A stretch of 64,000 bases of DNA, from positions 448,001 through 512,000 of the forward strand of contig CAWFFN010000009.1 of assembly GCA_963815115.1 (NCBI GenBank), given 5' to 3'. This stretch comes from an uncultured delta proteobacterium. Lineage in GTDB: Bacteria; Desulfobacterota; Binatia; DP-6. The notes under the pieces are model-generated. The model had not been told where the DNA came from and did not search any database. It was given only the letters and a program-made list of their open reading frames with translations. This document shows positions 1 to 64,000 of the stretch, piece by piece. The position numbers and the translations under genes are program-made. Position 1 is the stretch's first letter. Every line of letters starts with the position of its first letter.

Positions 1-1
1 C

Positions 2-1369
2 GCGGCTTCCCCACACCAGCCGCATGTTCGACGCGGCGACGGCCGGGGCGGCCGACTCGCGCAGGAAGCGCCCGAGGTCCGCCACCTCGCGCAGCCGGGC
101 GAGCTCGCGGCTCGCGGCGTAGATGAGCTCGCGCGCCGCGCGCTGTCCGGGGAAGAGTGTGCGCTCGATCCCGCCCTCGACGGCGCGCCGGACGGGCGCC
201 ACCGTGAGGACCACCGTCACCGCGACGGCCGCGAGCAGCCCGGCGACGGCCCAGGCGGTGGTGTCGTCGACCATCCGCTCCAGCGCGAGGAAGAGAGCGA
301 GGTAGACCCCGACGGCGCCGATGGCCAGGATGCCGGCGGTGAGGCCGCGCCGCACCACGCCGCCGAGGTCGAAGAGGTTCAGCTCGAGCATGGCGTAGAC
401 GACGAGGGCGCCGGACACCCAGAGCGGGACCAGGAACGCCGCCACCGGGAGCTGGAACGAGACCCAGCCCAGGTTGCCCGCGGCGAACAACCCGGCCGCC
501 GCGGTCAGCGCGAGCAGGCTGGCGAAGACGACCCGCGCCTCGCGCCGTCGCAAGGGGTCGGCGCTGCGCCAGGCCGCGATCGCGTAGTTCGTCGTGAGGA
601 ACGTGAGCCCGGCGTTGCCGAGGCAGGCGAGCAACGGCATGGCGATCGGCGACCGGATGCCGAGCAGGACCATCTCGACCGCGGCCGCTCCGTAGATCAC
701 CGCCAGCGTCGGGCGGGGATGCGAGCGTAGCGGCTCGCGCACCTCGGGCATGATCATCGCGAGGTGCAACAAGGTGCCGATGGAGAGCCCGGCGGCGAGG
801 AAGCCCCAGCGCGGCAGGTGATGCACGAGGTAGGCGTCGGAGGCGAGGAAGCCGAAGTTCACCGCCAGCCCGAGCTGGCCGAGGAAGAAGAGCCGGGTGG
901 TGGTGAGATCGGGGCGTGCGAGCACCGGGAGGAGGCCGATGGCGATCCCGCCGAGGCCGCCGAGCAGGAGCGGAAGGAAGAGCTCGACGTAGTCGCCGGC
1001 GGTGAACACGGTGGTGGGCACGACGAAGTCGAGCGCACCGTGTCCCGCCCGCTGCACCGTGTAGCGCATCGGCGTTCCGGTCGCCGCGTGCTCGACGGCG
1101 GCGCGCACGCCCTCGGCTCCGGCGACCGGCACGCCGTCGACCGCGACGATTCGATCCTCGAAGCGAAGCTGGCGCGTGGCGTCGGCGAGCCGGAGCGGGG
1201 AGAGGGCGAGCGGAGCGACCGAGCCGTCCGGGTGCATGCCGAACCCGGCCCAGCGCCGCCCGACGAAGTCGAGCGCGTCGATGAAGACCAACCCGGCGAT
1301 CACGGCCGCTCCGAGAGACAGGGCGCAGGCGCCCGCTCGGATTACCGCTGCGCTCGGCCACGCGGCCAC
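2..1369 (-). CDS. PDZ-domain multi-pass membrane sensor (N-terminal part of a histidine kinase/cyclase-type signalling protein); runs off window start
   Basis: My own translation from GTG at 1369, absent from the ORF track because there is no stop in the window: MAAWPSAAVIRAG..., PDZ-like 'LRFEDRIVAVDGVPV...TGTPMRYTVQR', many hydrophobic helices, 'YAMLELNLFDLGGVVRRGL', open to position 2. Confidence 0.7.
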   Translation of the reverse strand, partial: MAAWPSAAVIRAGACALSLGAAVIAGLVFIDALDFVGRRWAGFGMHPDGSVAPLALSPLRLADATRQLRFEDRIVAVDGVPVAGAEGVRAAVEHAATGTPMRYTVQRAGHGALDFVVPTTVFTAGDYVELFLPLLLGGLGGIAIGLLPVLARPDLTTTRLFFLGQLGLAVNFGFLASDAYLVHHLPRWGFLAAGLSIGTLLHLAMIMPEVREPLRSHPRPTLAVIYGAAAVEMVLLGIRSPIAMPLLACLGNAGLTFLTTNYAIAAWRSADPLRRREARVVFASLLALTAAAGLFAAGNLGWVSFQLPVAAFLVPLWVSGALVVYAMLELNLFDLGGVVRRGLTAGILAIGAVGVYLALFLALERMVDDTTAWAVAGLLAAVAVTVVLTVAPVRRAVEGGIERTLFPGQRAARELIYAASRELARLREVADLGRFLRESAAPAVAASNMRLVWGSR

Positions 1370-1488
1370 GCCGCTCGTCTAGCGCCGCGCGACATCCCCG
1401 GCAACCCGCGCGGCAGCGTACGTCGGCCCGCTTCGCGGCGGGCGCTCGACCTTGCCGCCCCGGGAGCCTGTGATAGGCAAGGGCCCCG

Positions 1489-2103
1489 ATGAAGCCGGTG
1501 CTCACCTCGCTCGTTCTCGCGCTCGCCCTGGCCCTGGCGAACTACTGGGCGCTCTGGCAGCTCGGCGGCGCGCCGCTGTGCATCGCGTGCGCCCTGGTGC
1601 TCCTGGGCGGGCCCTTCGTGCTCGCGATCGCGCTCGCGAGCGTGCTGCCGCTGCTCGCGGCCCCGGCCGCGCCGGCGCAGGCGAAGCCCGCTGCCGCCGC
1701 CGCCCCGCCCAGGCCGAGCGAGCCGCCGGAGAATACGGCGCTCAGGCTGCTGGCGTCGCTCCAGGAGGACGGCAGGCTGGTCGACTTCCTCACCGAGGAG
1801 ATCACGGCCTACTCCGACGAGCAGATCGGCGCGGCCACGCGCGGCATTCACGCGACCTGCGCCAAGGCCCTGCATGCCTGCGTGAAGCTCGAGGCCGTCC
1901 TCCCGGGACGCGAGGACGACACGGTCACCGTTCCGGCGGGCTTCGACCCTGCGAGCATTCGACTGACCGGCAACGTCCAGGGCGCGCCGCCGTTCACCGG
2001 CACGTTGCGCCACGCGGGCTGGCGCGCGGCCGGCATCACGATCCCCGTGCGCGCCGGACTCGACCCGAGGATCATCGCGCCCGCCGAAGTCGAGATCGCC
2101 TGA
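1489..2103 (+). CDS. DUF2760-domain membrane protein
   Basis: Two N-terminal TM segments; 'ALRLLASLQEDGRLVDFL.E.I..YSDEQIGAA.R.IH', 'IRLTGNVQGAPPFTGTLRHAGW', 'IIAPAEVEI'; sits upstream of an Hsp70 pair. Confidence 0.85.
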   Translation: MKPVLTSLVLALALALANYWALWQLGGAPLCIACALVLLGGPFVLAIALASVLPLLAAPAAPAQAKPAAAAAPPRPSEPPENTALRLLASLQEDGRLVDFLTEEITAYSDEQIGAATRGIHATCAKALHACVKLEAVLPGREDDTVTVPAGFDPASIRLTGNVQGAPPFTGTLRHAGWRAAGITIPVRAGLDPRIIAPAEVEIA

Positions 2104-2109
2104 CGCTTC

Positions 2110-3900
<1,791 letters not shown>

Positions 3901-3906
3901 TCGCGC

Positions 3907-6633
3907 ATGCCCTCCCGCTATCTCGTCGGCATCGACCTCGGTACCACCAACACGGCATGCGCGTGGGTCGATACCCGCGCCGGGCGGCAGATCCATGTCT
4001 TCGACGTGCCGCAGCTCGTCGCGCCGGGTCAGGTCGCGCCCCGTGCCACCCTCCCGTCGTTCGTCTACCTCGCCGGGACGCACGACGTGCCCGCGGGCAG
4101 CCTGGACCTGCCGTGGGCTGCCGGACGCGAATTCTGCGTCGGATGGCTGGCGCGCGAGCAGGGCGCGCGCGTTCCCGGCCGGCTGGTCGCGTCGTCGAAG
4201 TCGTGGCTCTGCCACGGCGGCGTCGATCGCACGGCGGCCATCCTGCCCTGGGGTGGCGGTACGGACGTGCCCAAGATCTCCCCGGTCGACGCGGCGGCCC
4301 GCGTCCTGGCTCACCTGCGCGACGCGTGGGACGCGAGCTTTCCGGAGCCGCTGGCGGCGCAGGAGATCGTGCTCACGGTGCCCGCGTCCTTCGACGAGGT
4401 GGCGCGCGAGCTGACCGTCGAAGCAGCGCGCGCGGCGGGCCTTGCCGAGGCGGTGCTGCTCGAGGAGCCGCAGGCGGCGTTCTACGCCTGGCTGGTGGGT
4501 CACGAACGCGACTGGCGCGAGCGCGTCGCGGCGCTTCCGCTGGTCCTGGTGGTCGACGTGGGCGGCGGCACCACCGACCTCTCGCTCATCACCTCGCGCC
4601 AGGGACGGGGTGAGCTGGCGCTGGAGCGCGTCGCCGTCGGCGAGCACCTCCTGCTGGGCGGCGACAACATGGACATCGCGCTGGCGCGCGGGCTCGAGGC
4701 GCGCCTCGTTCCCGACGGCCAGCTCGACCCGATGCGCTTCCACGGACTGGTGAGCCAGTGCCGCTCCGCCAAGGAAGCGCTGCTGGGAGCCGGCGCGGGC
4801 GAGACGGCCCGCATCACCGTCGCCGGCCGCGGCGGCGGCGTGATCGGCGGTGCGCGCAGCGCCGATTTGACGCGCGCCGAGGTCGAGCAGACGGTGCTCG
4901 ACGGCTTCTTCCCTGCCGTGCCGGCCGATGCGCGGCCGCGGCGCGCCTCGGGTGCCGGATTGCGCGAGTGGGGGCTGCCGTTCGCGGCCGACGCCGAGAT
5001 CACCCGCCAGGTGGCGGACTTTCTCTCGCGCCAGCGCGAGGCCGCGGGACAGCCGGAGCGTGCGCTCGTCCGGCCCGACGCGCTGCTGTTCAACGGCGGC
5101 GCGTGCGAGCCGCCGGCCGTCCGGGCCCGGATCGCCGAGGTGATCGGCTCGTGGCATGCACCCGACGGCGGCTGGAAGCCCGTGATTCTCGAGGGCGAAT
5201 CGCTGCAGCTCGCCGTGGCGCGCGGCGCCGCCTACTTCGGTCTCGTGCGGCGCGGCCTCGGGGTCCGCATCGGCAGCGGGGCGGCGCGCAGCTACTACCT
5301 GGGTCTCGGCGACGAGAGCGCGCTGTGCCTCGTTCCGCGCGGCATGGAGGAAGGGGAAACGGCCGCCATCGAGGGACACGACCTCGAGCTGCTCACCAAC
5401 CGCCCGGTCGCGTTTCCGCTCTTCACCGCCACCGATCGCAGCGGGGAGCAGGCCGGCGATCTCGTGGCGGTCGGGGGTGCGGCGCTCGGGCAGCTTCCGC
5501 CCATCCGCACCGTGCTGCGCTTCGGGCGCAAGCTCGAGGAGCGCGCGCTGCCGGTGCAGCTCGAGGCGCAGCTCACCGAGATCGGCACCCTCGCCCTGTG
5601 GTGCCGGTCGCGCACCACCGACCATCGCTGGCGGCTCGAGTTCCGCCTGCGCGACACCGTCGGGGCCGAGGCTCCGTCGCCGCAGGCGGCGGGCGCGCTG
5701 GTAGTCGACGCCGGTCGCGTCGCGGCCGCCGCGGCCCTGCTGCGCGCAGCCTTCGAGGGCACCGACGATCCGGTCACGCTCTCGCGCCGGCTCGAGGACG
5801 CGCTCGACGCCGCGCGCGACGCGTGGCCCCTGCCGGCGATCCGTGCGCTCTGGGACGTCCTCTGGACGTACGAGAAGGCTCGCGGCCGGGGTCCGGACCA
5901 CGAGGCGCGCTGGCTCAACCTGGCCGGCTTCCTCCTGCGCCCGGGCTTCGGGGATGCCGGAGACGAGATCCGCGTCAACCGGCTGTGGCGCGTCCTCGGA
6001 GAGGATCTCCGCCACGGCCGCGCGACGCAGTGTCGGGCGGAGTGGTGGAACCTGTGGAAGCGGGTCGCGGGCGGGTTGAATGCCCGCCAGCAGCAGCATC
6101 TCCTCCAGCTGGTATCACCGGCCCTGCTGCGCAGGGGAAAGCCGAGGGGTCCGCGGCCGGGGCCTCAGGAGATGCGCGAGATGTGGCAGGCGGTGGGAAG
6201 CTGCGAGCGCCTGTCGTCCAGCGCGCGCGCCGAGCTCGCCGAGCAGCTGGCGGCCGAGGCGGCCCGCGGTCGCACGACCGAGCAGGAGCTGTGGGCCCTG
6301 GCCCGGCTCGGCGCGCGTGTCCCCGTCTACGGTCCGCTCAACTGCGTCGTGCCGCGGGAGCGCGCGACCGCCATCGCGGAGCGCCTGCTCGCCTGCGCCT
6401 GGCCCCGGGAGGAGGCCTACGGGTTCGCGCTCGCCCAGGTCGCGCGCGCCTCGGGCGACCGCGAGCGCGACCTGGACCCGGCGCTGCGCGAGCGCGTCGC
6501 CGGACGGCTCGAGCCGCTTGCGGACGGCGTCCACCTCGCCCGGGTGGTGCGGGAGCCCGTCGCGCTCGAGGCCCGGGAAGAGGCGCGACTGCTCGACGAA
6601 TCGCTCCCCGCGGGACTGCGCCTGCGCGCCTGA
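3907..6633 (+). CDS. Atypical Hsp70-family protein with C-terminal DUF3731-like domain
   Basis: Same Hsp70 ATPase motifs plus 'HEARWLNLAGFLLRPGFG', 'EWWNLWKRVAGGL', 'WALARLGARVPVYG'. Confidence 0.88.
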   Translation: MPSRYLVGIDLGTTNTACAWVDTRAGRQIHVFDVPQLVAPGQVAPRATLPSFVYLAGTHDVPAGSLDLPWAAGREFCVGWLAREQGARVPGRLVASSKSWLCHGGVDRTAAILPWGGGTDVPKISPVDAAARVLAHLRDAWDASFPEPLAAQEIVLTVPASFDEVARELTVEAARAAGLAEAVLLEEPQAAFYAWLVGHERDWRERVAALPLVLVVDVGGGTTDLSLITSRQGRGELALERVAVGEHLLLGGDNMDIALARGLEARLVPDGQLDPMRFHGLVSQCRSAKEALLGAGAGETARITVAGRGGGVIGGARSADLTRAEVEQTVLDGFFPAVPADARPRRASGAGLREWGLPFAADAEITRQVADFLSRQREAAGQPERALVRPDALLFNGGACEPPAVRARIAEVIGSWHAPDGGWKPVILEGESLQLAVARGAAYFGLVRRGLGVRIGSGAARSYYLGLGDESALCLVPRGMEEGETAAIEGHDLELLTNRPVAFPLFTATDRSGEQAGDLVAVGGAALGQLPPIRTVLRFGRKLEERALPVQLEAQLTEIGTLALWCRSRTTDHRWRLEFRLRDTVGAEAPSPQAAGALVVDAGRVAAAAALLRAAFEGTDDPVTLSRRLEDALDAARDAWPLPAIRALWDVLWTYEKARGRGPDHEARWLNLAGFLLRPGFGDAGDEIRVNRLWRVLGEDLRHGRATQCRAEWWNLWKRVAGGLNARQQQHLLQLVSPALLRRGKPRGPRPGPQEMREMWQAVGSCERLSSSARAELAEQLAAEAARGRTTEQELWALARLGARVPVYGPLNCVVPRERATAIAERLLACAWPREEAYGFALAQVARASGDRERDLDPALRERVAGRLEPLADGVHLARVVREPVALEAREEARLLDESLPAGLRLRA

Positions 6634-6685
6634 CGCGCTCCGAGCGCACTGGAGAGAGATGCCGGCCTCACGTACCCTTGGCGCG

Positions 6686-8247
6686 ATGCGTCTACCGGCA
6701 GACGAGCTGGCCGAGCCAGGTTTGCTGAGGCAAATCACGGCCTTGGCGCTGATTCCGGCGAACGCCGCCGGGGCCGCGGCGGTCTATCTCTACTTCAGCT
6801 ACCTCGACCCCTGGGGAGGCCGCCCCCAGCCCGATGCGGCGACGGCGTTCCTCCTCTTCGCGGCCATCACCGGCGTCCTGCTCGTGGTCACGACCCGCCT
6901 CGGCGACCGCTGGACCCGTCCCGTGCACCGCTGGTCGCGCCGGCTGCGGGCCGGGGCTCCCCCCGCGACCGTACCCGTCGAGGTGCGCCGGCGCGTCCTC
7001 AACGCGGCCCTGATGATCGGGCTCCTCAGCCTGGCGGCCTGGTTCGCTGCCGGGCTCTTCTATCTGGTGATTCTCGGGGTGGGCTACCGGATCGGCGCGT
7101 TCGAGACGCTCCGGATCTTCCTCAGCATCGTGCTCGTCGGCGGTCCGGTCGCCTCTGCGCTGGCCTTCCTGGTGAGCGAGTACCACTGGCGGCGCGAGAT
7201 CCCCTCTTCTTCCCCGACGGCGACCTGGAGCGCGCCGGCGTGCTGCGGCTGCCGATCCGCATCCGCCTCCTCGTCACCTTCCTCCTCACCTCGATCCTTC
7301 CGCTCCTGCTCATGCTCACGCTCGATCTCAGCCTGCAGCGGCGCGTCCCCGAGACGCTCGCCGTGGTCTGGCGGGAGCTGGTGCGCGCGCAGCTCTTCCT
7401 GGTCGGGATCACGGCGGTCGCCTCGACGACCATGGCCTTCCTCGTGGCCCGCTTCGTCCATCGGCCGATCCAGGCGCTGCGCCACGGCATGGCGGAGGTG
7501 GCCGCAGGCAATCTGACGACGCGGGTGCCGGTGCGCAGCACCGACGAGCTCGGCGAGCTCAACTGGCACTTCAACGCGATGGTGGAGCAGCTCCGCCTGG
7601 CCGCCCAGGCGCGCGAGCTCTTCGGGCGCTACGTCAGCCCCGCCGTGGCGCGCCAGGCGCTGGAGCGCGGCGACGGCCTCGACAGCACCGTGGTGCGCGC
7701 CACCGCGATGTTCGTCGATCTGCGCGGCTTCACCGCCCTCGCGCAGCGCGCCGCGGTCCAGGACGTGGTCCGGGTCCTGAACACGTTCTACGCCACGGTG
7801 GAGCGGGTGTGTGATCGCGAGAGCGGCGTCGTGACGCAGTTCCTGGGCGACGGCGTGGTGGTGGTCTTCGGCGGGCCGCTGCGACCGGCGGACGATCACG
7901 CGCGACGGGCCGTGCGCGCCGCCATCTCACTCCAGTGGGCGCTCATCAACCATCCCGCCCTGCCCGGTCTGGGACGGCTGCAGGCCGGCATCGGCATCTG
8001 CACCGGCGACATGGTGGCCGGCAACATCCGTGCGAACGAGCGCGTCGTCTACACCATCGTCGGCGACGCGGTGAACCAGGCGGCGCGGCTGCAGGTGAAG
8101 ACGCGCGATCTCGGCAGGCCGATCCTCGTGACCGCCAGCACGCGTGACGTGCTGGGTGACTCCGACGGAGTGTGGCTCCGTCCCTGCGGCGCGCTCCCGC
8201 TGCGCGGCATCGAGGCGCCCGTGGAGGTCTTCGCTGTCGAGATCTGA
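6686..8247 (+). CDS. Membrane HAMP-domain class III adenylate/guanylate cyclase, split by a 1-nt frameshift near 7201-7204
   Basis: TM region from ATG 6686 joins the 7240..8247 frame if one C is added to CCCC (REIPLFFPDGDLER); HAMP 'DELGELNWHFNAMV', cyclase 'MFVDLRGFT', 'FLGDG', 'YTIVGDAVNQAARLQ'. Confidence 0.8.
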
Positions 8248-8308
8248 CCGCGGGGCGTTGTTCGCAAAGCTGGTCAGACGCTTCGCGAACGCGGTATCGA
8301 GTCCGGCC

Positions 8309-11092
8309 ATGGTCCTCGGACGATTCGCAGTGGCCGCGGTCATCGTGCTCGTAGCCGCGCTGGCATCCGCGCCGGCGCGCGTTCCCGAGCGCCGCTGCCA
8401 GGCGGCGATCTCGGAGGCGGGGCGGCGGCTCTTCGACGCCTCCCTCATCACCCTCGCCTCGTGCCGGCGCGCGATCGCGCGCGGTGCGCTGCCGGCGGGA
8501 ACCGACTGCGCTGCGGTGCGAGGGACGACGCGGAAGCAGGCCAGTGCCAAGGCAGATGCCGCGCGCCATCTGCGGCGAGCCTGCAGCGATGCCGAGGTCG
8601 TCTCGCTGGCTCCGGCCGGCGCGTGTGCGGGCACCGGGACCGTCGCCGGCCTGACGACGTGTCTCGCCGGGAGCAATGCGGCCGACGCCGAGGCGCTGCT
8701 CGCGGTCGCCGATGCCGCGCATGGCTCCCTACCGCGCGCCGCGCGCAGGTGCGCCGCGCGGGCATCCCTCCATGTCCGGCGCTTCGCGCTCGAGCGCGTG
8801 GGGCTGATCCAGCGGTGCAAGCAGGGCCCTGCGCACCTGCGCCTTCCGCCCGGCGAAACGTGCAGCAGCGAGCCGGATACGCAACGGCGGATCGCGCGCC
8901 GGCGCTCCCGTGCAGCGGACCGGATCGCCGCCGCCTGCAGCCCGCCCGCCCTGTCCGCGACCCCCTTCGGCGCGCCGTGCGACGCGGCGGCGAGCGGCGC
9001 GGGCCTGGCCGAGTGCCTGCTCGAGCAGGCAGACGCCGCCGCGGGGGAGGCGATCGCGACGGAGTTCCGTGACCCCGGCGCGTGCGGGGACTCGGCGGAC
9101 GCGGTCGAGCAACGGGTCGATGCGCTCCTGGCAGACATGACGCTCGCGCAGAAGCTCGATCAGATGCGCGGAAAGACGCTCGGCACCGGCGGCTGGCGCA
9201 CCCCGGACGAACCGTCGCTGGGGCTCCCCGGCTTCGGCATGCTCGACGGTCCGCGCGGCGTGAGCGCGCTCATCGGCGGGCACGCGACGGCGTTCCCGGT
9301 GGCAGTCGCACGGGGGGCGTCCTGGGATCCGGCGCTCGAGGAGCGCGTGGGCGAGGCGATCGGCGCCGAGGCGCGCGCCAAGCAGGCGAGCGTGCTGCTC
9401 GCGCCGACGGTGAACATCCTGCGGCACCCGCGCTGGGGGCGGGCGCAGGAGACCTACGGCGAGGACACGCTGCACCTCGGCCAGATGGGCGCCGGCTTCG
9501 TCCGCGGCGCCCAGCAGCACGTGATCGCGAGCGCGAAGCACCTGGCGCTGAACAGCATCGAGGACACGCGGCTCGATCTGAACGTCACCGTGGACGAGCG
9601 CTCGCTGCGTGAGGTCTACCTTCCCCACTTCCGCATCCTGGTTCAGCAGGCGCACGTGGGCTCGGTGATGGCGGCGTACAACTCGGTGAACGGCCAGTAC
9701 TGCGCGGAGAACGTCCACCTGCTGCACGACGTCCTGAAGGGCGACTGGGATTTCCAGGGCTTCGTCGAGTCGGACTGGATCTTCGGCATGCACGGGACGG
9801 CGACCTCGGCGAACGCCGGGCTCGACATCGAGATGCCGGTGCCCAACTTCTACGGGCCGCCACTGGCGAGCGCGGTCACGGCCGGGACGGTCTCGCAGGC
9901 CGTGATCGACGATGCCGTGCGCCGCGTCCTGCGCGCCAAGCTCTGCTTCCGCCTCGACACCGATCCGCCCGTCGCCGACCCCGCCACGATCGAGAGCCCG
10001 GCGCATCTCGACCTCGCGCTCGAGGCGGAGCGCGAGGGCATCGTGCTGCTGAAGAACGCCGGTGCGTCACTCCCGCTCGATCGCGCCCGGATGCGATCCG
10101 TGGCCGTCCTCGGCGGCCTCGCCGCCACCGTCAACCTCGGCGACCACGGCAGCAGCGACGTGTCCCCGTCCTTCGCCGTCACGCCTCTCGACGGCATCCG
10201 GAGCCAGGCCCCCGGCGTCAGCGTGACCGACCTCTCGGCGTCGACGATGTCGGATGCCGATCGCGCGACCGTGGCATCGGCAGACGCGGCCGTCGTCGTC
10301 GTGGGGCTGACCGCCGACGACGAGAGCGAGCGCGTCTTCACCGTCGGCGATCGGAAGTCGCTCGACCTGTCGCCGGCGCAGAACGAGCTGGTCGCGACGG
10401 TGGCCGCCCTCAACCCGCGCACGATCGTGGTGCTGGAGGGCAGTGGCGCAGTCACGATGCCGTGGGTGAACGACGTCGGCGCGATCCTGATGGCGTGGTA
10501 CCCCGGGCAGGAAGGAGGACGGGCGATCGCGGACGTGCTGTTCGGCGACGTCAATCCGTCGGGAAAGCTGCCCGTCACCTTCCCGGTCCGCGAAGCCGAC
10601 CTGCCGCCCTTCGACGACCACAGCACGCAGGTGACCTACGGCTACTTCCACGGCTACCGCTGGGTCGATCGCCTGGGCATCGCGCCCCTCTTCCCGTTCG
10701 GCTTCGGGCTCTCCTACACCACGTTCCGCTACGCGAACCTGACCCTGGAGCGCTCCAGCTTCTCGCCGGCGGGACGGCTGCGCGCCACGGTGGAGGTGAC
10801 GAACACGGGGAGCGTCGCGGGTGACGAGATCGCGCAGCTCTACGTGAGCTATCCCGGCTCCCGGGTGGAGCGCGCGGTCCAGGACCTGAAGGCCTTCGCC
10901 CGCGTGCACCTGGAGCCGGGCGAGACGCGGACGGTCGTCTTCGGGGTTCGCGCCGCGGATCTCGCGTACTGGGACGTCGCCGCCGGTGGGTGGACGGTCG
11001 AGCCGACGACCTACGGCGTTCGCGTCGGCGGATCGTCGAGGGACCTGCCTCTCGAAGCGACCTTCACGGTCGCCCGGGACGCCCAGCCATGA
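8309..11092 (+). CDS. Secreted GH3 beta-glucosidase with N-terminal Cys-rich helical domain
   Basis: Signal peptide; 'DGPRGV', 'APTVNILRHPRWGRAQETYGED', 'KH', 'FVESDW' nucleophile motif, GH3_C and Fn3-like C-terminus. Confidence 0.9.
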   Translation: MVLGRFAVAAVIVLVAALASAPARVPERRCQAAISEAGRRLFDASLITLASCRRAIARGALPAGTDCAAVRGTTRKQASAKADAARHLRRACSDAEVVSLAPAGACAGTGTVAGLTTCLAGSNAADAEALLAVADAAHGSLPRAARRCAARASLHVRRFALERVGLIQRCKQGPAHLRLPPGETCSSEPDTQRRIARRRSRAADRIAAACSPPALSATPFGAPCDAAASGAGLAECLLEQADAAAGEAIATEFRDPGACGDSADAVEQRVDALLADMTLAQKLDQMRGKTLGTGGWRTPDEPSLGLPGFGMLDGPRGVSALIGGHATAFPVAVARGASWDPALEERVGEAIGAEARAKQASVLLAPTVNILRHPRWGRAQETYGEDTLHLGQMGAGFVRGAQQHVIASAKHLALNSIEDTRLDLNVTVDERSLREVYLPHFRILVQQAHVGSVMAAYNSVNGQYCAENVHLLHDVLKGDWDFQGFVESDWIFGMHGTATSANAGLDIEMPVPNFYGPPLASAVTAGTVSQAVIDDAVRRVLRAKLCFRLDTDPPVADPATIESPAHLDLALEAEREGIVLLKNAGASLPLDRARMRSVAVLGGLAATVNLGDHGSSDVSPSFAVTPLDGIRSQAPGVSVTDLSASTMSDADRATVASADAAVVVVGLTADDESERVFTVGDRKSLDLSPAQNELVATVAALNPRTIVVLEGSGAVTMPWVNDVGAILMAWYPGQEGGRAIADVLFGDVNPSGKLPVTFPVREADLPPFDDHSTQVTYGYFHGYRWVDRLGIAPLFPFGFGLSYTTFRYANLTLERSSFSPAGRLRATVEVTNTGSVAGDEIAQLYVSYPGSRVERAVQDLKAFARVHLEPGETRTVVFGVRAADLAYWDVAAGGWTVEPTTYGVRVGGSSRDLPLEATFTVARDAQP

Positions 11093-12030
11093 GTGGACGG
11101 CGATCGCCGCTCGCCCTCGTGGCGGCGCTGGCCCTGCTCGCCGTGGGCCGCACGGCAGCGGCCGCGTTCCCGGTGGGCACGACGACCCGCACCTTCACCA
11201 CCACCTCGGTCGGCGGCACGCCACGAACCCTGAGCACCATCCTGTGGTATCCGGCGGTCCGGCGCACCGGCACGCCCGACGCGCTCGGGCTGCGCGACGC
11301 GACGGTGCGCCGCGGCCGCTTCCCGCTCGTCGTCTTCATGCACGGGACCTGCGGCCTGCCGGACGAGGCCACGTACCTGACGAAGGGGCTGGCGAGCCAG
11401 GGATTCGTGGTCGCGGCGCCGGCGCATCCCGGGCTCACGCTCGACGACCTTCCGGGCTGTCTCTCGCTCGGAGCGACGATCGAGGCGGGGGCGAACGCCC
11501 TGCCCGACGTGCGTGTCGTGATCGACGCGATGCTGGCCGAGGCCGGCGACCCTTCGTCACGCTTCGGGAAACGTCTTCGGCCCGACGCCATCGCAATGGC
11601 CGGCCTGTCGTTCGGTGGCTGGGCCACCCTGCTCGGGGCGCAGGAAGAGCCCGGCGTGCGGGCCGCGCTCGCGCTCGTGCCGGGAGGAACCGCGCTGCTC
11701 CCGCCCGGCGACATCGCCGTCCCGACGATGGTGATCGGCTCGGAACGCGATCAGGTGGTCGGCTTCGCGGAGTCGGAGACGGCCTACCAGCGGCTGGCGG
11801 GCCCGCGCTTCCTCGTCGAGCTGCTCGGGGGCAACCACCTCAGCGTCGTGGATTCGTGCTCCAACCTCTGCGTTCCCGGGGACATCTCGCAGGACGATGC
11901 CCACCGTCTCGTCCTGCACTACGCCGTGCCGTTCCTGCGGCGCTACGTGGCGGGACGAGCGGTGGCAATCCGGCGGCTCGCGCGCCCCGTGCGGGGCGTC
12001 ACGGTCGAGGCCGAGCAGCGGCGCAGGTGA
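11089..12030 (+). CDS. Secreted alpha/beta hydrolase (dienelactone hydrolase/PAF-AH-like)
   Basis: Signal peptide; 'FPLVVFMHG', 'LASQGFVVAAPAH', G-L-S-F-G nucleophile elbow, 'GGNHL'; ATGA overlap with the GH3 stop. Confidence 0.8.
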   Translation: MSGRRSPLALVAALALLAVGRTAAAAFPVGTTTRTFTTTSVGGTPRTLSTILWYPAVRRTGTPDALGLRDATVRRGRFPLVVFMHGTCGLPDEATYLTKGLASQGFVVAAPAHPGLTLDDLPGCLSLGATIEAGANALPDVRVVIDAMLAEAGDPSSRFGKRLRPDAIAMAGLSFGGWATLLGAQEEPGVRAALALVPGGTALLPPGDIAVPTMVIGSERDQVVGFAESETAYQRLAGPRFLVELLGGNHLSVVDSCSNLCVPGDISQDDAHRLVLHYAVPFLRRYVAGRAVAIRRLARPVRGVTVEAEQRRR

Positions 12031-12043
12031 CGTCCGGCCGACC

Positions 12044-13174
12044 TCACGCGTCGGCGGCCGACGAGAGCTTCTGGAGCCGGTCGACGGCCTCGAGATACTC
12101 CTGCACGAGATCGTAGATCACCTCGCGCACGGGGCGCACGCGGTTCATCTGTCCGACGATCTGGCCGACCGGGTTGAACATCACGTCTCTCGCCTTGTCG
12201 GCATAGCGATGGACGCGTGCCACGGCGTCCGCGGTGACCATGAACTGGAGCGGCATGCCGAGCGGCTTCGGGGAACCGGGAGCCTCCCAGGCCTCGGTCC
12301 AGTCGTTGCGCAGCATGCGGCACGGCTTGCCGGTGAAGGAGCGCGAGCGGACCGTGTCCCTGCTGCTGGCGGCGAGAAGGGCGTCACGCTGTGCGGGCGG
12401 CGACTCGGCCTCCTGGACGGTCAGCCAGATCGAGCCCGTCCACACGCCCTGCGCGCCGACGGCGAGCGCCGCCGCGATCTGGCGGCCGGTGCCGATGCCG
12501 CCTGCGGCCAGCACGGGGGTGGGCGCGACCGCGTCGATCACCTCGGGCCACAGCACGACGCTGCCGATCTCGCCGGTATGCCCGCCGCCCTCGGAGCCCT
12601 GGGCGACGATGATGTCGACGCCGGCGGCCTGGTGCGCGCGCGCCTGCTTCGATGAGCCGCAGAGCGCCGTCACCAGGCGCCCGGAGTCGTGGATGCGATC
12701 GATGACGTCGGCCGGCGGCGTGCCGAGGGCATTGGCGATGAGGCGGACCTTGGGATGACGGAGCGCGACGTCGATCTGGGGATTGGCCGTCGCGGCCGTC
12801 CAGCCCAGCAGCTCGCCGACGGGCCGCTCGCCCTCGGGCAGCCTCGGGACGCCGTGGTCGGAGAGAAGCTTGTCCGCGAAGCGACGATGCTCCTCGGGGA
12901 CTGCCGCCCGCAGCATCTCCTCGAGCTTCTTGGGATCGACCTCGCCCATGCCCTCGTACTTGCCCGGGATGACGACGTCGACGCCGTAGGGCCGGTCGCC
13001 GACGTGCTCGTCGATCCAGCGGCACTCGACCTCGAGCTGGTCGGGGGGAAACCCGACCGCGCCGAGGACGCCCAGACCGCCGGCGCGGCTGACGGCCGCG
13101 ACGACGTCGCGGCAGTGGCTGAACGCGAAGATGGGAAACTCGATGCCCAGGCGATTGCAGAGCTCGGTGCGCAC
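12044..13174 (-). CDS. Nitronate monooxygenase family flavoprotein
   Basis: 'LGIEFPIFAFSH', 'AQGSEGGGHTG', 'PVLAAGGIGTGRQ', 'GAQGVWTGS'; GTG start after GAGAGGAG. Confidence 0.85.
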   Translation of the reverse strand: MRTELCNRLGIEFPIFAFSHCRDVVAAVSRAGGLGVLGAVGFPPDQLEVECRWIDEHVGDRPYGVDVVIPGKYEGMGEVDPKKLEEMLRAAVPEEHRRFADKLLSDHGVPRLPEGERPVGELLGWTAATANPQIDVALRHPKVRLIANALGTPPADVIDRIHDSGRLVTALCGSSKQARAHQAAGVDIIVAQGSEGGGHTGEIGSVVLWPEVIDAVAPTPVLAAGGIGTGRQIAAALAVGAQGVWTGSIWLTVQEAESPPAQRDALLAASSRDTVRSRSFTGKPCRMLRNDWTEAWEAPGSPKPLGMPLQFMVTADAVARVHRYADKARDVMFNPVGQIVGQMNRVRPVREVIYDLVQEYLEAVDRLQKLSSAADA

Positions 13175-13211
13175 GATGGACTCCTCTCCGATCCCCCTGG
13201 CCATTCGGGGG

Positions 13212-13247
13212 TGTCATCCTGTAAACCTCGACGTGACATGTCGTCAA
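13212..13247. promoter_or_regulatory. Putative TetR operator/divergent promoter region
   Basis: Two related sites, TGTCAtccTGTAAA and TGACAtgtCGTCAA, between divergent NMO and TetR genes. Confidence 0.3.
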
Positions 13248-13957
13248 CCAGGAACGGGAAGCCCGGCCGGCCCCGACCCCGCGGCCGGGGTGCGCCGGCC
13301 AGGCTGGCGTCGGGCGAGCGGCGGAGAGACCTCCTGCGCGTCGCCGCCGACCTGCTGACGCGGCACGGAGTCGACGGGGTGCAGATGGCGGAGGTGGCGA
13401 CGACCGGCGGGGTGAGCCGCCAGCTGGTCTACCGCTTCTTCCCCAGCCGGCCCGCGCTCCTGCGGGGCGTGCTGGAGGATTTCGCCGCCGCGCTGACCCG
13501 CGAGTTCGGCCGCCATGCCCTGGATCGCCTGCCGGCGGACATCGAGGAGGCGACGCAGGTGTACGTGGAGGCGGTGTGCGACACCATCGGGGCCCAGGGA
13601 GTCGGTGCCTGGCACCTGCTCGACTCGAAAGGTCCGGATCGGGAGATCGGGCGCCTCGGCCAGGAGATCATGCAGCGCCTCATCCTCCCCTGGCACACTC
13701 GCATCTCGCGGGTGACGGGAAGCGGGGAGCGCGAAGCGGCGATCGTCGCGCGCATGCTGGTGGCGGCGGCGCGAGCGACGCTCGATCTGTGGTGCAGCGG
13801 CGAGATCTCGCGCGAGGAAGCCGTCAGGCACGCGACGCGCGGGGTGACGGCGCTCCTCGCGACCCTGCCGCCGCCGTCCGCTCGCCACGACCGGCTCGCA
13901 TGGCGTCCGCCGACACGCCCGCGGTCGACTCGACGATCCGGATCGCCGCCCGCGTGA
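13238..13957 (+). CDS. TetR/AcrR family transcriptional regulator
   Basis: HTH 'LLRVAADLLTRHGVDGVQMAEVATTGGVSRQLVYRFFPSR'. Confidence 0.85.
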   Translation: MSSTRNGKPGRPRPRGRGAPARLASGERRRDLLRVAADLLTRHGVDGVQMAEVATTGGVSRQLVYRFFPSRPALLRGVLEDFAAALTREFGRHALDRLPADIEEATQVYVEAVCDTIGAQGVGAWHLLDSKGPDREIGRLGQEIMQRLILPWHTRISRVTGSGEREAAIVARMLVAAARATLDLWCSGEISREEAVRHATRGVTALLATLPPPSARHDRLAWRPPTRPRSTRRSGSPPA

Positions 13958-15233
13958 CCGGCTCCAGGCTCGGGCGGTGGATCTTGTCCAGCGTGTCCAT
14001 CGCGTCGAAGAGGTAGAACGGCGCGGTCAGGAAGTTCACCAGGGGGACGTCCGCGAGATGGAACGGTCCGCCGTCGGTCGTCGGGTGCGGGCCGAAGATG
14101 TCGGGCGGGAGCACGAGCGAGCGCGTCAGACCCTCCGCCTCGATGGCGTGGCGGACGGCGCCCTCCAGCCGCGGGATGCGGCTGGTGAACCACCAGCGCG
14201 CCTCGGGGTGCCCGGTCGCCGCGAGCACCCCGTCGCGCTCGGCGAGCTCGCTGGCGGCGTGCTCGAGATGGACCTCGAGCACCACGCGGGCGAGCGCGTC
14301 GCGATGTCTCGCGATGAAGGCATGCACGCCGGCGCCGCCGGCCATGTGACCGGCGTTCAGCAGGAAGACGAGGCGGTGCGGGCGCGCGGCCTGCGGCAGG
14401 CGCGACCAGTACGCGGCCTGCGCGAGGACCAGCGCGACGCCCGAGCCGTCCTCGACCGCCGAGGCCCAGGGCCCGTCGTGGTGCGACCCGATGATGACCG
14501 CCTCGTCATCGGCTCCGGGAAGCTCGCCGACCACGTTGTCGCTGGTGATGGTCTCGCGGGCGGCGTCGATCTCGAGCCGCGCCCGCACCGGTCCGCGCTC
14601 CGCGAGCGCTCGCAGGCGCGTGCCGTCGCTTCCCCGGATCCAGACGCCGGGAATCGGCCGCGCGACCCCGTCGTAGGGGACGTAGTAGTCCTTCGAGTCG
14701 CCCGGGTAGTCGCGCAGGACGCCGACGAAGCCGGCGGCGCCCGCCGCGATGGCGGGCTCCATCACCGCCATGAACTCGTGGCCGAACGGCAGGATCTGCG
14801 CGGCGCCGGCGAACGACTCCTCCGGGTCGTACGACCAGGTGGCGCGGCCGGCGAGCGCGGCGTGCGGCATGCGCATGAGGGAGACCTCGTGCAGTGCGAT
14901 GGCGCCGCGCACGCGTTCGGGCGCTGCCGGGTCGAACGGCACCAGCGCGGCCTCGGTTCCCCGCGTGGCGCTCGCGTGGGGAAGCGGGAAGCAGTCGATC
15001 GCCCGGGATTCTCCCTCGCCGCCGACGGTCAGCGCGCACCGCTTCGGTTCCCAGTAGGGCAGCGTGACCGGTTCGCGCCGCACGTCCTCCAGGCCGAGCT
15101 CGCGCAGCGTCCGTTCGGTCCATCCCTCGGCCCAGCGGTCGGCCGGATACCCGGGCCGGCGGATGCCCCGGCTGAAGACGTCCTCGATCCAGCCGAGTAT
15201 CCGGCGCTCCGGGGGAACGAGATCGCCGCGCAT
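13824..15233 (-). CDS. M28 family peptidase with PA-like insert
   Basis: 'NVVGELPG', 'IIGSHHDG', 'AVEDGSGVA', 'TDGGPF', 'DTLDKI'. Confidence 0.75.
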   Translation of the reverse strand: MRGDLVPPERRILGWIEDVFSRGIRRPGYPADRWAEGWTERTLRELGLEDVRREPVTLPYWEPKRCALTVGGEGESRAIDCFPLPHASATRGTEAALVPFDPAAPERVRGAIALHEVSLMRMPHAALAGRATWSYDPEESFAGAAQILPFGHEFMAVMEPAIAAGAAGFVGVLRDYPGDSKDYYVPYDGVARPIPGVWIRGSDGTRLRALAERGPVRARLEIDAARETITSDNVVGELPGADDEAVIIGSHHDGPWASAVEDGSGVALVLAQAAYWSRLPQAARPHRLVFLLNAGHMAGGAGVHAFIARHRDALARVVLEVHLEHAASELAERDGVLAATGHPEARWWFTSRIPRLEGAVRHAIEAEGLTRSLVLPPDIFGPHPTTDGGPFHLADVPLVNFLTAPFYLFDAMDTLDKIHRPSLEPVTRAAIRIVESTAGVSADAMRAGRGERTAAAGSRGAPSPRASRA

Positions 15234-15330
15234 CGTGCGCCAGCCTCTGCCGTCGGCGACCCGCGGGTGTCAAGCGAATGGCGGCCGCTTGTGGCCACCG
15301 GCGGGCGAGTGCTAGGCGGGCGGCGGGAGG

Positions 15331-15606
15331 ATGAAGCGCACCCTCAGGTTCATGCTCGTGGGCGCGATCGTCGGCGTGCTGGTGGCGTCGGTCGTCGTTC
15401 CGCCGCTGCTGATCTGGTACAACGAGCCGGGCGCGGTCACGCCGGGACATCAGACGGAGATGATCTGCAACGTCCCGACCCTGATCCGCTACACCACGAG
15501 GCGGCTGCTCCTCGGCCAGGTGATCGGCGGCGTGCTAGGCGCGATGTTCTTTCTCGTGATCACCAGCGTCGCCAGCCGGCGCGAGGATCGAATCGCTCCC
15601 GCCTGA
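15331..15606 (+). CDS. Small two-TM hypothetical membrane protein
   Basis: GGGAGG immediately upstream; two hydrophobic segments. Confidence 0.65.
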   Translation: MKRTLRFMLVGAIVGVLVASVVVPPLLIWYNEPGAVTPGHQTEMICNVPTLIRYTTRRLLLGQVIGGVLGAMFFLVITSVASRREDRIAPA

Positions 15607-15705
15607 GCGGCCCGCGTACCTGGGTCGACGCGCGCCATCCCCCACGCGGCCCTTCGTCCGCCGTACTTGCCGCTCGGCGGACGGGCGGGCATCCTATCCG
15701 GCTCG

Positions 15706-17373
15706 ATGCTGTCGCTGGCCGGAGTGAGCAAGCGCTACGGGTCGCAGGTAGTGCTCGACGAGGTGAGCTGGGGCGTTCCCGATGGTGCCCGGGTGGGCCT
15801 CACCGGCCCGAACGGTGCCGGCAAGTCGACCCTGCTGCGCATCCTGGCGGGCGAGCTGGAGGCCGACGGCGGGACCATCGCCTTCCCGCGCGGCGCACGC
15901 GTCGGCCATCTGCCGCAGCACATCCTGGGGCTCGGAGGCGAGAGCGTCCTCGGCCACGCCCTCGCCGCCTTCGCCGATCTGCACGCGCTCGAGCAGCGTC
16001 GCGCCGACCTGGAGCATCAGCTCGCCACCGTCGATCCACAGCGCGAGGAATACGCGGCCATCATGGATCGCTACGTCGCGGTGTGTGGGGAGTGGGATCA
16101 CCGCGGCCGCTACGACGTCGAATCGGAGACCGAAGCCGTGCTGCACGGGCTCGGCTTCACCGACGCGGATCTCGACCGGGACCTCGCCGAGCTGTCCGGC
16201 GGCTGGCAGATGCGGGCGGCGCTGGCGCAGCTCCTGCTGCGTCGCCCCGACGTCCTGCTGCTCGACGAGCCGACGAACTATCTCGACCTCGAGGCGCGCA
16301 CCTGGCTGGAGGAGTTCCTGGTCGCCTACCCCGGCACCCTCATCATGGTGGCGCACGATCGCTACTTCCTCGACGTCGCGGTCGATCACATCGCCGAGGT
16401 CCTGCACGGCAAGGTCACCGACTACCCGATGAACTACAGCCGCTACCTCGACGAGCGCGAGACGCGCCTCGAGCAGGCCCGCCTCGCCTACGAGACGCAG
16501 AGGGAGGAGATCGAGCGCATCGAGGCGTTCATCTCCCGCTTCCGCTACCAGGCCTCGAAGGCGGCGCTGGTGCAGAGCCGCGTGAAGCAGCTCGAACGCC
16601 TGGAGCGATTGCCGCCACCCGACGGCCACGACCGCACCCTCAAGATCCGCCTGCCGGAGGCGCCGCGGGGCGGACGGGTCACGCTCGCGCTCGAGGGCGC
16701 CCGCCAGCGCTACGGCGAGCGCGAGGTGTACGGCGGCATCGACGTCACCATCGAGCGCGGCACCCGCGTGGCGCTCGTGGGACCGAACGGGGCGGGCAAG
16801 ACGACCCTCCTCAAGATGCTCGCCGGCGTGCTTCCCCTCGACGGCGGGACGCGGACCGTCGGGCACAACGTCCGGATCGGCTACTTCGCGCAGGATCACG
16901 CCGAGGCGCTCGACATGAGCCGGAGCGCTCTCGCTGAGGTGATGAGCGTGGCCACGATGGAGACTGCGCCGCACGTACGCGGGCTGCTCGGCGCCTTCCT
17001 CTTCTCGGGCGACGCGGTGGAGAAGCGGGTCGGCGTGCTCTCCGGCGGCGAGCGCAGCCGCCTCGCGCTGGCCAAGCTCCTGCTCGAGCCGATGAACTGC
17101 CTGCTCCTCGACGAGCCCACGAACCATCTCGATCTCACCGCCAAGGAGATCCTGCTCGACGCCCTCCTCGCCTACCGCGGCAGCATCGTCATCGTGGCGC
17201 ACGACCGCTACATCCTCGACCGGCTGCCGTCGCAGATGATCGAGGTCGGCCACGGCCGCGCGACGCGCTACCTCGGCAACTACGAGGACTACCTGCGCCA
17301 GAAGGCCGCGGCCGAGGAGGCCGCGGTGGCGGCAGCGGCGCGTCCGTCGAAGGCGCCGGCGCGGGCGCGCTAG
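15706..17373 (+). CDS. ABC-F family ATP-binding protein
   Basis: Two ABC domains (GPNGAGKST, LSGGW, LLLDEPTN; GPNGAGKTT, LSGGE), inter-ABC linker, no TM segments. Confidence 0.92.
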   Translation: MLSLAGVSKRYGSQVVLDEVSWGVPDGARVGLTGPNGAGKSTLLRILAGELEADGGTIAFPRGARVGHLPQHILGLGGESVLGHALAAFADLHALEQRRADLEHQLATVDPQREEYAAIMDRYVAVCGEWDHRGRYDVESETEAVLHGLGFTDADLDRDLAELSGGWQMRAALAQLLLRRPDVLLLDEPTNYLDLEARTWLEEFLVAYPGTLIMVAHDRYFLDVAVDHIAEVLHGKVTDYPMNYSRYLDERETRLEQARLAYETQREEIERIEAFISRFRYQASKAALVQSRVKQLERLERLPPPDGHDRTLKIRLPEAPRGGRVTLALEGARQRYGEREVYGGIDVTIERGTRVALVGPNGAGKTTLLKMLAGVLPLDGGTRTVGHNVRIGYFAQDHAEALDMSRSALAEVMSVATMETAPHVRGLLGAFLFSGDAVEKRVGVLSGGERSRLALAKLLLEPMNCLLLDEPTNHLDLTAKEILLDALLAYRGSIVIVAHDRYILDRLPSQMIEVGHGRATRYLGNYEDYLRQKAAAEEAAVAAAARPSKAPARAR

Positions 17374-17531
17374 GATGCGCGACCCGAGACTTCGTCTCGG
17401 GTCGAGGGGGGAGCGAGCGTGTGGCGTTGGGTGGATCGGCGGACGTCGTGCCGCGGCCGGCAAAGCCGGCGCGGCAGAACGTGGCACGCCCGAGGCCCGA
17501 CCCGGCGGAGTCTCGGGGCGCGCGCAGCTAG
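17370..17531. mobile_element. MITE/REP-like palindromic element, copy 1 (CTAG-bounded)
   Basis: CTAG at both ends; imperfect terminal inverted repeats (GCGCGACCCGAGACT / AGTCTCGGGGCGCGC); 26-nt and 33-nt blocks shared with 53945-54209. Confidence 0.65.
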
Positions 17532-18511
17532 CCGTGCGCGCGGACCGCGGCGCAGCGGCCCGCGCCGAGCAGCCCGGCCTGGTCGTTCAGCACGACGCGC
17601 ACGGGCATCGATTCGAGCAGCGGGCGCATGCGTCCCTTGGCCAGGAAGCGCGCGCGGAAGGTGCCGTCTTTCAGCTTGGAGACGATGCGCGGCGCGATGC
17701 CGCCGCCCAGGTACACCCCGCCGGTGGCCATCACCTTGAGGGCGGCGTTGCCAGCCTCGGAGCCGTACAGGCCGACGAAGCGGTGCAGCGCCTCGACGCA
17801 GAGCGGGCTCTTCTCCTCGAGCGCCATGCTGGAGATGGTCGAGCCGGGGTCGTCCTGGCGGAGCGCGTCCGCGAGCCACGCCGGCTCCTCGCCCCGGCCG
17901 GTGTCGCGCAGGAACTCGTAGATCGACACCAGGCCCGGCCCCGACACGACGCGCTCCCAGCTCACGTGTCCCCCGAGGCGGCGCCGGAGCCAGGCGAGCA
18001 GCTCGGCCTCGACGTCGTCGTCGGGAGCGAAGTTGGCGTGGCCGCCCTCGGTGGCGAAGGGATGATGGCGCTGGCCGTCCCAGTACAGTCCCGCCTCTCC
18101 GAGGCCGGTCCCGGCGGCGACCACCGCGACGTTGCCCGCCGCGTCCGGGGCACCCGGCGACAGCTCCGCGAGCTCGTGCCCCTCCAGCGCCGCGAGACCC
18201 CACGCCGTCGCCTCCAGGTCGTTGATCACCCAGGTGCGAGCGCCGAGCTCGCGGGCGAGCTCGGCGGCGTCGATGACCCACGGCAGGTTCGTCGCCACGC
18301 TGCGCCCGTTCTTCACGGGACCGGCAACGCCGAAGCAGGCCGCGCCGACCCGCACGCCCGTCTCCTCGAGGAAGCGGCGCACGATGACGACGAGCCCGTC
18401 GTGCTCGCGGCTCGGATAGGTGTGATCGGGAGCATCGCCAGGCCGCCGCCCGTCGTCGTCGAACACGGCCAGCCGCGTGTGTGTGCCGCCGATGTCGCCG
18501 CCGAGGATCAT
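17528..18511 (-). CDS. glk: Glucokinase
   Basis: 'GDIGGTHTR', 'GVAGPV', 'TNLPW', 'INDLEA', 'GTGLGE', 'TEGGH', 'WERVVSGPG', 'GGVYLGGGIAP'. Confidence 0.93.
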   Translation of the reverse strand: MILGGDIGGTHTRLAVFDDDGRRPGDAPDHTYPSREHDGLVVIVRRFLEETGVRVGAACFGVAGPVKNGRSVATNLPWVIDAAELARELGARTWVINDLEATAWGLAALEGHELAELSPGAPDAAGNVAVVAAGTGLGEAGLYWDGQRHHPFATEGGHANFAPDDDVEAELLAWLRRRLGGHVSWERVVSGPGLVSIYEFLRDTGRGEEPAWLADALRQDDPGSTISSMALEEKSPLCVEALHRFVGLYGSEAGNAALKVMATGGVYLGGGIAPRIVSKLKDGTFRARFLAKGRMRPLLESMPVRVVLNDQAGLLGAGRCAAVRAHG

Positions 18512-20034
18512 GGTGCCTGGGGCTGGACCCAGGCACGGCCGTCACGCGCCACAAGCTCCTCGGCACATTCCGGGCCCCATGTCCCGGCGGCGTAGCTCGG
18601 AAACTCCACCGCCGAATCGGCCGCCCAGACGTCGAGGATGGGCGTCGCGACGCGCCAGGCCGCATCGATCATGTCGGCGCGGTGGAACAGCATCGCATCG
18701 CCGACCATGCAGTCGTAGAGGAGGGTCTCGTAGCCCGTGCTGCGGCTCTCACCGGCGAGGTCGCTGTAGGCGAAGGACATCTCCACCGGCGCGACGCGCA
18801 CCATCGGACCCGGGCACTTGGCGTGGAAGTGGAGCGAGAGGCGCTCGTCGGGCTGCACGTGGATGGTGAGGCGGTTCGGCGCCTGCTGCTGGGCGGCGGG
18901 CAACAGGAGCAACGGTGCGCGGCGGAACTGGATGGTGATCTCGGTGTCGTGCATCGGCAGGCGCTTGCCGGTGCGCAGGTAGAAGGGTACCCCGGCCCAG
19001 CGCCAGTTCTCCACCTCGAATCGCGCCGCTGCGAAGGTGTCGGTCGTCGAGTCGGGAGGGACGTCCGGCTCCTGGCGGTAGCCCGGCACCGGCTTGCCGT
19101 CGATCGTTCCCGGTCCGTACTGACCGCGGACGGCGAAGCGGCGGATCTCCTCGGCCGTCATCGGCTTGATGGCGTGCAGCACCTTCACCTTCTCGTCGCG
19201 CACGTTCTCTGCCGAGAACGAGATCGGAGGCTCCATGGCGACCAGGCAGAGGAGCTGCATCATGTGGTTCTGGAGCATGTCGCGCAGCGCGCCGGACGAG
19301 TCGTAGTAAGCGCCTCGTCCCTCCGCGCCGAGCGTCTCGGCGACCAGGATCTGCACGTGATCGACGTAGCGTCGGTTCCAGATGGGCTCGAACAGCCCGT
19401 TGGTGAAGCGCAGGAGCAGGATGTTCTGGACCGTCTCCTTGCCGAGGTAGTGGTCGATGCGGTGGATCTGGCGCTCGTCGAAGACCGCCAGCAGCTCGCG
19501 ATCGAGCGCCTGGGCCGACGCGAGATCGCGCCCGAAGGGTTTCTCGACGATGATCCGGGTCCAGGGACCCTCGCCGGAGGGCTTCACCAGACCGGCGGCG
19601 CCGAGGCCGGTTCCGATGGGACCGAACGCCTGGGGCGGCGTCGCGAGATAGAAGATGACGTTGCCCTCGGTGGCGTGCTTCGCCGCGATCTCGCCGAGCG
19701 GCGCGCGCAGCTCGTCGAGATCGCGTCCCTCGTTGAACTTGCCCCGGCGATAATACGTCGCGTGCTGCAAGCGCTCGAGGATCGTCGCGTCGATCGGCGG
19801 CGCGCAGAACTCGTGCACCGCCTTCGCCAGGCGCTCGCGCATGACGTCGTCCGACAGCGGCTTGGAGCCGAGCGCGACGATGGCGAAGTGCTCGTCGAGG
19901 AATCCGTTCCGCGCCAGGTTGTAGAGCGACGGAAGCAGCTTGCGCTGGGTGAGATCGCCGCTGCCGCCGAAGATCACCAGCTGGCAAGGCGGAGCGGGCT
20001 GGGCGCCGACGTCGTCGCAGGGCGAGGCGATCAC
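18508..20034 (-). CDS. zwf: Glucose-6-phosphate 1-dehydrogenase
   Basis: 'IFGGSGDL..RKL.P', 'EKPFG', 'RIDHYLGKETVQN', 'RDMLQNH', 'RWAGVPFYLRTGK'. Confidence 0.95.
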   Translation of the reverse strand: MIASPCDDVGAQPAPPCQLVIFGGSGDLTQRKLLPSLYNLARNGFLDEHFAIVALGSKPLSDDVMRERLAKAVHEFCAPPIDATILERLQHATYYRRGKFNEGRDLDELRAPLGEIAAKHATEGNVIFYLATPPQAFGPIGTGLGAAGLVKPSGEGPWTRIIVEKPFGRDLASAQALDRELLAVFDERQIHRIDHYLGKETVQNILLLRFTNGLFEPIWNRRYVDHVQILVAETLGAEGRGAYYDSSGALRDMLQNHMMQLLCLVAMEPPISFSAENVRDEKVKVLHAIKPMTAEEIRRFAVRGQYGPGTIDGKPVPGYRQEPDVPPDSTTDTFAAARFEVENWRWAGVPFYLRTGKRLPMHDTEITIQFRRAPLLLLPAAQQQAPNRLTIHVQPDERLSLHFHAKCPGPMVRVAPVEMSFAYSDLAGESRSTGYETLLYDCMVGDAMLFHRADMIDAAWRVATPILDVWAADSAVEFPSYAAGTWGPECAEELVARDGRAWVQPQAP

Positions 20035-20166
20035 CGACCCGCTCCTTATCCGGTCGGAGCGCGCAAGGGAATCCCGTTACTCCGGGCGCGCCGCGGAGAA
20101 TTCAGCTTCCCGTAATCCGCCGGCCGCGCGGGGCAGCTACACGGGGCACCCAAGGAGGTTCACCCG

Positions 20167-20969
20167 ATGAGAAGTGGCATGCATCCACGATGGCGCCCGC
20201 TCGGAAGCGCGGTCCTCGGGCTCTTGCTGGCGGTACCAGCCGCACGAGGACAGGTGCTGGGCGATGATTTCACCGCCGGCGAGCTAGCGTGTCAGAACGG
20301 CACGGCCACGACGCTCGCGAAGATGCTCGCGGCACGGACGAAGTGTTTGACCAAGTGTCTGCAAGGGTCAGGAAGGGCACCACGCCGGCCACCGACTGCC
20401 AGGCGCCCGCGTTCGGGGGCGCCACCGCCCTGTGTATCGCGGACGCGGCGAAGGGTGCCGAGGCGAAGGCACGCGCCGGCATCGCCAAGGTCTGCGGCAA
20501 GGACTGCCCCGAGTGCTATGCGGGCGGCGACTGTGCCGCGACGGCGACGGCGGCGGTGAGCCAGGTCGCGAGCACCGCCGACGTCCAGCTCGTGCCGTTC
20601 GTCTACTGCGGGATGCAATCCGGCTTGACGTCGGGCGAGGCCAAGTGCGAGGACACCGCGGCCAAGAACGTCACCAAGCTCGCCGGAAGCCTCGCGAAGT
20701 GCGTCGCCAAGTGCAAGAGCGGCGAGGCGGCCGGGAAGGTCGCCATCGGGAGCTGCGGCCCGCAGGCCACCGATGTCGCGGCCACGGCCTGCCGCAAGAA
20801 GGCCCAGGACAAGTCGGTCGCCGCGATCGACAAGGCCTGCTCGGTCGAGCAGCCGGCCTGCTACCCGAGCTTCCCGGGACTGCTGTTCGCCGGGATCGTG
20901 ACCGCCACCGCGGACGCCCGCTACCAGGACACGTACTGCGGCTTTCCGAGCCCGGCGTTTCTCCGATAG
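20167..20969 (+). CDS. Secreted Cys-rich helical-repeat protein, split by a 1-nt frameshift near 20365-20368
   Basis: AGGAGG RBS and signal peptide in the 20167 frame; adding one G to GGG gives ...TKCLQGVRKGTTPATDC... continuing in the 20289..20969 frame. Confidence 0.7.
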
Positions 20970-21023
20970 CGTGAAGCAGGCGGCGCGGGGACAGGAAGAG
21001 CCCCGCGCCGCCCACCTGCGCCC

Positions 21024-22270
21024 TCAGGGGTTCGACACCTGGGCCACCGAGCACGGGATCGACGTCGGATTCGGCACGTCGTTGCCGACCTGGTCCGAGG
21101 CGCTGAGCACCATGCACTGGAAGTTGGCCGGGCTGATGGCGCTTCCGGCGGAGCAGTCGAAGAGTACCCGCACCAGATCGCCGGCAGGGAACGTCGTGCC
21201 GGTCACGCCGTAGAGCAGATCCAGGGTGTCCTCGACGGTGTCGGCGTTGGTGTCGACGTCCTGCCCGACGATGAACGGGCTGCTCGACCCGGTGAGATCG
21301 GTGAAGCGCGACCCATCGACGAAAGGCCCGGATATGTTCGGCAGACTCACGGTGCCAGGGTAGTGCACCTGCAGGCGGATGCCCGACAGCAAAGGCGCGC
21401 CCACGGTGTCGTACGGAACGACGACCCGCACGTTGACACCCGCCGCCGTGCACGTGACCCCCCCGCCGAGCGTGGTGGTCGTGGTCGCCGAGGTCGACGT
21501 CGTGGTCGACGTCGTCGCGTTCGTGGTGCTGGTGGTCCCGGTCTGCGAGGTCGTGGTGGTGCCCGGCGACGTCGTCGTGGTCGTCGCGCCCGGGTCGAGG
21601 CGAGCGACGACGTCGGTGACGAACGCGTCCACCCGGGTTTCCACCGCGCCCGTGTCACCCGTCGTGGGGCAGCCGCCCTTCTTCTCGAGCTTCGCGAAGC
21701 AGCCCTTCGTCGGGTCGGCTCCGCCGTCGAACTTGGCCTGTGCCTTGGTGATGCAGTCCTTGTCGTTCGGCGAGATGCCCTTGGTCTCGGCCTTCTCGTG
21801 GCACTTGAGCAGTCCCACCGCCTTCGTCGAGATGCACTTCTTCTTGCCGGCGGAGCACTTGTTCACCACGATGGCGGGGTACGCCGGATCCACCACCCGC
21901 ACGATGGCGTCGACGAAGGCGTCCACCACGCCCTCGAGGGCATCGCGATCCCCGAAGGTCAGGCACGGCGTCTCGTCGCCTGCCGGGTACTTGTCCTCGA
22001 GCTTGGCGAAGCATCCCTTGGTCGGATCGTCGCCGCCGTCGAACTTGGCGATCGCCTTCGTGAGACAGTCCTTGTCGGCCACCGCCACGCCCTTGGTCTC
22101 CGACGTGACGTGGCACTTGAGCACGCCCGCGAGCTTGGTGGCCACGCACTTCTTCTTGCCCGCCGAGCACTTGTTCAACGTGAACGACTGCGCAGCCGCG
22201 AGCTCGGGAATTGCCGCGAGCAGCGCAGCGGCCCCCACCGACACGTACCACGCCGATCGGATCCTCATCA
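21024..22270 (-). CDS. Secreted protein: 2x Cys-rich helical repeats, Thr-rich linker, C-terminal cohesin-like domain
   Basis: Signal peptide; duplicated 'NKCSAGKKKC...CH...ETKG...DKDC.TKA..KFDGG.DPTKGCFAKLE'; C-terminus 'SASDQVGNDV..IPCSV'; start approximate. Confidence 0.8.
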
Positions 22271-22410
22271 TGTCCGCCCTCCTCTGGCGTGCCTGTATTC
22301 CCAGCCGTCCGGGGCCAGGCAATACGAAAAGAGGGCAGAATCGCGCTCTTCAGGCGATCACGCCGGCAAATTCATGCGCCGGTAACGAAGCGGACGGTGC
22401 GGCCGTGGAT

Positions 22411-22518
22411 TCAGCGCGCGAGATCGCTCTGGACCGTGAGCGCGCTCCACGCCAGCCATGCGGCGACGGTGAGCACGAGGCCGACGACGAGCCAGAGATG
22501 ATGCCGGCGGAGCCGCAT
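22411..22518 (-). CDS. Small single-TM protein (35 aa)
   Basis: MRLRRHHLWLVVGLVLTVAAWLAWSALTVQSDLAR; below the ORF-track cutoff; starts 8 nt after the stop of 22527..22895. Confidence 0.5.
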   Translation of the reverse strand: MRLRRHHLWLVVGLVLTVAAWLAWSALTVQSDLAR

Positions 22519-22526
22519 CCCGGAGG

Positions 22527-22895
22527 CTACCGCCGGCCGCGCCCGGAGCCGCGCATGCCCCCGCGCGGCGCGCCCTGGCCCCCGGGAGGAGGCAGCGGCT
22601 TCACCGACAAGCGATGGTCGGGCATGGGCCGGAAGCGGAGCGTGTCTGCCGCGCGCTTGATGCGCAACCGCAGCTCGTTCCGCGCCACGGCGTCGGCCGT
22701 CGATGCGATCACCGCGCCGATGGCGAGCTCGATGTGCCCGTGACGTCCCGCCTGGGTGAGCGACACCTGCATCCGCTCCTGCCCCGGGACGTCGCGCACC
22801 TCGACCTCGAGCTTGCGGTCGATGGTCCGCGCGAGGTCGTGGATGATGCGGCGGGCTTCCTGCCTGGCCTCTGCGAGATGTCGTTCGTCAGCCAT
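22527..22895 (-). CDS. Hypothetical protein
   Basis: Globular-looking 122-aa ORF with GC-rich codon usage and an Arg/Gly-rich tail. Confidence 0.65.
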   Translation of the reverse strand: MADERHLAEARQEARRIIHDLARTIDRKLEVEVRDVPGQERMQVSLTQAGRHGHIELAIGAVIASTADAVARNELRLRIKRAADTLRFRPMPDHRLSVKPLPPPGGQGAPRGGMRGSGRGRR

Positions 22896-22969
22896 AGAAT
22901 GGAGCGGAGGTTAGGCGGAACCCGACGAATCCGCAACCGCGAGTCGAGGATGGCGAGCGCCGGCGACGA

Positions 22970-24190
22970 TCACTCGAGCACGTTCGACCCGCGCAAGCGC
23001 ACGATCTCCTCGGCGGACATGCCGAGCAGGTCGTGCAGCACTGCGTCGGTGTGCTCCCCGAGCCGGGGTGCCGGGGCGCGCAGGCGTGGCTCCATGGCGG
23101 AGAAGCGGATGGCGTGCGTTTCCGCGAGGTGCTGGCCCAGGACGGGATGGTCCACGCGCCGGAAGTGACCGCGGTGCGCGAGCTGGGGGTCGGCGTGCAG
23201 GTCCGCGAGGTCCGCGACCGGTGCTGCGTCCACGCCGGCGGCCTGCAGGCTCGCGGCGAGCGCGGTGGCGGGCTGCGGCCGCGTCCATTCCTCGAGCCGG
23301 GCCTCGAGGACGTCGACGGCGGCGAGACGCCCGGCCATCGTGGCGAGCCCCGGCTCGAGCGCCCAGCCGGGCCGTCCGAGCGCCTGGACGAGGCGCTGCC
23401 AGTCGGTGTCGTCGTGCAGCGCGATGGCGATCCAGCGCTCGCGTCCTGCTTCGTCCGCGCAGCGGAACACGCCGTGCGGCGCCTCGTGACGCGAACGGTT
23501 GCCGAGGCGTCCCAGGATCTCCCCGTTGGCGGTGAAGGTGGCGATGCACTCGCTCAGGCAGACGATGCCGCCCTCGACCTGCGCCAGGTCGATGTGCTGG
23601 CCGTGGCCCGTGCGCTGGCGGTGGAGCAGCGCGCTGGCGAGCAGGAGCGCGGCGAAACGGGGCGAGAGCGAGTCGGTGATGGTCCCGTACGGACCGACGG
23701 GCGCCCGGTCTGGCCAGCCGGTCAGGTGATTGAACCCGGACAGCGCCGAGCCCTGGCCGCCGAAGCCCGGATAGAAGCGCTGCGGGCCGGTCTGGCCGTT
23801 GAGACACGTGCTGATCATCACGAGGTCGGGCCGATCGCGGGCCAGGGAGGTGTAGTCGAGCCCCCACTTCGCCATGGCGCCGGGGGCGAAGTTCTCCGCC
23901 ACGGCGTCGACCCGCAGGGCGAGCCGGCGCGCCACGGCCACGCCGTCGGGAGTCGAGAGGTTCAGCGCGACGGACCGCTTGTTGGCGTTCAGCACGGCGA
24001 AGTGCTCGCCGCCGTCCAGCCCTCCGGGGGTGTTCGGCGTGAGCTTCAGCACGCGCAGGAAGTCCGGCCGTTGCCGCGACTCGACCCGGATGACGTCGGC
24101 GCCGTGATCGGCGAAGTAGCGCGTCGCCACGGGACCGGCCGCCCCGCCGCCGAACTCGAGGATGGTCGTGCCGGCGAGCAGATCGGTCAC
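22970..24190 (-). CDS. Class III CoA-transferase (CaiB/BaiF), subunit B
   Basis: 'GADVIRVES', 'NANKRSVALNL', 'ENFAPG', 'APRLGEHT'. Confidence 0.88.
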   Translation of the reverse strand: MTDLLAGTTILEFGGGAAGPVATRYFADHGADVIRVESRQRPDFLRVLKLTPNTPGGLDGGEHFAVLNANKRSVALNLSTPDGVAVARRLALRVDAVAENFAPGAMAKWGLDYTSLARDRPDLVMISTCLNGQTGPQRFYPGFGGQGSALSGFNHLTGWPDRAPVGPYGTITDSLSPRFAALLLASALLHRQRTGHGQHIDLAQVEGGIVCLSECIATFTANGEILGRLGNRSRHEAPHGVFRCADEAGRERWIAIALHDDTDWQRLVQALGRPGWALEPGLATMAGRLAAVDVLEARLEEWTRPQPATALAASLQAAGVDAAPVADLADLHADPQLAHRGHFRRVDHPVLGQHLAETHAIRFSAMEPRLRAPAPRLGEHTDAVLHDLLGMSAEEIVRLRGSNVLE

Positions 24191-25434
24191 ACCACGCCCT
24201 CCGCGCGCAGCCGCTCCAGCTCGGCCGCCGTCACGCCCAGCTCGGTCAGGATCGCCGTCGTGTGCTCGCCTAGTCGCGGCGCCGGACCGCGCACGGTGAT
24301 CGCCGTGCCCTCGGGATCGGGCGACGTCGTACGCGCGAAGGCGCCCGGCAAGCGCAGCGAGCCGCGTCCGGGGTGCTCGACGTCGATGAAGAATTGGCGC
24401 GCCGCCAGCTGCTCGGAGGCAAGGATCTCACGCGCCGTGTTGGCAGGGGCCAGCATCAGGTTGCGCGCGCACGCGGCCTGGAACAGCTCGGTCATGGTCC
24501 TGGTGCGGAAGAAGTCGCCGAACTCCTTCGACAGCGCGTCCACCTCGTCCTGCGAGAGCAGGTTGTGGTTGTACGCCTTCCAGTCCATGGCGCGCAGCTT
24601 CTCCGACGCCATGCCGTGCTCGCTCATGTAGGCGACCATGGCCACCAGTCCCGGGACGCGTGCCGGCCCTCCCCGGATCGCGAAGGACACCCAGCCGTCC
24701 TTGCACGGCCAGATCTCCCGCTGCACGCTGCGGCCCTGGCGGAAGAAGGCGCCGGCGCGCTGCCCGCGGTTTCCCGTCATGGCGGACATCGACGCCGTCG
24801 CCATGTTCGGCATCAGCATCGCCTCCTGGAGCGCGACGTCGACATGCTGGCCGGCGCCGGTGCGCTCGCGCGCGAGGAGCGCGAACGCGACCCCGGCCGC
24901 GGCCTCGAGGCTGCCGTGGTAGTAGGACACGGGGAGGGTGCAGCGGACCGGTGCGCGGTCGGGATCGCCGGTGCAGTGCAGGTTGCCGCTCATGGCGAGC
25001 ACCGTGAGGTCCGAGCCACGCCGGCCGGCGTACGGACCGGTCTGTCCGAACGGGGTCAGCGAGCACACGATGAGGCGGGGATTGCGCGCGCTCAGCGTCT
25101 CCCAGCCGAGGCCTCGCGCCGCCATCGCGCCCGGAGCCTCGGTCTCGAGAACGACGTCGGCCCGCGCGGCGAGGCGGAGGAACAGCTCGCGGCCCGCGGC
25201 ACGCTCCAGGTCGAGCGTCAGGCCGCGCTTCGATCCGTTGAGCGCGAGCCACAGCAGCGAGCGCTCGCCGTCGTCGACCTGGCCCCAGAACGGGGGTCGC
25301 CGTCGCGCCGGATCGCCGGCCGGCGGCTCCACCTTGACGACGTCCGCGCCGAGCTCGCCGAGCAGCATGCCGGCGAGGAAGCCGATCTCGCCGGTGAGGT
25401 CGAGCACACGAAGGCCGTGCAGGGTGCCGTGCAT
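24187..25434 (-). CDS. Class III CoA-transferase (CaiB/BaiF), subunit A
   Basis: 'GLRVLDL', 'LGADVVKVEPPAGDPAR', 'TPFGQTGPYA'; GTGA overlap with its partner. Confidence 0.88.
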   Translation of the reverse strand: MHGTLHGLRVLDLTGEIGFLAGMLLGELGADVVKVEPPAGDPARRRPPFWGQVDDGERSLLWLALNGSKRGLTLDLERAAGRELFLRLAARADVVLETEAPGAMAARGLGWETLSARNPRLIVCSLTPFGQTGPYAGRRGSDLTVLAMSGNLHCTGDPDRAPVRCTLPVSYYHGSLEAAAGVAFALLARERTGAGQHVDVALQEAMLMPNMATASMSAMTGNRGQRAGAFFRQGRSVQREIWPCKDGWVSFAIRGGPARVPGLVAMVAYMSEHGMASEKLRAMDWKAYNHNLLSQDEVDALSKEFGDFFRTRTMTELFQAACARNLMLAPANTAREILASEQLAARQFFIDVEHPGRGSLRLPGAFARTTSPDPEGTAITVRGPAPRLGEHTTAILTELGVTAAELERLRAEGVV

Positions 25435-25509
25435 CGGTGGAGCGCCAGGCTCCTAGCCGCGGCCCCGAGCGAGTGTCAAGCGACGGCGGCCGTCGCGAGC
25501 GACGGTGGC

Positions 25510-26031
25510 TCAGCCGGGCGGGGGCGTGTCCGCCGCCGGGGCAGCGTCGGGTGGTGGTGCGGCCGCGCCGCCGGCCGGTGCGCCCGTTTCCGGTGCGGCC
25601 GCTGAGCCAATCGTTTTGGTCAGCGGAGCGATGGTCACGGCTCCGCCGTCGCGCGCCTGGTCGAGCGCAGTCACCGCGAACCCGTAGTCGGCGTCGTCGG
25701 CGGCATCGAAGAAGAGGATGTGATCGTCGCGCGCGGCGAACATGCGCTTCAGGCGTTCGGGAAGCTCCTCGAGCGTCACCGCGGTGCCGTTCACCTGGAG
25801 CGTCCGGTCCGCGCCCACCCGCAGCACCAGGGGCGGCTCGGGATCCGGAGGCTGGTCGGGCGGCACCTCCTCCTTCTTCTGCTCCGGCAGGTGAACCCAG
25901 AAGTTCTTGCTGAGCAGCGGCGTCACGACCAGGAAGATGATGAGAAGAACCAGGACGACGTCGACCAGCGGCGTCACGTTCATCTGCGGCGCGACGGTCT
26001 TGCCCGACGGTCCCCCGACGCTGATCGCCAT
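25510..26031 (-). CDS. exbD: Biopolymer transport protein ExbD/TolR
   Basis: 'MNVTPLVDVVLVLLIIFLV' signature. Confidence 0.9.
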   Translation of the reverse strand: MAISVGGPSGKTVAPQMNVTPLVDVVLVLLIIFLVVTPLLSKNFWVHLPEQKKEEVPPDQPPDPEPPLVLRVGADRTLQVNGTAVTLEELPERLKRMFAARDDHILFFDAADDADYGFAVTALDQARDGGAVTIAPLTKTIGSAAAPETGAPAGGAAAPPPDAAPAADTPPPG

Positions 26032-26034
26032 GGC

Positions 26035-26616
26035 CTAGCTCCCGCCCGTGGTCGCGTCGGCCGGCGCCGGCTCGGTCGGGGCTCCGCCTTGGTCGCCGGA
26101 CGCGGGCGCTTCTGCGGGGGGCGGACCGTCAGGTGAGGGGGCGCCGGACCCGGAGCCGTCGTCCTTCACCACCTCGTACTCGACGATGCCCGCTCCGGCC
26201 CGGTGCTTCTCGCCCACCATGAAGTTGAGACCCGGGAAGCCCACCTGCTGCGCGCGGGCCATGAAGTCGCGCACCTGAGCGTACTTGAGGCCCTGGTCGG
26301 CGCGCAGGACGAGCCGCCGGTCGGGATCCGCCAGGTGCTTGTCGACGAGATACTGCGTGACGCCGTTCAGATCGAAGTGCTGGTCCTCGACGTGATAGGT
26401 GCCCGCCGCGTCGAGGCTGACCTTGATGGGATCCATGTTGCCCTCGACGTCGGGGTCGGGGTTGAAGATGCCCGGCAGGTTCACCGGCACGTCCTGCTGG
26501 AGCTGAGGTGCGATCACCATGAAGATGATCAGCAGCACGAGCACGACGTCGACGAGCGGCGTCACGTTCATTTCGGGCGCGGGACCGCGCCGGGAGACTC
26601 GCCTATGCCAGGCCAA
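26035..26616 (-). CDS. exbD: Biopolymer transport protein ExbD/TolR
   Basis: 'MNVTPLVDVVLVLLIIFMV', 'LRAD..L.Y..V'. Confidence 0.9.
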   Translation of the reverse strand: MAWHRRVSRRGPAPEMNVTPLVDVVLVLLIIFMVIAPQLQQDVPVNLPGIFNPDPDVEGNMDPIKVSLDAAGTYHVEDQHFDLNGVTQYLVDKHLADPDRRLVLRADQGLKYAQVRDFMARAQQVGFPGLNFMVGEKHRAGAGIVEYEVVKDDGSGSGAPSPDGPPPAEAPASGDQGGAPTEPAPADATTGGS

Positions 26617-27331
26617 GCCTCGCCCCGTGTCGCTCCTGCTTGACCTCCTGCTGGTGGATCTCGTCCTCGGCCCAGCCCTCGATCGAGTCGAGCAGCTCGC
26701 CCGCGGCGGCGTTCAGGGCGCCCTCGTCGCGCGCGATCTGCGTGGAGAGGTAGTTGTAGGCAAGCACGGCGGGGATCGCGACCGCCAGCCCGAGAGCGGT
26801 CTCGATGAGCGCCTCCGAGATGCCGGCGGAGACCGACGACAGGCCGCCCGAGCCGCTCGATGCGATGCCCTGGAACGCCGTGATGATGCCCAGCACCGTC
26901 CCGAGGAGCCCGACGAACGGCGCCACCGATCCCACGGAAGCCAGCACCGACAGCCCGCGCCGGAGGTCGCCTCCCATGTCCTCGAGGTAGCGCTCCATGT
27001 AGCGGCGCGTGCGCTCGGCGGGGGGTACCACCGAGACGTCGGCGGTGTCGCGGGCGTGCCGGTAGTGCGCCAGCGCGGCTTTGACGAGATGGGGCAGATG
27101 GCCGCGGGGGTACTTGCCGGCCTCCTCGATGACCGTCTCCACCATGTCGGCACGCAGGTGCCCCCCGGTCTCGGCGGCGAAGGCGCGCGACGCTTGCCGC
27201 GAGCGCCGCAGCGTCAGGATGCGCTCGATGAACACCGTGAGCGAGGAGAGACCCATGGCCAGCAGCACGATCGCCACCGTGACTGCCGGCCAGCCCATGT
27301 GCGACCACATCTCCCCGAAGCTGAATCCCAT
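26603..27331 (-). CDS. exbB: MotA/TolQ/ExbB proton channel protein
   Basis: 'LASVGSVAPFVGLLGTVLGII.AF', 'GISEALI.TA.GL.VAIPA'. Confidence 0.92.
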   Translation of the reverse strand: MGFSFGEMWSHMGWPAVTVAIVLLAMGLSSLTVFIERILTLRRSRQASRAFAAETGGHLRADMVETVIEEAGKYPRGHLPHLVKAALAHYRHARDTADVSVVPPAERTRRYMERYLEDMGGDLRRGLSVLASVGSVAPFVGLLGTVLGIITAFQGIASSGSGGLSSVSAGISEALIETALGLAVAIPAVLAYNYLSTQIARDEGALNAAAGELLDSIEGWAEDEIHQQEVKQERHGARLGLA

Positions 27332-27353
27332 GCCGGTTCCTTTCTGGATGTCG

Positions 27354-28163
27354 CTACGCCGTTAGCTTGAATGGAATCTGGATGACCCGGTACACGGTGA
27401 TGGCTTGCCCCTTGTACTTGGCCGGCGTGTATTTCCACTTCTTCACTGCCTCGAGCGCAGCGCTCACGAAGGGCTCCTCGCCACGCATCACCTCGACGTC
27501 CGACACGGTGCCGTCGGCCTGGATGACGACCTTGAGGGTCACGACCCCGGTCTGGTTGGCCGCGATCGCGTCCTTCGGGTAGTCGGGCTTCGCGTTGAAG
27601 GACGAGGGAACGGGCGGGTCGGCGTCCTCGGGGATGGCCAGGTCGGCCCCGATCCTCCCCCCGGCGACGCCGCCCGCCCTGCCGCCCTCGAGCCCTGCCA
27701 CGTCTCCCTTGCCCTCCCCGTAGACCGCGATGCCCTTGTCCAGGGCCGCATCGACTTCCTTCGGAGCATCCGCCGGCATCTCCTTGGGTGCGGCGAGATC
27801 CTTCGGAGGCGGCGGCTTGTCGAGCTTCCGGATCTTCTGGCCGGGACGGATGATCGGCGCCGCCGCGGCCGGCGCCCTGGGCGCGGCGGCGGGCGCTGCC
27901 TGCTTCACCTCGATCTTCGGCGGCGTGACCGGAGGCGGCGCCGGAATCGGAATCGGCGGCGGCGCCTTGATGACCTTCTCGACGAATTTGACCTGCACCT
28001 GTCTGCGTTCGACGATGTGACGCGTCACCGGGATGCTCAGCACGAGCAACCCGATGGCGATGTAAATCACCGACGAGGCCGCCAGCGACGACAGCCAGCT
28101 GCGGGAGGTTTCGGCGTCGGTGTGGCCGAAGTGGCTGAACGCCTGATAGCCCTTCTCGCTCAT
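27354..28163 (-). CDS. tonB: Energy transducer TonB
   Basis: N-terminal TM, Pro-rich spacer, 'PDYPKDA...TGVVTLKVVI..DGTV...AL.AV.KWKYTPA'. Confidence 0.88.
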   Translation of the reverse strand: MSEKGYQAFSHFGHTDAETSRSWLSSLAASSVIYIAIGLLVLSIPVTRHIVERRQVQVKFVEKVIKAPPPIPIPAPPPVTPPKIEVKQAAPAAAPRAPAAAAPIIRPGQKIRKLDKPPPPKDLAAPKEMPADAPKEVDAALDKGIAVYGEGKGDVAGLEGGRAGGVAGGRIGADLAIPEDADPPVPSSFNAKPDYPKDAIAANQTGVVTLKVVIQADGTVSDVEVMRGEEPFVSAALEAVKKWKYTPAKYKGQAITVYRVIQIPFKLTA

Positions 28164-28219
28164 CGCCTCCCCACCCACCGTGGACGCGTAGCGTCAGTAT
28201 CGCAGGCAGTACAGTCCCG

Positions 28220-28252
28220 TACGGTTACGAGCCTGTAAAAATCACGTGACAC
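28220..28252 (-). promoter_or_regulatory. Putative PhoB/OmpR-type tandem 11-bp direct repeats upstream of tonB
   Basis: Minus strand gtGTCACgtga/ttTTTACaggc/tcGTAACcgta. Confidence 0.4.
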
Positions 28253-28292
28253 CGGCCTATGACGGGAGCCGGGAGCGGCCACCCGGGCTCGC

Positions 28293-31229
28293 TCAGAAGC
28301 TGTATCCGAGCCCCAGCTTGAATCCGACACCGGTGGTGAATCGCTTGTATACGCCGTTCTTGACCCCTGGCCTGTCGAACGCCGGCCCCGCCTGCGATGC
28401 AGCGCTCGGCGACAATCCCTGGCCGAGGGTCCAGTTGATGCGGTCATTGAGAATGTTTTCGACGCTGAGATTGAGCGTGAGGGGAAGCCCGAGGAGGCGC
28501 TGCAGAGGCGTCGAAACGAGCACGTCGAGCTGGCTGTGGCGATCCTGGACGATGTCGGGAAGGCCCGACGTGCCGACGAGCGCGATGTATGGTCCGATCG
28601 TGTTGTAGTTCAGCCGGATCGATCCCCAGATCGGATGCGTGTAGTCGATCGCCGCGTTTGCGATGTACGGAGCCTGACCCTGAAGCGCGCGCCGGGTGTT
28701 GGTCTGAATCGTGTTGCCGAACCCCTGGATCCTGAGGCGCGGCGCGAAAACCTCGGACTGGGTGTACGTCACGTTCGCCAGGAAGCTGAGATGGCGGAGA
28801 TAGGGCGACAGGACGGTTTCCCCCGGAGACATGAACCCGAGGTTCTTGCGGCCCTCGAACTCGAACCCGGTGATGTGGCCGTCCACCGCGTTTGCCCACG
28901 TCTTGATGGAGTTCGACGACTGCGGGAGCACCGTCTCCTCGATCGGCTGCTCGAGCTTCTTGTGGAAGAACCCGAGCGAGACCAGCTCGAGCGGACCGAA
29001 GAACCACTCCCATCGCGCGTCGAAGCTCGCGATGGTCGCCTCGACGAGGTTCGGGTTGCCCTGCGTCTGCAGCTCGCCCAGGGGAGCGAGATACTGCGAC
29101 GGTGAGAGCTCGCGGAAATCGGGGCGCGATACCGAGCGGCTCCATGCGAAGCGCGCGTTCATGTCCTCGCGCGGATTGAAGATCACGTTCACCCCGGGAA
29201 GCGGATCCTCGTTGTTCTTGATCGTCTTGGTCGGCAGCGCTTCCCCGTTGGGGCCCGGGGTCTGGGAGAAGCCGTTCAGCTGGATGTAGGAGTACTCGTA
29301 GCGAAGGCCGCCAACCACGCGCAGGCGATCCCTGATGATGGGCAGATCGAACATGCCGTAGGCGCCCGCGATCTCCTGGGACACGGTGTAGTTGTCCCGG
29401 TCACGACTGTTGTCGACGAACTCCCAACCGCCGAGGCCGATGTTCGAGGGCGCAAACAGGTCTCCGGGTGGCAGTGTCGTGTCGAGGCAGGTCGCGTTGT
29501 TGCCGCCGCACGAAGGCATCAGCTCGAAACGCCTCTGCGTGAACACGCGGGACCGATAGGAGTAGGCCTGCCCGAACTTGAAGCTGGCCGGGAGGCCGGA
29601 CCACAAGCTGGTGAACGGCAGGGCCGTGTTGAAGGGGATGGTGAAGTCGAGCGCCGAGTCCGTCAGGTACTCGCGGAGGTCGTTGAAGAGGCGCGTTCCG
29701 CTGTTCGACAGCGGGGCGTACTGGAACGGCTGACCGTTGCCTCCGGTCTGGGTGAAGAAGCGCGTGTCGGGCTCCTTCTGGGTGCTGCGGGCGTAGGCCG
29801 ATCGCCAGTCGACGTTCACCCACGACCAGTGGTGCTCACCGGCCAGCTGGCCCCACTGCAGCTCCTCCATCACGTACCGGAAGGTCTGCTGCCGGGCCAT
29901 GACGGTGAGATCGTTGGTCCGGAAACCTTGACCGAGGTAGACCTGATCCGTGGAGTTGCGGTTGTAGAGACCGCGGAACGTGATCCGTTGGTTCGGTGCG
30001 ATGTCGTAGCCAGCGGTCAGCAGGCCACCGAGCTTGGTCTGGAAGATGCTGTTGTCGTAGAGCACCGTGTCGCTCAGTGCGAGCTCGGGGGGCGCGTCGA
30101 TCGACGGAGCCAGCGTGATGAAGTTGTTGGCGATCTCGTTCCGGCGGTGCTTGTACTCGTTGCCGTAGATGGCGGCGAGCTGGAAGCCGAGCGGTCCAAA
30201 CCGGTCGCCGACGGCGAAGGCGCCGCCGAAGTTGGGTGGCGCGTCCCACGTATTGATGTCCCAGATGTCGCGGAACTGGCGTCCGATGGCGTCGCGCTGA
30301 AGGGTGCTGAGCTCGCGAAAATCCGTCGCGCTTCCCGGAGTGCCGGCCGCCATCTCCCGGAAGCGGGTGCCGAAGCCGAGATAGTCGTAGTGGCTCCCGC
30401 GGTAGGTGTTGAAGGGACGGAACGTCGACTGTGTGTTGGCGCCGGTGGTGGCACCGAAGCTGTACGTGAGGGTATCGGGGAAGTCGCGCAGCTCGAGCGC
30501 GGCGAGACCGCCGGAGAAGTCTCCCGGCAGGTCGGGCGTGTAGGATTTCACGATCGACAGCGAGTCGAGGAAGCCTGCCGGGAAGAGGTCGAGCGGGACG
30601 ACGCGCCGCTGCGGGTCGGTGCTGGGGAGCCGGCTGCCGTTCAGCATCGCGCTGGTGTAGCGCTCCTGCAGGCCGCGGATGTTGATGTACTTGTCGTCCT
30701 TGACCACTACCGAGGGGGATGACGCGACGACGTGCGCAGCGTCCGAGCCGGCAGCCTTCTTCATCGCTTCGGCGCTTATGGTCTCGCCGACGGTCGCAGC
30801 CTTCTTGCGCTTGGCCAGCTGCGCCTGCTCCGTGGCCTTCTTGAGCGCGACGACCTCCACCACCTCCTGGGGGGCGTTGCCGAGCGCGGCCAGGCTGACG
30901 TCGGCCTGCAGCGCTTTGCTGGGCGCCACGGTCACGCGCTCCACGCGCATCGTCTGATACTGGGGACCGAAGAAGCGGACGTCGTACGTTCCCGGCTTCA
31001 CGTGGATGACGTATTTCCCGTCGACGTCCGTCCGGACGGGTGGTCCGCCACCGACCACCTCGACGCCGGCATCGGGAATCGGGTTGCCGGTGTCGCGGTC
31101 GATGACCGTCCCCCTGATCATGCCGGTCGCCTCGGCGGGCGCCGCGTTCTGAGCGTCGGCGCGACGCCCCGGAAACCCGGTGTGGAGCAGGGCCAGGCAC
31201 AGGAGTGCCTGCAGACAGCGACGCACCAT
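28293..31229 (-). CDS. TonB-dependent outer-membrane receptor with N-terminal carboxypeptidase-regulatory-like domain
   Basis: Signal peptide; 'GTVID..TG.PIP.A.V', plug 'IRGLQERY...LPSTDP.RRVVPLDLFP', 'SRPDFREL', 'GNPNL', terminal 'LGYSF'. Confidence 0.93.
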   Translation of the reverse strand: MVRRCLQALLCLALLHTGFPGRRADAQNAAPAEATGMIRGTVIDRDTGNPIPDAGVEVVGGGPPVRTDVDGKYVIHVKPGTYDVRFFGPQYQTMRVERVTVAPSKALQADVSLAALGNAPQEVVEVVALKKATEQAQLAKRKKAATVGETISAEAMKKAAGSDAAHVVASSPSVVVKDDKYINIRGLQERYTSAMLNGSRLPSTDPQRRVVPLDLFPAGFLDSLSIVKSYTPDLPGDFSGGLAALELRDFPDTLTYSFGATTGANTQSTFRPFNTYRGSHYDYLGFGTRFREMAAGTPGSATDFRELSTLQRDAIGRQFRDIWDINTWDAPPNFGGAFAVGDRFGPLGFQLAAIYGNEYKHRRNEIANNFITLAPSIDAPPELALSDTVLYDNSIFQTKLGGLLTAGYDIAPNQRITFRGLYNRNSTDQVYLGQGFRTNDLTVMARQQTFRYVMEELQWGQLAGEHHWSWVNVDWRSAYARSTQKEPDTRFFTQTGGNGQPFQYAPLSNSGTRLFNDLREYLTDSALDFTIPFNTALPFTSLWSGLPASFKFGQAYSYRSRVFTQRRFELMPSCGGNNATCLDTTLPPGDLFAPSNIGLGGWEFVDNSRDRDNYTVSQEIAGAYGMFDLPIIRDRLRVVGGLRYEYSYIQLNGFSQTPGPNGEALPTKTIKNNEDPLPGVNVIFNPREDMNARFAWSRSVSRPDFRELSPSQYLAPLGELQTQGNPNLVEATIASFDARWEWFFGPLELVSLGFFHKKLEQPIEETVLPQSSNSIKTWANAVDGHITGFEFEGRKNLGFMSPGETVLSPYLRHLSFLANVTYTQSEVFAPRLRIQGFGNTIQTNTRRALQGQAPYIANAAIDYTHPIWGSIRLNYNTIGPYIALVGTSGLPDIVQDRHSQLDVLVSTPLQRLLGLPLTLNLSVENILNDRINWTLGQGLSPSAASQAGPAFDRPGVKNGVYKRFTTGVGFKLGLGYSF

Positions 31230-31267
31230 CGAATCCACACCCTCCGCGGCCATTCCATTTGGCAGCC

Positions 31268-31289
31268 GAACGTTTCGATTGCGTTACGA
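31268..31289 (-). promoter_or_regulatory. Putative PhoB/OmpR-type direct repeats upstream of the TBDR
   Basis: Minus strand tcGTAACgcaa/tcGAAACgttc. Confidence 0.35.
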
Positions 31290-31527
31290 AACGACGAACT
31301 CCGGTTTCTGTCGTCGTGCGTTCGCGAAGCCGCCATCTGCCCGTAACAGAACGCCGCTACCGTGCAGGGCGAATCCGGCGCCATGGATCGGGGGCGATCC
31401 GGCGAGCCATTTTGTCTTGCCTCCTCCATCATTCTGTCACTCACAAATGGTAGGGAACGATAGGCAACACAAAACCCGCGTCCAGCATGCCGGGCGGCAT
31501 GGACGCCACACGGAAGAAGGAGAGGGT

Positions 31528-33375
31528 ATGACGAAGGACCTGGCCCCGAGGGGCAGGGAACGCTGTTGGCGGTTCGGCATCGACGGGCGACACCTCGCCG
31601 CGATCCTCGCCGGCGCGGCGATGCTGACGTCGTCCGTGGCATTGGCCGCGGACAACACGCCCATAGGGAAGCAGCTTCTGATCAAGCAGTCGGCCTCGAA
31701 GAAGACGATCAAGATCCAGTCCAAGGATCCCACCGGGTTGCCGCTGCCCAGCGCTTCGCCTGCCACGACCGGTGCCGCGCTCGAGGTCACGCTGACGTAC
31801 GGGACCGGTTCGGTCGCCGAGACCTTCATGCTGCCCGCCGCCAACTGGAAGGCGAGCGGTTCTCCGGTGAAGGCCTACAAGTTCAAGGACTCCTCTGGCG
31901 CACCCGGGACGATCAAGACGGTGACCTTCACCGGCGGAAAGCAGCTCAAGGTGTCCGGGTTCCCGTCGACGCTGACGCTGGCCAACGCGCCACACCTCGG
32001 CGCGAACGTCGTCCTCACGATCGGCAGCGACCGCTACTGCCTCGACTTCGTCACCCCGGCGAACCCGAACACCACCGCGTCGGCCAAGTGGGGCGCGCAG
32101 CTCGCGGGGGGGACCTGTCCCGCTCCGCCGACGACGAGCACGACGAGCACCAGCTCGACGACCACGACCACGGTGGCGGGTACCTGTGGCGACGGGTCGG
32201 TGAACAGCCCGAGCGAGCAGTGTGACGACGGCAACACGGATGCGTGCGACGGCTGCACCGGGTGCAAGTTCGACACCTGCGGCGACGGCACCGTCTGCGC
32301 CAACGAGGGCGAGCAGTGCGACGACAGCAACACCACCCCGGGCGACGGCTGCAACGCCTCGTGCGAGACCGAAGGCAGCACCTGCACCAGTCCGCCGATC
32401 GGCAACCGGCTGGTCGTGGTCAGCCTGACCACGCCGTCCGCGCTCGCGGGCGTGCAGATCCGCCTCGAGTACCCCCAGCTCCAGTCGAGCCTCCCGGGGA
32501 GCGGCACCTCGAGCGTCGTCCAGGACAACGTCTTCTTCTTCCAGAAGCCGAGCAGCGGCATCACGCTGGCGAACGACAGCGATAGCGATCTGACGACCGT
32601 GATCGCCGGCGCCGGCGCGCCCGGCAGCGAGTTCATCCACACCGGCGTGCTGTTCGCGGCCAACTTCGACGATTGCATCTCGTCGGACCAGGGCGTCTGC
32701 AACCGCATCCAGTTCGTCACCGGCTGCTGCAACAATCCCGCCGATCCGAACCAGTTCGGCAACTCGTGCGCCGGGTACACGCCGACGCTCACCTGCGAAG
32801 GTGACGAGGACTGTCCGAATCGCACCAACGCCATCTGCACCGGCACCGGCGCGCCCTACGCGTGCTGCACCGGCGCGGGCATCGGTACGTGTGACAGCAC
32901 CGGCTGCACCGGGCCCGGCGCGCCCTTCGCCTGCTGCACCGGCGTCGGGACCGGGAACTGCGAGGCCCAGACGACCGGCTGCACGGGCCCCGGAACACCC
33001 TTCCCCTGCTGCACGGGCTTGAATACGGGCAGCTGCCCGGCGTTCGCCGGCTCGTGCACCTTCAAGTGCCCCGGCAACCCGCCGATCTGCGGCATCAACA
33101 ACGACCGCAACGTCTTCAACTTCTCCACCACCGTCGCCGGACCGTGCCAGGGCAAGGTCTGCTCCAACAACAACCAGCGGGCCTGCGTGGTGGATGCCGA
33201 CTGCGTCTCGCCGGGCACCTGCACTCTCAACCAGCCTGCCGGCGCGTGCCCCGGTGAGAGCGCGTGCGTTCCCCAGGTCGGCCCCGACGGCATCACCCAG
33301 TGCTTCGTGACGGATCCCGTGGACGCGCTCGGGAATCCCATCGCCGGCGTGAGCTGCAGCGTCACCGTGCTGTGA
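31528..33375 (+). CDS. Secreted Cys-rich multidomain protein (Myxococcus Cys-rich/DUF4215-like repeats; interrupted cohesin-like C-terminal domain)
   Basis: AAGGAGAGG RBS; signal peptide; 'CGDG...EQCDDGN...DGC' repeats; CTGxGxPxxCCTG x3. Confidence 0.8.
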   Translation: MTKDLAPRGRERCWRFGIDGRHLAAILAGAAMLTSSVALAADNTPIGKQLLIKQSASKKTIKIQSKDPTGLPLPSASPATTGAALEVTLTYGTGSVAETFMLPAANWKASGSPVKAYKFKDSSGAPGTIKTVTFTGGKQLKVSGFPSTLTLANAPHLGANVVLTIGSDRYCLDFVTPANPNTTASAKWGAQLAGGTCPAPPTTSTTSTSSTTTTTVAGTCGDGSVNSPSEQCDDGNTDACDGCTGCKFDTCGDGTVCANEGEQCDDSNTTPGDGCNASCETEGSTCTSPPIGNRLVVVSLTTPSALAGVQIRLEYPQLQSSLPGSGTSSVVQDNVFFFQKPSSGITLANDSDSDLTTVIAGAGAPGSEFIHTGVLFAANFDDCISSDQGVCNRIQFVTGCCNNPADPNQFGNSCAGYTPTLTCEGDEDCPNRTNAICTGTGAPYACCTGAGIGTCDSTGCTGPGAPFACCTGVGTGNCEAQTTGCTGPGTPFPCCTGLNTGSCPAFAGSCTFKCPGNPPICGINNDRNVFNFSTTVAGPCQGKVCSNNNQRACVVDADCVSPGTCTLNQPAGACPGESACVPQVGPDGITQCFVTDPVDALGNPIAGVSCSVTVL

Positions 33376-33430
33376 GCGATGGCTCCGGAACTCAACTCAA
33401 CGATCCGAGACTGAGGACAAGGAGAGGAAC

Positions 33431-35050
33431 ATGGGAAAACTGAAGGGCTTCTTCGTGGGCCTGGCGGCGCTCGGCCTCGCGGCCTTCGCGCCGGCGGCGG
33501 CCCACGCCGCGGTGTGTGGCGACCTGAACGGCAACGGCGTGCTGGACGCGGGCGACACCGTGATCCTCACGCAGCGCGTCTTCGGTGGCGTCAGCGCCGC
33601 TGACTGCGGCGGTCTGGGAACGCTCCAGTGCGGCGATATGAACGGCACCGGGACGGTAACCGTCGCCGACCTGGTGGTGCTCTTGAACGCGGTCGCCGGC
33701 AACCCGGTGGTGTTCAACTGCGCCGCGCAGGGCACTCCGGTGTGCAACGTCACGCGCAGCAGCAGCATCAACGCGAACGAGACCTGGCAGTCCGGCTGCA
33801 CGACGACCATCAACGGCACCACCTTCGTCCAGCCCGGCGTCATCGTCACCGTCCAGCCCGGCGCGCGGGTCGAGGGCGTGAAGGGCGCCGCGACGCCGTC
33901 CGTGCTGGTCTTCCTGCCCGGCTCCAAGATCAATGCGGCCGGCACGCCGGCTCAACCGATCGTGATGACCAGCAACCAGCCCGACGGCAGCCGCGGGATC
34001 GGTGACTGGGGCGGCCTCGTGCTGAACGGCAAGGCGCCCGTGAACTGCCCGACCGGCAAGTGCCTGGCGGAGGGCCTGACCGGCATCGAGTTCGGCGGGA
34101 CCGACCCGAACGACTCGAGCGGCGTCGTGCAGTACACCCGCATCGAGTTCTCGGGCATCGAGCTGTCCGCCGACAACGAGCTCAACATCTTCACCCAGAA
34201 CGGCATCGGACGCGGCACGCTGGTCGACCACGTCCAGTGCAACCACGGCTTCGACGACTGCTTCGAGTGGTTCGGCGGAACGGTCAACGAGAAGTTCCTG
34301 GTCGCCTCCTCGTGCGGTGACGACGACTTCGACTGGCAGCTCGGCTACGTCGGCTCCGTCCAGTTCGGGCTCAGCATCAAGGACGCCTCCAACTCCGACA
34401 ACAACGGGCGTCACGGCTTCGAGGCCGACAACAACGAGACCGGGTTCAACTTCCTGCCGCGCTCGAATCCGAAATTCTGCAACATTACCACCATCGGCAC
34501 GGTGCCGCAGGGCCAGACCGGCACCGGGCGCCGTGGAGCGCTCCTGCGCCGTGGAACTGCGGGCAAGATCTACAACACCATCATCGACGGCTACACGCAG
34601 TCGGCCATCCAGCTCGACGACAACGCCACCGCCGAGCAGGCGTGCGTGAACGCCACCACGCTCAAGACGACGGAGCCGTTCCTGCGCGTCCAGGACAGCA
34701 TCCTGTTCGGCAACACGGCGCTGGCCAGCGGCAGCGCGACGGCTCCGTGCACGGGCGCTCAGTGGGTCGGCCTCCTCCAGGCCGGGGCCAACGTCAGCAC
34801 GGCCGATCCCAACCTCAACGAGCTCTCGGTCGGGTACCCCGTCACCACCCCGCTCGGCGCCTCCGCGGCGGACGGCTACGTGCCGACCGCCGCGGGGCTC
34901 GTGCCGTCGCAGGACTGCACGGGACTCGATCCGTCCTTCTTCACCGCGGCGCCCTACGTCGGCGCTTTCGCACCGGGGACGGGCTCGGCCGGCAACTGGC
35001 TGCGCGACGCCGGCGCCGGAACCGCCTGGATCAACTTCGACACCAACTGA
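33431..35050 (+). CDS. Secreted protein with N-terminal dockerin-like EF-hand pair and beta-helix-type domain
   Basis: 'CGDLNGNGVLDAGD' and 'CGDMNGTGTVTVAD'; 'GDWGGLVLNGKAP..AEGL...FGG...DSSG..QYTRIEFSG...NELN', 'DDCFEWFGGTV', 'GFEADN'. Confidence 0.8.
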   Translation: MGKLKGFFVGLAALGLAAFAPAAAHAAVCGDLNGNGVLDAGDTVILTQRVFGGVSAADCGGLGTLQCGDMNGTGTVTVADLVVLLNAVAGNPVVFNCAAQGTPVCNVTRSSSINANETWQSGCTTTINGTTFVQPGVIVTVQPGARVEGVKGAATPSVLVFLPGSKINAAGTPAQPIVMTSNQPDGSRGIGDWGGLVLNGKAPVNCPTGKCLAEGLTGIEFGGTDPNDSSGVVQYTRIEFSGIELSADNELNIFTQNGIGRGTLVDHVQCNHGFDDCFEWFGGTVNEKFLVASSCGDDDFDWQLGYVGSVQFGLSIKDASNSDNNGRHGFEADNNETGFNFLPRSNPKFCNITTIGTVPQGQTGTGRRGALLRRGTAGKIYNTIIDGYTQSAIQLDDNATAEQACVNATTLKTTEPFLRVQDSILFGNTALASGSATAPCTGAQWVGLLQAGANVSTADPNLNELSVGYPVTTPLGASAADGYVPTAAGLVPSQDCTGLDPSFFTAAPYVGAFAPGTGSAGNWLRDAGAGTAWINFDTN

Positions 35051-35063
35051 GCAAGTGACCCCT

Positions 35064-35091
35064 GGGGGGCGGGGCCACGGCCCCGCCCCCG
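35064..35091 (+). terminator. Intercistronic GC-rich stem-loop (terminator or mRNA stabiliser)
   Basis: GGGGGCGGGGCC...GGCCCCGCCCCC right after the 35050 stop; no U-tract. Confidence 0.45.
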
Positions 35092-35108
35092 ACACGGGAG
35101 TTCGAGAC

Positions 35109-35630
35109 ATGCCACGAATCCGAATCACCATCGGGCTGCTGACCCTGCTTCTGGTCTCGCCGGCGCTGGCGAAGGCGAACGCACCGACTCCGAGTCTCAC
35201 GGGCGGCACGAAGACGAAGGAGGAGCTGGTGAGCCGCCTGGTGGACGCGCTCGCGCATCAGGATCGCGACAAGCTGCGGGCGCTGCGCGTGAACCAGGAG
35301 GAGTACATCGACATCATCCTCCGCGGCTCGGTTCCTCCGGGCCAGCCGCTGCGCAACTGGCCGCCGGACGTGAGCGGGTACTTCTTCCGGGATCTCGACA
35401 CCAAGAGCCGTTACGCCGAGCAGCACCTGCTCGAGCTCTTCGGCGGCCACGACATGAAGGTCGAATCGTTCGAGTTCGCCAAGGGGACGACGCAGTTCGC
35501 CAATCACGTCGCGTACCGGCAGCTCCGCGTGAAGGTGAAGGACCCCGCAGGACAGGACGTGGAGCTCGCGACAGGCTCCATCGCCGAAGTGAATGGACGT
35601 TACAAGTTCATCTCGTTCCTGGCCAACTGA
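35109..35630 (+). CDS. Secreted hypothetical protein
   Basis: Signal peptide MPRIRITIGLLTLLLVSPALA; co-oriented within the cluster. Confidence 0.75.
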   Translation: MPRIRITIGLLTLLLVSPALAKANAPTPSLTGGTKTKEELVSRLVDALAHQDRDKLRALRVNQEEYIDIILRGSVPPGQPLRNWPPDVSGYFFRDLDTKSRYAEQHLLELFGGHDMKVESFEFAKGTTQFANHVAYRQLRVKVKDPAGQDVELATGSIAEVNGRYKFISFLAN

Positions 35631-35665
35631 GCCCGGAAGCCGACGATGAGAAGGAGGATCGAAGG

Positions 35666-36931
35666 ATGAGCAGAACCGGAATCCGCGCCGTCTCGGCCGC
35701 GCTGGGGGGCGCGGCGTTGCTGGCGATCACCGGCTCGGCCGGCGCGCAGGTCATCCCTCCCACGGCCAAGTGCGAGGGAGGCAAGCTCAAGTGTGCGACC
35801 ACGTTCTGGACCGGGCTGCTTGGCTGTCAGTCGAAGGATTCGGGGAAGCCCGATGCGACGGCGCTGGCAGCGTGCAACACGAAGGGCCAGACGAAGTACG
35901 ACGGGGGACTGGCGCCGGAGAAGGGATGCTTCGCCAAGCTCGAGGCCAAGCCTCCGTGCCTGACGAACGGTGATTCCGGCCTGGTGGACTCCCTCATCAC
36001 GAGTTCCCAGGGCCCCGTGGTGCAAACGACCCTCAACCTGGACCCCGCATTCCCGCCGTCCACCTTGAGCAAGTGTACCTCGGGCCAGAAGAAGTGCGTC
36101 ACGAACCTCGTGAAGGGACTGCTCGGGTGCTACTCGAAGAACGCCACCAAGCCCGACCCGGTGAAGACGCCTGCCTGCGTGCAGAAGGCGCTGGACAAGT
36201 TCACCGGTGGCGCCGAACCCACGAAAGGCTGCTTCCAGAAGCTCGAGGCCAAGATGCCCAACGACTGCGTGACCACCGGGCAGTCAGGTGCTCTGCTGAC
36301 CGCCACGCAGAACTACGTCAACAATCTCGTCGCCACGCTCGAGTGCGGCAACCATCGCATCGACGCGGGCGAGAGCTGCGACGACGGCAACCAGACCTGC
36401 GGCGACGGCTGCAGCGCGACCTGCAAGACCGAGGCGTGCGGCAACAGCACCGTCGACTGCGGCGAGACCTGTGACGACGGCAACACCAATAACTTCGACA
36501 ACTGTCCGTCCAACTGCATGATCGCCGCCTGCACGCCCAACAGTGGCAGCAGCCAGTTCGCCACCGTGAGCTTCGCCACCACGGGTGGCAAGCAGGTCGC
36601 GGGTATCGTGGTCTTCGTCGACTACCCCGAGGGCCTCGTATCCATCCCGGGCAGCGGCGGCACGCCCCCGGTCCCGAGCCACATCAGCGGGAACCCGGGC
36701 GGCACGACGGCAGTCCCCAACGACCTCGACCACGCACTGCGCGCGGTCGTCACGGAGAATGCGCCGTTCACCACGATGCCGGTAGGACAGCTGTTCCGGA
36801 TCAACTTCGAGACCTGCCAGGGCGCACCCGCGCCGACGGCGGGCCAGTTCACCTGCACCGTGCTCTCGGCCTCGGACGTGAACGGTGCAGACATCACCGC
36901 CAACGTCACGTGTTCGGTCAGCGTTCCGTGA
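35666..36931 (+). CDS. Secreted protein: 2x Cys-rich helical repeats, DUF4215-like repeats, C-terminal cohesin-like domain
   Basis: 'KC..G.KKC...GLLGC.SK...KFTGGAEPTKGCFQKLE' paralogous to 21024..22270; C-terminus 'DYPEG...NDLDH...SASD'. Confidence 0.82.
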   Translation: MSRTGIRAVSAALGGAALLAITGSAGAQVIPPTAKCEGGKLKCATTFWTGLLGCQSKDSGKPDATALAACNTKGQTKYDGGLAPEKGCFAKLEAKPPCLTNGDSGLVDSLITSSQGPVVQTTLNLDPAFPPSTLSKCTSGQKKCVTNLVKGLLGCYSKNATKPDPVKTPACVQKALDKFTGGAEPTKGCFQKLEAKMPNDCVTTGQSGALLTATQNYVNNLVATLECGNHRIDAGESCDDGNQTCGDGCSATCKTEACGNSTVDCGETCDDGNTNNFDNCPSNCMIAACTPNSGSSQFATVSFATTGGKQVAGIVVFVDYPEGLVSIPGSGGTPPVPSHISGNPGGTTAVPNDLDHALRAVVTENAPFTTMPVGQLFRINFETCQGAPAPTAGQFTCTVLSASDVNGADITANVTCSVSVP

Positions 36932-36959
36932 TTCCGGATTCCGCTCGGGAGTGAGCCAT

Positions 36960-37001
36960 GATGATGCGGGCAGCCCCCGAAGGGGGGCTGCCCGCATCAT
37001 C
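36960..37001 (+). terminator. Perfect 19-bp intercistronic stem-loop
   Basis: GATGATGCGGGCAGCCCCC-GAAG-GGGGGCTGCCCGCATCATC. Confidence 0.55.
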
Positions 37002-37019
37002 GGTTCTGGAGAGATCGAT

Positions 37020-38495
37020 TTGCGGAAGTGCAAGCAGTGGTCGGTGGGGACCGGGCGGTTGGTTCTGGGCGGGGTCCTGTTGCTCGGGATGACCACCACG
37101 GCGCTCGCGGCAATGTCCGAACGGAAGCAGGCCCTCCAGTGCCGCGCGGGGATCCCGAACTCCGTGCGACGCTTCCTGGTCGACCGTGGTCTCGAGAGCC
37201 TCGGCCGCTGCGTGCATGGCGCCGAAGCGGCGCCGGATACCTGCAACACCATCGTGACCGGACCCGCCGGCGCTCCGACCACACCGTACGGGCTCGGCGA
37301 GAACCGGGCGCAGAAGGCGATCGACATCCTCTGTGCACCGGGAAACCCCGTGCTCGAGAACTACGTTGGCGGGACGCCATCGGACCTGGTGATCCCGACG
37401 GTGAAATCATTGCTCGAACGTGGTGCTCCCGCCGGTCCGCCGGCGGCCGTGCAGACCGCCGCCAAGTCGGGCTCACGCCGCGGGGCGAACGACCGGTGCG
37501 TGCGCGTGGCGACGCACGCGCGAAACATGGTCGTCCGCTCGGCATTCGACCGGGCGGTGGCCTGCCAGACCCGGCTCGACCGGAAGTCGCAGCCACTCGG
37601 CCCCCTGAGCGATGCCTGCCTGCGCGGTGCGGGAGGCGCTGCGCGGGCGGCGCGCAAGGCGCTGCGCCAGGGGTGTCGCTCGAGCACGGCGGGAGTGTGC
37701 GGACCTCTCCCCGGCTGTGTGGTCGATACGGCGGTCGTCACCGGGGAGAACCTCGCCCGCGTCAGCTACTCGCTCGATGTCCAGCAGCAGGTCGTCGAGA
37801 ACGTCTGTGGTGACGGGCGCAAGGGCGGCGACGAGCAGTGCGACGACGGCAACACCGTGTCGAACGACGGGTGCTCGAGCACCTGCACGCAGGAGGGCTG
37901 TTTCATCGACGACAACGTCGTCGGCGGCGAGGCGTGTGACGACGGCAACACCACGGACGACGACTGCTGCAACAACATGTGCATGCCTCCCGTCTGCGGC
38001 GACGGCCAGCGCGCGCTCGGCTGCGACGAGCAGTGTGACGACGCGGTCGATCCGGGATGCATCGGCTGCAAGTTCCCGGCGGTGACCTGCGACGGCCGGG
38101 GAATCGTCCTGCGTGTGCGCGTCGACTACGACAAGGTCCTCGCGCCACAGCTGGCCGGGGTACGCCTCGAGATCGGCTATCCCTCGCAGGTGAGCATCCC
38201 GGTGATGGAGGGCGGCTTCGTCGACTCTTCACGCCTGGTCGACCTGACCGGCAAGGGCGTCTTCCTGGTGGGGCAGGTGGCGACCAGCGGAACGCTCGGA
38301 ATCGTGATCGGCCTCGCCGGCGGCACGTTCGACTCCGGGGATGTCTTCACGGCCCTCCTCGACTGCTCCACGGGCACGTCGACGAGCTTTGCGGACTACC
38401 AGTGCCGCGTGCTGAGCGCCTCCGATCAGGTGGGTAACGACGTCATGCACGCCACCGACATTCCGTGCTCGGTGGCCCAGGTGTCGCTGCCATGA
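37020..38495 (+). CDS. Secreted Cys-rich protein with DUF4215-like repeats and C-terminal cohesin-like domain
   Basis: Probable TTG start after GGAGAG with signal peptide; 'CGDG...EQCDDGN' repeats; 'FVDSSR...SASDQVGNDV'. Confidence 0.75.
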   Translation: MRKCKQWSVGTGRLVLGGVLLLGMTTTALAAMSERKQALQCRAGIPNSVRRFLVDRGLESLGRCVHGAEAAPDTCNTIVTGPAGAPTTPYGLGENRAQKAIDILCAPGNPVLENYVGGTPSDLVIPTVKSLLERGAPAGPPAAVQTAAKSGSRRGANDRCVRVATHARNMVVRSAFDRAVACQTRLDRKSQPLGPLSDACLRGAGGAARAARKALRQGCRSSTAGVCGPLPGCVVDTAVVTGENLARVSYSLDVQQQVVENVCGDGRKGGDEQCDDGNTVSNDGCSSTCTQEGCFIDDNVVGGEACDDGNTTDDDCCNNMCMPPVCGDGQRALGCDEQCDDAVDPGCIGCKFPAVTCDGRGIVLRVRVDYDKVLAPQLAGVRLEIGYPSQVSIPVMEGGFVDSSRLVDLTGKGVFLVGQVATSGTLGIVIGLAGGTFDSGDVFTALLDCSTGTSTSFADYQCRVLSASDQVGNDVMHATDIPCSVAQVSLP

Positions 38496-38520
38496 GCGCG
38501 AAGACGATGGAGGACCACAG

Positions 38521-40224
38521 ATGATTCGCCGTGCCACGCTGATCTGCGCGCTGGCTGCGCTCTGGTTGGGGACTGGCTCACGCCCCGCAGCCGCGCAGCC
38601 GAGCGCCGCGCTCGAGAACTACGCGCTCTTCGTGCTGGAAGGCTATCGCGGCAAGGGCTCGCACGTCGTCAGCGGCGACGTGGGAGTCAACGCCGGCTCC
38701 CTGGTCTCGTCCGGCAAGCTCGATGCGCCGACCTCGCGCCTCGTCGGTGACCAGGTGACGCTCGCGCGACCCTCGCAGTGTGCAGCGCTGTTCGCGAACC
38801 AGGCCGCGCTGCGCGGCCCGGGGTGTGGGCCGCCGACGTCGTTCGCCAGCCCGATCATCGCCGACGTGGAAGCGGCCTGCGGCTTTCCTCGTCCATTTCC
38901 GACCTGCGACGCCGCCAGCTCGATCCAGGTGGACCACGGCGCCACCCTCGATCTGGCGCCCGGGGTGTACGGCGCCGTCGTGGTGAGCGGGGGCGGCCGC
39001 GGGCCGGGAATGCTGCGCCTCACCGCAGGACACTACGTCTTCTGCAGCCTGAAGGCGTCGCGGCACGCGCAGGTCGTCGTCTCCGGACCGGCCGAGATCG
39101 ACGTCGCCGGCTCGCTCGTCCTCGACAACGGCTCTGGCTTCGGAGCCGAAGAGGGTGGGCCGACGCCCGGCGAGATCGTGGTTCACGTGGCCGGCGATGC
39201 CGTGCGCTTCTCGCGCAAGGCCACGGTGGGAGCCTTGCTCTGCGCACCCGACGCGGAATTGCGCCTCACCGCCGGCGCCGACCTGACCGGCCGTTTCGTG
39301 GCCCGGAGCATCCTGAGCGATCGTGTCACCGTGCGAGCGGTGAGCACGCCGCCGTCGAGCACGACGTCCAGCACCACCCCGACGTCCTCCACGACCAGCT
39401 CGACGAGCTCGACGACCACGTCGACGGCCGCCTCCTCCTCGACGACGACGTCCACGACCACGACCACCGCCTCCACGTCCACGACGACGGCCCCGAGCAC
39501 CTCCAGCACGACGACGATCTCGGCGACCACGTCGACGACGACGGCCCCGAGCACCTCCACGACCACCACCAGCACGACGACCAGCACCACGTCGGCACCC
39601 AGCTCCACCACGACCACGACCGTCACCACGACCAGCACCGCCGCCCCGACCACCAGCACCACGACGGCCAGCACGACGACGCTTCCCAGCTCCACCACGA
39701 CGAGCACCGCCGCCTCGACCACGAACACCACGAGCACCACCACCACGACCGCCCCGCCCACCAGCACGACCACGACGACCAGCGCGTCGACCACCACCAC
39801 GACGCTGGGTGGCGGCGAATGCAGCGGCGGCGGAATCACGGCGCGGCTGGTGGTGAACTATGCCGACGTCGGCGCCCCGGCGCTGTCGGGGCTCCGGCTC
39901 CGGCTGGGCTATCCGTCGTCGCTCAGCCTGCCGAACATTCCCGGCACCGACTTCGTGGACTCGTCCCGGATTCAAGATCTGACCGGGGCCAACGGCTTCC
40001 TGGTCGGTCAGAACGTCAACCAGACCCTCGACGTGGTCTACGGGGTGACCGGTGCCACGTTCCCCTCGGGTGATTTCGTCGAGGTGCAGTTCGATTGCGC
40101 CGGAGGAACCGTGTTGCCGGCCGACTTCGAGTGCAGCGTCGTCAGCGCGTCCGATCAGGTCGGCAACGACGTCCAGAACCCGGGAGCGATCCCCTGCGCC
40201 GTGAGCAGCCTCACGGGGCTGTGA
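38521..40224 (+). CDS. Secreted protein: beta-solenoid (ice-binding/adhesin-like) domain, ~150-aa Thr/Ser linker, C-terminal cohesin-like domain
   Basis: GGAGG RBS; signal peptide; 'SGDVGVN', 'LAPGVYG', 'GHYVFCSL', 'LCAPDAEL.L..GA.LTGRFVARSI'; Thr/Ser run. Confidence 0.78.
   Translation: MIRRATLICALAALWLGTGSRPAAAQPSAALENYALFVLEGYRGKGSHVVSGDVGVNAGSLVSSGKLDAPTSRLVGDQVTLARPSQCAALFANQAALRGPGCGPPTSFASPIIADVEAACGFPRPFPTCDAASSIQVDHGATLDLAPGVYGAVVVSGGGRGPGMLRLTAGHYVFCSLKASRHAQVVVSGPAEIDVAGSLVLDNGSGFGAEEGGPTPGEIVVHVAGDAVRFSRKATVGALLCAPDAELRLTAGADLTGRFVARSILSDRVTVRAVSTPPSSTTSSTTPTSSTTSSTSSTTTSTAASSSTTTSTTTTTASTSTTTAPSTSSTTTISATTSTTTAPSTSTTTTSTTTSTTSAPSSTTTTTVTTTSTAAPTTSTTTASTTTLPSSTTTSTAASTTNTTSTTTTTAPPTSTTTTTSASTTTTTLGGGECSGGGITARLVVNYADVGAPALSGLRLRLGYPSSLSLPNIPGTDFVDSSRIQDLTGANGFLVGQNVNQTLDVVYGVTGATFPSGDFVEVQFDCAGGTVLPADFECSVVSASDQVGNDVQNPGAIPCAVSSLTGL
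39343..39805 (+). repeat. Low-complexity Thr/Ser-coding tract (mucin-like linker)
   Basis: ACS/TCS/AGC codon runs encoding STTTT-type repeats. Confidence 0.85.
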
Positions 40225-40251
40225 GGCATCGCAAGCGGAAGGAGTAGCGAG

Positions 40252-40533
40252 ATGATCCATCGATTCCGGCTCGTCACGGCGAGCCTCGTACTGCTCGGCG
40301 CGGTCGCCTGGATGCCGGCGCTCGCGCGCGGTGCCGATGCCGTGCAGGCGGCGAGCAAGCCGGGTGACGTGAGCTGCAGCTGCCACGCCTGCACCCAGCC
40401 GGTGTGCTGTCAGGGCCCCACCGGCTTCGCGCCGCTCGACGACAAGTGCCGTACGCTGTGCGACACGAAGCACTGGGTGGTGTCCGACAACGGTAGCTGC
40501 GGCACCCAGCCCGGCTGCTGTCCGGCGAAGTGA
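40252..40533 (+). CDS. Small secreted Cys-rich protein
   Basis: AAGGAG RBS; signal peptide; 10 Cys in a ~65-aa mature part. Confidence 0.7.
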   Translation: MIHRFRLVTASLVLLGAVAWMPALARGADAVQAASKPGDVSCSCHACTQPVCCQGPTGFAPLDDKCRTLCDTKHWVVSDNGSCGTQPGCCPAK

Positions 40534-40564
40534 GCGCCGCGCGAACCGTTGGAAGTCGGCGTGC

Positions 40565-40593
40565 TGTTACGGCGATGTTTCGGCGACGTGAAG
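40565..40593. promoter_or_regulatory. 11-bp direct repeats related to those upstream of tonB and the TBDR
   Basis: TGTTACGGCGA/TGTTTCGGCGA/CGTGAAG. Confidence 0.4.
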
Positions 40594-40733
40594 AACTCCC
40601 GCCGCGAATTGACGATTTCCTCGCGTGCGGGAATCCTGGCACGAGCGGCGCTTGCCCGTGCCGCTGCCGGATCAGCGCATCTCGTCGCGATACGGATGTG
40701 CGTGGAATCCGACTCGAACTGCGGAGGAAGTGG

Positions 40734-42032
40734 ATGCGACGATCGACGTTGATCTCCCTGGCGCTCGCGACGAGCGCTCTCGTTGCCACGGTGACCCCGG
40801 CGGTGGCCAAGCCGCCGCCGGCGTGCGCGCCGGGCCGCTTTCTACTCGACTCGGCCGCGCTGCCCTTCGCGTCGAGCGGCTCCGAGTTCGTGCCGCTGGT
40901 CTTCTCCTCGTCCGCCAATCCGAAAAAGCCCGGCGTGAGCCTCGGAACCTGCGGCGGAGGCAAGACCAGGGTCTACAAGGGGACCAAGGCGGGAACCAAG
41001 CTGCAGCTCTTCTGGCCGAGCTGCGGGGAGAAGAAGAAGGTGCTCGTGGCGGGCTCGATCGGCTCCGATTGCAAGAGCCTGCACGCCACCGTCAAGGCGA
41101 AGAAGACGCCGAAGACGTCCGTGGGCGGCAGCCTGGCGACGGGCTGCGGAGACGGCCTGGTCGACGCGGGCGCCGGCGAGACCTGCGAGGGGACGACGGG
41201 CTGCGGCCCGGGTGAGGAATGCTCCTCGTGTCATTGCCAGCCCGTTCCGACCACGACGACGACCGCCCCCACCGTCACCACGACCACCGGCTCCGGCGAG
41301 ACCACGACCACGACCGCGACCACCACCTCGACGACGTCGACCACGGTGCCGTCGCTCTGCACCAACGGGGTGCGCAACGGAACCGTCGATGGGGTCGAGG
41401 AGTGCGACGACGGCAACGACGTCTCCGATGACGGCTGCACCAACTCCTGCACCAAGTGCGACAACCACACGATCACGCCGCCCGAGGCGTGTGACGACGG
41501 AAATCTCACCTGCGGCGACGGGTGTGACGGCGCCTGCCGCATCGAGGCGTGTGGCAACGGCATCATCGACTGTGGCGAGACGTGCGACGACGGTGACCTC
41601 GACGACGACAACGCCTGTCCTGGGGACTGCGTCATCGACTCCTGCTCGCCCGATACGGCATCGTCCCGTCAGGTGACCGTGAGCTTCACGGCGCCCGCCG
41701 GGAGCTCGGTCGCCGCGCTGGTCGTGCTGCTCGACTACCCCGAGGGCAAGGTGAACATCCTCGGCAGCGGCGCCGCCGCCGCTCCGAGCGTCACGACCGT
41801 GCCTGCCGGCGTCAGCAGCGCCGTCAACGATCTCGATCACAAGGTCCGGGTGGTCGTGACCAAGAGCACGCCCTTCCAGTCGATCGCGGCGGGCGACCTC
41901 TTCCGCGTGGACTTCAAGAACTGCGACGGCGCGCAGAACCCGAACATCGACGAGTTCCCGTGCAAGGTGGTGAGCGCGAGCAGCCCGACGGGTGCCAACG
42001 TGACCGGCGTCACCTGTACCGCCTCGATGTAG
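40734..42032 (+). CDS. Secreted Cys-rich protein with DUF4215-like repeats and C-terminal cohesin-like domain
   Basis: GGAGGA RBS; signal peptide; Thr linker; 'ECDDGN..SDDGC'; 'DYPEG...NDLDH...GDLFRVDF'. Confidence 0.8.
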   Translation: MRRSTLISLALATSALVATVTPAVAKPPPACAPGRFLLDSAALPFASSGSEFVPLVFSSSANPKKPGVSLGTCGGGKTRVYKGTKAGTKLQLFWPSCGEKKKVLVAGSIGSDCKSLHATVKAKKTPKTSVGGSLATGCGDGLVDAGAGETCEGTTGCGPGEECSSCHCQPVPTTTTTAPTVTTTTGSGETTTTTATTTSTTSTTVPSLCTNGVRNGTVDGVEECDDGNDVSDDGCTNSCTKCDNHTITPPEACDDGNLTCGDGCDGACRIEACGNGIIDCGETCDDGDLDDDNACPGDCVIDSCSPDTASSRQVTVSFTAPAGSSVAALVVLLDYPEGKVNILGSGAAAAPSVTTVPAGVSSAVNDLDHKVRVVVTKSTPFQSIAAGDLFRVDFKNCDGAQNPNIDEFPCKVVSASSPTGANVTGVTCTASM

Positions 42033-42077
42033 GGGTCGTGCTTCCATGTGGTGCCGCCGACGCGCTATGAGCAGCGC

Positions 42078-43004
42078 ATGCGCATCGGCATAGGCATCGG
42101 GGACATCGCGGGCGCTCCCGCGGACGTCGACGGCCTGGTGGCGCAGGCGCAGCGCGCCGAGGCCGACGGCTTCGCGAGCGGCTGGTTCGCCAACATCTTC
42201 GGCATGGACGCCATCATGGCGGCGGCGGTGTGCGGCCGGGAGACGGCGCGCATCGAGCTCGGGACCGCCGTCGTGCCGACCTACCCGCGCCACCCGGTCG
42301 CCATGGCGCAGGCCGCGCTCTCCGCGCAGGCGGTCGCGCGCGGGCGCTTCACCCTCGGGGTCGGGCTGTCGCACCAGCTCGTCATCGAGCCGATGCTCGG
42401 GCTGTCGTTCGCCAAGCCCTACAGCCACATGAAGGAGTACCTGGCGGTGCTCGGACCGCTCATCCGCGGCGGCAGCGTCCAGTTCTCGGGCGACGAGTTC
42501 CGCGTCGCAGCGAACGTCTCCGTCCCCGGAGGGACGCCCTGTCCCATCCTGGTCGCCGCGCTGGCGCCGCGCATGCTGGCTCTCGCCGGCCGCGAGACCG
42601 AGGGCACCATCACCTGGATGACGGGACCGCGCACGGTCCGCGACCACACGGTGCCGCGCATCGGCGAAGCGGCGGCCAAGGCCGGCCGGCCGGCGCCGCG
42701 CGTCGTCGTCGGCCTGCCGGTCGCGGTCACCGCCGAGGTGGCGGCTGCCCGCGAGTCCGCCGCCCGCGGCTTCCAGGTCTATGGCATGCTGCCTTCCTAT
42801 CGCGCGATGCTGGATCGGGAGGGGGCCGAGGGACCGGCCGACGTGGCCATCGTCGGGGACGAGAGCGCCGTCGGGGAGGCGCTGGAGCGCCTGGCGGAGG
42901 TCGGAGCGACCGACTTCCTGGCGGTTCCCTTCGGTGTCCACGGAGATCCGGGCGCACTCGAGCGCACGCGGTCCGTCCTGGTCCGACTGGCCGGATCTCG
43001 TTGA
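42078..43004 (+). CDS. LLM-class (probably F420-dependent) oxidoreductase
   Basis: 'IELGTAVVPTYPRHP', 'GRFTLGVGLSH', 'AALAPRML.LAG', 'LPSYRAML'. Confidence 0.85.
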   Translation: MRIGIGIGDIAGAPADVDGLVAQAQRAEADGFASGWFANIFGMDAIMAAAVCGRETARIELGTAVVPTYPRHPVAMAQAALSAQAVARGRFTLGVGLSHQLVIEPMLGLSFAKPYSHMKEYLAVLGPLIRGGSVQFSGDEFRVAANVSVPGGTPCPILVAALAPRMLALAGRETEGTITWMTGPRTVRDHTVPRIGEAAAKAGRPAPRVVVGLPVAVTAEVAAARESAARGFQVYGMLPSYRAMLDREGAEGPADVAIVGDESAVGEALERLAEVGATDFLAVPFGVHGDPGALERTRSVLVRLAGSR

Positions 43005-43137
43005 GACGGGGAAACCAGGCCGTCCGCTGGGACGGTCAAACGGCCATATAGACCCTCTGGGAGGCGGCACAGCCCGCAGGGATTGGCCAGATTCCCGATT
43101 TTCCGGTAGCCAACTCCACACTGGGGGAACCACGCGC

Positions 43138-45687
43138 ATGCGCCATGTGACCGCTGCAACGCTCTCCACCATCCTGAGCCTCTTCGTCTCGACTGGAGCT
43201 GCCAGGGCCGCCGATACACCCGAGCATCAGGTGCCGCTCGCGTCCAGCAAGCTGACGCTGGCCGGCGGAACCAAGCCGGGGGCCCGGCGCCTCAACTTCA
43301 CGGCGCGCTGGTCGGGCTCGATGAGCCCGATGCCCAACCCGGCCTTTCCCGGGACGACCCTGCGGATCATCGGGGGACCGGGCGAGGGAGACAGCGGCGT
43401 CATCCACTTGAACCAGCTCAACTGGAGGTCGCTGCCCAAGGGGAAGGGGTACCGCTACAGCGACCCCAAGGGCACGGCCGGCGGCATCAAGAGCATCCTC
43501 ATCCGGACGACCAAGGACGGCGGCCGCGTGAAGATCGCCGGCGGCACCGGAAACCTGCGATATCAGGTCACCAAGCCGCAGAGCGTGATCACGATCACCA
43601 TGATCAGCGACACGACGCGCTGGTGCGCACAGCTGAGTAGCCCCAAGACCACCAAGACGAAGGTGCATGGAGTTGCCCAGGCGGCGCTCGCGAGCTGCCC
43701 GTGCGACACCTACGCCAGCACGTGGGAAGCCATCCAGGGAGCGCTCATCGCTCGACACGGCTGCACCAATCAAAACTGCCATGACAGCAGCGGTGCAAAG
43801 TCCTCGGGCGGCCTCGATCTCACGCCCGAGAAAGCCTATGCGGACCTCGTCAACGCCGCGTCATCGTACGGAACGACGCGAGTCCTTCCCTTCGCCCCGA
43901 ACGACAGCCTCCTCTGGCAGAAGCTCGCGGCGTCCACGGAAGGGTTCCAGCTCAACGGCAAGGGATCGCCGATGCCGTCGGGACTGCCGGCCATCTCCGA
44001 GGACGAGCTGACCGCGGTCCGGCTGTGGATCCAGCAGGGCGCGCCCGACACCGGCGTGGTGCCCGATACCCAGGGGCGCCTCGACTCGTGCCTCCCCAAG
44101 CCGGAGCCGCCGGTCGACGAGCCGCTCGCGGCGCCGCCGCCCGATCAGGGCGTGCAGCTCTACGCGCCGCCGTGGACGATCAAGCCGCACAGCGGCACGA
44201 CCAACGGCGAGGACGAGGTCTGCTACTCCACCTACTACAACCTGATCGGCAAGGTCCCGACCGTGCCGTGCAACACCCCCCTGTTCACCGGCCCGACCAA
44301 CCCGACCGGACTGTGCTTCGCCTGGAATCATCAGCTGCTGCGCCAGTCGCCCAACTCGCACCACAGCATCATCCACGTCTACACCGGCGCCTATCCGTCG
44401 AACCATCCGAGCTGGCGCTACGAGTGCAACGGGGGAACGGTGGCGGACGGGACGTTCTGTGACCCGACGGTCCCTGGCGTGGCGGCTCCGGCGGGCGCGG
44501 ACTGCGGCGGCGGCTACTGCCGAGGCAAGCCGATCTCCGGTCCCGCCTGCTTCTCGCTCATCGGCTACGGGCCGCCCGACTACCAGGGCGGTGCCACCGG
44601 CAACGGCGGTCAGACGGCGCCCGCGTTCAGCGGCTCTCAGCAGCCGCGCTTCGAGCGCATCAATCCGTCGGGCGTCTACTCGGAGCTGCCGGTCGAAGGC
44701 ACCATCGTGTGGAACTCCCACGCCTTCAACGTCTTCGACGTGCCGATCCAGAACCAGCAGTGGCTCAACCTGTGGTTCACCAACGACCTGCGCTACCCGC
44801 TGCGCGGCGTGTTCGACGCCGACGACATCTTCATCCAGAACGTGCCCCCGTTCCAGGAGGTCGAGTACTGCCGGACGACGCTGTTCGGGAAGGGCACGCG
44901 CATGGCGGATCTGAGCTCGCACACCCACAAGCGGGGGCGGCTCTTCCGCATCTGGGGTCCGGACAAGCAGGGCGACCCCGGTGTCGCCCAGGCCTGCGAC
45001 AGCACCACGGCCACCCCGGCGGCGTGCCTGCCCGAGCCGACGCCTCCGATCATGACCACGACGACGTACAACGACCCGTCGCAGATCATCTACACGCTGC
45101 CGGATGGGCAGCTCGACCAAGACGATCCGGCGTCGCGGCGGTTCAAGTTCTGCGCCATCTACGACAACGGCTACACCGATCCGGAGGCCGTGAAGCGCAA
45201 CTCGACGTCGCCGAACTCGACGCTGCAGGGCATCGGCATCGGCGGCAAGTGCTGGACGACCGGCGCTCAGGGCCAGCACATCTACTGCATGAACGCCGCC
45301 AAGCGCGGTCAGGAGTGCTTCGGCAACGACCGGCTGTGTGACAGCGCGCCGGGCGCGAACGACGGCGTGTGCGACGCGTGCGCGCTGAAGGGCGGCGTCA
45401 CCACCGAGGACGAGATGTTCATCATGCTCGGCAGCTACTACTGCGATCCGAGCGTGCCGGGCGAGACCTGCACCGGCGTCTGCGCCGGCGGTGTGAACAA
45501 GGGACAGGCCTGCCACGACAGCGACGCCAACTGCCCGACGACGACGTGCGTCACCACGCAGCCCGCGAACTGCAGCAACGGCTCGACCACCGGAGGGTGG
45601 TGTGCCACCGGTCGCAATCGCTGCACCAGCTGCACCACCGACACCGACTGCGGCACGTCCACCTGCCTGCCGTACACGAACAACTGA
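43138..45687 (+). CDS. Secreted multidomain protein: cytochrome c-like domain fused to a copper type II (PHM/DbM-like) monooxygenase domain
   Basis: Signal peptide; 'GCTNQNCH...GGLDL...SLLWQKL...SPMP...LWIQQGA'; 'SHH', 'NSH', 'SHTH', 'EDEM'. Confidence 0.7.
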   Translation: MRHVTAATLSTILSLFVSTGAARAADTPEHQVPLASSKLTLAGGTKPGARRLNFTARWSGSMSPMPNPAFPGTTLRIIGGPGEGDSGVIHLNQLNWRSLPKGKGYRYSDPKGTAGGIKSILIRTTKDGGRVKIAGGTGNLRYQVTKPQSVITITMISDTTRWCAQLSSPKTTKTKVHGVAQAALASCPCDTYASTWEAIQGALIARHGCTNQNCHDSSGAKSSGGLDLTPEKAYADLVNAASSYGTTRVLPFAPNDSLLWQKLAASTEGFQLNGKGSPMPSGLPAISEDELTAVRLWIQQGAPDTGVVPDTQGRLDSCLPKPEPPVDEPLAAPPPDQGVQLYAPPWTIKPHSGTTNGEDEVCYSTYYNLIGKVPTVPCNTPLFTGPTNPTGLCFAWNHQLLRQSPNSHHSIIHVYTGAYPSNHPSWRYECNGGTVADGTFCDPTVPGVAAPAGADCGGGYCRGKPISGPACFSLIGYGPPDYQGGATGNGGQTAPAFSGSQQPRFERINPSGVYSELPVEGTIVWNSHAFNVFDVPIQNQQWLNLWFTNDLRYPLRGVFDADDIFIQNVPPFQEVEYCRTTLFGKGTRMADLSSHTHKRGRLFRIWGPDKQGDPGVAQACDSTTATPAACLPEPTPPIMTTTTYNDPSQIIYTLPDGQLDQDDPASRRFKFCAIYDNGYTDPEAVKRNSTSPNSTLQGIGIGGKCWTTGAQGQHIYCMNAAKRGQECFGNDRLCDSAPGANDGVCDACALKGGVTTEDEMFIMLGSYYCDPSVPGETCTGVCAGGVNKGQACHDSDANCPTTTCVTTQPANCSNGSTTGGWCATGRNRCTSCTTDTDCGTSTCLPYTNN

Positions 45688-45784
45688 GACCCGGCGCGAT
45701 CGCGTGAGGGGCGCCCCGGTGCGCTCCTCACGCGCCTCGGCCTCGCCCGATCAGCCGTTCCTGCTTGACATGTCGCTCGATTGA

Positions 45785-45808
45785 ATTGTACTGAATGGTC
45801 AGGTCAAT
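45785..45808. promoter_or_regulatory. Putative TetR operator
   Basis: ATTG-TA-CTGA-ATGG-TCAG-GT-CAAT palindrome just upstream of tetR, with TTGACA at 45765-45770. Confidence 0.55.
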
Positions 45809-45809
45809 T

Positions 45810-46484
45810 ATGACGAGCCGCCCGGCCGCCCGTCCTGCGCAGCGTTCGCGCCCGCGGCGCGGGGCGGCTCGATCGCGCCAGGAGCGTGGCGTCCGCACCG
45901 AGGAGGCCATCCTCAAGGCGACCATGCGGCTGCTCGCCACGCGCGGCATTCACGGCACGTCCCTCGATCTGCTGGCCGAGGAGGTGGGCGTCGCGAAGAG
46001 CTCCATCCTCTGGCACTTCGGGTCGAAGGAAGAGCTGCTGCTGCGGGTCGCGGAGCGCGTCTACGACGAGGTCGCGCGCGGGCCCGCGCAGAAGATCCTC
46101 GCCATCCCGACCTTCGAGGAGCGCGCCGAGGCGAGCTGGCGCTTCTTCTCCGAGACGCTGCGCCAGAACCCGGAGCTCCGTCGCGTCATGCTCTACCTGA
46201 TCTTCGAGAGCGTCGAAGGACGGCCCGAGCTGCGCGCGCGCCTCCAGCAGCTCTATCGCGGAATCCGCGACATGTACGAGACGGGTCTGCGCGGCGTGGT
46301 GCCCGACGAGCACCAGCGCCGCAGGCTGGCGGTCATCTCGGTCGCGTCCCTCGACGGTCTCTTCCTGCAATGGTTGCTGGAGCCCGAGGCGATCGACCTG
46401 GAGGCCATGCACGACGAGCTGCGTGCCCTGCGCGAGGGCGCGCGGCACATGGTCCGCCGCAACAAGGGGAGCACGGAACGATGA
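45810..46484 (+). CDS. TetR/AcrR family transcriptional regulator
   Basis: 'ILKATMRLLATRGIHGTSLDLLAEEVGVAKSSILWHFGSKEELL'. Confidence 0.9.
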   Translation: MTSRPAARPAQRSRPRRGAARSRQERGVRTEEAILKATMRLLATRGIHGTSLDLLAEEVGVAKSSILWHFGSKEELLLRVAERVYDEVARGPAQKILAIPTFEERAEASWRFFSETLRQNPELRRVMLYLIFESVEGRPELRARLQQLYRGIRDMYETGLRGVVPDEHQRRRLAVISVASLDGLFLQWLLEPEAIDLEAMHDELRALREGARHMVRRNKGSTER

Positions 46485-47134
46485 CCGAGCCCGAGAACGC
46501 CATCGACATCGACCTGGCCGGCTTCCGCGAGGTGGTTCGCCATCCCCGGGCGCACGCCCTGGTCCTGCAGCAATATCGTGTCGGCGAGTATGCCGGCGTG
46601 GTCGGCCTGAAGCGCCTGCTGGGCGAGATGCAGCCCGAGGGCAAGCTGCATCGCGCGATGGAGATCCACCATCGCGACGAGGAGCGGCACTCACGGGTGT
46701 TCACCGACTGGATCTACCGACTCGGCGTGCAACCGGAGCCCATGCCGGTGGAGGTCGAGGCCTACTTTGCGAGCAGCCCCGAGGAGTTTCAGCGCAACCG
46801 CGAGATGCTCACGCAGCTCCCCCCGGACATCCGGCGCATCGTCACGTTCGCCGCCATCAACGCCGTCGAGCGGCTTGCCTACAACCAGTTCGAAGCCCAC
46901 CTGCTCTGTCTCGATCGTCCCGAGGACGTCGACACGCTGGAGAGCGTGATGGCGGAGGAGAAGTTCCATCTGAGCTACGTCGAGGGCGAGCTGGAGCGAG
47001 TGCAGAAGGGCGAGCACGGCGCGTTCGTCACCATCGCGCTCGAGCAGGCGCGCACCCGCTTTGCCGAGTTCCAGGAGATGAAGCGGCGCGAGGGCGGCGC
47101 GGCGCTGGAGAAGATCCTGGGCGGCGGGGCGTGA
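46481..47134 (+). CDS. Ferritin-like (di-iron carboxylate) domain protein
   Basis: E...DEERH and E...EEKFH ligand pattern; ATGA overlap with tetR. Confidence 0.75.
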   Translation: MTEPENAIDIDLAGFREVVRHPRAHALVLQQYRVGEYAGVVGLKRLLGEMQPEGKLHRAMEIHHRDEERHSRVFTDWIYRLGVQPEPMPVEVEAYFASSPEEFQRNREMLTQLPPDIRRIVTFAAINAVERLAYNQFEAHLLCLDRPEDVDTLESVMAEEKFHLSYVEGELERVQKGEHGAFVTIALEQARTRFAEFQEMKRREGGAALEKILGGGA

Positions 47135-47162
47135 GCCGCGATCCGCGTCGGAGGACCACGAC

Positions 47163-48440
47163 ATGAAGTTCGGCATCTTCTACGAGCACCAGATCCCGCG
47201 ACCCTGGGGACGCGAGGGCGAGCACCGCCTGTTCAAGGAGGCCCTCGACCAGGTCGAGCTCGCCGACCGGCTCGGCATCGACTACGCCTGGGAGGTCGAG
47301 CACCACTTCCTGGAGGAGTACTCGCACTCCTCGGCGCCCGAGGTCTTCCTCGCCGCCTGCAGCCAGCGCACCAAACGGATCCGCCTCGGCCACGGCATCA
47401 CCCTCATGCCGCCCGGCTACAATCATCCCGCGCGGGTCGCGGAGCGCATCGCCACCCTCGACCTGGTGAGCGACGGCCGCGTCGACTGGGGCACGGGCGA
47501 GTCCAGCTCGCGCATGGAGATGGAAGGCTACGGCGTCGACTACATGGAGAAGCGCGAGGCCTGGGAAGAGGCGGTCCGCGAGTGCGCGAAGATGATGTGC
47601 ATGGAGCCGTATCCGGGTCACGACGGCAAGTACTTCTCCATGCCGGTGCGGAACGTGGTGCCCAAGCCCGTGCAGTCACCGCATCCGCCGCTCTGGGTGG
47701 CGTGCTCGAATCGCGACACCATCAAGCTCGCCGCGCGCCTCGGCATGGGCGCGCTCACCTTCGCCTTCGTCGATCCGGCCGAGGCGAAGTTCTGGGTGGA
47801 CGAGTACTACGACACGTTCAAGAACGAGTGCACCCCCATCGGCCGCGCCGTGAACCCGACCATCGCCATGGTGACGGGCTTCATGTGCCACGAGGACAGC
47901 GAGCGCGCCGTGGCCCAGGGGCTCGAGGGCTTCAAGTTCTTCGGATTCGCGCTGGCGCACTACTACATCACCGGGACGCACGTGCCGGCGCGCACGAACA
48001 TCTGGGAAGACTTCAAGCAGGCGCCGCCGTTCCCGCCGCTGCCGTACGGCGGCATCGGCAATCCCGACGAGGTGCGCGCCACGATGCGGACGTTCGAGGA
48101 CGTCGGCGTGGACCAGGTGGTCTTCATCCAGCAGGGCGGCAACAACCGCCACGCGGACATCTGCTCCTCGCTCGAGCTGTTCGCGGACCGGGTCATGCCC
48201 GAGTTCAAGGAGCGACACGACGCCCGCGCCCGCCGCAAGGCCGAGGAGCTGGCGCCCTACGTCGAGAAGGCGATGGCGCGCATCCCCGTGCTCTCTCCGG
48301 CGAAGGACGAGCCCATCGAATCGTATCCCGTGCTGATGTCGCGGCTCGGCGTCGACATGACGCAGCTTCCGCAGCGCCGCCGGATGGGACCGGCACTGGA
48401 CCAGATCGAGCGCGCCGCCACCGGCACCTCGTCCAGCTAG
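47163..48440 (+). CDS. LLM-class flavin-dependent oxidoreductase
   Basis: 'MKFGIFYE', 'WEVEHHF.EEYSH', 'HPARVAERIATLD', 'PKP.Q.PHPPLWVA'. Confidence 0.9.
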   Translation: MKFGIFYEHQIPRPWGREGEHRLFKEALDQVELADRLGIDYAWEVEHHFLEEYSHSSAPEVFLAACSQRTKRIRLGHGITLMPPGYNHPARVAERIATLDLVSDGRVDWGTGESSSRMEMEGYGVDYMEKREAWEEAVRECAKMMCMEPYPGHDGKYFSMPVRNVVPKPVQSPHPPLWVACSNRDTIKLAARLGMGALTFAFVDPAEAKFWVDEYYDTFKNECTPIGRAVNPTIAMVTGFMCHEDSERAVAQGLEGFKFFGFALAHYYITGTHVPARTNIWEDFKQAPPFPPLPYGGIGNPDEVRATMRTFEDVGVDQVVFIQQGGNNRHADICSSLELFADRVMPEFKERHDARARRKAEELAPYVEKAMARIPVLSPAKDEPIESYPVLMSRLGVDMTQLPQRRRMGPALDQIERAATGTSSS

Positions 48441-48460
48441 CGTCCTCCGACTTCACCTGA

Positions 48461-48500
48461 ACGCCCCGGCCGCGTGGACCCCTCGCCCGCGGCCGGGGTT
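48461..48500 (+). terminator. Putative stem-loop downstream of the LLM gene
   Basis: CCCCGGCCGCG...CGCGGCCGGGG followed by TT. Confidence 0.35.
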
Positions 48501-48586
48501 CCCTGCGCTGCTGGCGCCGGAGCCGGCGCCCGCAGGTCGCGACGCGCGCCTTGACTGCGGCGATGCCGGCTCGCTAGCTCCTCCCG

Positions 48587-49477
48587 ATGGCGATCGCTCC
48601 CCGCTTCGGCACGAGCCTTCCCGGCATCCAGCAGATCCCGTCGCGCGTCCGGCCCTGGGAACGCGAGGTCGGCGGCGACGAGATCCTGGCCGCGGCCCGC
48701 GCGGCCGAGGCCGCGGGCTTCGAGTGGGTGTCGTGCAGCGATCATCCGATGGTGCCGGTGTCGCGCGCCGAGGCGATGGGTCCGACCTGGTACGACGCGG
48801 GGAGCACGCTCGCCTTCGTCGCCGGTGCAACCTCGCGCATCCGGCTGCTGTCGCACGTCCTCGTGCTGCCGTACCGCCATCCCCTGCTGGTGGCCAAGCA
48901 ATACGGCACGCTCGACCACCTCTCCGGCGGCCGCGTGATCCTCGGCGTCGGCAGCGGGCATCTGAAGCCCGAGTTCAAGACGCTGGGCGCCGACTTCGAG
49001 CGCCGCGGCCGCATCAGCGACGAGTACCTGCGCGCCATCGCCGCCGCCTGGGAGCAGGACGTCGCCCGCTTCGACGGGGACACCGTCTCCTTCCGCGACG
49101 TCATGGTGTCGCCGCGCGTCGCCCAGCGGCCGCGCCCGCCGTTCTGGGTCGGCGGCAACTCGCCGGCGGCACTGCGGCGCGCCGCCCGACTGGGCGAGGG
49201 CTGGGTCCCGTGGCAGCTGGGACCCGAGGAGTTCGCCGGCCTCGCCGAGCGCGCGCGCCGCCTGCGCGAGGAGAGCGGCCGCTCGGGTCCGTTCGAGCTC
49301 GTCGCGCCGCTCTCCGTGCAGTCGCAGGCGACGGCCGAGGCGGTCGTCGCCGAAGCCGCCCGCTGGCGGGAGGCGGGTGCCACGGCGTTCCACGTCGGTG
49401 TCGGCGCGGACACCTTTGCCGATTACCTCCGCCGCGTCGCGTGGTTCGGCGCGGAGGTCGCGTCGCGCATCGCATGA
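48587..49477 (+). CDS. LLM-class probable F420-dependent oxidoreductase
   Basis: 'SDH', 'VLPYRHPL..AK..TLD.LSGGR.ILGVG.G', 'PPFWVGGNS.AALRRAA..G.GW'. Confidence 0.85.
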   Translation: MAIAPRFGTSLPGIQQIPSRVRPWEREVGGDEILAAARAAEAAGFEWVSCSDHPMVPVSRAEAMGPTWYDAGSTLAFVAGATSRIRLLSHVLVLPYRHPLLVAKQYGTLDHLSGGRVILGVGSGHLKPEFKTLGADFERRGRISDEYLRAIAAAWEQDVARFDGDTVSFRDVMVSPRVAQRPRPPFWVGGNSPAALRRAARLGEGWVPWQLGPEEFAGLAERARRLREESGRSGPFELVAPLSVQSQATAEAVVAEAARWREAGATAFHVGVGADTFADYLRRVAWFGAEVASRIA

Positions 49478-51612
49478 CGGCGGGTCGCAGCGCCAGGGAA
49501 GGTCACGATCCTCTGCTCGGGACGCACGTCACCGAGTCGGCTGGCGGGCTGGCCGGGACCTACGCCGGCTTCCTGCTCGCCGAGCTCGGCGCCACCGTGC
49601 ACACGCTGCACGCGGCGGGTGGCCCCGTGCTCGACCGCCGCAAGCAGCGTGCGGCGGCGCGGACGAGCGCGGATGCGGTGCTGTGCGATGAGGAGCGGCC
49701 TCCGGTCGACAGCGCCGCACCGGTTCGCTGTCGGGTGAGTGCCTGGGGCGCGCGCGGGCCACGGCGTCACCTGCCACCGGACGAGGCACTGATCGCGGCC
49801 GCGACCGGCGTGCAGTCGTTGCAATGGTCGTGGTCCGGGCGGCCGGTGTGGCTGGTGACGCCGATGATCGGCTACATGACCGGCATCCTCGCCGCCCTCG
49901 GCACCACGGCGGCCCTCCTGGGACTTCGCCGCGGGCTTCCACCGCAGGAGCTGCGCGTGAGCGGACTCCAGGGAGCCCTCGCGCTCAATGCGGGCTCGTA
50001 CGTCACCGGTCCCGGTCACCGCGGCTCGCTTCTCCATCAGGGCGACCCGCGCGGGGCCTATCCGACCTACGGGCTCTATCGCACCGCCGACGGCTGGCTC
50101 TTCGTGGGTGCGCTCACCCAGGCGTTCTGGGTGAAGCTCATGAGCGCGCTCGAGCGCACCGACCTGCTGGCCCACCCCGACCTCCAGTCGGATCCGCTGA
50201 CGTTCTCGGGAAGGAAGATCCGCGCGTTCGTGCGCGCGGCGCTCGAGCCGCTCTTCGCCGCCCGCTCGACGGCGGCCTGGGTCGAGCTGCTCCGGGCTGC
50301 CGACGTGCCGTGCGGGCCGGTGCAGTCGCGGGAAGACTTCCTGCGCGATCCCGAGGCACGCGCACTCGGCCTCGCGCTCCCGGTGCGCGACCCGGAGCTG
50401 GGAGCGACCTGGCAGCCGCCCGCGCCGGCGCGGTTCGTGCGCGTCCCCGCCGATGGCGCGCCGCGCGCCCCGATCCGTCCGCGCGCGGCGTGCCTGGAGG
50501 GCATGCGTGTCCTCGACCTGACCAGCTTCATCGCCGGGCCCTTCTGCCCTCTCCTCCTCGCCGATCTGGGCGCCGACGTGATCAAGGTCGAGAGCGCCGA
50601 CGGCGATCCCTTCCGCCTCGCCGCCTTCGGCTTCATCGGGTGGAATCGCGGCAAGCGCTCCCTGGTGCTCGATCTGAAGCGACCGCAGGGGCGTGACCTG
50701 CTGCTCGACCTCGCGCACACCGCCGACGTGCTGGTCGACAACCTGCGGCCCGGCGTGCTCGACCGGCTGGGACTCGGCGCGGACGCACTGCGCGCGGCGA
50801 ATCCGCACCTGGTACACACCTCCATCACGGGCTTCGGCACCGAGGGCCCGCTCGGCGCGCTCCCGGGCTTCGATCCGATCTTCCAGGCCCGTTCGGGGTT
50901 GATGGCCGCCCAGGGCGGCGGCGACGAGCCGGTCTTTCACACCATCGCGTACAACGACTACTGCGCCGGCGCGCTCGGCGCGCTCGCCACCGTCGCCGCC
51001 CTGCTCGACCGCGAGCGCAGCGGATGCGGCGCCCGTGTCGACCTGAGCCTCTTCCGCACCGCCTTCGTCGACCAGGCCGCGCACCTCCTCCTGCATGCGG
51101 GCGGCATGGCGGAGGAGGCGAGCGGCGGCCGCGACTTCCTCGGGCCGTCGGCGGCCGAGAGGCTGTACGCCTGCGCCGACGGCTGGCTCTGCCTGTCGGC
51201 GCGGACGCCGGCGCAGCGCGGTGCGCTCGCGGCGATGGCGCACGCCGGGATGGCGAGCGAGGACGCCGTGTCGGCGGCCGTCGAACGCACGCTGGCCGGC
51301 CAGTCCAGGACGGACGCCCTCGCGGCGCTCGACGCCGCCGGCATTCCGGCTGCGCCGTGTCTCGGTTTCGACGACCTCTTCTCCGATCCGCACCTCGTGG
51401 CGAACGGCTGCTTCACCACCGTCGAGGACGACACGATCGGTCGGGTGACCGTGGGCGGTCCGCTGGTCGATTTCGAGCACACGCCGATCCGACCGCACGC
51501 GTCGGCGCCCCGCCACGGCGGGGATGCGGAGGCGATCCTCGGGGAGCGCGGGGTGTCCCCGGATCGTCTCGCCGCGCTGATGGACGCCGGCGTGGTCGGC
51601 CGTGCGCGCTGA
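49474..51612 (+). CDS. Tandem-domain class III CoA-transferase
   Basis: Degenerate first CaiB domain plus 'LEGMRVLDLTSFIAGP...LGADVIKVES', 'WNRGKRS'. Confidence 0.82.
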   Translation: MTAGRSAREGHDPLLGTHVTESAGGLAGTYAGFLLAELGATVHTLHAAGGPVLDRRKQRAAARTSADAVLCDEERPPVDSAAPVRCRVSAWGARGPRRHLPPDEALIAAATGVQSLQWSWSGRPVWLVTPMIGYMTGILAALGTTAALLGLRRGLPPQELRVSGLQGALALNAGSYVTGPGHRGSLLHQGDPRGAYPTYGLYRTADGWLFVGALTQAFWVKLMSALERTDLLAHPDLQSDPLTFSGRKIRAFVRAALEPLFAARSTAAWVELLRAADVPCGPVQSREDFLRDPEARALGLALPVRDPELGATWQPPAPARFVRVPADGAPRAPIRPRAACLEGMRVLDLTSFIAGPFCPLLLADLGADVIKVESADGDPFRLAAFGFIGWNRGKRSLVLDLKRPQGRDLLLDLAHTADVLVDNLRPGVLDRLGLGADALRAANPHLVHTSITGFGTEGPLGALPGFDPIFQARSGLMAAQGGGDEPVFHTIAYNDYCAGALGALATVAALLDRERSGCGARVDLSLFRTAFVDQAAHLLLHAGGMAEEASGGRDFLGPSAAERLYACADGWLCLSARTPAQRGALAAMAHAGMASEDAVSAAVERTLAGQSRTDALAALDAAGIPAAPCLGFDDLFSDPHLVANGCFTTVEDDTIGRVTVGGPLVDFEHTPIRPHASAPRHGGDAEAILGERGVSPDRLAALMDAGVVGRAR

Positions 51613-52417
51613 GCGTCCCAGCGTCGCGCTCGCGGCGACCCTGCACGACGCCACCGGCGTGCTCGCGAACGACATCCGCCGCCTGCTGCCGCGGCTCCAG
51701 GGCGTCTACGCCGCCGTCGCCGTGACCACCAGCCCGCCGACCGCGGCACGCGTCGTGGCGGTGCTGCGCGAGGCCGGCGTGCACGCGGGCTCGCCGCCGG
51801 CCAACACGCGCGGCCCGCTCTACCGCCTGAGCGTGCGCCGGGCGCTGGCGAGCGGTGCGGAGCGCGTGCACTACCTCGACTTCGACCGGGCGCTGCACTG
51901 GATCGACAAGGCGCCGCGCGAGCTCCGCCATGCGTTGCGCGCCGGCCGCCGCGGGACGCCACTCCTGGTCGGGCGGACCCGCCGCGCCCACCAGTCTCAC
52001 CACCGCCCGCTGCATGCCACCGAGGGCATCGTGAACCGGCTCCTCGCATCGCGGCTCGGATTCGCGGGTCGTGTCGACTTCCTGGTTCCCTCCTTCGTCG
52101 TTCGACGTGACACGGCGACGCTGCTTCTCGCTCGTTCCCGGGCGCGCGACGTCGCCATCTACGGGGAATGGGCAGCGCTCCTCCCCGGCGTCGCGGAGAC
52201 GCTCGACTACGTCGAATGCCGCGGGCTCGACTGGGAAACGCCCGACCGCCACCGCCGCGCGGTGCGGCGGCTCGGTCTCGCGGAATGGCGCCGACGGCAG
52301 GAGACGGCCGCCGAGTGGGGCCTGCGCATCGACGTCGCCGCCGCCGTCGTGCGCGGCTTCACTCGGGCGCTGGCACGATTCCCGGTGAAGCGCTGCACGC
52401 TCGCGCGGCTGCGCTGA
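51602..52417 (+). CDS. Hypothetical protein, possible GT-A glycosyltransferase-like
   Basis: DxD-like 'HYLDFDR' and 'GLDWETPD'; overlaps the previous gene's end. Confidence 0.5.
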   Translation: MRAERPSVALAATLHDATGVLANDIRRLLPRLQGVYAAVAVTTSPPTAARVVAVLREAGVHAGSPPANTRGPLYRLSVRRALASGAERVHYLDFDRALHWIDKAPRELRHALRAGRRGTPLLVGRTRRAHQSHHRPLHATEGIVNRLLASRLGFAGRVDFLVPSFVVRRDTATLLLARSRARDVAIYGEWAALLPGVAETLDYVECRGLDWETPDRHRRAVRRLGLAEWRRRQETAAEWGLRIDVAAAVVRGFTRALARFPVKRCTLARLR

Positions 52418-52541
52418 CGTTTGCATGCTGCTCGCCGCGGCGCGTCGCGCGCGCGAGATCGCGCCCGAAGGTTGCCACGGCCAGCGGGGTGGGCTACTCC
52501 CGTCGCAATCCCACGTTCCAACCCGTAGCGAGGAGACTCCC

Positions 52542-53948
52542 ATGAGCTCGTATTCGATGCTGATCAACGGCCGCTCGGTCACCACGCCCGAGCAGGACGA
52601 CGTCATCAACCCCGCGCGCGGGGAGCCCTTCGCAACCTGTCCGCGGGGCAGCACGGCCCACGTCGACGACGCGGTGAACGGCGCCGCCGAGGCCTACAAG
52701 ACCTGGAAGAAGGACGAGGCGTTCCGGCGCGCGAAGCTCAACGAGTGCGCGGCGGCCATCCAGGCGCGCGCCCAGGACATCGCCACCGTGCTGTCGCAGG
52801 AGCAGGGGAAGCCGGTCACCGCGGCGATGGCGGAGACCTTCGGCGCTTCGATGTGGTTCAGCTACTACGCCAACCTCCAGGTCGAGCCCGAGGTCCTGCA
52901 GGACGACGGCGAGAAGCGCATCGAGGTGGTGCGCAAGCCGCTCGGCGTGGTGGCCGCGATCACGCCGTGGAACTTCCCGGTGATCCTGCTCGCATGGAAG
53001 CTGGCGCCGGCGTGGCTCGCCGGCAACACGGTGGTCGCGAAGCCGTCGCCCTACACCCCGCTCACCTCGCTCATGGTCGCCGACATCCTGAAGGACGTGG
53101 TGCCGCCGGGCGTGCTGAACGTTCTCTCGGGCGGCAACGAGCTCGGCGCGTACCTCGCCGGCCATCCCAGCGTGCGCAAGATCTCCTTCACCGGCAGCGT
53201 CGCGACGGGCAAGAAGATCATGGGCTACGCGGCGGAGGACCTGAAACGCGTCACGCTCGAGCTGGGCGGCAACGACCCGGCCATCGTGCTCGACGACGTC
53301 GACCCCGATGCCATCGCGGAGGGGCTCTTCTGGGGGGCCTTCCAGAACTCCGGCCAGGTGTGCACGGCGATCAAGCGACTCTACGTGCACGAGAAGGTCT
53401 ACCAGCCCATCGTGCAGGGGCTCGTCGAGCGCGCCAAGAAGGTGCGCGTCGGCGACGGCATGGACCCCGAGACGCAGCTCGGCCCGATCAACAACAAGAT
53501 GCAGCTCGAGCGCGTGATGGGGCTGGTCGACGACGCCAGGAAGAGCGGCGGCCGGATCGAGGCCGGCGGCACGCGGCTCGAGGGCTCGGGCTACTTCTAT
53601 CCCCCGACGATCGTCACCAACGTCGGCGCCGGCGTCCGGCTGGTCGACGAGGAGCAGTTCGGCACCGCGCTTCCGGTGCTCAAGTACTCGAAGCTCGACG
53701 ACGCGCTCGAGCAGGCCAATCGCACCCACTACGGCCTCGGCGCCTCGGTGTGGAGCGGCGACGTCGAGCGTGGCCGGACGATCGTCCAGGAGCTCGACTC
53801 GGGCACCGGCTGGGTGAACCAGCACATGGACATCACGCCCTTCGCGCCCTTCGGCGGCGCCAAGTGGAGCGGGATCGGCTACGAGAACGGGCGCTGGGGC
53901 TACGAGGCGTTCACCGAGCTGCAGGTGGTGAACACCAAGAAGGCCTAG
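52542..53948 (+). CDS. Aldehyde dehydrogenase
   Basis: 'ITPWNFP', 'FTGS', 'LELGGNDP', 'NSGQVC', 'EEQFG'. Confidence 0.93.
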   Translation: MSSYSMLINGRSVTTPEQDDVINPARGEPFATCPRGSTAHVDDAVNGAAEAYKTWKKDEAFRRAKLNECAAAIQARAQDIATVLSQEQGKPVTAAMAETFGASMWFSYYANLQVEPEVLQDDGEKRIEVVRKPLGVVAAITPWNFPVILLAWKLAPAWLAGNTVVAKPSPYTPLTSLMVADILKDVVPPGVLNVLSGGNELGAYLAGHPSVRKISFTGSVATGKKIMGYAAEDLKRVTLELGGNDPAIVLDDVDPDAIAEGLFWGAFQNSGQVCTAIKRLYVHEKVYQPIVQGLVERAKKVRVGDGMDPETQLGPINNKMQLERVMGLVDDARKSGGRIEAGGTRLEGSGYFYPPTIVTNVGAGVRLVDEEQFGTALPVLKYSKLDDALEQANRTHYGLGASVWSGDVERGRTIVQELDSGTGWVNQHMDITPFAPFGGAKWSGIGYENGRWGYEAFTELQVVNTKKA

Positions 53949-54209
53949 GAGAGCGACCCGAGACTTCGTCTCGGGTCGGGGTGAAGGGCGAGAATGAGAC
54001 GTGGTGAACAGGGCGGCCGTCGTGCCGCGGCCGGCCGAGCCGGCGCGGCACACGTTCCGGAGCGCGAGGCCGTCGCTGAGACGGCATGCTGGCACGCGCC
54101 GTAGGCCGCACGAGGCCCGCGCTTCGGCCGTGCCACTGCATCCGCCCGATCCACCGAACGCCACACGCCCGCTTTCGACCCGAGACGGAGCGTCGGGTCG
54201 CGCGCCTAG
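53945..54209. mobile_element. MITE/REP-like palindromic element, copy 2 (CTAG-bounded)
   Basis: CTAGGAGAGCGACCCGAGACT ... AGCGTCGGGTCGCGCGCCTAG inverted ends; internal blocks shared with 17370-17531. Confidence 0.65.
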
Positions 54210-54224
54210 TCGCGCCCGGCGCTC

Positions 54225-55649
54225 TCACGAGGTCGGTGCCGCGCGCCCCGGCGTCGCGGGGCGATCGCCGCGGCCACCCCGCCGTTTGCGGCGCCGGCGC
54301 TTCTTCGGTTCGCCGGCGGCTCCGGCTGGCGCGGCGACTCGCGGGCGCGGTTCGGGGGCGTGCGCCGCGGGTCCGTGGGCCGGTCCGTGCTCGGTGCGCC
54401 GTGGGCGCGGTGCCTGCCGTCCGTGCGTGCGACGGTCGCGATCGTCGCGCGGCGGCCGCGGCGCGTGGCGCAGGTCGTGCGCCAGCATGCGGTCGTCCGG
54501 GAAGTCGTGCGGCAGCTTGAAGCCGATGTAGCCCTCGATGGCCTCGAGCCCGTCGACGTACTCCTCGCACGCGAGCGTGATGGCGTGTCCCGACGCGCCC
54601 GCGCGCGCCGTCCGGCCGGCGCGGTGCACGTAGTCCTGCGGATCGAAAGGCAGGTCGTAGTTGATGACGTGGCTCACGCCCTCGATGTGAAGGCCGCGTG
54701 ACGCCACGTCGGTCGCGACCAGGATGGGGAGGGTGCCGTCCTTGAACTCGCCGAGGATGCGCAGCCGCCGGCGCTGGTCGACGTCGCCGGTGATGGCGGC
54801 CGCGGAGATGCCGTTGGCGAGCAGGTTGCGCTCGAGGCGTTCGGCGGTGCGCTTCATGTTCGTGAAGATGAGCACGTGCGCGCCCGGCGTCGCTCGCAGA
54901 AAACCGACGAGCAGCGGCAGCTTCTCGTGCGTGCCGACGTGGTAGACCAGATGCTCGATGTTCTCCGCGGTGATCTGTTCGGGCGTCACCGAGACCTTCT
55001 CGGCGTCGTTCATGAACACGTACGCGAGCTCCATCACGTCGAAGCCCAGCGTGGCCGAGAAGAGCATGGACTGTCGGCGGTCGTAGGGCGGCAGCCGGCG
55101 CAGCAGGTAGCGCAGGTCCTTGATGAAGCCCATGTCGAACATGCGGTCGGCCTCGTCGATGACGAGCATCTCCACGACGCGCAGGTCGAGGACGTGCTGG
55201 CGGTGATAGTCGATCAGCCGGCCGGGGGTGCCGACCAGGAGATCCGTGCCGGCCTCTACCTGATCGCGCTGCTTCTTGTAGTCGACGCCGCCGTAGACCG
55301 CGTTGATGGTGAACGGTGTCGCCTGCCCGAGCAGGCGGGCGTCGTCGGTGATCTGCACGACCAGCTCGCGGGTCGGCGCGATGACGAGCGCACGCGGTCC
55401 GGCGCCGCGCGCGGCACGCTCGCGCTGCAGCAGGCGGGTGAAGATCGTGATCAGGAATGCCGCGGTCTTGCCGGTGCCGGTCTGCGCCTGTCCGGCGACG
55501 TCGCGGCCGGCCAGCGACAGCGGCAGCACCTTTTCCTGGATCGGAGTGCAGTGCGTGAACCCCGCCGCCTGCACGCCGGCCATGACGGGCGCGGGCAGCG
55601 CGAAGCTCGTGAAGAGGCGCCCCTCGGGTTGGGGCTTGTCGGTACTCAC
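54225..55649 (-). CDS. rhlB: DEAD-box RNA helicase (RhlB-like)
   Basis: 'CTPIQ', 'GQAQTGTGKT', 'PTREL', 'DEADRMFDMGF', 'SAT', 'YVHRAGRTARAG'. Confidence 0.8.
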   Translation of the reverse strand: MSTDKPQPEGRLFTSFALPAPVMAGVQAAGFTHCTPIQEKVLPLSLAGRDVAGQAQTGTGKTAAFLITIFTRLLQRERAARGAGPRALVIAPTRELVVQITDDARLLGQATPFTINAVYGGVDYKKQRDQVEAGTDLLVGTPGRLIDYHRQHVLDLRVVEMLVIDEADRMFDMGFIKDLRYLLRRLPPYDRRQSMLFSATLGFDVMELAYVFMNDAEKVSVTPEQITAENIEHLVYHVGTHEKLPLLVGFLRATPGAHVLIFTNMKRTAERLERNLLANGISAAAITGDVDQRRRLRILGEFKDGTLPILVATDVASRGLHIEGVSHVINYDLPFDPQDYVHRAGRTARAGASGHAITLACEEYVDGLEAIEGYIGFKLPHDFPDDRMLAHDLRHAPRPPRDDRDRRTHGRQAPRPRRTEHGPAHGPAAHAPEPRPRVAAPAGAAGEPKKRRRRKRRGGRGDRPATPGRAAPTS

Positions 55650-55758
55650 GCGGCCTCAATGACCGCCGCCACCCTGACAGTCAAGCGCGCTCCCGGCGCC
55701 GTTTCGTCGCCGTCCATCTTGACGACGGCGCGCGAGGCGTGGGACAAGACCGCCCAAA

Positions 55759-56016
55759 ATGGCCGAAGCGTGCGAGCCGCTGCGTATCATGCTCGGGTTC
55801 GTGGTGCGCCAGTGTGCGCGCCGACTCGGGCATGCGCCGCGGCCCGAAGAGCTCGCCGAGTGGGCCAACAACCAGTACGACGAGCGCGGGTGCTATCGCA
55901 TCTTCGGACGTCCCATCAGCCCCGAGGAGGCGCGCATCATCCTCCGCCATCCGGAACGCGTGGTGACGGTCCGTCCCAGTCCGCGATGGGAGTTCACGAC
56001 GACGCTGGGCCGTTAG
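55759..56016 (+). CDS. Small hypothetical protein
   Basis: 85-aa ORF with plausible codon usage, divergent from the helicase. Confidence 0.6.
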   Translation: MAEACEPLRIMLGFVVRQCARRLGHAPRPEELAEWANNQYDERGCYRIFGRPISPEEARIILRHPERVVTVRPSPRWEFTTTLGR

Positions 56017-56498
56017 GGGCGGGCTCCCCTCGCCTCCCGGTCATCACCGGACGCGCCTGGAGCTTCTCCGACGGGCTGCGGGCGAGCGACGTGCTGCCGA
56101 GCGAGGCGGCGGACGAACCGGCGGCCGCGGCGGCGCGCAGCCTGTTCGCCGCGCTCGACCCCACGCTCGCGGCGCGACTCGTCCCGGGCGACGTGCTGGT
56201 GGCGGGCCAGCAGCTCGGCGGCGGTCCCGGCGGTGCGGCCGCCGCGCGCGCGCTGCGCGCCGCCGGCATCGTGGCCGTGATCGCCGCGAGCTACGCCGAC
56301 GGCTTCGCGGAGGCGCTCCTCGAGAGCGGTGTGCCGGCGCTCGAGGTGGACGCGCCGGCCGTCTTCCACACCGGGCAGCGCCTGCGGATCAATCTCGAGG
56401 GCGGCACGATCGCCAACCTCTCCAGCGGCGACCGTCAGCCGGTGCGCAACCTCACCGAGCCGCTGCTGGCGAGGCTCCGAGATCTGCTGGCAAGGTGA
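55986..56498 (+). CDS. LeuD/aconitase swivel-domain-like protein (degenerate)
   Basis: 'ITGRAW.F.D', 'PGDVLVAG..LG.G', 'GIVAVIA.SYA..F', 'INLE.GTI.N'; start uncertain. Confidence 0.65.
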   Translation: MGVHDDAGPLGAGSPRLPVITGRAWSFSDGLRASDVLPSEAADEPAAAAARSLFAALDPTLAARLVPGDVLVAGQQLGGGPGGAAAARALRAAGIVAVIAASYADGFAEALLESGVPALEVDAPAVFHTGQRLRINLEGGTIANLSSGDRQPVRNLTEPLLARLRDLLAR

Positions 56499-57777
56499 CG
56501 TCGGCCGTGAGCGGTAGGTCGAGCCGGCGCAGCTCGCGCTGCTCGTCACCGGTGTGGTAGCCCGGTAGCCCGAGGATGCGGAGCTGGAAGGTGTAGCGTC
56601 CCGCTTCGAGACGCTGGCCGTCGCGTCCCTCGATGCCCACCAGCGGCACGCTGCCGGGGACGAACTCCGGCGGGGCCCTGTGCTGGGCATCGTCGAGGTA
56701 CACCAGCGACAGCGGGATGGCCTTGCGGAGGTTCTCGCTCATGGTCATCGCCACCAGGATGGCCTGGTCGCCGCCGACGAGCGCAAACCAGGACCCGTGA
56801 CCGTCGAAGGCGCGCTCCCGCGCGTCCATGTGGCCGTCGATCGGGAAGCCCGGCGGCGTCACCCCGGGCGCCAGGTAGTGCCAGCCCTCGAGACCTTGCA
56901 GGTCGACGCCGCCGAGGGCGGTGATGTCGCGGAAGAAGACCGAGGGCGAGAACGGCAGCTTGAGCGCGCCGGGCGCGTAGACGTGCTCGGCGTAGAAGAA
57001 GGTGTGCGCCAGACCCGCGGTGAGACGGATGCCGAGGCCGATGTCGACCGCGTGGCGCGAGCGGCGTACCACCCGCACCGGACCCGCCGTCCACGCGACC
57101 AGCGCGTGGCGGCCGTCGCGCTCGGAGATGCTCCAATGCGCCAGCCCGGCGTGCAAGGTCGCCTCGGCTCGCAGCCGCAGGCCGTCGATCAGGTTTGCCC
57201 CGATCGGACCCGCGAGCCCGACCCGGAACTCGGCGGGCAGCGCTCCCACCATCCCGATGCGGTAGCGAGCGGCGGCGACCCCGTCGTGTGCGGCGTCGTA
57301 CTCCACGTAGCGGCGATCCGTGTGCGGCGGCGGGTCGGCCACCATCAGATAGGCCCAGCCGACGTGGTGATCGAGCGGGTCGTCGATCCGGATCTCGCGT
57401 CCCACGGCGGCTCGAGGCGTGCCGCTCGGAGCGCGCTCGCCGGCATCGCATGCCATGAAGACGAGCTGGTCGTCCGGATCGAGTACACCCGGACGATCGT
57501 CGGATGAGGGCTCCGGCCCTCCCGCCATCGCGATGTTCGAGCCGATGCGCTCGTCGATCTGGAAGGGGATCGGCACCGCGACGCCGCCGCGGTACGCAAC
57601 CAGCCCCAGGTGCGCGAGGGGGGTGCCGCCGAGGCGGCGCAGCCGGATGGCGGACAGCTCGATCGCCTCGTGCGGCCGGCCGATGGGACCGCAGGACCCG
57701 AGCGGCACGAGCTCCCCGGCACCGTGCCGTGCGCTCGCGACCGCGAGCAGGCACGCCAGCAGCACGCGCGCGCGCAT
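56452..57777 (-). CDS. Secreted hypothetical protein
   Basis: Signal peptide MRARVLLACLLAVASA; 'PIPFQIDER', 'LDPDDQLVFM..DAG', 'GPVRVVR'; coupled to the M16 gene. Confidence 0.7.
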   Translation of the reverse strand: MRARVLLACLLAVASARHGAGELVPLGSCGPIGRPHEAIELSAIRLRRLGGTPLAHLGLVAYRGGVAVPIPFQIDERIGSNIAMAGGPEPSSDDRPGVLDPDDQLVFMACDAGERAPSGTPRAAVGREIRIDDPLDHHVGWAYLMVADPPPHTDRRYVEYDAAHDGVAAARYRIGMVGALPAEFRVGLAGPIGANLIDGLRLRAEATLHAGLAHWSISERDGRHALVAWTAGPVRVVRRSRHAVDIGLGIRLTAGLAHTFFYAEHVYAPGALKLPFSPSVFFRDITALGGVDLQGLEGWHYLAPGVTPPGFPIDGHMDARERAFDGHGSWFALVGGDQAILVAMTMSENLRKAIPLSLVYLDDAQHRAPPEFVPGSVPLVGIEGRDGQRLEAGRYTFQLRILGLPGYHTGDEQRELRRLDLPLTADVTLPADLGASPAAAR

Positions 57778-58937
57778 CAGCCGGCGAGCGTGGCCGTCAG
57801 GGTCGGTGCCGCCAGCGCCCGGCGCCACGCGCGGTCGACGTCCGGGAGCTCGAGCGCGTCGAGGACCATGGCAGCCTCGGCCAGCGACGGCTGCCGCCCC
57901 ACGGCTCGCACGGCGTGCGCCAGCGCTCGATCGAGCCGCGAGTCGGCGAGGCGGGCGAAGCGGTAGCGGAGCTTCTTGCGCGCCCGCGCCAGCTCCTCGC
58001 GGGAGAACCCGGCGGCCGCATCGCGACACGTCCGCTCGACCGTGTCGAGCAGTCGGCCCTCGTGCTCGCGGGCGGCGCTCGCCGAGATCACCGCGACGGC
58101 CCAGTCGGCGCCATGCTCGACGCTCGCTCCGACGTCGTACCCCAGCCCGAGCCGCTCGCGAATCTCCTGGAAGAGGCGCGCGTCGGGGTCGGCGCCGACG
58201 ATCTCGATGGCGAGCGAGAGGGCGAGCACGCTGCGCGCATCCGGCGGCGCGGCCGCGATGCGGACGAGATAGCTCTGCGCGAGATCGCGGCGTCGCAGGC
58301 GTACCGTGCCGCAGGCACCGCGAAGCGGCAGGCGCGGGCGCGCCGTCGGCCTGGTGCCCGAGATCGGGAACGTGCGGGCGATCGCGCGCCGCACGCGAGC
58401 CCGGGAGACGCCGCCCACCAGCGCCAGCGTCATGTTCGCTGGCACGAACTGGCGCGCGATGAACCGCCGCACCGCTCGCGACGTCAGGCTGCGCAGGCTC
58501 CGCATCGTCCCGCAGATCGGATGGCCCAGCGGTCCGCCGAAGAAACGGCTCCAGGCGCGCTCGTGGACCACGCTCGCCGGATCCTCCTGACGGCCGCGAA
58601 TCTCGTCGATCACCACGCGCCGCTCCTTCCGGAAGCGATCCTCGGGCACGGTCGAGTGGAAGAGCTGCTCGGCGATCAGCCCGAGCGCGTCCTCGACGTC
58701 GTGATCGAAGACCTCGAAGTGCAGCGTCATGTCCTCGTAACCGGTGTCGGCATCGTGCTCGCCGCCGAGGTCGCCCGCGCGCCGGTTGAGCGCCCCCTGG
58801 TCGTGCGCGCGCGTGCCCTGGAAGAGCATGTGCTCCGCCATGTGGGCGATGCCGGCGTGCTCGCCGTCGAAGCGCGATCCGGCACGGATCGCAACGGCGA
58901 TGGCGGTCAGCGGACCCGGAGCGGGCTCGTGCAGCAC
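57777..58937 (-). CDS. M16 family (insulinase-like) zinc peptidase
   Basis: 'GIAHMAEHMLFQGT' HxxEH motif, 'ERRVVIDEI', 'RLFQEIRERLGLGY'; start uncertain. Confidence 0.88.
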   Translation of the reverse strand: MLHEPAPGPLTAIAVAIRAGSRFDGEHAGIAHMAEHMLFQGTRAHDQGALNRRAGDLGGEHDADTGYEDMTLHFEVFDHDVEDALGLIAEQLFHSTVPEDRFRKERRVVIDEIRGRQEDPASVVHERAWSRFFGGPLGHPICGTMRSLRSLTSRAVRRFIARQFVPANMTLALVGGVSRARVRRAIARTFPISGTRPTARPRLPLRGACGTVRLRRRDLAQSYLVRIAAAPPDARSVLALSLAIEIVGADPDARLFQEIRERLGLGYDVGASVEHGADWAVAVISASAAREHEGRLLDTVERTCRDAAAGFSREELARARKKLRYRFARLADSRLDRALAHAVRAVGRQPSLAEAAMVLDALELPDVDRAWRRALAAPTLTATLAG

Positions 58938-59052
58938 CGTGAGCGCGCCGTGGTGGAGGCGGGTCGGTTCGTGGAGCAGACCGGCGAGCGCTCCGTTGCG
59001 GTCCGCCGCCGTGTCCGATCGCCCGGACGACCGGAGGCGCCCGCCGCCGCGG

Positions 59053-60573
59053 CTAGCGCCAGCCGTACAGCGCTCCCATCACGCGCTCCATCATCCGTGC
59101 CCGCCCCGGCGAGTACGGGAACCAGGGTTGCTCCCGCTTCCGCCGCCGCGACTCGACCAGGATCGCCTGCCGGACGCAGAACTGCCGCAGGCCCTCGGCG
59201 CCGCCGTGACGAGTCCCGACGCCGCTCTGCTTGACCCCGCCGAACGGCAGGCCGGGGATCCCGGCGGAGACGAGACACTCGTTGACGCACGCGTTGCCGC
59301 TCTCGATGCGCTGCGCGAGGGCGATGCCGCGCTCGACGTCACGCGTCCACACGCTGGCGTTGAGCCCGTAGCGGCTGTCGTTCGCGAGCCGCAGCGCCTC
59401 GTCGGCGTCGCGCACGGTCATGACCGGGACCACGGGCCCGAAGGTCTCCTCGCGCATGACGAGCATCGAGTGATCGACGCCGCCGAGGACCGTGGGCTCG
59501 TAGAAGTGTCCGGGACCGCTCCCGGTCCGCCGGCCGCCCAGCAGCACCTGTGCCCCCCTCGTCCGCGCATCGTCGACGTGGCGCTCGACGATCTCGATCT
59601 GCCTCGGGCTGGTGAACGCGCCGTAGTCGATGTCGGCGTCCGGACCGTTCGGCCCGACGCGCAGCACCCGCATCTGCTCGACGAGCTTCTCGGTGAAGGA
59701 CCGTGCGACGGGCTCCTCCACGTAGACCCGCTCGACCGACATGCAGACCTGGCCGGCCATCATGCAGCCGCCCCAGGCTGCGGCGCGGGCCGCACGGTCG
59801 AGGTCGGCGTCGCGCAGCACGATCATCGGATCCTTGCCGCCCAGCTCGAGCAGGACCGGGGTGAGGCGGCGGCTGGCTCGCTCCATCACGCGGCGTCCGG
59901 TCTCCGGCGAGCCGGTGACGCAGATCATGTCGACGTGGTCGACCAGCGCCGCCCCGGTGTCGCCGGCGCCGATGACCACCTGCAGGAGATCGGGCGGAAG
60001 GGCGCGCTGCATCGCCTCGACCGCGCGCTGCACGGCGAGTGGTGCCAGCTCCGAAGGCTTGATGACCACCGCGTTGCCCGCGAGCAGGGCCGGCACGGCG
60101 TCACCCAGAGCGAGGTTGAGGGGGGCGTTCCAGGGGCTGATGATGCCGACGACGCCGCGCGGGCGGTAGGCGACGAGCGCGCGTTTGCCGAGGAGCGGCC
60201 GCGAGCTGACGCGCTCGGTCGCCAGCCAGCGTGGCGCGCGCCGAACGAGTCCCCCGAGGTCGAGGCACACGCCCATCAGCTCGCCCACGACGTCGAAGCG
60301 GGCCTTGCCGGTCTCGCGCTCGAGGCGGTCGAAGATCTCGCGGCGCGCCCGCACCAGCTCGCGCCGGGCACGGCGGAGCATCCGGCCGTGTTCGCGGACG
60401 GGCAGCGCGCCCCAGGCGACCTGCGCAGCGCGGGCGCGCTCGACGGCGACTGCGACCGCCTCGGCGTCGTCGATCGCCAGCTCCTGGACGAGGCCCCCGC
60501 GCGCCGGATCGTGCACCCGAAGCGTCGCCGGGTGCAGGGCAGGCTCGCCGCTGACTCCTTGGGCCATGCTCAT
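59053..60573 (-). CDS. Aldehyde dehydrogenase
   Basis: 'ISPWNAP', 'TGS', 'LELGGKDP', 'AGQVCMSVER', 'EETFGP'. Confidence 0.92.
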   Translation of the reverse strand: MSMAQGVSGEPALHPATLRVHDPARGGLVQELAIDDAEAVAVAVERARAAQVAWGALPVREHGRMLRRARRELVRARREIFDRLERETGKARFDVVGELMGVCLDLGGLVRRAPRWLATERVSSRPLLGKRALVAYRPRGVVGIISPWNAPLNLALGDAVPALLAGNAVVIKPSELAPLAVQRAVEAMQRALPPDLLQVVIGAGDTGAALVDHVDMICVTGSPETGRRVMERASRRLTPVLLELGGKDPMIVLRDADLDRAARAAAWGGCMMAGQVCMSVERVYVEEPVARSFTEKLVEQMRVLRVGPNGPDADIDYGAFTSPRQIEIVERHVDDARTRGAQVLLGGRRTGSGPGHFYEPTVLGGVDHSMLVMREETFGPVVPVMTVRDADEALRLANDSRYGLNASVWTRDVERGIALAQRIESGNACVNECLVSAGIPGLPFGGVKQSGVGTRHGGAEGLRQFCVRQAILVESRRRKREQPWFPYSPGRARMMERVMGALYGWR

Positions 60574-60582
60574 CCTCCTCGC

Positions 60583-61008
60583 TCAGAACTGCATGCGGTA
60601 GAGCATGTAGTAGACGATCCAGCCGCTCGCGGCCACGTACAGCCAGATCGGCAGCGTCACGCGGGCCAGGCGGCGGTGCGCGCGGAAGTCGCGCTTCGCG
60701 AGCGCCAGGTAGATCAGCCGGACGGCGAGCGGGCCGACCACGATGGCGAGGATCACGTGCGGGATCAGGTTGGCGAAGTACAGGGTGCGCCACTCGCCGG
60801 TGCCCTCGAAGCGTTTCGTCCCGAAGACGGCCCAGCGCGTCACGTATGCGACCAGGAACAGACCGGCGAGGCTGGTCGCGAGGAGCATCACGTTGCGATG
60901 CCAGGCGACGCGCCGCGGCACGCGGATGAGGAACCATCCCGCGAGGAGGAACACGCCACTTCCCACGATGCATCCGGTGCTGATGAGGGTGAGACGCTCG
61001 AGCGTCAT
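60583..61008 (-). CDS. DUF420 family membrane protein
   Basis: 'H..ML.A...LFL..Y', 'H..LA', 'HRRLAR.T.PIWLYV..SG..VY..L'. Confidence 0.85.
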   Translation of the reverse strand: MTLERLTLISTGCIVGSGVFLLAGWFLIRVPRRVAWHRNVMLLATSLAGLFLVAYVTRWAVFGTKRFEGTGEWRTLYFANLIPHVILAIVVGPLAVRLIYLALAKRDFRAHRRLARVTLPIWLYVAASGWIVYYMLYRMQF

Positions 61009-61037
61009 CGCGTCACGTCATTCCACGGGCAGGGCGC

Positions 61038-61109
61038 AAGAAGAACCCCGACGGCCTTTTGCGGCTCCGAGAGCCGCCCCGCCGGTGATTGCGGGGGCCG
61101 CCGGGGTTC
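61038..61109 (-). terminator. Terminator-like branched stem-loop
   Basis: Minus strand GAACCCCGGCGGCC...GGCCGTCGGGGTTC-TTCTT with an internal GCGGCTC/GAGCCGC hairpin. Confidence 0.5.
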
Positions 61110-61162
61110 GGTGGTGCCTGGGTCCCCTAAGGGTGACCCAGCGACGTTGAAGCGGGTCGACC

Positions 61163-61207
61163 CTAGGAGGCCACCACCTCACAGATCACCGTAGGGGATA
61201 ACGTCAC
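61163..61207 (-). CDS. Candidate sORF MTLSPTVICEVVAS behind an extended Shine-Dalgarno
   Basis: AGAAAGGAGG-TGATCCA-GTG, 7-nt spacing, TAG stop. Confidence 0.45.
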   Translation of the reverse strand: MTLSPTVICEVVAS

Positions 61208-61354
61208 TGGATCACCTCCTTTCTTCCGGCGAGAGCACAGGCGGGCCCAAGCCCCGCCGCCGGAGTACGACCGCCGTTGCCGTCCTCCGACCCCGACCAC
61301 CGGCTTCGCCGGCTCTGAGGCCTGTGTACGCCCCGGTCGGGAACCCATGGCGAT

Positions 61355-61383
61355 AGCGTAGCGCCGAGACGGCTACGTGTAAA
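61355..61383 (-). promoter_or_regulatory. Sigma70-type promoter
   Basis: -35 TTTACA (61383-61378), 17-nt spacer, -10 TACGCT (61360-61355). Confidence 0.55.
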
Positions 61384-61394
61384 TCGCTTCGTGC

Positions 61395-62252
61395 TCACGC
61401 GCGGCCGGTCACCAGCCAGGCCGCGCCTTCCATGCGCACGCCGGCGCTCGTCTGGTACGGCGCGAGCGCCTCGCGCACCGCCGCCGCCACCGCCGCCCGA
61501 GCCGCGGGGTCGGCCTGGCGCATCGCGGCGCTGGTCGGCCCCACGCCGGTCAGCAGGATCTCGGTCACGTCGTCGAGGCCCTTCCCCCCGCCGATGGTGA
61601 GCATCGCGCGATGATCGGCGAACGCCAGGTCGGTGAAGCCGGCGCGCTCCAGGATGCCGCGAACTCGCGCCGCGTCGGCGAACGAGAGCGGCCCCGGCGC
61701 GCCGGGCTCGGGAGGCGGCGGCAGGGTGATGTGGCGCGCGGCGGCGGCGAGCGGAACCCGCATCCACGGATTGTCCGCCAGGGCTTGCCAGCAGACGAAG
61801 CCGAGCCGGCCACCCGGACGCAGCGCCGCGTGCAGGTTGGTGAACGCGGCCGCCGGCTCGACGAAGAACATCACGCCGAAGCGCGAGAAGCACACGTCGA
61901 AGCGCGCCGGCTCGAACCGTGTCGTCTGGGCGTCGGCGGCCTCGAAGGTCACGTTGCGGAGACCCGCGGCGCTGGCGCGCTCGCGCGCGCTGGCGAGCAT
62001 CACGGCGGAGAGGTCGACGCCGGTGACCGCGCCGGTCGGTCCGACGCGGCGGCCGAGCTCGACCGTCGAATCGCCGGTGCCACAGCCGACGTCGAGCACG
62101 CGCTCGCCCGGCGCGATGCCGGTTCGGTCCATCGCCGCCTGTCCGAGCGGTCGGATCTGCTGGTCGAGAACGTCCCTCAGTCCGACCCATTTCGGGCCGG
62201 CGGTCTCGTTCCAGTAGGTGATCTGCTCCGCGTTCGGACCGGTCGCCTGCAT
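61395..62252 (-). CDS. Class I SAM-dependent methyltransferase
   Basis: 'VLDVGCGTG', 'GVDLS..ML', 'FSRFGVMFF', 'LRPGGRL.FVCW'; an alternative start lies at 62291. Confidence 0.88.
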   Translation of the reverse strand: MQATGPNAEQITYWNETAGPKWVGLRDVLDQQIRPLGQAAMDRTGIAPGERVLDVGCGTGDSTVELGRRVGPTGAVTGVDLSAVMLASARERASAAGLRNVTFEAADAQTTRFEPARFDVCFSRFGVMFFVEPAAAFTNLHAALRPGGRLGFVCWQALADNPWMRVPLAAAARHITLPPPPEPGAPGPLSFADAARVRGILERAGFTDLAFADHRAMLTIGGGKGLDDVTEILLTGVGPTSAAMRQADPAARAAVAAAVREALAPYQTSAGVRMEGAAWLVTGRA

Positions 62253-62287
62253 GGGGCCCTCCTCGCCTCCCGCTTCGGGCTCACGAC

Positions 62288-64000
62288 TCATCGTCCGTTC
62301 CTCGCGCGGGCGATGTCGTCGATGCATTGCACCACGAGCGACGTCCATCCGGTCTGGTGGCTCGCGCCGCAGCCGCGACCGGTATCGCCGTGGAAGTACT
62401 CGTAGAGGAGCACCAGCTCGCGAAAGTGCGGATCATCGGCGTAGCGGCGCTCGTCGCCGTGACAGGGCCGCCGTCCCGCGGCGTCGGGGAGGAAGAGACT
62501 CGCCAGGCGGCGCCGGATCTCGCGCGCGGCCTCGAGGAGGGTCACGCGCCGGCCCGACCCCGTCGGCAGCTCCACCAGCAGGTCGTCGCCGTAGAAGTGG
62601 TGATATCGCTCCAGCGCCTCGACGAGGAGGTAGTTGAGCGGGAACCAGACGGGACCCCGCCAGTTCGAGTTCCCTCCGAAGATCCCGATGGTGGACTCTC
62701 CCGGCATGTAGCTCACGCCGAGGTTCTGCTCCTCGAAAACGCACTCGAATGGCTGGCTGGCGTGGATGCGGGAGAGCGAGCGGATCCCCCATGGGGAGAG
62801 GAACTCGTTCTCGTCGAGCAGGTAGCGCAGCAGACGCTCGAGCCGTGCGCGGGCGGGAATGGCGAGGAGGCGGCGGCCGTCGCTCTGCTGCATGCACGCG
62901 ATCTGGTAGGCCAGGTCGCTGCGGTTCTCGAGGAACCATCGCATGCGCTTCGAGAACGCCGGCAGGCGGTCGAGCGTGTCCTGCTCGAGCACCTCGACGG
63001 CAATGAGCGGGATCAACCCCACCAGCGAGCGGATGCGCAGCGGCAGGTTTCGCCCGTCGGCATGGAGCTGGTCGTAGTAGAAGCCGTCCTCGTCGTTCCA
63101 CAGGCCCGTCCCACCGAGCTCGTTCATGGCATCGGCGATGGCGACGAAGTGCTCGAAGAACTTGGACGCCATGTCCTCGCAGGCGGGATACTCGTGCGAC
63201 AGCTCGAGCGCCATCGACAGCAGCGTGCCGCAGTAGAATGCCATCCAGGCGGTGCCGTCGGCTTGCTCGAGATTCGCGCCGTTGCGCAGCGGCCGCGAGC
63301 GGTCGAAGACGCCGATGTTGTCGAGACCGAGGAAGCCGCCGCCGAAGAGGTTGTTGCCCTCGACGTCCTTGCGGTTCACCCACCAGGTGAAGTTGAGGAT
63401 GCACTTCTGGAAGACCCGGGCGAGAAACATGGTGTCACGCTCGCCGCGCGCGGCGGTCATCTTGTAGACGCGCCAGGCCGCCCACGCGTGCACCGGCGGG
63501 TTGACGTCGCCGAACGCGAACTCGTAGGCCGGAAGCTGCCCGTTCGGGTGCATGAACCATTCGCGCAGGAAGAGCACGAGCTGCTCCTTGGCGAAGTGCG
63601 GATCGGCGCGCGCGAAGACGACCGTGTGAAAGGCGAGGTCCCACGCGGCGTACCACGGATACTCCCACGCGTCCGGCACCGAGATGATGTCGCGGTTGTA
63701 GAGGTGCCGCCAGTCGGCGTTGCGTCCGGTCTTGCGCGCGGCCGGCGGCGGTGGCTGTCCCGGATCGCCGTCGAGCCATGCCGCGACCGAGTAGCCATAG
63801 AACTGCTTGGTCCAGAACAGCCCGGCGCTGGCCTGCCGCGCGACCCGCAGCTCGGCATCCGTGGCCCCGGACGCGACGAGCGTGGCGTGGAACGCGTCGG
63901 CCTCGGCCCGCCGCATCGCGAAGGTCTCGGCGAAGTTGCCGTCGAACGGGGTGCGCGGCGCTTCCGCGTCGGCGGAGAGCCGCAGCCGGACGACGGCTTC
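62288..64000 (-). CDS. GH63/MGH1-like glycoside hydrolase, 5' part outside the window
   Basis: 'WEYPWYAAWDLAFH', 'DVNPPVHAWA', 'GGFLGLDNIG', 'FGGNSNWRGPVW', 'GASHQTGWT'. Confidence 0.9.
   Translation of the reverse strand, partial: EAVVRLRLSADAEAPRTPFDGNFAETFAMRRAEADAFHATLVASGATDAELRVARQASAGLFWTKQFYGYSVAAWLDGDPGQPPPPAARKTGRNADWRHLYNRDIISVPDAWEYPWYAAWDLAFHTVVFARADPHFAKEQLVLFLREWFMHPNGQLPAYEFAFGDVNPPVHAWAAWRVYKMTAARGERDTMFLARVFQKCILNFTWWVNRKDVEGNNLFGGGFLGLDNIGVFDRSRPLRNGANLEQADGTAWMAFYCGTLLSMALELSHEYPACEDMASKFFEHFVAIADAMNELGGTGLWNDEDGFYYDQLHADGRNLPLRIRSLVGLIPLIAVEVLEQDTLDRLPAFSKRMRWFLENRSDLAYQIACMQQSDGRRLLAIPARARLERLLRYLLDENEFLSPWGIRSLSRIHASQPFECVFEEQNLGVSYMPGESTIGIFGGNSNWRGPVWFPLNYLLVEALERYHHFYGDDLLVELPTGSGRRVTLLEAAREIRRRLASLFLPDAAGRRPCHGDERRYADDPHFRELVLLYEYFHGDTGRGCGASHQTGWTSLVVQCIDDIARARNGR

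Follow-up and report, generated by a model that had tools for sequence, protein, structure and literature searches.

On the minus strand of the 64-kb stretch of DNA analysed (the window), a structured element lies directly upstream of a DUF420 gene (60583-61008) and an ALDH gene, both on the same strand as the element. By direct read, the plus strand of this site is CCGTAGGGGA at 61189-61198, TAACGTCA at 61199-61206, and CTGGATCACCTCCTTTCT at 61207-61224. The sole assembled 16S rRNA gene of the genome (G000:C7:561108-562668) ends in ...GTAGCCGTAGGGGAACCTGCGGCTGGATCACCTCCTTTCT. Alignment of 61189-61224 (plus strand) with this 3' end gave two exact matches, 10 and 18 nt long, at an equal spacing of 8 nt, so the two blocks named by the original prediction hold against the host's own 16S end; within the 8-nt spacer, identity was found at 1/8 positions. 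We searched the 6.89-Mb genome with the 18-mer, allowing up to two mismatches, and found two sites, namely the 16S gene and the present locus, and none with the reversed pattern as a control. Outside the 16S gene, the 18-nt complement of the 16S tail is unique in the genome. Read on the minus strand, it forms an extended Shine-Dalgarno sequence (super-SD), whose computed duplex with the 16S tail has an energy of -32.6 kcal/mol versus -9.2 kcal/mol for AGGAGG, and whose terminal G (..CCAG, followed by TG) begins a GTG start codon (61207-61205). This start opens a short open reading frame (sORF). The features of the element are collected in Table 1.

Table 1. Features of the small mRNA element in window coordinates, with the evidence or remark for each.
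Feature	Position	Strand	Evidence or remark
Whole small mRNA, ~310 nt	61038..61349	-	Conservation, fold and RNA-library contigs
-35-like box TTTACA	61378..61383	-	Aligns with conserved TGGACA/TTTACA box in 23 family homologs
-10-like box TACGCT	61355..61360	-	17-nt spacer from -35 box; aligns with conserved TAnnnT
5' domain of the 'long form'	61232..61349	-	Hairpins P1, P2 and P3, each with double-sided changes
18-nt super-SD (16S-tail complement)	61207..61224	-	Core kept in all homologs
sORF, 14 codons plus TAG, MTLSPTVICEVVAS	61163..61207	-	Frame kept in relatives and in cross-phylum matches
Block complementary to 5' strand and loop of 16S helix 45 (TCCCCTACGG)	61189..61198	-	Codons Ser-Pro-Thr-(Val)
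GGUGGUG in sORF (codons E-V-V), 5' strand of long-range helix	61172..61178	-	Pairs with 61110-61116
Internal 16S-tail mimic (ACGUCGCUGGGUCACC)	61132..61147	-	RNAalifold and single-sequence minimum free energy (MFE) fold
Alternative hairpin CUGGGUC-ACCC..GGGG-GACCCAG	61118..61141	-	Overlaps mimic
CACCACC, 3' strand of long-range helix, anti-SD-like	61110..61116	-	Directly before terminator stem
Terminator module	61038..61109	-	Outer stem of 13 bp, two inner hairpins, U-rich run

The promoter and terminator were assigned by conservation among relatives and not by a generic scan. Such a scan of 60500-62000 called no promoter and neither of the two signals of the element; its single terminator-like site, at 61886-61871, is unrelated to the element. 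From the two conserved boxes, the transcription start is predicted near 61349-61347. In the terminator, the outer stem pairs 61109-61097 with 61055-61043 next to the U-rich run (61045-61038), and one inner hairpin has a conserved loop, ..UCACCG... The alignment pairs 303/371 and 304/370 of this module carry 9 and 11 double-sided changes, respectively (RNAalifold), and the terminators of relatives end in clean T runs. Contigs of four RNA libraries, one of 168 nt identical to the present DNA and two of ~250 nt from relatives, cover 61082-61322, although such metatranscriptome contigs prove neither strand nor ends, nor indeed transcription. Over 60800-61600, the four runs left 60800-61069 uncovered and 61340-61600 almost uncovered; this gap is no evidence for the transcript ends, because the runs were found via the element itself and most contigs come from relatives with differing flanks. 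The run shares (0.16-0.41) have no bearing on habitat. The conserved boxes and the covarying terminator argue for a free-standing minus-strand transcript with its own promoter and terminator and with predicted ends, as originally proposed.

The sORF frame is intact in 29/29 relatives, with GTG (27), ATG (1) or TTG (1) as the start codon, a length of 13-15 codons, and insertions or deletions in multiples of three. We also scanned for the pattern across phyla, using one genome per species; at least 120 stretches matched, and 80 loci were examined among the matches listed. In 77 of these 80, a start lies 7-13 nt after GGAGG and opens a frame of 12-15 codons, and in the same 77 listed loci the stop lies exactly three codons past C-E-V (TAG 61, TGA 11, TAA 5). 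The 14-aa sORF embedded in the original prediction is thus real and conserved. The longer, leaderless 61-aa version suggested along with it did not survive comparison: the in-frame ATG at 61348 is present, but 8/29 homologs have in-frame stops, 12/29 have no upstream in-frame ATG, and the region is absent from short forms of the element. In the 3' half of the sORF, synonymous sites are almost invariant, and the codons TGT, GAG and ACG never change. Because of this near invariance, selection at the peptide level is not demonstrated, and RNA pairing can account for much of what appears as conservation of amino acids.

Folding of the region gave -179.3 kcal/mol (z = -4.87), and 0/100 shuffled sequences were as good. 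RNAalifold predicted 80 pairs, 28 of which show changes on both sides, in agreement with the multiple hairpins noted at the outset. The 5' domain consists of P1 (61334-61317, with a conserved loop ..ACACAG..), P2 (61291-61259) and P3 (61258-61240). It is present in families f1 and f10, Methylomirabilota, Binatia and other lineages. Family f3 and Actinomycetota lack it; there, ACACAGG-SD follows the promoter directly.

The long-range helix GGUGGUG:CACCACC joins the sORF to the segment beside the terminator. In the non-actinobacterial homologs, its partner strand was located in 48 of 49 sequences (the pattern missed L014), at least 6/7 positions were paired in all 48, and compensatory changes occur in L030, L082 and L026. 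The equivalent actinobacterial helix is 98.1% paired across 57 sequences and has double-sided changes in 4/9 pairs, with 39 double-change cells versus 8.3 in shuffles and 0/500 shuffles as high. The single-sequence MFE fold lacks this covariation-supported GGUGG:CCACC helix. The internal mimic of the 16S tail is predicted to pair with 61216-61202, that is, with the 3' half of the SD, the GUG start and codon 2 (-27.7 kcal/mol). Its changes are one-sided (G-U) only, and it was found only in f1, f10 and, in part, L029; a lineage-restricted helix sequestering the SD is therefore a model backed by conservation and energy, without double-sided covariation. The alternative hairpin, which is 96.4% paired and has double-sided changes in 2/10 pairs, and the SD-sequestering helix are mutually exclusive.

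Other covariation counts varied in resolution. In the close alignment A1, from which L010 (a near-duplicate of L009) was omitted, counting of core-helix pairs gave 94.6% paired versus 94.0% in shuffles, and the core helices hardly vary; L028, a contig-end fragment, was kept out of all counts. An all-against-all scan of a cross-phylum MAFFT alignment, run without the poorly aligned or incomplete rows L082, L104, L109 and L120, was noisy and recovered the terminator and local hairpins along with spurious long-range stacks. We rejected a pairing of CGGUGAU in the sORF with an AUCACCG loop, which looked compensatory in L009-L011, but whose last pair is open in 13/28 sequences.

A strong DNA match of up to ~330 nt was found in 23/24 genomes of the family (mostly ~80% identity over ~310 nt), and partial matches in 9/16 other genomes of the class. 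The combination of a super-SD with a 12-15-codon sORF ending in C-E-V-x-x-x-stop extends to Actinomycetota, Methylomirabilota, Nitrospiria, Binatia and others (77/80 listed loci), and homologs also occur in Acidobacteria-labelled genomes. A phylum-wide search with an exact pattern recovered the core in 5/401 genomes, all in the element's own class (5/15), and the control gave 0; because the exact pattern misses diverged forms, the count of 0/386 in the other classes means not found rather than absent.

At gathering thresholds, Rfam gave no match in the window. A permissive search returned Ms_IGR-5 (RF02471) at 35.3 bits (E 2e-6), aligned to the full-length model positions 1-184 and short of the cut-off of 45; in 5/101 genomes of the class, the same element scores above this cut-off (46.7-49.1 bits). 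The original view that no known family is involved thus gives way to a sub-threshold, full-length Ms_IGR-5 match and, as described below, to a fit with the published rre class. Ms_IGR-5 is an actinobacterial small RNA (M. smegmatis IGR-5 = ncMSMEG15794c). The present RNA shares its architecture: ACACAGG.. before the SD, an sORF ending in C-E-V-x-x-x-stop, a helix from GGUGG in the sORF to ..CACC downstream, and a terminator hairpin. Actinobacterial members differ in being a short form of ~180 nt with the promoter directly before the SD, in having mostly TTG or ATG starts, and in lacking the helix-45 block. Homologs are reported to be expressed in Streptomyces (PMC8079986, PMC8780764) and to yield ribosome-protected reads in M. 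abscessus and M. smegmatis (PMC4974804), and Ms_IGR-5 is described, in the text available, as an expressed, ribosome-protected, NAD-capped and 'yet uncharacterized' small RNA.

The model of the Caulobacter small RNA CC2171 (RF01867) scored 28.2 bits against the present RNA, below its cut-off of 75, which 0/101 class genomes reach. Its consensus starts with GAAAGGAGGUGAUCCAGUG, in which the same super-SD leads into GUG, and its sORF differs; it is reported as expressed on Northern blots, with a function given as not known in the accessible part of the preprint (bioRxiv 10.1101/2022.01.24.477521). Weak CC2171 matches at other loci of relatives (L034 and L037) were considered as second rre genes and rejected, as they are gene 3' ends with terminators. 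The element was rightly held not to be tmRNA: ARAGORN and Rfam found none in the window, and the tmRNA of the genome lies elsewhere (C5:1363908-1364260, 185.6 bits).

Among studied systems, the closest to the present RNA are the rre (ribosome-regulated expression) RNAs, rreB of Bradyrhizobiaceae and rreR of Rhodobacterales (Hahn et al., RNA Biol 2016; PMC5711450). According to the accessible text of that study, rreB combines a 17-nt 16S complement that includes the G of GTG with a 14-aa sORF; its SD lies mostly inside a hairpin with five free 5' bases; and its RNA co-sediments with 30S and undergoes weak translation, and a start-to-stop mutation makes it more stable. The same text reports no growth effect of rreB over-expression and notes a lack of similarity between RreB and RreR (PMC5711450). 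Like the present RNA, the rre RNAs are small transcripts that stand on their own between an RpoD-like promoter and a terminator; for the present RNA, this is read from conserved boxes, a covarying terminator and varying neighbours, with predicted ends. Both have a perfect 16S complement ending in the G of GTG (16-17 nt in rre, 18 nt here, against a minimum of 16 nt; junction with GTG in 27/29 relatives), a clade-conserved sORF (14-18 codons in rre; 14 codons here, in 29/29 relatives), an SD mostly within a hairpin with few free 5' bases (predicted here), and a genomic context that is variable outside close relatives. They differ in that rre RNAs are reported only in alpha-proteobacteria and are ~165 nt long, whereas the present RNA belongs to a different phylum, is ~310 nt long, and has an extra conserved 5' domain. 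Its sORF belongs to the C-E-V family of several phyla. Binding to 30S and weak translation are observations on rreB, whereas the present RNA is known from its sequence and computed energies; the sequence-based likeness may be convergent. In the openly accessible article texts on the peptides, Ms_IGR-5/RF02471, the M. smegmatis locus, small RNAs with an extended SD, and rreB/rreR, we found no functional study beyond PMC5711450.

Two alternative readings start from the complementarity itself. If the site were a plus-strand leftover of an rRNA operon or a product of misassembly, the identity of 28/36 positions with the 16S 3' end would be explained. However, the similarity ends abruptly at both edges, the spacer hardly matches, Rfam finds no rRNA here, the promoter, sORF and terminator are all on the opposite strand, and the element occurs in dozens of genomes at equivalent and at different chromosomal sites; this reading, which the original prediction had named as fatal to itself, is refuted for practical purposes. 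The original prediction took the minus-strand RNA to sequester or hibernate 30S subunits, or to act in 16S maturation, by bipartite pairing with the anti-SD tail and the KsgA-methylated GGAA loop of helix 45 (h45). Both blocks are indeed exact and in register in the present genome; the h45 block is exact in 15/23 same-family homologs, where the other changes are mostly C-to-U and retain G-U pairs; a C(C/U)CUACGG core is seen again in homologs from family f10 and from Methylomirabilota; and rreB is a precedent for such RNAs sitting on 30S (PMC5711450). Against it, the block decays to 1-6/10 Watson-Crick pairs in the sister families f3, f4, f7 and f8 (loci L029, L030, L031, L032, L033, L035 and L043), although the group's assembled 16S ends are identical in 17/18 cases. 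The expected covariation of the block with the host's h45 was not found: genome G007 carries a compensatory change in h45 (CCGTACGGGAACGTGCGG), whereas its RNA, L017, retains TCCCCTACGG, which leaves a central C-C mismatch. The spacer is 9 nt, not 8, in 6/10 Methylomirabilota homologs, and actinobacterial members have no h45 block. In mature 30S, h45 is folded and packed, and the gain from pairing with the block (-19.0 kcal/mol) only offsets the cost of melting the h45 hairpin (-18.3 kcal/mol). The block coincides with codons 4-6 of the conserved sORF, and from these comparisons the h45 complement looks incidental, a by-product of Ser-Pro-Thr-Val codons in this lineage and not a working part. 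We regard bipartite pairing as very improbable.

The other two alternatives concern what the unit does. As a cis-acting leader, that is, a ribosome-dependent attenuator, it would control the downstream DUF420 and ALDH genes, as was also proposed originally. Its position and strand fit, the order MTase-element-DUF420-ALDH is retained in the three closest genera, and the formal layout is that of leader-peptide attenuators (trpL, ilv types), which combine a short translated ORF with an intrinsic terminator and helices that exclude each other. Unlike these, the present RNA has an extreme SD and neither a conserved downstream operon nor a run of one regulatory amino acid in its sORF. Moreover, 19/29 loci have none of the DUF420, ALDH and MTase neighbours, and other loci are flanked, on either strand, by AMP-binding enzymes, sigma54 activators, TetR, HAD, DUF748, TPR and ADH proteins (Pfam). 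Neighbour clustering found no family common to the lineages among the 77 listed cross-phylum loci, and Streptomyces homologs are reported as mapped, separate sRNA transcription units (PMC8780764). We therefore consider control of these genes in cis highly doubtful. A purely non-coding, trans-acting small RNA, in which the sORF is accidental and the SD-like stretch is structural or binds a target, would explain why the 3' half of the sORF, one strand of a covarying helix, has nearly fixed synonymous positions. In Actinomycetota, the conserved [W/R]-T codons (xGG ACx) supply a GGAC whose partner is GUCC in the SD flank (94-100% paired). CCUCC/CCACC motifs are typical of SD-binding small RNAs. 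This explanation does not account for an in-frame start that stays at an SD-compatible distance in 29/29 relatives and 77/80 listed loci despite its shifting position and type, for length changes in threes, or for a stop whose place is fixed while the codon varies. In addition, homologs have ribosome footprints (PMC4974804) and rreB is translated (PMC5711450), according to the available text of these reports. A non-coding role is thus improbable.

These results suggest that the element is, in all likelihood, a free-standing small mRNA of the rre type and a long-form member of a cross-phylum family that includes Ms_IGR-5. It would be transcribed on the minus strand from its own sigma70-like promoter, from ~61349 to 61038, ending at its own terminator. 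The 5'-most bases of the super-SD, predicted to be single-stranded, would seed pairing with the free 16S 3' tail of a 30S subunit, and full pairing would outcompete the internal mimic helix over the GUG and the 3' half of the SD. By analogy with the rreB RNA, which is reported to co-sediment with 30S (PMC5711450), docking to 30S may plausibly be strong. The ribosome would next translate the fixed-format 14-codon sORF, probably at low efficiency given the very strong SD duplex and the GUG start, and this would melt the conserved GGUGG:CCACC helix beside the terminator. Since SD pairing and sORF translation would open these helices, docking and translation would reshape the RNA and, as shown for rreB, probably determine how long it persists. 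The output could be the 14-aa peptide, the liberated anti-SD-like RNA segment, or the engagement of the ribosome itself.

A broader reading, which we offer as speculative and rather unlikely, is that the C-E-V-type rre/Ms_IGR-5 RNAs are one ancient cross-phylum riboregulator that gauges or tests free or competent 30S. Taken jointly and at the same low likelihood, its parts would be a maximal SD, an anti-SD-like CCACC, and an anti-anti-SD (GAGGUGG) inside an sORF of fixed length that always stops three codons past C-E-V; the helices would toggle as a free 30S docks and translates once, and the state or decay of the RNA would report translational capacity. Under this riboregulator model, the h45 complement of the element's own family and Methylomirabilota might bias the RNA towards 30S with unfolded h45.

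Small mRNAs with an SD of 16-18 nt had been described once, in alpha-proteobacteria, and the same design now appears in a distant lineage. The assignment to the rre type, likely as we hold it to be, would join the present RNA, Ms_IGR-5 of Mycobacterium and Streptomyces, and the homologs of Methylomirabilota, Nitrospiria, Binatia and Acidobacteria-labelled genomes as one family, whose hallmarks are a micro-ORF of invariant format and a covarying helix that has to open for translation to proceed. Loci of this family are now unannotated or labelled non-coding, which bears on genome annotation. The comparison also indicates that genes of 12-15 codons can persist across phyla, and that RNA structure accounts for part of what looks like 'protein' conservation in them. 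With family members in M. smegmatis and Streptomyces, the role of rre RNAs would become testable in easy genetic systems.

The plus strand at window 61189-61224 reads CCGTAGGGGA / TAACGTCA / CTGGATCACCTCCTTTCT, and the original prediction had matched its two outer blocks to a typical bacterial 16S rRNA 3' end. We aligned it to the single assembled 16S gene of the host genome G000 (6.89 Mb, 12 contigs), which ends in ...GTAGCCGTAGGGGAACCTGCGGCTGGATCACCTCCTTTCT. Both blocks are exact copies of the host rRNA with the same 8-nt spacing, and the spacer is the same as the host 16S at 1 of 8 positions. At up to two mismatches, the 18-mer was found in this genome solely in the 16S gene and the window element. 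The two-block match is not due to chance.

The 386-nt spacer between the methyltransferase and DUF420 genes is unusually conserved. A strong DNA match (E <= 8e-28) was found in 23 of 24 same-family genomes, mostly with about 80% identity over about 310 nt; in the 24th, G015, the DNA search gave nothing beyond a 26-nt chance-level match. Outside the family, 9 of 16 genomes of the class matched in part, with the 16S-complementary core at the centre of the matches. RNAalifold (28 sequences) predicted 80 pairs; compensatory double changes occur in 28 of these, and two terminator pairs carried 9 and 11 such changes. The window RNA alone folded at -179.3 kcal/mol (z = -4.87 against shuffles). The compensatory changes, together with the conserved promoter-like boxes, body, and GC-rich stem with T run, bear out the discrete minus-strand unit that had been proposed. 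Upstream, the listed methyltransferase ORF shares 61 nt (62288-62348) with that of a GH63-like hydrolase (62288-63916), which is read from the same strand; one start codon of the pair probably lies further downstream.

Features of the element and its neighbours, in window coordinates
Feature	Position	Strand	Remark
SAM methyltransferase gene	61395-62348	minus	upstream neighbour
-35-like box TTTACA	61383-61378	minus	conserved in alignment of relatives
-10-like box TACGCT	61360-61355	minus	conserved in alignment; 17 nt from -35-like box
RNA body start ..CATGGGTTCCCGA	about 61349	minus	alignment of relatives
18-nt 16S complement (super-SD) AGAAAGGAGGTGATCCAG	61224-61207	minus	last base is G of GTG
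sORF GTG ACG TTA TCC CCT ACG GTG ATC TGT GAG GTG GTG GCC TCC TAG	61207-61163	minus	opens at last G of SD
Helix-45 block TCCCCTACGG	61198-61189	minus	codons Ser-Pro-Thr + G of Val
Long GC-rich stem, then T run	to about 61038	minus	alignment of relatives
DUF420 gene	60583-61008	minus	downstream neighbour, followed by aldehyde dehydrogenase (ALDH)

The frame of the predicted sORF is kept in all 29 relatives examined, where it starts with GTG (27), ATG (1) or TTG (1) and spans 13-15 codons, with 3n indels in the variable N-terminal part and a constant C-terminal part, T-V-[ITSM]-C-[EK]-V-[VA]-x-x. Synonymous sites in its 3' half are almost invariant, as expected if RNA and reading frame are both constrained. 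A cross-phylum scan, with each species represented by a single genome, looked for the SD core with the TGTGAGGTGG motif after it; the pattern preset the C-E-V codons, left frame, start and stop free, and gave at least 120 stretches. Among the matches listed, 77 of 80 loci have an sORF of 12-15 codons that starts 7-13 nt past GGAGG and stops exactly three codons past C-E-V (TAG 61, TGA 11, TAA 5). Actinomycetote records among these matches include Mycobacterium, Streptomyces, Kitasatospora, Pseudonocardia, Brachybacterium and others (peptides such as xxxx[WR]TCEVAAR); the remaining labels are Rokuibacteriota/Methylomirabilota, Binatia, Nitrospiria, Terriglobia, Thermodesulfobacteriota and 'Deltaproteobacteria' (such as xxxxTVICEVVAS). 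Near-identical elements occur in the named records of loci L046 and L109, labelled Thermodesulfobacteriota or Deltaproteobacteria. By these labels, and by the sigma54 activators and DUF748 encoded beside the element in relatives, the host does not belong to the Actinomycetota. The conserved frame and shared format indicate that the 14-codon sORF is real. The suggested leaderless 61-aa version did not hold: 8 of 29 homologs have in-frame stops inside it, and 12 of 29 are missing the upstream in-frame ATG. Locus L118, in a record labelled as a gammaproteobacterial MAG, carries a mycobacterial-type element (peptide LVDLWTCEVAAS) with neighbours that cluster with Mycobacterium loci, and may be a mis-binned contig.

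The homologs take a short or a long form. In the short form, seen in family f3 (L035, L043) and Actinomycetota (L047-L122), a sigma70 consensus promoter such as TTGACA-17-TACAAT lies immediately 5' of ACACAGG-SD, and the whole 61-aa extension region is absent; the f3 peptides, MIDKCCDCEVAET and MINDKCTDCEVAGT, are Cys-rich. The long form, that of the window, has an additional covarying 5' domain of about 120 nt, and the ACACAG of the short-form 5' end recurs in its first-hairpin loop (61327-61322). The element matched no Rfam family at curated thresholds. A permissive search of 61037-61229 (minus) matched the whole Ms_IGR-5 model (RF02471; 35.3 bits, E 2e-6, cut-off 45) and CC2171 (RF01867; 28.2 bits, cut-off 75), whose consensus sequences both begin with the GAAAGGAGGUGAUCC block. 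Among 101 class genomes, Ms_IGR-5 matched the element in 43, five of them above cut-off, and none reached the cut-off of CC2171; two weak CC2171 matches in relatives were, on inspection, ordinary terminators.

Two pairings are general. One joins the GGUGG.. of codons E-V-x to a ..CCACC further downstream, immediately ahead of the terminator. Among 57 actinobacterial sequences, the resulting helix has 9 bp, is 98.1% paired and shows double-sided changes at 4 pairs. The whole tested actinobacterial structure gave 39 double-change cells, where shuffling gave 8.3 +/- 3.0 and none of 500 shuffles came as high; slid controls were 31-58% paired. In other lineages, 48 of 49 sequences yielded a CCACC partner, with at least 6 of 7 positions pairing in all 48, and loci L030, L082 and L026 carry compensatory changes. 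The other general pairing, in Actinomycetota, joins the SD 3' flank (G/A)UCC to GGA(C/U) in the codons immediately preceding C-E-V (94-100% paired), so that RNA pairing accounts for the 'conserved' [W/R]-T residues. Specific to the window's family and f10 is an internal 16S-tail mimic, ACGUCGCUGGGUCACC (61147-61132). It can pair with GGUGAUCCAGUGACG, that is, the SD 3' half, start codon and codon 2, in a predicted 15-bp helix (-27.7 kcal/mol) that would leave the super-SD 5' AGAA(AGG) free and compete with a local hairpin (61141-61118) having its own compensatory changes. Lineages without the mimic (L030, L032, L058, L087, L123, L125 and others) have a hairpin, CCUGGG-AGGA-CCCAGG, 3' of the sORF stop, whose loop and stem display SD-like GGGAGGA. 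The inner terminator hairpin loop ..UCACCG.. (61087-61082 and equivalents), another anti-SD-like element, is conserved across phyla.

Pairing with 16S helix 45 had also been proposed. The block is exact in 15 of 23 same-family homologs, and none of the 23 falls below 8 pairs when G-U is counted; f10 keeps 9-10 pairs, G-U included, and a C(C/U)CUACGG core is retained in Methylomirabilota homologs, 6 of 10 of which have a 9-nt spacer. Sister families of the class have just 1-6 Watson-Crick pairs, and the block is absent from the actinobacterial and f3 forms compared. The 16S 3' region is the same in 17 of 18 relatives in which it is assembled, including hosts of diverged blocks (G006, G010, G012, G027, G030, G031, G039). 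The exception, G007, has a compensatory double change in helix 45 (CCGTACGGGAACGTGCGG vs CCGTAGGGGAACCTGCGG in the 17 others), and despite this its RNA (L017) has no matching change in the block. The block duplex (-19.0 kcal/mol) merely repays the melting of helix 45 (-18.3). For the family as a whole, homologs thus retain the SD core and not the block, an outcome that the original prediction had itself named as refuting; a lineage-specific role is conceivable, and we found nothing in its support.

A leader role for DUF420-ALDH fares no better. The order methyltransferase-element-DUF420-ALDH occurs only in the three closest genera and, partly, at L027; at 19 of 29 loci none of these genes lies beside the element, and the neighbours there are unrelated and on either strand. 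Relatives' flanks encode sigma54 activators and DUF748, and no neighbour family spans lineages at the 77 cross-phylum loci among the matches listed.

Parts of the stretch were found in 23 soil and sediment metatranscriptome runs, no two of them from one study. In the four runs compared with the window, contigs fell on 61082-61322; being contigs, they are no proof of transcription, strand or ends. A contig of 168 nt equals window 61118-61285 exactly; two from relatives (247 and 255 nt) run on into sequence resembling the 5' hairpin. The conserved core of the RNA family was assembled in soil/sediment metatranscriptomes of >20 studies (X1-X24), with word depths of several hundred in some runs (X2, X4), a hint that RNAs of this family abound in environmental communities. 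In the available parts of five sources taken jointly (PMC8079986, PMC8780764, PMC4974804, PMC10454040, bioRxiv 10.1101/2021.12.14.472595), Ms_IGR-5 homologs are RNA-seq validated in S. lividans and a mapped sRNA unit in S. avermitilis; those of M. abscessus and M. smegmatis show ribosome-protected reads (PMC4974804 among the sources), and the M. smegmatis RNA is NAD-capped and 'yet uncharacterized'.

The excerpts of Hahn et al. (PMC5711450) describe rreB of Bradyrhizobium as a free-standing 165-nt mRNA that has a 14-aa sORF and matches the 16S 3' end with 17 perfectly complementary nt, the G of GTG included. Its SD lies mostly inside a hairpin with five 5' bases free; the RNA co-sediments with 30S, for which the SD 5' extension is required; its translation is weak; and a start-to-stop mutation prolongs its half-life from 10 to 37 min. 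Over-expression had no growth effect, and the function is called 'elusive'. These excerpts report analogues (rreR and others) only in alpha-proteobacteria and mention neither Rfam families nor other phyla. The window RNA has every sequence-level hallmark of the rre class, a likeness judged on sequence features. Of the original prediction, the unit, the sORF and ribosome docking hold up; its claims on helix 45, a link to DUF420 and a 61-aa ORF do not. Any action beyond docking and translation-coupled refolding is one that we infer. By these comparisons, the element appears to be a genuine, conserved small mRNA of the rre kind in a long-form variant, and probably an abundant one. Its family, that of the C-E-V sORF, reaches across several phyla and takes in Ms_IGR-5.
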